This document shows, one piece after another, positions 1-19,007 of a stretch of 19,007 nucleotides of DNA; position 1 is the first letter of the stretch, and each line of letters opens with the position of its first letter. A program made the translations under genes and the position numbers. Source of the stretch: Rhodothermales bacterium (GTDB lineage: Bacteria; Bacteroidota; Rhodothermia; Rhodothermales; VXPQ01); assembly GCA_040904565.1 (NCBI GenBank), contig JBBDTI010000070.1:1-19007 (forward strand), given 5' to 3'. The notes beneath the pieces are model-generated. The model was not told the DNA's origin and made no database searches. It saw only the letters and a program-made list of their open reading frames with translations.

Positions 1-477
1 CTCATACCCTTTCTGACTCCCTGGGAGTTCTGGCAGTTCGTCGGTGATGCGTACGGGGTGCCCCGGGAGGAGCAGAGGTTGAGGCTGTACGAGTTCGCAG
101 ACTTCGTCGAGCTGCCGTCGCACGTGCAACGGAAGAAGAAATTTATCCGCGATTTTTCGCAGGGACAGCGGAAAAAGATCGGTCTCGTCGCAGCAATTAT
201 GGTTCGTCCGCGACGGCTCGTGCTGGACGAGCCGTTCACCCATCTCGACCCCCGTTCGCGCGCGAGATTCGAGGAACTGGTTCTATCGCTGCATGCCTCG
301 CATGGAACGGCGACGGTCATATCGAGTCACGACCTCGAACACGTGGTGGACGTGAGCGATCGGGTTCTGCTCATCGAGGAAGGGAGGATCCTCTTCGATG
401 GCAGCGTAGACAGGAATACCCTGCACGTCATCCGGACTCATCTCACGGGCCGGCCATTACCTCCGGCATCACGCTGA
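1..477 (+). CDS. ABC transporter ATP-binding protein (5'-truncated by window edge)
   Basis: Frame is open from base 1 (LIPFLTPWEFWQFVGDAYG...), so the true start lies upstream of the window. Shows a signature-like FSQGQRKK, Walker B LVLDEPF and H-loop ISSHDL. Walker A lies outside the window. Confidence 0.9.
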   Translation, partial: LIPFLTPWEFWQFVGDAYGVPREEQRLRLYEFADFVELPSHVQRKKKFIRDFSQGQRKKIGLVAAIMVRPRRLVLDEPFTHLDPRSRARFEELVLSLHASHGTATVISSHDLEHVVDVSDRVLLIEEGRILFDGSVDRNTLHVIRTHLTGRPLPPASR

Positions 478-489
478 CATGATCGCACC

Positions 490-1185
490 GTGGCCATCCG
501 CTCCGATACCGCCTCGCCGAGCGATCGCTCGCTTCACCGCCGCCGCAATGCAGCGTGGGCGGAATTCTGGCTGCTCCTGGCCTGTTATTCGGTGCTTTAC
601 GTCGCCATCGCCGTCCTTGTGGAGCGCCACGTGGTGACGTCCGACGTGATCTCGCGATCCTGGCCGGTAGACGGACTGGAAGATCGGTTCGATGCATTCG
701 CCGCCCAACGGAGAACGTGGACGATCGTAGGCTATGCCATTACACCTGCCTTTCTGGTAACGAAGGTCGGGTTCACGGCCGTCTGTCTGGCAGCCGGCTG
801 TGCCATCGCCTACTGGGACGTCGCTCTCGCCGACCTGTTCAGACTGTCCGCGCAATGTGAGGTTATCTGGGTCGTGGCGGCAGTGATCCAGCTGATCTGG
901 GCCGTCACGTTCATTCGTGTCGAGACCGTTGCCGATTATACGGGCTTTTATCCACTTTCGGCTCTGAATCTCTTCGACCTCATGGAGGACGAACTATGGG
1001 CGTCCTATCTCCTCAGATCCCTCAATCTGTTTGAGGTGCTCTACGTGGGTGCGCTCGCGCTCGGGCTCCGCGCGATGATTCCGAGACCGATCGCGCACGT
1101 CGTCGGTCTCGTTGCGGCAGCGTACGGGACCGGCCTCTTCTTATTCGTCGCAGCCGTCACGTTCTTGCTGATGGCTCTCATGTAG
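490..1185 (+). CDS. Integral membrane protein of unknown function (about 5 TM segments) in the peptide-export cluster
   Basis: 231 aa with several long hydrophobic stretches (e.g. FWLLLACYSVLYVAIAVLV, VVGLVAAAYGTGLFLFVAAVTFLLMALM). Packed 12 nt after the ATPase and 10 nt before the next gene. GTG start is uncertain. Confidence 0.75.
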   Translation: MAIRSDTASPSDRSLHRRRNAAWAEFWLLLACYSVLYVAIAVLVERHVVTSDVISRSWPVDGLEDRFDAFAAQRRTWTIVGYAITPAFLVTKVGFTAVCLAAGCAIAYWDVALADLFRLSAQCEVIWVVAAVIQLIWAVTFIRVETVADYTGFYPLSALNLFDLMEDELWASYLLRSLNLFEVLYVGALALGLRAMIPRPIAHVVGLVAAAYGTGLFLFVAAVTFLLMALM

Positions 1186-1195
1186 GTGACCGGAT

Positions 1196-1717
1196 ATGAA
1201 GCGTCTCCTCATCATGGCGGGTGTAGCAGCCGTTGTCGTCGGCGTCTTCCTACTGGGTATCCAGACGCTGAAGGTTCTCGATGCAAGGAGAGAAACGTCC
1301 GCGCTGCGCTCCGTGCTTCCCGACGCAGATCTGGTCGACGCGGACGGACTTCCGACACGGATTCCCTCCGGATCCGCCGGCGGTACCGTCGTCGTCTTCT
1401 TTACGACGACGTGCGAGTATTGCCGCGCAGAGATCGCAGCGATGACCCGGCATGCGAAAGCCTTCGGGGATGCCGACGTCGTCCTGATATCTCCGGAGGA
1501 TCGACGGCGCCTCGACGCGCTGAATCGGGAATTCCAACTGGACGGCCTACCTCGGTTCTGGGTGCTTCGCGATACGATACCCGGTCTTGGACGCCGGCTA
1601 CGCATTCGGCTCGTCCCAACCGTGCTTGTTTACGATAGCGGGGGGCGACTCCAGCACGAATTTGAAGGGTGGACGCCTGTTGAGACCATTCTCCGGACCA
1701 TGAAGGGGGCGCCATAA
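1196..1717 (+). CDS. Membrane-anchored thioredoxin-fold protein (TlpA/redoxin-like, CxxC)
   Basis: N-terminal signal/TM anchor (MKRLLIMAGVAAVVVGVFLLG), beta-strand plus active site VVVFFTTTCEYC, and cis-Pro-type loop LVPTVLVYD. Stop overlaps the next start (TAATG). Confidence 0.85.
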   Translation: MKRLLIMAGVAAVVVGVFLLGIQTLKVLDARRETSALRSVLPDADLVDADGLPTRIPSGSAGGTVVVFFTTTCEYCRAEIAAMTRHAKAFGDADVVLISPEDRRRLDALNREFQLDGLPRFWVLRDTIPGLGRRLRIRLVPTVLVYDSGGRLQHEFEGWTPVETILRTMKGAP

Positions 1718-3816
1718 TGCTCGGGCGTGGTCGAACGAATACACAGGTTCGTCAGGCACAACGGTCCATCGTCCGACAGTTCGACGAGGCCGACTGCGGG
1801 CCGGCGTGTCTCGCCTGGATCCTGCGCTATTTCGGTGGGGAAGGATCGATGGAGAGACTTCGTACGCTGTCCGGCACGACGGCGTACGGTACGACGATGC
1901 TCGGTCTCCATCAGGCAGCACGACACGTCGGCCTCGATTCCGCGGCGTACAGGGGCGACCTTCCCGATCTGTTCCAGCTCGACGAGCCTGCCGTTCTGCA
2001 CGTTACGATGCCCGGGAATCGGCAGCATTTCATGATTTGCTTTGGTTCTGCCGCCGGTCGCCTGATCGTGGGTGATCCAGCGACGGGCGTGTCTCGAATG
2101 ACGCCGGAGGCACTGGGGGCCGTCTGGAAGAGTCGTGCACTCATCATCCTCACGCCGAACGCCCGATTCCAGAGCCGCCGTCAGAAGGCCGTCGCAAAGC
2201 GGCAATGGTTGCTCTCGGCCGTGCGCGAGGATGCACCCGTCTTACTGCTGTCCACGCTGATCGGGGCCGTCATATCCGTATTCGGACTCGCGCTCGCCAT
2301 CTTTTCCAGAGAGTTGATCGATGATATCCTGCCAAGACGAGATGTCTCAAAACTCCTCGTAGGCATCGTGCTCCTTTTCCTCGTTCTTGTCCTGCAGGCA
2401 GGCGTGAGTGTGGTACGCACCCTGCTTCTGCTCAGACAGGCCCGAGACTTCAACATCCGCATCACGAATCGTTTCCTGGCCGAGCTCCTGCGTCTGCCCT
2501 TCACCTTCTTCAGTTCACGTAAGACAGGCGATCTCATCGCCCGCCTGAACGACACCGAACGCCTCCAGCAGGCCGTAACGGACGTTCTGGGAAATATCGT
2601 CGTCGACGGTCTTGTGGTGGCGGTCGGATTCTTTTTCGTCATGTTCTACAGCGTCCCTATCGCCGTGGCCCTCGTTCTGTTGCTCGCGGTGATGGGCGTT
2701 TCGACGCGCCGCTTCCATCACCCGATCGTGAAGGGGCAGCATCGAATGATGGCCGCTCATTCGATCAACAAGAGCGGCTACGTAGAGGTTATTCAAGCTG
2801 TCGAGACGATCAAGTCAAGCAACGCGGAGGCTCACTATGCCCGATGGATGGAGGAGACGTACGCACGCTTGCAGCATGAAATATTCAGGTTGGGGAAGCT
2901 CGGAATAGCCTTCTCGGCGACGGTCGACCTCGTCGGAGCCGCTGCCGTTGTGGGCGTGCTTTCCTGGAGCTCCTTTCTCGTGCTCGATGAATCGATCGGT
3001 CCGGGATCTCTCGTTGCCCTGCTCCAGATAGCCGGTATGATCGTTCAGTCGGCCAGAAATCTGGCTACGGCAAACGTTCGATTTCAGGAAGCTTCCGTTG
3101 CATTCGATCGCATGTTTCAGCTGACCTCACTGGAGCCGGAATACAACCCGAACGTAGAGGCGACTAAACGCTCGGTGCGCGTGGTTCACGGGCTAACGGT
3201 GGAAGACCTCCGCTTTCGGTATCCCGGTCGCGATCCGCTGTTCGAACACGTCTCCTTCGATTGTCGGTGCGGCGATCTCCTTCTGCTGATTGGACGAACC
3301 GGATCCGGTAAGTCGACTCTCCTGAAAATCCTTCAGCGGTTGCTCCATCCCGAGTCGGGCCGCATTCGGGTAAATGGCCGAGATTGGCTTGACTATTCGA
3401 TGCAATCGTGGCGGGACGCGGTCGGGGTCGTTCCGCAACACGTTCGGCTGTTTAGCGGAACGCTTCTCGACAATATTTGCCTCGGCCGATCCCTCGACCC
3501 CGATGAACTGGTGGAGCGATGCAATCGATTCGGATTGCAGCATTGTTTTGAGGGCCTTCCTGCCGGCTACGCCACGGTCGTAGGCGAGGGAGGCGTGGGC
3601 CTCTCCGGAGGTCAGCGCCAGCTCGTCGGCCTCGCGAGAGCCCTCGTCCGTCCATCCAGGATCCTCCTCCTCGATGAACCTACCGCCGGCATGGACGACG
3701 AGACGGCCGAATTCGTGAGGCAGCTGATCGACCGAATCCGGTGTGGGAAGATCGTCATCGTAGCCTCGCACGCATCAACATTTCGGCCCCACGCGAATTG
3801 TACGTACCGGATGTAG
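1717..3816 (+). CDS. Peptidase-containing ABC transporter (PCAT; C39 peptidase + TMD + ATPase; SunT/LanT/ComA type)
   Basis: C39 motifs QFDEADCGPACL (catalytic Cys), QHFMI (His) and IVGDPA (Asp). TMD contains FFSSRKTGDLIARLND. Walker A GRTGSGKST, signature LSGGQRQ, Walker B ILLLDEPT, H-loop ASH. Confidence 0.95.
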   Translation: MLGRGRTNTQVRQAQRSIVRQFDEADCGPACLAWILRYFGGEGSMERLRTLSGTTAYGTTMLGLHQAARHVGLDSAAYRGDLPDLFQLDEPAVLHVTMPGNRQHFMICFGSAAGRLIVGDPATGVSRMTPEALGAVWKSRALIILTPNARFQSRRQKAVAKRQWLLSAVREDAPVLLLSTLIGAVISVFGLALAIFSRELIDDILPRRDVSKLLVGIVLLFLVLVLQAGVSVVRTLLLLRQARDFNIRITNRFLAELLRLPFTFFSSRKTGDLIARLNDTERLQQAVTDVLGNIVVDGLVVAVGFFFVMFYSVPIAVALVLLLAVMGVSTRRFHHPIVKGQHRMMAAHSINKSGYVEVIQAVETIKSSNAEAHYARWMEETYARLQHEIFRLGKLGIAFSATVDLVGAAAVVGVLSWSSFLVLDESIGPGSLVALLQIAGMIVQSARNLATANVRFQEASVAFDRMFQLTSLEPEYNPNVEATKRSVRVVHGLTVEDLRFRYPGRDPLFEHVSFDCRCGDLLLLIGRTGSGKSTLLKILQRLLHPESGRIRVNGRDWLDYSMQSWRDAVGVVPQHVRLFSGTLLDNICLGRSLDPDELVERCNRFGLQHCFEGLPAGYATVVGEGGVGLSGGQRQLVGLARALVRPSRILLLDEPTAGMDDETAEFVRQLIDRIRCGKIVIVASHASTFRPHANCTYRM

Positions 3817-3961
3817 CTGGAGCGAGGCGGTGCGCCAGTAGGACATCGGAGGAGACGGGGTCCGACTTCTTCCGACAGCCGATGATTTGGTCGACGCCGA
3901 TGCCGTCCTCCGATACTCGACAGCACGTTGAGGAGCAGGATAACATGAACGATACGATGGC

Positions 3962-4004
3962 AAGAAAGAAAGCCCGGCCTCCTGGGGAAGCCGGGCTCTT
4001 TTCT
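3962..4004 (-). terminator. Intrinsic terminator, best on the - strand and probably bidirectional
   Basis: Minus strand reads AGCCCGGCTTCC-CCA-GGAGGCCGGGCT followed by TTCTTTCTT (12-bp stem with one G-U pair). On the + strand the stem is followed by CTTTTCT and could end the PCAT operon. Confidence 0.85.
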
Positions 4005-4030
4005 GGGGTGGTGTTTCTGGCGGTGGTTCC
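3963..4030 (-). ncRNA. Candidate small RNA (~65-70 nt)
   Basis: Bounded by a sigma28-like promoter (4037-4063) and the terminator. No ATG-started ORF on this strand within it. The 5' part is a tandem ACCACC(G)CCAGAAA repeat. Confidence 0.5.
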
Positions 4031-4036
4031 CTATTC

Positions 4037-4063
4037 GTATCGGCGCAAGTTGCGAACGCTTAA
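4037..4063 (-). promoter_or_regulatory. sigma28 (FliA/SigD)-like promoter
   Basis: Minus strand TTAAG (4063-4059), 14 nt, GCCGATAC (4044-4037). Matches the established T(A/C)AAG-N14-GCCGATAA consensus, and a second copy occurs at 15023-15049. Confidence 0.65.
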
Positions 4064-4112
4064 GTAGGCTTTCAAAAAAATAAGCGATTTCTGAAACGCG
4101 CCCTGATGTAGA

Positions 4113-4457
4113 TCATGCATCATTGCGGTCGTGGACGTATTTCGCAATCTGCACGCGTTCGGTGGTAATGAGTCCCTGACGGACGACGGTGTCTAGATAC
4201 TCAAGGAGACGCACCACCCTTTCCTCGGCGTCGACGATCTCAATCACCACGGGCAAATCTTCCGAGAGCCGGAGCCATTTCGCAGAGTGAATGCGGCTGG
4301 CCGCGCCGTATCCCATGATGCCCCGAAGCACCGTAGCTCCGGCAACGCCCAGTTCGCGTGCTTTCAGCACGATCTGCTCATATAGCGGCTTTCCGTCCAG
4401 CCGGTCCGATTCACCGATGTAAATTCGGATTAGAATCCCCTCTTCGGGTAGCGTCAT
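4113..4457 (-). CDS. DUF190 family (PII-like) protein
   Basis: RIYIGESDR..KPLYEQIV..GVAGATVLRGIMGYG..RIH..LSEDLPVVIEIVD is the DUF190 pattern. Start overlaps the crcB stop (ATGA), the known crcB-DUF190 pairing. Confidence 0.92.
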   Translation of the reverse strand: MTLPEEGILIRIYIGESDRLDGKPLYEQIVLKARELGVAGATVLRGIMGYGAASRIHSAKWLRLSEDLPVVIEIVDAEERVVRLLEYLDTVVRQGLITTERVQIAKYVHDRNDA

Positions 4458-4846
4458 GAGCCACCTCCAAGTGCGGTAAGGAAACGCACCAGCATCAACC
4501 CGAGCACGACGGCAAGGATTCCACCCACGTTGCTGGCCAGCACGTTGACGATCGCCAGAGAGATTTCCCCGCCGCGGAAGAGGTTGATCGTTTCTATGCC
4601 GAACGTAGAAAACGTTGTGAACGCGCCCAGTATCCCGGTGAGAATGAACGTGCGCGACGCAGGTGAGGCGGATGAGCCTTCAACGAGTGCCCAGACGATG
4701 CCGATGAAGAAACAGCCCAGGATGTTGACGGCCAACGTTCCCCAGGGAAAGGATGGACCGAGGATGCGATAGGCGACACCCGATACGGCATATCTCATGA
4801 GCGCACCAACGGCCCCGCCCGCACTGACGAGTAAAATTATCTGCAT
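4454..4846 (-). CDS. crcB: Fluoride efflux channel Fluc/CrcB
   Basis: Motifs GGAVGALMRY, FPWGTLAVNILGCF and TGILGAFTTFSTF; 4 TM segments in 130 aa. Confidence 0.96.
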   Translation of the reverse strand: MQIILLVSAGGAVGALMRYAVSGVAYRILGPSFPWGTLAVNILGCFFIGIVWALVEGSSASPASRTFILTGILGAFTTFSTFGIETINLFRGGEISLAIVNVLASNVGGILAVVLGLMLVRFLTALGGGS

Positions 4847-4883
4847 GTAGTCGGTTTTGTTTTGACCCTACGGTAACTACAAC

Positions 4884-4912
4884 ATGATACGGTGCGCCCG
4901 GGATGAGGTCTA
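4884..4912 (-). promoter_or_regulatory. Candidate sigma70 promoter for crcB-DUF190
   Basis: Minus strand TAGACC (4912-4907), 17 nt, TATCAT (4889-4884). Lies between the osmC-like terminator and the crcB ATG. Confidence 0.5.
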
Positions 4913-4932
4913 CCGTCACAAATCCCGTTGTC

Positions 4933-4974
4933 AAACAAAGAAGCCCCCGGTGCAGGCTCGACACCGGGGGCTTC
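4933..4974 (-). terminator. Intrinsic terminator after the OsmC-like gene
   Basis: Perfect 13-bp stem GAAGCCCCCGGTG / CACCGGGGGCTTC with a 9-nt loop, followed by TTTGTTT on the - strand, 15 nt after the stop codon. Confidence 0.9.
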
Positions 4975-4989
4975 GCCGTTGAAGACGGA

Positions 4990-5529
4990 CTACCCTGCCG
5001 TAACGGTACCCTTTGCACCGACCAGTTCCGTCTGGACGTCCAGTGGCCTGGTCAAGATGCTCCCGACAGGAGACGTTTTCAGAACGTGATCGTGCAGCTC
5101 CTGCAGCTCCTCATCCGACGCGTCGGCGTCGAGATGAACGCGCGTCCTTATTCTACTGAATCCGGCAGGCGTCTCGTCGGACAGCCCGAAGAAGCCGGCC
5201 AGGTCCAGGTCTCCCTCTACCTCGACGCGGATCTCGTTTACCGTGATTCCTCGCACGGAAGCATTCAACGAGTAGCCGACGGTAAGACACGAACCGTAGG
5301 CTGCCAGGACCTGCTCCACCATGTTCGGCGCCGTGTTCGTTCCACCGAGTTGTTCGGGCTCGTCCATCTCCACCGCATGATCCCGGATGACGTTGTGACA
5401 CTGGAATCCACCCTTCCAGGTTGTGACGGCCGCCCATACGGTCTGGCCCGCATCCGGATTGTCCTTCACGTGATTCACGAGACCGAGGCAATCAGCCACG
5501 GGTACGCCGTTGAGCTTTTGATCTGACAT
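4990..5529 (-). CDS. OsmC/Ohr-like family protein (single conserved Cys subtype)
   Basis: Motifs MDEPEQLGGTNTAPNMVEQVLAAYGSCL, EGDLDLAGFFGL..PAGF and KTSPV. Start placed at ATG 5529 (MSDQKLNGV), because the longer ORF-track start at 5598 lies in a terminator U-tract. Confidence 0.9.
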   Translation of the reverse strand: MSDQKLNGVPVADCLGLVNHVKDNPDAGQTVWAAVTTWKGGFQCHNVIRDHAVEMDEPEQLGGTNTAPNMVEQVLAAYGSCLTVGYSLNASVRGITVNEIRVEVEGDLDLAGFFGLSDETPAGFSRIRTRVHLDADASDEELQELHDHVLKTSPVGSILTRPLDVQTELVGAKGTVTAG

Positions 5530-5591
5530 TGAAAGGTTTTGCAGTTTGAGGGATAGATCGTGAAAGCGACCGCACCTAACAGGTGCGCCTG

Positions 5592-5631
5592 AAAACAAAA
5601 AAAGCCCGCCACCTGCAAGAGGTGAGCGGGC
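5592..5631 (-). terminator. Attenuator terminator in the 5' leader of the OsmC-like gene
   Basis: Minus strand GCCCGC(T)CACCT-CTTGC-AGGTGGCGGGC followed by TTTTTTTGTTTT. It lies about 60 nt upstream of the osmC-like ATG on the same strand. Confidence 0.88.
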
Positions 5632-5694
5632 CTGACAACTTGAATCCGTCCTGGATTACGTCGTGTCTACCATGCTACACTCGCCTCCCGCAGG
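5612..5694 (-). promoter_or_regulatory. Antiterminator helix, mutually exclusive with the 5592-5631 terminator
   Basis: Minus strand CCTGCGGGAGGCGAGTG (5694-5678) pairs with CGCTCACCTCTTGCAGG (5628-5612): 13 Watson-Crick pairs, 3 G-U pairs and 1 mismatch. The partner covers most of the terminator 5' arm, its loop and part of its 3' arm. Confidence 0.75.
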
Positions 5695-5763
5695 AACGCC
5701 GTAACAGCGATGACAGGGCATCGCCGCACAACACATATCCCGACAGGTCACGAACCGCGGCAT
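5656..5763 (-). CDS. Cys/Met-rich leader peptide (35 aa, MPRFVTCRDMCCAAMPCHRCYGVPAGGECSMVDTT)
   Basis: 6 Cys (all TGT) and 4 Met in 35 codons. It contains the antiterminator 5' strand, and its stop lies 24 nt before the terminator stem. An alternative start at ATG 5736 gives 26 aa. Confidence 0.65.
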   Translation of the reverse strand: MPRFVTCRDMCCAAMPCHRCYGVPAGGECSMVDTT

Positions 5764-5971
5764 CGGATGAAGAAGTAATCTGGTAGGCTGGCGTATAACA
5801 CGTCGCTTGCCAGCTATATATGTAATGCACGCACGTCTCGATGGCAACGGCGCGGCGCGGTGGTAGCGCTTCCATTATGTATAATTCACAAAATATGGAG
5901 ACGCGTTCGTCCGAATTCCGATATCGCGGGACCATATTGGACCTGTACACCCGATTCACAGAGGTAAGCAG

Positions 5972-6730
5972 ATGGACGGTGACGACACGCGCTTGACGGG
6001 CGGAACGCGGACGACGCGAATCGCCATGGTCCTTTTCGTAGTTCTGTTGCTCGTTCTCGCCGGACGAGACCTTTTCCTGCCTGCCCGAAACGATACGACG
6101 TATGCCACGGGGCCCGGCGAATACACCGAATTTACGCTTCCTGACGGCAGCGAAGTTCGACTCAACGTGGCCGGGAGATTGAACCTCCCGGTGGAGTTCG
6201 GTACGGGCCGTCGCGTCGTAACGCTCGATGGTGAAGCGTATATAGACGTGACGTTCGACCCACGGCAGCCGTTCGTAGTGGAAACGGAGCGGATGCGCGT
6301 GCTTACGCGGGGCGCGACGTTCGACGTGCGAGACTACAGGGAGGATGCCACGGCATCCGTCATCGTCTCGGAAGGGTCCGTTCTCGTGCGGACTCCCGCG
6401 GCGGAGCGATCTCTGGGACCCGGCTGGCGCGCTAGGGTGGATGATGGGGGTCTTCGGGTCGACTCGGTCGGTGTCGCGGACGCGCCGGCCTGGCTTAAGG
6501 GCGGTCTCGCTTTTCGTGACGACTCGCTAGGGGAAGTGGCCCGCCGGCTGACACGCTGGTACGGCGTTCCCGTCGATCTGGCCCATCCACCGCTCGATTC
6601 CTTGCGGCTGACGGCCGACTTCTATGGCGAATCGGCCTCCGAAACCTCGGAGGAGATAGCCGACCGACTCGGCCTTGAGGTCGAGATCGAGGGTGAACGT
6701 ATCCTGTTCGTTTACCCGGAACGTCGATAA
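5972..6730 (+). CDS. FecR family protein (TM + periplasmic FecR and C-terminal domains)
   Basis: Motifs TGPGEYTEFTLPDGSEVRLN, RVVTLDGEAYIDV..PFVV, VIVSEGSV and AWLKGGLAFRDDSLGEVARRLTRWYGV. SD-like AGAGGT lies upstream of the ATG. Confidence 0.92.
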   Translation: MDGDDTRLTGGTRTTRIAMVLFVVLLLVLAGRDLFLPARNDTTYATGPGEYTEFTLPDGSEVRLNVAGRLNLPVEFGTGRRVVTLDGEAYIDVTFDPRQPFVVETERMRVLTRGATFDVRDYREDATASVIVSEGSVLVRTPAAERSLGPGWRARVDDGGLRVDSVGVADAPAWLKGGLAFRDDSLGEVARRLTRWYGVPVDLAHPPLDSLRLTADFYGESASETSEEIADRLGLEVEIEGERILFVYPERR

Positions 6731-6781
6731 CGCTTCTCTCAAGACGGTCGGTCTGCAGGTCCGGGGGATACCGAGCGAACG

Positions 6782-6810
6782 TGTAACTATCCCCGAAGCC
6801 CCTCCGTAAC
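6782..6810 (+). promoter_or_regulatory. Possible ECF sigma-type promoter upstream of the DUF5916 gene
   Basis: TGTAAC, 17 nt, CGTAAC fits the generic ECF AAC...CGT pattern and sits immediately after fecR. Confidence 0.3.
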
Positions 6811-6870
6811 GTCAAGGCAAGTGCCCGGGTCACGCCCTTCGCCGGCTAGAGCCTTCGGCTTCAACGCACA

Positions 6871-6930
6871 ATGGCTTCGGCGTGTGATGGCTTTGGCGTG
6901 TAGCGGCTTCGGTTTCGGCGTGTGGCGGCT
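6871..6930 (+). repeat. Imperfect ~16-nt tandem repeat
   Basis: ATGGCTTCGGCGTGTG / ATGGCTTTGGCGTGTA / GCGGCTTCGG(TTTCGG)CGTGTG / GCGGCT. Confidence 0.7.
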
Positions 6931-7038
6931 ACTGCCGGTATCGCAGGTTGTTCGATACATAGTCCGCGTGTCGCATCCAGCCACGATATCCCCCGCGTTC
7001 CCTATCGCTTTCAGCCCTGCTCGCAAAAACACACCGTG

Positions 7039-9759
7039 ATGCTCCAAGCTTCGAAGGCCGTATCGACGGTCAGGCACCTCGCGCTCTGGATTGCGGTGGT
7101 CGCCGTATCCGTTCCGGTCGTTGAAGCCCAGTCGCTGGAGACGGGCGAACTGAGGCATACGGAGGACGCCGAAGCCGCGGAGCCGGCGGCCCGGCTCGTT
7201 TCAGCCAGGCCGCTGCAAGGGGGCGTCATCGTGGACGGCGTCATCGACGAGCCGGCATGGGCTTCGGCCGTCTATATCGACACATTCACGCAGCGCGATC
7301 CGATCGAAGGGGCCGAGCCGACCGAACGTACGGAGGTCGCTGTCCTCTACGACCACGAGGCCGTCTACATTGCGGCACGCATGTACGACAGCGCGCCGGA
7401 TTCGATCGTGGCACGGCTGGGACGGCGTGACGCGGAACTCGAGTCAGATCGCTTTGCGGTCTTCCTCGATCCTTATCTCGATCGCCGAAGCGGCTTCTAT
7501 TTCGGACTCAATGCGGCGGGAACGCTGTATGACGGCGTGCTGCTGAACGATAGCTGGGATGATTCGGATTGGGACGGGGTCTGGGAGGGGAGCGTGTCGC
7601 GGACGGATGACGGCTGGGTCGCCGAAATGCGCATTCCCTACTCGCAGCTCCGATTCTATAGAAGGGATCGATACGTGTGGGGCGTCAACTTTCTACGTGA
7701 GATCTCACGAAAGCAGGAGCGGGACTTCCTCGTGTACTCGCCGCGAAATGAAAGCGGCTTTGTGAGCCGCTTCTGGGATCTCGTCGGCATGCGAGACATC
7801 GAGCCGAAACGCCAGCTCGAAGTCGTGCCATACATCACCACGCGTGCGGTATACGACGAGACGGTTGGACCGGGAAACCCTTTAAACGACGGCTCGCTCT
7901 ACGGGTTGGATGCAGGGGCCGACGTACGCCTGGGCCTCACGCCGAATCTCACGATGAATGCGACCGTCAATCCAGACTTCGGACAGGTCGAGGTCGATCC
8001 GGCCGTGATCAATCTCAGTGCCTTTGAAACGTTTTTCTCAGAAAAGCGCCCCTTTTTCATCGAAGGCTCATCGCTTTTCGAAAATTTCGGGTACGGTGGG
8101 TCGGACAATAACTGGGGATTTAACTGGGGGAACCCACGTTTCTTCTACAGTCGCAGAGTCGGCCGCTCCCCCTCCGGGCCGCTGCCGGATCACGAGTTTT
8201 CGCGCCTGCCCGATGCCACGCGCATCCTGGGTGCAGCGAAAGTGACGGGTAAGATAGCCGGCAGTTGGAACGTTGGGACGATCCAGGCGCTCACCGCCGC
8301 CGAGAAGGCCCGGCTCATTCAGGATCGCCGCCGCTTCGAGGCGGACGTAGAGCCGGCGACGTACTTCGGCGTGTATCGTGCTCAGAAGGAGTTCGCTGAA
8401 GGACGCCATGGCGTCGGCGTACTTTCCACGATGAACAACCGATTCTTCACGAGTGACCGGCTGCGGGATGCCATGAACCAACGCTCGTTCGCCGTCGGAC
8501 TCGATGGCTGGACGTTCGTCGGACCATCCAGGACATGGGTCGTTAATGGGTGGACGGGGGCGTCTTACGTGAACGGGACAGAGGCACGGCTCCTTCAGAT
8601 ACAGGAGAGCCCGCTCCATTACTTCAACCGGCCGGATGCGGATCACGTCTCGCTCGACAGCAGCGCGACGTCGATGAGTGGTTGGTCCGGACGTCTGGCC
8701 CTCAACAAGCAGCGCGGCCGCGTGATCGTCAACGCCGCACTGGGAGCCATCTCACCATCATTCGACGTGAACGACGTGGGATTTCAGTGGCGCTCGGACG
8801 TGATTAACGGACACCTGGGCGTCGGGTATCGCTGGCCGGATCCGGGTCCGTTTACCCGCAGTGCGACGCTGATCTCAGCCGTGTTTCGAAGCATCGACTT
8901 CTCCGGAAATACGACCTGGGCCGGCGTATGGGGAGTGGCAGACGTCGAACTGCTCAATTATTACCGATTGGAGACCCGCGTGGCGGTGAATCCAGAAACG
9001 GTCAGCACGACGAGCACGCGAGGCGGGCCCCTCATGCTGAATCCTCCCGGGGTCCAGGCCGGAGTTCGAGCTTCGACGGATCGTCGAAAGAATCTCGTGT
9101 TTGGCGCCGGCATCGACACGTATCTGTCCGACCGGAACCGCTCCCTGGACTTTAACCTCGAAACGGAATGGAAGCCGGCGGCCAACGTTTCGCTTACGTT
9201 GAATCCGACCGTTTCCTTTAACGACCAGCACGCTCAGTGGGTGGATGCCTTCGACGATCCGCATGCGACCTCCACCTTCGGGAAGCGGTACGTCTTTGCG
9301 GAGCTGGATCAGATTACGGTTTCTTCGAGCGTACGACTCAACTGGACGTTTACACCGAAACTGAGCTTTCAGCTATATGCGCAGCCGCTCATCTCGGCAG
9401 GCAATTACCGCAATTATAAGGAGCTCGCTCGTCCCAGGTCGTTTGAATTTACTCGCTATGGGGAAGAGGGTACTACCTTCGATCCGGTCACGAGAGAGGC
9501 GGATCCGGACGGACCGGCCGGGCCCGCCGCGCCCATAGAGGTTCCTGCGCTCGATTTCAACGTGGCATCGCTCCGGGGTACAGCTGTAGTACGGTGGGAA
9601 TACCAGCCGGGATCGACGATTTATTTCGTGTGGACGCAACAACGCTCCGACTCGTCGACTTACCCCCATTTTGCATTTCGGCCTTCCTTCGAGCAGCTTC
9701 GAGCGGCACCGATGGAGAACGTCTTTGTCGTCAAGCTTACGTACTGGTTCAACCCGTAG
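7039..9759 (+). CDS. DUF5916 / CBM9-like domain protein, predicted secreted or outer-membrane beta-barrel
   Basis: Signal peptide after ATG 7039. CBM9-like N-terminus (IVDGVIDEPAW, GWVAEMRIPYSQLRF, WGVNF) and the hallmark NATVNPDFGQVEVD..INLSAFETFFSEKRPFFIEG..FYSRRVG. Ends in the OMP-like VVKLTYWFNP. The ORF-track start at 6922 is probably too early. Confidence 0.85.
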   Translation: MLQASKAVSTVRHLALWIAVVAVSVPVVEAQSLETGELRHTEDAEAAEPAARLVSARPLQGGVIVDGVIDEPAWASAVYIDTFTQRDPIEGAEPTERTEVAVLYDHEAVYIAARMYDSAPDSIVARLGRRDAELESDRFAVFLDPYLDRRSGFYFGLNAAGTLYDGVLLNDSWDDSDWDGVWEGSVSRTDDGWVAEMRIPYSQLRFYRRDRYVWGVNFLREISRKQERDFLVYSPRNESGFVSRFWDLVGMRDIEPKRQLEVVPYITTRAVYDETVGPGNPLNDGSLYGLDAGADVRLGLTPNLTMNATVNPDFGQVEVDPAVINLSAFETFFSEKRPFFIEGSSLFENFGYGGSDNNWGFNWGNPRFFYSRRVGRSPSGPLPDHEFSRLPDATRILGAAKVTGKIAGSWNVGTIQALTAAEKARLIQDRRRFEADVEPATYFGVYRAQKEFAEGRHGVGVLSTMNNRFFTSDRLRDAMNQRSFAVGLDGWTFVGPSRTWVVNGWTGASYVNGTEARLLQIQESPLHYFNRPDADHVSLDSSATSMSGWSGRLALNKQRGRVIVNAALGAISPSFDVNDVGFQWRSDVINGHLGVGYRWPDPGPFTRSATLISAVFRSIDFSGNTTWAGVWGVADVELLNYYRLETRVAVNPETVSTTSTRGGPLMLNPPGVQAGVRASTDRRKNLVFGAGIDTYLSDRNRSLDFNLETEWKPAANVSLTLNPTVSFNDQHAQWVDAFDDPHATSTFGKRYVFAELDQITVSSSVRLNWTFTPKLSFQLYAQPLISAGNYRNYKELARPRSFEFTRYGEEGTTFDPVTREADPDGPAGPAAPIEVPALDFNVASLRGTAVVRWEYQPGSTIYFVWTQQRSDSSTYPHFAFRPSFEQLRAAPMENVFVVKLTYWFNP

Positions 9760-9906
9760 CTATATCAAGACCACAGCGGGGAGGCCGTCTCGATGTCGAG
9801 GTCGAAGTGCGACCGTGTCGGAACCTCGATCGCTCGAACTCGTGCGCAGATACGGCGATTATTCGGCTACAGATAGGAGGGTGGAGCTCTTGGACCGGAT
9901 CGATTT

Positions 9907-10353
9907 ATGATGTTATCTCGAGGATGCGAATACGGACTGCGGGCATCACTCTATCTGGTTTCGCTGAAGGAGGACGGATTCGTCCCGATACGGAGATTGA
10001 GCCAGGAGCTCGACATCGAATTTCACTTCTTGACGAAGCTGTTTCAGCAGCTCACGGAAGCCGGTCTCGTGCACTCTCAGCGCGGTCCAAAGGGAGGCGT
10101 GGCCTTCGCAAAACCGGCGGACGCGGTGACGCCGATGGACGTCGTGCTGGCGATCGACGGTCCGGAATTGTTTCAGGAATGCGTCCTCGGTCTGCCCGGG
10201 TGCGGCGAGCAAAGGCCGTGTCCGCTGCACGAAAAGTGGGCGAAGGAGCGTGAACGAATCACGGACATGTTCGAAATGACCTCGCTACGCGACATGGCGG
10301 ATCGCATGATGAAAGAAGGGCATCGGCTGCGGTACGGGCCGCTGCACGACTGA
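9907..10353 (+). CDS. Rrf2 family transcriptional regulator, probably Fe-S binding
   Basis: wHTH region FLTKLFQQLTEAGLVHSQRGPKGG, DVVLAIDG, and Cys cluster CVLGLPGCGEQRPCPLH. Confidence 0.93.
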   Translation: MMLSRGCEYGLRASLYLVSLKEDGFVPIRRLSQELDIEFHFLTKLFQQLTEAGLVHSQRGPKGGVAFAKPADAVTPMDVVLAIDGPELFQECVLGLPGCGEQRPCPLHEKWAKERERITDMFEMTSLRDMADRMMKEGHRLRYGPLHD

Positions 10354-10488
10354 TCCGCGAGGCTTTCGTACGAGACGCCTTTGCGAAACAGCCTGCGATC
10401 TCGTGTCCGGCGCGTGCTCGCCCAAACATCTCGGCGATACAGGCTGTTACACCGAAAAACAAGATCCATTCCGTAGCTGCAGCCGACG

Positions 10489-11169
10489 ATGATGAAGGAG
10501 GGAGCAAGCATACAGATTCGTGTCAGCATATACAGCGACTATACCTGTCCGTGGTGTTACGTGGGATCGGCACGATTCGAAAGGCTGAAGGAGCGGCTCG
10601 GCGACGACGTCGAGCTCGTCGAGAAGTGGATGCCGTTTGAAATACATCCCGAGGTCCCATCCGAAGGCATGTCGGTCGACCAGCTACCCTATTCGAAAGA
10701 GCAGTTTCAAGAAATGATAGACTATCTGGGGGAGCAGGCGGCGGCCGAGGGGGTGTCTATTTCCAATCTGGAGCGGGTCTCGAATACGCACCGTGCGCTG
10801 GCGGCAGCTACGTTTGTGCAGAACACGTATCCGGAACGGTTTCTGGACTTCCACCGGCGGCTCTTCGAGGCCTATTTCGCAGAAGGCCGGGATCTGAACG
10901 ACGAGGTCGTCCTGCGGCGAACGGCTGAGGAGGTTGGCGTGCCGTCCGATGAGATGCTGGCCGCGCTAACCGGTGGCGAATACGACGACGCGATCGCCGC
11001 GACCGGAGAGATGGCGCGGCGCCTCGGCATTTCCGGTACGCCCACATTCGTGTTCGAGAACGAATTCGCTGTCGTGGGCGCCCACCCTGTGGAGACCCTC
11101 CATTCGGCCGTTATGAAGGTGGTGGATACGGTGAAGGATGGTACTACTTCAGCGGGAAGTGAGGCCTGA
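10489..11169 (+). CDS. DsbA family oxidoreductase (FrnE/HCCA-isomerase-like)
   Basis: Motifs IYSDYTCPWCYVG, PFEIHPEVP, LFEAYFAEGRDL and ARRLGISGTPTFVF. No signal peptide, so probably cytoplasmic. Confidence 0.92.
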   Translation: MMKEGASIQIRVSIYSDYTCPWCYVGSARFERLKERLGDDVELVEKWMPFEIHPEVPSEGMSVDQLPYSKEQFQEMIDYLGEQAAAEGVSISNLERVSNTHRALAAATFVQNTYPERFLDFHRRLFEAYFAEGRDLNDEVVLRRTAEEVGVPSDEMLAALTGGEYDDAIAATGEMARRLGISGTPTFVFENEFAVVGAHPVETLHSAVMKVVDTVKDGTTSAGSEA

Positions 11170-11249
11170 GGCGCACGAGATGTTCGAGCACCTCGTGTAA
11201 ATTCCGCCGTTGCCCCACATCGGACGGTCTGGCGGTGTCCCTGCACCGA

Positions 11250-12110
11250 TCACGCACCCCGACGGGCTGCCGCGCGAGGCAGCTCCGCGGCGCCGAGCAG
11301 CGGGGCGTCGTCCAGCTCCGAAAGCTCAAATTCGAGTCTTTCCAGGGTCCGCCGGAATCCGAAGTCGCTGACGGTAGCCCACATCGATTCCTGAAAATAC
11401 GCATAGGCATGGCGTATCGAACCCCCGACGACGATCAGCTCGGGATCGAAGCCGTACATGACGCTCTTTACGGCGTTGCCGACGTGGTGACCGAATTCCT
11501 CCCAGAGTGATCGAGCTACGACGTCACCTGCTTCCGCCTGATGATACATTTCGGCGGCGTCCAGTCCGCGATTTATAAAGAAGAGCCCGCTGCAATACTC
11601 TTCGAGGATGGATTCCCTGTAGGGGATCATCCCGAATTCGCCGGCACCGCAGTTCGAGCCTTCATACAGGCGGCCGTCGACGATGAGTCCGGCCGCGAAC
11701 CCCGTCCCGAGGTTCATGCCTGCCACATTTCTATAACCCTGTGCTTTCCCGAATGCATATTCGCCGAGCACGAAACAGTTTACGTCGTTGTTGACGTACG
11801 TCGGCCGCCCGTATCGATCTTCAAACCGTTCTTTGAACGGCACGTCCACCATAGCGGGAATGTTCTGAACGTCGTAGACGACGCCCGTGTCAACATCGAC
11901 CACGCTCGGGACGCCCACACCGATCCCCACCACGTCGTCTCCCACCACGTCGTCGACCACTTCGAAGATCTGATTCATAACCACGTCTACCGCGCCGTCG
12001 GCGTCCACGCGACGCGACTCGACGCGCAGGAGGTTCTGCTCCTCTACGATCCCCGCTCGTACGTTCGTGGCGCCGAGATCGACACCAACGTATAGCGCTC
12101 GCTCGCTCAT
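11250..12110 (-). CDS. ROK family sugar kinase (glucokinase-like)
   Basis: Motifs GVDLGATN, GIGVGVPS, VNNDVNCFVLGE, LGTGFAAGLIVDG, GAGEFG and APLLGAA. Start overlaps the MFS stop (ATGA). Confidence 0.93.
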   Translation of the reverse strand: MSERALYVGVDLGATNVRAGIVEEQNLLRVESRRVDADGAVDVVMNQIFEVVDDVVGDDVVGIGVGVPSVVDVDTGVVYDVQNIPAMVDVPFKERFEDRYGRPTYVNNDVNCFVLGEYAFGKAQGYRNVAGMNLGTGFAAGLIVDGRLYEGSNCGAGEFGMIPYRESILEEYCSGLFFINRGLDAAEMYHQAEAGDVVARSLWEEFGHHVGNAVKSVMYGFDPELIVVGGSIRHAYAYFQESMWATVSDFGFRRTLERLEFELSELDDAPLLGAAELPRAAARRGA

Positions 12111-13369
12111 GTAAGATCTCTAGCTGTTGATTCCTGCACGGAAATAGTCTTATTCGTGATCAGCGGATCGGCCCAGAGGCCGATCGCAAGGATGTACCCC
12201 ATGGTAACGTATAGGAATAGCATGCCGATGCGAAGACCGGCCAGATCGCCGATCCAGCCGACGACCAGTGGGAGGACGGCACCACCGATGATCCCCGTGA
12301 TGAGGATGCCCGAAAAGGACCCGTGATGCTCGGTAACGGAGTTTAGTGCCAGAGAGAAGATGACCGACCACATCACGGAGATGAAAAAGCCGACGGCGGG
12401 CAGCGCGTAACGGGCGACGTCGGCTGGACCGAAGAGTCCCGTCGAGAAGCTGATGATGGCCGCAGCCGAGAAGATGATGAGCACGTGCCGACTGTCCATC
12501 AGCTTGAGCGCGAGCAAGCCGAGCAGGGTACCCGCCGTCATCAGTCCCCAAAACAGCGAGACGGCCGCCGCGCCCTCCGTCCGTGGATCGAAGCCGTGGT
12601 AGGAGGACAGAAACTCCGACATCCAGTTGGCGACTCCCTGTTCCGTTCCGACGTAGCAGAAGATGCCGATGAAGTATAGAATCACGAGGGGCCGCTTGAG
12701 CAGATCGAAATGCGTTGCCATGGGACCGACCTGCTCGTCGTCTGCCAGATCGATGGAGGGAATGGGAGAGACGGTGAGCACGCCTATCATCACCAGACAT
12801 ACCGCGGCAAAAATCCAGTAGAGGGAGATCCAGGGCAGGTCCGGAGGCACCACGGCTGCCAGCAGATCGAGCAGGAAGTTCTGGTCGCCACCCTGTGCGA
12901 GATTAAGTACGAGGTAGGAGTAGACGAGCGGACTCAGGAAGGAGGCCAGGCCGAAGAAGAGCTGCCCCAAGACGGAGTTAAAAGCAAAATGTTCTTCACC
13001 ACCGGCCACACGGAGTACCGGATGCAGAGCCACCTGCAACATCGCCATCCCCGTACCGATCAGGAACAGCGAGACGATGGCCATCAAGTAGTACGGATAC
13101 ATCGCCAGCAGCAGGGCTCCGCAGAACGCGAGGGCGAAGGCGGCGACCGTGACGCGCTTTGCCGAATAGCGCTCCACCAGCATGCCGGCAGGGATGCTCG
13201 TCACGCCATAGGCGATGAAGAAGGCGAACGGCAAAAGCGCCACGAGCGTGAGGCTCAGGTCGAAATCTTCGATGATCTCCGGGACGAGCGGACCTATGAT
13301 GTTCGTCAGAAATGAAATGACGAAGAAGGTCAGCATGATGAGGCCGACGACGAAGTAGTTTCGCTCCAT
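12107..13369 (-). CDS. MFS sugar transporter, FucP/GluP (FHS) family
   Basis: About 12 TM segments, with FFIAYGVTSIPAG, LQVALHP, GIFCYVGTEQGVANW, SVMWSVIFSLAL and GIIGGAVLP. Start placed at ATG 13369 (MERNYFVV); the upstream extension in the ORF track is not homolog-like. Confidence 0.9.
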   Translation of the reverse strand: MERNYFVVGLIMLTFFVISFLTNIIGPLVPEIIEDFDLSLTLVALLPFAFFIAYGVTSIPAGMLVERYSAKRVTVAAFALAFCGALLLAMYPYYLMAIVSLFLIGTGMAMLQVALHPVLRVAGGEEHFAFNSVLGQLFFGLASFLSPLVYSYLVLNLAQGGDQNFLLDLLAAVVPPDLPWISLYWIFAAVCLVMIGVLTVSPIPSIDLADDEQVGPMATHFDLLKRPLVILYFIGIFCYVGTEQGVANWMSEFLSSYHGFDPRTEGAAAVSLFWGLMTAGTLLGLLALKLMDSRHVLIIFSAAAIISFSTGLFGPADVARYALPAVGFFISVMWSVIFSLALNSVTEHHGSFSGILITGIIGGAVLPLVVGWIGDLAGLRIGMLFLYVTMGYILAIGLWADPLITNKTISVQESTARDLT

Positions 13370-13436
13370 CACGGTGCCGGTTTGATCGGACGATTGCTCG
13401 ACGGTCAATGCATGAGCCCGTAAAGGGTCCGCGCCT

Positions 13437-13445
13437 ATAATACCA
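13437..13445 (-). promoter_or_regulatory. Candidate extended -10 promoter for MFS-ROK
   Basis: Minus strand TG-G-TATTAT, about 70 nt upstream of the MFS ATG. Confidence 0.4.
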
Positions 13446-13537
13446 CTGCTCGACGCGGCGCGCCAGGGATGCGTCCGGAACGAGCGGATGAGGACACGTC
13501 GCGAGACGCGCAATCGGTCCGTACCCGGTCGGGATCG

Positions 13538-14863
13538 CTACTCGGATGGGCGGTCCAGCGCCTTCACGATGACGATCGATCGATCGTCACTGAAGTCGGT
13601 CGACACCGACAGAAAGGACTTCACCCTGGATTCCAGCTTTTTGATCATTTCCTCTGCCGGAAGGTCACGGTGGGCGTTGAGCGAGGCGATGATGCGATCG
13701 TCACCGAACGGCATCCCGTCCGGCCCTTCCGCGTCGGGATAGCCGTCCGTAAACACGGCCAGGACGTCGCCCGGCTTCAGGTTGAACACCTCCTGACCGG
13801 CCAGCAGGTCGGGCAGAATCCCGATCGGGGGGCCGCCCGGTTCGAGTCGGATCACCTGTTTGCCGCGAAGCAGGATGGCCGCATTATGGCCTGCATTCAC
13901 ATAGGTGAACACGTTCGCACCGGCATCGAGGACGCCGTAGAATAGGGTCACGAATTCGTCCGGGCGAGTGTCCTCATACACGGCTCGATTGACCTTGCCG
14001 ATCACGTCGCGCATGGAGAAAATGTTCTCTGCCTGCACGCGGAGCGCCGTGCGTACCGTCGCCATCAACAGCGAAGCGGGGATGCCCTTGCCCGATACGT
14101 CGCCGAGTGCAATGCCGACGTTGTTTTCGGGCAAGGAGATGAAGTCGTAAAAGTCCCCGCCGATTTCGTAGCACGGCCGATACGCACCTCCAATGTCGTA
14201 CCCTGGAATCGAAGGCGCCTGACTGGGCATCAGCTTTCGCTGTATGTCCGCCGCGATCTCGAGCTCGTGCTCGATCTGCTGCAGCTCCAGCTTTTCCTGA
14301 TACAGCTGGGCGAGGGAAATGGCCACGGAGGCCTGATTCGCGATGGTCTTGAACATGCGGCGCTCGTCCAGGGAAAAGACGTGGGGCGTCGCCGTGAACA
14401 CCGATAACGCGCCGATGGCACTGCCGTCACGAACGAGAGGAGCAGCCAGGAGGGAGTGAATACCCTCGTGAACGGCCTCTCGTGCATACTGCATGCGCGG
14501 ATCTTCGGCTACGTCGTAGACTTCCACCACGTCGTCGTCATTGCAGCACCGTTCGATGAGCTGCCGAAAAATGCTCTTGGCAGCGATTACCGGCCCCTTG
14601 AACAGGTATTCCCGGCTGAGACCATGCGAGGCTTTCAGAAGCATCTCGCCCGATTCCTTATTGAGCAGGCGGATCGTGCACGCCTTCATGTGCATCGTCT
14701 CGGCCGTCACGCGCACAACCTCGTCGAGCAGGGGCTGGAGGTCGAAGCTCGTCTGCGTCAGTAAATTACTGATGAAGTCGAGCGCCGTGAGCTGATCGTC
14801 GAATTCCCGCTCCGTCGATCCGTCGACGCGAGCGTGAGCGTTGGTAGAGTCCGTTTCGGGCAT
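13538..14863 (-). CDS. GAF domain + PP2C-type (SpoIIE/RsbU-like) phosphatase
   Basis: GAF region (ACTIRLL, DVAEDPR, GIHSLLAAPL, IGALSV), coiled linker ELEIAADIQRKLMP, and PP2C motifs IGGDFYDF, LGDVSGKG, FVTLFY, YVNAGH, FTDG and DDRSIV. Confidence 0.95.
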   Translation of the reverse strand: MPETDSTNAHARVDGSTEREFDDQLTALDFISNLLTQTSFDLQPLLDEVVRVTAETMHMKACTIRLLNKESGEMLLKASHGLSREYLFKGPVIAAKSIFRQLIERCCNDDDVVEVYDVAEDPRMQYAREAVHEGIHSLLAAPLVRDGSAIGALSVFTATPHVFSLDERRMFKTIANQASVAISLAQLYQEKLELQQIEHELEIAADIQRKLMPSQAPSIPGYDIGGAYRPCYEIGGDFYDFISLPENNVGIALGDVSGKGIPASLLMATVRTALRVQAENIFSMRDVIGKVNRAVYEDTRPDEFVTLFYGVLDAGANVFTYVNAGHNAAILLRGKQVIRLEPGGPPIGILPDLLAGQEVFNLKPGDVLAVFTDGYPDAEGPDGMPFGDDRIIASLNAHRDLPAEEMIKKLESRVKSFLSVSTDFSDDRSIVIVKALDRPSE

Positions 14864-15022
14864 GGAGGAGGAATGGGCGCCTCAGCACCCGTCCGATAGC
14901 AAAAAACATGAATCAGATGGCGCAAACGCTGCGCACGGTCTGCGGGATCCGCTCGATCGCAGCACGCTCAAAACGAAACACGGCGGCCGGCGTTTCGACG
15001 AGGGACCCGATCCCGACGGTGA

Positions 15023-15049
15023 TTAAGATATGCGGGGAATAACCGATAC
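15023..15049 (+). promoter_or_regulatory. sigma28 (FliA/SigD)-like promoter upstream of the Zn-ribbon gene
   Basis: TTAAG (15023-15027), 14 nt, ACCGATAC (15042-15049). Same architecture as 4037-4063, and 73 nt before ATG 15123. Confidence 0.6.
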
Positions 15050-15122
15050 CCGAGACGAGCCGCCTCTGCAGGCGGCGGGTCGGACGTACAATTATCCCTA
15101 ACTAAGTCTCACCCTCGGCGGC

Positions 15123-15602
15123 ATGCTAGTTCAAAACATCTACCACGACTGCATAGAGTGCGGCTATCGCCAGCGGATGTTCTCGGCATCTCCAGGCTAC
15201 GTCATCACGGCGAAAGGTACGTGTCCACGATGTGGGACCGACGTTAACGTGAAACTGGGGCTTGTGACTCCCTTTTCGGTCGACCTGGTCTCCCTTACGG
15301 ATCCCTCGTCCCCCAGTACGATATTCGCCGACCAGATTCGTCACCGGTTGACGAAGTACCTCGACGACCCGGACGTAAAGAAGCTGTCGGGCCTCCTCCC
15401 GGAGGACGAAGAGCGGGTGCCCGTGCGCCAGGCCACCATGGCAACCCTCCTCTGGCTGATTAAAGATCAGGGTCCGGGTGAATTTAGAGCTCCCAAGACC
15501 GTCGAGGTCCACTACGTCAACGCCAATTCTGCACGGGAACGTGCCGCCGTGCTCCAGCAGATTATGGTAAAATGGGCACCGGCCGAGCAGCTTGCCGGGT
15601 AG
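15123..15602 (+). CDS. Hypothetical protein with N-terminal Zn-ribbon (CxxC-x20-CxxC)
   Basis: CIECG...CPRCG knuckles. Natural-looking composition; fills the gap between the phosphatase and galK; preceded by a promoter-like motif. Confidence 0.75.
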   Translation: MLVQNIYHDCIECGYRQRMFSASPGYVITAKGTCPRCGTDVNVKLGLVTPFSVDLVSLTDPSSPSTIFADQIRHRLTKYLDDPDVKKLSGLLPEDEERVPVRQATMATLLWLIKDQGPGEFRAPKTVEVHYVNANSARERAAVLQQIMVKWAPAEQLAG

Positions 15603-15728
15603 ACGCGGCGGGTGTGTCAGCAAGACTGCGAACGCTTGCCGACTCCTGATGAACGTACGAGGCGGTTCGATTAGTATACGCGGTCGTATGCATAGGGAAA
15701 TGCGGCGACGTATCAGTCCGGCTACCGG

Positions 15729-16907
15729 TCAGAGGCGACCGGCTTGAACGTTTCGCTCGAGGACGAATACGTCAGGGCGGTATCCGTATACGGATTCATA
15801 CACGCCGGTGAGATGTTGATTCAGATCGGCCACGGACTCCGTACGGACGAGTGTAATCGTACAGCCGCCAAACCCTCCACCCGTCATGCGCGCGCCGAGC
15901 ACCCCGGGTATCTTGCCCGCCGCTTCGACCAGCGTATCGAGCTCGTCGCAGCTCACCTCAAACAGATCTCGCAGGCTCGAGTGAGACGCTTGCATCAGCC
16001 GGCCAAACCGTTCGTGGTTTCTGCCCCGGAGTGATTCGGCAGCGGCAAGGACGCGTTCGTTTTCCTCCACGACGTGTCGGGCTCGGTCGTACATGGTCGC
16101 TGGAAGGGCATCCCGGAGACGCTCGAGCATGGGCGGTTGGACGTCGCGGAGGCTCGACACGTCGGGAAAAACGAGTTGGATGGCGGATTCGGCACGCCGG
16201 CACTCCGCACGCCGCTCACCGTATTTGGATCCGGCCAGCTCTCGATGAATCCGAGTGTTCGCGATAACGAGCGAAAGTCCGGACGACGCCAGATCGATGG
16301 GCACGTACTCGTAGTCCAGCGAGCGGCAGTCGAGCAAAAGGGCCGAATTCGCTTTCCCGAGCCGCGACACGAACTGATCCATGATGCCGCACTCGACGCC
16401 GGCGTACCGATGCTCGACGCGCCGGCAGAGTCGAATCGTATCGAGGGGATCCGGCTGCAGCCCAAACAGCTCCCCCAGTGCCATCACGACGCTGACTTCG
16501 AGGGCCGCGGACGAACTCAGACCGCTACCCAGCGGTACGTTTCCATCGATGGCCATTTCAAATCCACCCGAGACGGCGGCCTCTCGTCGCACTTCTTCGA
16601 TGGCCCCGGTAACGTAGCTGGACCACGACCCCGCCTTGACCGTGGGTCGCTCGTCAAGCGTGTAGTCCATCTTCTCGTCAAACTGGCTCGCGTACAGTCT
16701 GACGGTAGCGTCGCGTCGCTTTCGAATGGCGACGTATACGGCACGGTCGATCGTCATCGGCAGTACGAATCCCTCGTTGTAGTCCGTATGATCGCCGATG
16801 AGATTGACGCGGCCCGGCGCGCGAACGATCACGACGCCGCGTCCGGAGCCGAACGTCGATGCGAACGTCGTGCGAAGGCGTCGGACGATGGTGTCGGTGC
16901 TCTCCAT
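15729..16907 (-). CDS. galK: Galactokinase
   Basis: Motifs APGRVNLIGDHTDYNEGFVLP, GHMP motif VPLGSGLSSSAA, CGIMDQ, LLLDCRSL and GARMTGGGFGGC. Confidence 0.97.
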   Translation of the reverse strand: MESTDTIVRRLRTTFASTFGSGRGVVIVRAPGRVNLIGDHTDYNEGFVLPMTIDRAVYVAIRKRRDATVRLYASQFDEKMDYTLDERPTVKAGSWSSYVTGAIEEVRREAAVSGGFEMAIDGNVPLGSGLSSSAALEVSVVMALGELFGLQPDPLDTIRLCRRVEHRYAGVECGIMDQFVSRLGKANSALLLDCRSLDYEYVPIDLASSGLSLVIANTRIHRELAGSKYGERRAECRRAESAIQLVFPDVSSLRDVQPPMLERLRDALPATMYDRARHVVEENERVLAAAESLRGRNHERFGRLMQASHSSLRDLFEVSCDELDTLVEAAGKIPGVLGARMTGGGFGGCTITLVRTESVADLNQHLTGVYESVYGYRPDVFVLERNVQAGRL

Positions 16908-16985
16908 AGAATGTGTCGCCGCGGCAGGATGAGCCGTGCAGGTGAACGATGATAGAGCGGTCTGAAAAGCTACCAGCCGATACTG

Positions 16986-18512
16986 CTACCAGAAAATGAT
17001 GTAGAGAAGTGCCGTGGCGATGACGATCGCCGTTCCGATCCACCACGCGTGGGGCGCCGTCTCCAGATCCAGGTCCGACACCGGCAGCGTCTTCGGCTCC
17101 TTCATGGGCCTGATAGCCGTCATAATACCCATGTAGGCCGCCAGGACGATAAACGTGATCATCATGTGATGCAGAAAGGCGACGTCCGGCAACGTCCACA
17201 GAAGAAGGCCGTAGATCGGGATGCCGAGGATCATCGCTCCCTTGGCCGCGATGGGCGGCGTTCGAGGCGAAAAGAGACCGAACAGGAAGGCTGCGACGAT
17301 GCCCGGGGAGATGAATCCCCAGAACATCTGAATATACTCAAAGACGCTTCCCGCCGAGCCGACGATGGGTGCCCAGAGGCATCCCACCACGACCAGAACG
17401 GCGGTCGCTACTCGTCCGACCGTCACGTAATGCTTCGGCCGGGCATCCTCCTTGCGCCAGTGACGCTTGTAGAGGTCTACCGTAAAGATGGTCGCTGCGG
17501 AATTCAGCATGGAGTCCAGGGAGCTCATTACGGCGCCGAAGAGCGCGGCAAACATGATGCCCGAGAGCCCCGCCGGCAGTATCTCGCGGATCATGACGGG
17601 ATACGCCTGATCGGCGTAGGCGACCTGCGTGGGGAAAAGCTCCGCGGCCATGATGCCCGGGAAGACGATGATGAACGGGATGAGCAACTTGAGTCCGGCT
17701 GCGAGAAAGATCCCGTTCTGGCCCTCTGCCAGACTGCGAGCACCCAGCGTTCGCTGCGTGATAAACTGGTTCAGGCCCCAGTAGAACAGATTGGGAATCC
17801 AGAGCCCCCCGACGAAGACGGCCACCCACGGCATCTCGTTGTGGTTCCACGGCAGCACCGTACTGAGCTTGCCGTCAGCAGCCTCTAGAAAGGGCTCGAT
17901 TCCTCCCATGGCCTGGAACCCGAGGATGGTAACGAGCAACCCGCCGAGCAAGAGCGCGATGCCTTGCATGAGGTCGGACCAGACGACGGCGCTGAGTCCG
18001 CCGTAGATGGTATAGACGCCTGCGGTAATCCCGATCAGCCAGATGCCCGTCACGAGATCGATGGCAAAGATCGAGTCGAGCGCGATGGCGCCGGCGTACA
18101 ACACGGAGGCCAGCGCGACGAAGATGTAGGCGAGCATCATGAATGTTGCCATGATGGACCGAGCACCGACGTCGAAACGATATTCCAGGTATTCGGGCAT
18201 CGTGAAAATGCCCGACTTTAAGAATTTAGGGAGGAAGAAGATCGCCACGAGAACGAGTGTGACGGCCGCCATCCACTCGTAGCTGGCGATGGCGAGACCG
18301 AGCTCATAGCCGCGTCCCGCCATCCCGACGAAGTGCTCGGTCGAAATGTTGGACGCGATCAGCGAGAAACCGATCAGCCACCAGGACAGATTGCGGCCTG
18401 CGAGGAAGTAATCCTCGTCGGTGTCCTCTCCCCGAGACGCATACAGCGACACACCTATGACGAGCGCCAGGAACGCGCAGAACGTGAGAATGTCGAACCA
18501 GTGCAGCGCCAT
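16986..18512 (-). CDS. Sodium:solute symporter, SGLT-like (probably galactose/glucose)
   Basis: Motifs DYFLAGRNL, SLIASNISTEHFVGMAG, YEWMAA, TMPEYLEYRF, YGGLSAVVWSD, YWGLNQFITQRTL and MSSLDSMLNS. Lies directly upstream of galK. Confidence 0.95.
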   Translation of the reverse strand: MALHWFDILTFCAFLALVIGVSLYASRGEDTDEDYFLAGRNLSWWLIGFSLIASNISTEHFVGMAGRGYELGLAIASYEWMAAVTLVLVAIFFLPKFLKSGIFTMPEYLEYRFDVGARSIMATFMMLAYIFVALASVLYAGAIALDSIFAIDLVTGIWLIGITAGVYTIYGGLSAVVWSDLMQGIALLLGGLLVTILGFQAMGGIEPFLEAADGKLSTVLPWNHNEMPWVAVFVGGLWIPNLFYWGLNQFITQRTLGARSLAEGQNGIFLAAGLKLLIPFIIVFPGIMAAELFPTQVAYADQAYPVMIREILPAGLSGIMFAALFGAVMSSLDSMLNSAATIFTVDLYKRHWRKEDARPKHYVTVGRVATAVLVVVGCLWAPIVGSAGSVFEYIQMFWGFISPGIVAAFLFGLFSPRTPPIAAKGAMILGIPIYGLLLWTLPDVAFLHHMMITFIVLAAYMGIMTAIRPMKEPKTLPVSDLDLETAPHAWWIGTAIVIATALLYIIFW

Positions 18513-18618
18513 AGGGGACGGGTGTCAGGAGCTTCGATCGTGAAATTACCATGCTGCGGGCCGACGAACAGTCCCTCGATCGGGTGTCGGGACGCAAAGG
18601 TCCGCTGAAAACCAATTG

Positions 18619-18647
18619 ATTCTAACTTCTTCGGCCCTCATTTTCAA
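18619..18647 (-). promoter_or_regulatory. Candidate sigma70 promoter for the SSS-galK operon
   Basis: Minus strand TTGAAA (18647-18642), 17 nt, TAGAAT (18624-18619): 5/6 and 5/6 to consensus. Confidence 0.6.
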
Positions 18648-18722
18648 CAATCGCTCGGGAGACTCTCTCGGGCTCGCGGCGGATTGCCTCATTGACACGA
18701 AAACACGACACGCCGACACGCT

Positions 18723-19007
18723 ATGACGTTACACGAATTCGAACGGTCGACGGACGACCGGCAGGCGCCGGATGGACTCTCCCCAGAACTTCTGGCGCTG
18801 TGGTACGAGAAGAAGGGGGACTGGCAAAAGGCGCATGAGCTGGTTCAGGATGAATCCGACCACGAATCGGCCTGGGTCCATGCCTATCTGCACCGGCGGG
18901 AGGGTGATCTCTCGAACGCGAAATACTGGTATCGCCGCTGCGGTCGGCCCGTTTGCTCGGATGAGCTCGATCGAGAATGGAGAAAGATCAGCGAGGCCCT
19001 GCTGTAA
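18723..19007 (+). CDS. Conserved hypothetical helical protein
   Basis: ALW..KGDWQKAHELVQ...AWVHAYLHRREGDLSNAKYWY is a pattern I recognise from a widespread uncharacterised small-protein family. Complete ORF ending TAA at the window end. Confidence 0.8.
   Translation: MTLHEFERSTDDRQAPDGLSPELLALWYEKKGDWQKAHELVQDESDHESAWVHAYLHRREGDLSNAKYWYRRCGRPVCSDELDREWRKISEALL

What the first reader, a model, noticed from the sequence alone, without database searches (positions are those of the whole stretch)
5530..5763. Apparent cysteine (sulfur amino acid)-sensing leader-peptide attenuator controlling an OsmC-like gene
Seen on the - strand: (a) a 35-aa uORF, 5763-5656, MPRFVTCRDMCCAAMPCHRCYGVPAGGECSMVDTT, with 6 Cys and 4 Met; (b) a 9-bp hairpin over the central codons (5704-5727, GCGGCGATG/CATCGCTGT); (c) a 17-nt segment at codons P24-C29 (5694-5678) complementary to the terminator 5' arm and loop (5628-5612; 16 of 17 positions pair); (d) a strong intrinsic terminator 24 nt after the stop and about 60 nt before the osmC-like ATG. 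Established: this is the trp/his-type attenuator layout, and Cys-rich leader peptides are known for cysteine-synthesis genes in Actinobacteria. Inference: stalling at C7/C11/C12/C17 under Cys limitation frees the antiterminator and allows read-through, whereas fast translation lets the terminator form. I do not know of such an attenuator on an OsmC-family gene or in this lineage. It would tie this OsmC subtype to sulfur starvation. Caveat: stalling at C20 or C29 would partly cover the antiterminator.
Basis: partly seen in the sequence, partly recalled or inferred. Interest (0 to 1): 0.9.

Follow-up and report, generated by a model that had tools for sequence, protein, structure and literature searches.

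The report
Cysteine-sensing leader before OsmC-like gene
A short cysteine-rich reading frame and a transcription stop signal sit in front of an OsmC-like gene and most likely switch it on when cysteine runs short, as similar leaders do for this bacterium's cysteine-synthesis genes.

Summary

- **Orthologs:** a Cys-rich uORF plus intrinsic terminator lies directly upstream of 7 of the 21 close orthologs (at least 62% identity). It lies upstream of 0 of 59 more distant ones, and there were 0 background hits in 418,702 nt.
- **Peptide versus RNA:** leader peptides are only 18-47% identical while the OsmC proteins are 61-83% identical. A conserved CCTGC..AGG box is read in two frames.
- **Same genome:** poly-Cys leaders with terminators precede cysM-mec-cysO/moeZ, cobA-cysH-sirC and sulfite reductase. 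19 of 23 cysM-type loci in the order carry one.
- **Folding:** a ribosome placed on the early Cys codons lowers the terminator's advantage by 11.6 kcal/mol, against 1.9±2.1 in shuffles, 0 of 60 reaching it.
- **Weak points:** there are no RNA data. The closest ortholog shows no modelled switch. The best-duplex test for the antiterminator gives only p≈0.06.

The mechanism is textbook and Cys versions are in print. The OsmC-like target and these lineages are new.

The parts
5862..5873 (-). 12-nt near-perfect palindrome (GGAAGCGCTACC), a possible operator 14 nt upstream of the -35-like hexamer
   Evidence: The same box with the same 14-nt spacing to a TTGCC/TTGAC hexamer stands in L002 and, with one extra base, in L004 (my reading). 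The exact palindrome occurs once in the 4.02-Mb genome. Function is inferred.
5819..5847 (-). Sigma-70-like promoter candidate: TTGCCA (5847-5842), 17 nt, TACATA (5824-5819)
   Evidence: Read by eye. Counterparts are TTGCCT-17-TAATTA in L002 and TTGACT-17-TATGAT in L004. It was not found by the consensus scan, and there are no TSS data.
5656..5763 (-). Leader ORF, 35 codons plus TAA; Cys at codons 7, 11, 12, 17, 20, 29; Met at 1, 10, 15, 31
   Evidence: No Pfam match.
5738..5763 (-). Region 1 (leader nt 1-26, holding the start codon and Cys-7), which pairs with region 2 in the MFE fold
   Evidence: MFE structures. The 1:2 duplex is -20.1 kcal/mol. Positions 5719-5753 are unchanged in the variant contig.
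5697..5733 (-). Central hairpin over codons 11-23 (core 9 bp at 5727-5704)
   Evidence: The two substitutions of the variant contig inside the core hairpin fall in its loop.
5678..5694 (-). Region 2, the antiterminator strand (codons 24-29), holding the conserved CCTGC..AGG box
   Evidence: 16 of 17 positions pair with 5628-5612, dG -27.4. It forms in the MFE of the transcript cut before the terminator's 3' arm. The box recurs in L002, L008, L054, L094 and L055.
5643..5657 (-). Small spacer hairpin (5 bp) between the stop codon and the terminator
   Evidence: It is conserved with L002. The variant contig changes only its loop.
5592..5631 (-). Intrinsic terminator: stem-loop 5631-5604 (regions 3 and 4), then a U-tract from 5603
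   Evidence: dG -21.6 to -22.2. There are no substitutions in its stem in the variant contig.
4990..5529 (-). OsmC-like gene (179 aa)
   Evidence: PF02566, E 1.3e-17. NF041052 OsmC-related (seleno)protein scores 61.9 bits, below its cut-off of 95. PDB 2opl_A, 'hypothetical protein', E 2.7e-30.
4940..4974 (-). Strong terminator after the OsmC-like gene, which closes the unit before crcB
   Evidence: 14-pair stem followed by T-rich tail. A promoter-like site at 4912-4884 follows it.

Best explanation
The 5' leader of the OsmC-like mRNA is a ribosome-mediated transcription attenuator that reads the supply of charged tRNA-Cys.

Proposed steps, all inferred from sequence:
1. Transcription starts upstream of 5763, and a ribosome loads on the 35-codon leader ORF.
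2. When Cys-tRNA is plentiful, the ribosome runs through. Region 1 (5763-5738) or the passing ribosome keeps region 2 (5694-5678) occupied, so the terminator 5631-5604 forms and most transcripts end at the U-tract.
3. When Cys-tRNA is scarce, the ribosome stalls at Cys codons 7, 11 and 12 (and 20). This breaks the 1:2 pairing and leaves region 2 free to pair with the terminator's 5' arm, its loop and the first bases of its 3' arm.
4. The terminator then cannot form, and RNA polymerase reads into the OsmC-like gene.

The gene is thus a fourth member of a leader-peptide cysteine regulon in this genome. The other members are cysM-mec-cysO/moeZ, cobA-cysH-sirC and sulfite reductase.
For: Shown by tools:
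- **Elements present and above background:**
- **Comparative recurrence:** 7 of 80 ortholog loci with at least 200 nt of upstream DNA carry a Cys-rich uORF plus terminator within 260 nt of the gene. All 7 are among the 21 loci of at least 62% identity. There were 0 further hits in 418,702 nt of the same loci on both strands.
- **Constant spacing:** from stop codon to T-run is 52-65 nt in all 11 leaders.
- **No room for a promoter:** in L004, L008, L054 and L094 the T-run lies only 25-36 nt from the OsmC start. There the gene can only be reached by read-through.
- **The peptide is not conserved but the RNA is.** Leader peptides are 18-47% identical against 61-83% for OsmC. WIN and L002 leaders align at the DNA level in their 3' half although the stop codon has shifted frame. 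The CCTGC..AGG box is read as Pro-Ala-Gly in WIN and L002 and as Thr/Ala-Cys in L008, L054 and L055 (my reading).
- **A natural variant:** a contig about 87% alike carries 17 substitutions in 5604-5753. None falls in the 51 stem positions of the three hairpins ((99/150)^17 is about 0.0009). By my reading it loses Cys-17 and Cys-29 and gains Cys-21.
- **Same genome:** leaders with runs of 5, 5 and 9 Cys codons plus terminators precede Pfam-confirmed cysteine and sulfate-assimilation operons. 19 of 23 cysM-type loci in relatives have such a leader, and so does the sulfite reductase of G003. trpE and pheS carry WWW and FFF leaders.
- **Folding with a ribosome mask:** the terminator's advantage falls from 13.5 to 2-7 kcal/mol with the ribosome on Cys-7, -11, -12 or -20. 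In a more permissive model it changes sign, from +4.3 to between -2 and -6 at codons 2-13. The drop of 11.6 compares with 1.9±2.1 in shuffles, 0 of 60 as large. L008, L004 and the cysM leader also gave 0 of 60, and L054 0 of 40.
- **Sulfur context of the gene family:** PF01053 lies downstream in leader-bearing L055 and upstream in L063 (its upstream neighbour clusters by BLAST with L064's; L065 and L067 carry the same C-terminal stretch by my reading). SBP56 lies upstream in L007 and MOSC downstream in L056.
Against: - No RNA run holds this DNA, so there is no TSS, 3'-end or read-through evidence.
- The best-duplex test for the 2:3 pairing in the window is only p 0.06. It is not significant in 8 of the 11 leaders tested.
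- The closest ortholog, L002, shows no modelled switch: drop 0.3, with 34 of 40 shuffles as high. L058 (6 of 40) and the sulfite-reductase leader (23 of 40) also fail in the strict model.
- The window's leader has scattered Cys codons with one tandem pair, not a run of 5-9. Cys-17 and Cys-29 are badly placed.
- 14 of the 21 close orthologs have no leader.
- OsmC-family proteins are not known cysteine-pathway enzymes.
- The 74 nt between T-run and ATG in the window could hold a promoter of a type that the scan does not cover.
- The equilibrium folding ignores kinetics and the bulk of the ribosome.
Confidence: 0.8

Rival explanations
1. The small ORF is an independent gene for a Cys-rich peptide (metal-binding, redox-active or a modified-peptide precursor) with its own terminator. 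The OsmC-like gene is transcribed separately.
For: The ORF is open, Cys-rich and followed by a strong terminator. A C39-peptidase ABC exporter lies about 2 kb away on the other strand. In the window 74 nt separate the T-run from the ATG.
Against: Peptide identity among orthologous leaders is 18-47%, with no fixed Cys spacing. The stop codon shifts frame between WIN and L002 while the DNA stays alignable. In the variant contig, by my reading, all but one of the changed leader codons are non-synonymous. In four orthologs only 25-36 nt separate the T-run from the OsmC start. There is no Pfam match.
Confidence: 0.07
2. The leader senses something other than Cys-tRNA through the nascent Cys-rich peptide or the RNA. 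Candidates are a metal, an oxidant acting on thiols, or general sulfur amino-acid supply including Met-tRNA.
For: Met is enriched too: 18 of 263 internal residues in the seven OsmC leaders (6.8%) against 2.0% in this genome's small ORFs, binomial P 7e-6. OsmC-family proteins are commonly called peroxidases (PMC5069961, passages seen).
Against: There is no conserved peptide motif that could act as an arrest or ligand-binding sequence. The same layout with pure Cys runs serves cysteine operons in this genome. No known riboswitch is detected.
Confidence: 0.07
3. A constitutive or protein- or Rho-modulated terminator stands here, with a fortuitous ORF. The Cys codons play no role.
For: GC-rich leaders give strong chance duplexes: 2:3 p 0.06 in the window, and not significant in 8 of 11 leaders. 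A conserved palindrome upstream suggests that a transcription factor also acts here.
Against: Cys-rich ORFs followed by terminators were found nowhere else in 418,702 nt of control sequence. In the whole genome they occur only before sulfur genes and this gene; the other candidates were judged by eye to be coding regions, and two of them were looked at.
Confidence: 0.05

Closest known systems
Leader-peptide transcription attenuators of amino-acid operons (trp, his, pheST type of enterobacteria)
   Same: A short ORF enriched in codons of one amino acid, mutually exclusive 1:2, 2:3 and 3:4 helices, and an intrinsic terminator before the regulated gene. The same genome has WWW (trpE) and FFF (pheS) leaders.
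   Different: The regulatory codons are Cys. The regulated gene is an OsmC-family protein, not a biosynthetic enzyme or a tRNA synthetase. No Rfam leader family matches.
Polycysteine leaderless short ORFs of mycobacteria (Canestrari et al. 2020, bioRxiv 10.1101/834739; passages and section 9 read)
   Same: Cys-codon-rich uORFs form a cysteine regulon that is controlled locus by locus, and their peptides are poorly conserved apart from Cys.
   Different: There the control is translational (the Shine-Dalgarno of the next gene is sequestered), with no intrinsic terminator, and the Cys tract lies at the 3' end. Here a classical terminator and antiterminator are present. 'OsmC' does not occur in the main text of that paper. 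Its Table 1 is an image and the supplements were closed.
uORFC-8-2 motif upstream of cysS in Rhodobacterales (Brewer et al. 2021, PMC8632094; passage read)
   Same: A uORF with tandem Cys codons inside a stem, followed by a terminator-like stem and a U run. It is interpreted as ribosome-mediated attenuation.
   Different: It is found only before cysS in one alphaproteobacterial order and has two tandem Cys codons at a fixed place. Here the gene, the lineages and the sequence differ, and there are 5-9 Cys codons.
Candidate Cys leader peptides of Actinobacteria (Seliverstov et al. 2005, PMC1262725; passages read)
   Same: Runs of Cys codons in short ORFs upstream of cys and cbs operons.
   Different: No terminator hairpins were found there, and a Rho-dependent mechanism was proposed. 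Here strong intrinsic terminators are present.
SAM-V riboswitch-controlled osmC of 'Ca. Pelagibacter ubique' (Smith et al. 2016, PMC5069961; passages read)
   Same: An OsmC-family gene is wired to sulfur status by an RNA element in its leader. It was the most induced transcript under sulfur limitation (50-fold).
   Different: The sensor there is a SAM-binding riboswitch that acts on translation. Whether the two OsmC proteins belong to the same subfamily was not tested here.

Membership tests
Ribosome-mediated (leader-peptide) transcription attenuator | Short ORF in the 5' leader, enriched in codons for one amino acid | tested here: met
   6 Cys in 35 codons. Only 65 of 17,626 small ORFs in the genome have at least 6 Cys.
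Ribosome-mediated (leader-peptide) transcription attenuator | Intrinsic terminator between the leader ORF and the regulated gene | tested here: met
   Stem 5631-5604, dG about -22, followed by T7. A terminator is present in all 7 orthologous leaders.
Ribosome-mediated (leader-peptide) transcription attenuator | Antiterminator helix that excludes the terminator | tested here: met
   16 of 17 positions pair, dG -27.4. It forms in the MFE before the 3' arm is made. The best-duplex test against shuffles gives only p 0.06. It is clear in L008 (p 0.007) and unclear in L002, L054, L055 and L058.
Ribosome-mediated (leader-peptide) transcription attenuator | Regulatory codons placed so that a stalled ribosome frees the antiterminator (anti-antiterminator 1:2) | tested here: met
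   The masked-ribosome model gives a drop of 11.6 kcal/mol, with 0 of 60 shuffles as large. This is an equilibrium model only. L002 does not show it.
Ribosome-mediated (leader-peptide) transcription attenuator | Read-through responds to the supply of the cognate charged tRNA | not testable with these tools
   No RNA run holds the region. This needs an experiment.
Ribosome-mediated (leader-peptide) transcription attenuator | The regulated gene belongs to the metabolism of the sensed amino acid | tested here: inconclusive
   OsmC-like proteins have no known role in cysteine synthesis. Orthologs do sit next to PF01053, SBP56 and MOSC genes, and the other Cys leaders of the genome precede cys genes.
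Mycobacterial polycysteine LL-sORF translational attenuators | No terminator; the Cys tract pairs with the Shine-Dalgarno of the next gene; leaderless mRNA | tested here: not met
   A strong intrinsic terminator is present. No Shine-Dalgarno-like sequence stands before the OsmC start in the window (my reading). The TSS is unknown.
Known riboswitch or leader families of Rfam 15 (SAM classes, T-box, His/Trp/Thr/Leu leaders and others) | Covariance-model match at the gathering score | tested here: not met
   0 matches in the window. Nothing was listed over 5530-5970 at E up to 10. 0 matches in 9 related loci, 23,100 nt.
OsmC/Ohr family (PF02566), for the regulated protein | Pfam OsmC domain | tested here: met
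   64.5 bits against a cut-off of 27.5.
OsmC/Ohr family (PF02566), for the regulated protein | Two catalytic Cys at the canonical places (the second in a C-P-V context; this feature is recalled, not taken from a call) | tested here: inconclusive
   Invariant Cys in 5 aligned orthologs are C44 and C81. The S-P-V stretch has Ser at 153, as has PDB 2opl. No alignment to a characterised OsmC was made.

The most novel reading that the evidence does not exclude
This OsmC subfamily (relatives of PDB 2opl, with invariant Cys-44 and Cys-81) is a working part of sulfur and cysteine economy rather than a general stress peroxidase. It travels between phyla as a self-contained cassette of leader plus gene, because a tRNA-reading attenuator needs no dedicated regulator in the new host. 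The leader may read Met-tRNA as well as Cys-tRNA. With the poly-Cys leaders of cysM, cysH and sulfite reductase, it defines an order-wide cysteine regulon run by classical terminator attenuation, which I did not find described in print.
Probability: 0.3. Interest if true: 0.72.

Novelty: new member of a known kind. Interest (0 to 1): 0.6.

Why it matters
- **A testable function.** It gives a hypothesis (induced by cysteine shortage, linked to sulfur metabolism) for an OsmC subfamily whose only solved relative is filed as 'hypothetical protein'.
- **Wider range for the mechanism.** Classical terminator-type cysteine attenuation appears to be used across a whole bacterial order for cysM-type operons, and in single genomes here for cobA-cysH and sulfite reductase. 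The five literature searches named under Tried and rejected found Cys-codon attenuators only for mycobacteria and other Actinobacteria and for cysS of Rhodobacterales.
- **A parallel in SAR11.** There an osmC gene is tied to sulfur limitation by a different RNA sensor, which suggests convergent wiring.
- **Annotation.** Leader peptides of this kind allow regulons to be read from sequence alone in uncultured organisms.

Tried and rejected
**Riboswitch or known leader family: rejected.** Rfam gave nothing.

**Fluoride riboswitch before the downstream crcB-DUF190 pair: considered.** No Rfam match.

**RNA evidence: none available.** No RNA holder was listed for window 4900-6000.

**Best-duplex test: low power.** Comparing the best uORF-to-terminator duplex with dinucleotide shuffles separates poorly in these GC-rich leaders: 3 of 11 leaders at p up to 0.06. 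I replaced it with the masked-ribosome model.

**Multiple alignment of the eight leader 3' parts: too rough.** Mean column identity was 57%. No covariation count or covariance model was attempted, and R-scape-type evidence is therefore missing.

**Search for more leader-bearing orthologs near the Acidobacteriota MAG.** Only that genome itself, 1 of 201, has the gene. In the window's own order 5 of 285 genomes have it.

**Cys leaders before cysH in G003, G004 and G028 and before cysK-like genes of G285 and G286.** None was detected in the loci fetched. L136 starts at a contig end, and cysH is the second gene of its operon.

**The palindrome 5873-5862 as a shared operator of the cysteine regulon: rejected.** The exact box is unique in the genome.

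**Protein tree.** Leaderless close homologs form one supported clade (98/92). The leader-bearing ones are an unresolved grade, so neither one origin nor several is shown.

**ESM Atlas.** It only repeated 'OsmC family'.

**Rows dropped.**
- From: L046, L096 and L099 (partial matches without the N-terminus), L003/L051 (cut by a contig end), and 6 loci with under 200 nt of upstream DNA.
- From: L123 and L124 (matches at contig starts).
- Some leaderless loci look like the same contig fetched twice (equal contig lengths). L054 and L094 are near-copies.

**Literature searches behind 'not found in print'.** Subscription journals are mostly outside that library. Supplements and Table 1 of the mycobacterial paper could not be seen.

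Full report
**What is there.**
On the - strand the window holds one compact unit. In order it has:
- a 35-codon ORF, 5763-5656;
- a strong intrinsic terminator, stem 5631-5604 with T7 from 5603;
- 74 nt of spacer;
- an OsmC-like gene, 5529-4990 (PF02566, E 1.3e-17);
- a second strong terminator, 4974-4940.

crcB (4846-4454) and DUF190 (4457-4113) follow, behind a promoter-like site of their own. A FecR-type gene starts divergently at 5972.

**Check of the observation.**
- The uORF has 6 Cys and 4 Met.
- The hairpin 5727-5704 has 9 bp (dG -12.0).
- 5694-5678 pairs with 5628-5612 at 16 of 17 positions, 3 of them G.U. Duplex dG is -27.4, against -22.2 for the terminator.
- The terminator starts 24 nt after the stop.
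- The 168-nt leader folds better than its shuffles (z -2.72, 2 of 200).
- No Rfam family matches.

**Comparative evidence.**
The OsmC-like protein is rare. It was found in 5 of 285 genomes of the window's own order and in 1 of 201 in the order of an Acidobacteriota MAG that carries it.

I fetched 41 loci from species genomes and 46 from metagenomes. One fixed detector was used: an ORF of at most 55 codons with at least 5 Cys, ending 30-95 nt before a T run that follows a hairpin of -15 kcal/mol or better.
- It found such a leader within 260 nt upstream of the gene in 7 of 80 loci that had at least 200 nt of upstream DNA.
- All 7 are among the 21 loci of at least 62% identity to the window's protein. 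None is among the 59 below 60%.
- There was no other hit in 418,702 nt of the same loci on both strands.
- The carriers are G003 (same family), G028 (another family of the order), an Acidobacteriota MAG (L008) and four metagenome contigs, two of them near-copies.
- From stop codon to T run is 52-65 nt in all leaders.
- In four of them only 25-36 nt separate the T run from the OsmC start. That leaves no room for a separate promoter.

**The RNA is conserved, not the peptide.**
- Leader peptides are 18-47% identical where the adjacent OsmC proteins are 61-83% identical. For WIN against L002 the figures are 31% and 82%; for L008 against L058, 18% and 83%.
- WIN and L002 leaders align at the DNA level through the central hairpin core, a CCTGC..AGG box, the spacer hairpin and the terminator. 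The L002 ORF nevertheless stops earlier, in another frame.
- The box is read in one frame in WIN and L002 and in another in L008, L054, L055 and L058 (my reading).
- A second contig, about 87% alike, in the DNA runs that hold this region carries 17 substitutions between 5604 and 5753.
  - None lies in the 51 stem positions of the central, spacer and terminator hairpins; chance is about 0.0009.
  - Five lie in the loops of those hairpins.
  - By my reading of the table it changes Cys-17 to Arg, Tyr-21 to Cys (making a tandem 20-21) and Cys-29 to Gly. Codons 4-15 are unchanged.
  - Two changes weaken and one strengthens the 2:3 pairing, leaving 14 of 17.
  - The stretch from terminator to ATG is the most variable.
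  - This rests on one low-depth contig, seen partly again in a second run of the same study.

**The same genome uses this device for cysteine genes.**
Among 17,626 small ATG ORFs, 197 have at least 5 Cys. Scans for those followed by a strong terminator gave, besides the window, three loci with runs of 5, 5 and 9 Cys codons (the last opens with GTG). Pfam confirms what follows them:
- a tetrapyrrole methylase, a PAPS reductase and the siroheme synthase N-domain;
- a nitrite/sulfite reductase;
- a PLP cysteine-synthase-type enzyme, a JAB peptidase and a ThiS-ThiF-rhodanese fusion.

The remaining candidates looked like parts of ordinary coding regions; two of them were inspected.

In relatives, 19 of 23 cysM-type loci examined have a poly-Cys uORF, G000's own included, and 18 of these have a hairpin and T run. 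The four without are the hits of 44-57% identity. G003's sulfite reductase has one as well. The genome also has a WWW leader before trpE and an FFF leader before pheS. Leader-peptide attenuation is therefore an established habit of this organism. None of these leaders matches an Rfam family.

**Mechanism: inferred steps.**
In the MFE fold, leader nt 1-26 (region 1, with the start codon and Cys-7) pair with nt 69-92, which cover region 2. They enclose the central hairpin that carries Cys-11, -12, -17 and -20, and the terminator stands apart. If the transcript is cut before the terminator's 3' arm, region 2 pairs with the 5' arm and loop instead.

I modelled a ribosome as 28 unpaired nt around each A-site codon. 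I then compared ensembles with the terminator forced and with it excluded.
- **Strict model.** The terminator's advantage is 13.5 kcal/mol without a ribosome. It is 4, 7, 4 and 2 with the ribosome on Cys-7, -11, -12 and -20, 14 on Cys-17, 17 on Cys-29 and 12 at the stop.
- **Permissive model.** Here the 3' arm may pair elsewhere. The values are +4.3 without a ribosome, -2 to -6 at codons 2-13, and +3 to +7 from codon 23 on.
- **Shuffles.** The maximal drop of 11.6 compares with 1.9±2.1 in dinucleotide shuffles of the upstream part, 0 of 60 as large.

| Leader | Drop (kcal/mol) | Shuffles as large |
|---|---|---|
| WIN | 11.6 | 0 of 60 |
| L008 | 13.1 | 0 of 60 |
| cysM leader (C79) | 8.7 | 0 of 60 |
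| L004 | 7.6 | 0 of 60 |
| L054 | 6.0 | 0 of 40 |
| L055 | 3.8 | 2 of 40 |
| cysH leader (C83) | 4.8 | 2 of 40 |
| L058 | 2.7 | 6 of 40 |
| L002 | 0.3 | 34 of 40 |
| sulfite-reductase leader (C84) | 0.2 | 23 of 40 |

In the permissive model all but L058 move in the expected direction, L002 only weakly. These are equilibrium figures without kinetics or steric limits. They show that the parts are arranged as in a trp-type attenuator, not that it works.

**Why an OsmC-like gene?**
Neighbours of orthologs point to sulfur chemistry.
- In leader-bearing L055 the gene is followed by a PF01053 Cys/Met PLP enzyme.
- In L063 a PF01053 gene precedes it and an ABC permease follows. L064's upstream neighbour clusters with L063's by BLAST. 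L065 and L067 carry the same C-terminal stretch, by my reading.
- L007 has an SBP56 selenium-binding-protein homolog upstream, L056 a MOSC protein downstream, and L057 a solute-binding protein downstream (a weak match, below Pfam's cut-off).

The protein keeps two invariant Cys (44 and 81) in five aligned orthologs. Its best solved relative is 2opl, 'hypothetical protein', and it scores below cut-off for NCBIfam's 'OsmC-related (seleno)protein'.

In SAR11, osmC was the transcript most induced by sulfur limitation (50-fold), and it lies behind a SAM-V riboswitch (PMC5069961, passages seen). I did not test whether that protein is of the same subfamily.

**Other layers.**
Upstream of the uORF a 12-nt palindrome (5873-5862) stands 14 nt before TTGCCA-17-TACATA. 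L002 and L004 keep the box, the 14-nt spacing and a sigma-70-like hexamer pair, although the flanks differ (my reading). The exact box is unique in the genome. A transcription factor may therefore add a second control.

Met is enriched in the OsmC leaders: 18 of 263 internal residues, against 2.0% background, P 7e-6. This remains unexplained.

**Known and new.**
Already in print:
- leader-peptide attenuation as a textbook mechanism;
- Cys-codon uORFs in mycobacteria, which are translational and have no terminator (10.1101/834739);
- candidate Cys leaders without terminators in Actinobacteria (PMC1262725);
- a cysS leader with tandem Cys codons and a terminator in Rhodobacterales (PMC8632094).

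Seven full-text searches found no description of Cys leaders before cysM, cysH or sulfite-reductase operons outside Actinobacteria, or before an OsmC-family gene. The library misses most subscription journals, and supplements were closed.

**Verdict.**
The finding is real, and the reading 'cysteine-sensing attenuator' is the best supported (about 0.8). It is a new member of a known kind. It has a useful by-product, namely an order-wide leader-peptide cysteine regulon and a functional lead for an uncharacterised OsmC subfamily.

Noticed in passing
G000 contigs: C79:76891-76727 (-), C83:73088-73249 (+), C84:44405-44218 (-): Three poly-Cys leader ORFs (runs of 9, 5 and 5 Cys codons), each with an intrinsic terminator. 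They stand upstream of cysM-JAB-ThiS/ThiF/rhodanese, of cobA-cysH-siroheme synthase and of sulfite reductase. 19 of 23 cysM-type loci in relatives of the order have such a leader.
   Followed up: yes
G000 C83:14077-14172 (+) and C36:8258-8311 (+): A leader ORF with WWW before trpE (Chorismate_bind, Anth_synt_I_N) and one with FFF before pheS. Each is followed by a terminator. They look like classical Trp and Phe attenuators in the same genome.
   Followed up: partly
window 5862-5873 (-); L002 about 17-28; L004 about 2307-2295 (-): A conserved palindrome (GGAAGCGCTACC type) stands 14 nt upstream of a sigma-70-like -35/-10 pair in three orthologous leaders. The exact box is unique in the genome. 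It may be a binding site for a transcription factor.
   Followed up: partly
window 4113-4846 (-): A crcB-DUF190 pair lies directly downstream of the OsmC terminator, with a promoter-like site at 4912-4884 and no fluoride-riboswitch match in Rfam. In G003 a DUF190 gene again follows the OsmC-like gene.
   Followed up: partly
window 5972-6730 (+): The FecR-type protein has only 252 aa and starts about 17 residues before its membrane helix. No sigma-factor gene stands upstream of it. A DUF5916 protein follows (6922-9759). The usual N-terminal anti-sigma part seems to be missing.
   Followed up: no
window 1196-3816 (+): An AhpC/TSA-thioredoxin-like ORF (1196-1717) ends where an ABC exporter with an N-terminal C39 peptidase domain begins (1717-3816). 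This is a bacteriocin-type export module. No precursor peptide was identified.
   Followed up: no
window 5450-5753, runs X1 and X2: A second contig, about 87% alike (depth about 5), shows that a related strain or species with a diverged leader lives in the same samples. Its sequence departs completely from the window upstream of 5753.
   Followed up: partly
the seven OsmC leaders (WIN, L002, L004, L008, L054, L055, L058): Met codons are about three times enriched inside the leader ORFs (18 of 263 against 2.0% background). The poly-Cys cysM leaders mostly lack this, by my reading.
   Followed up: partly
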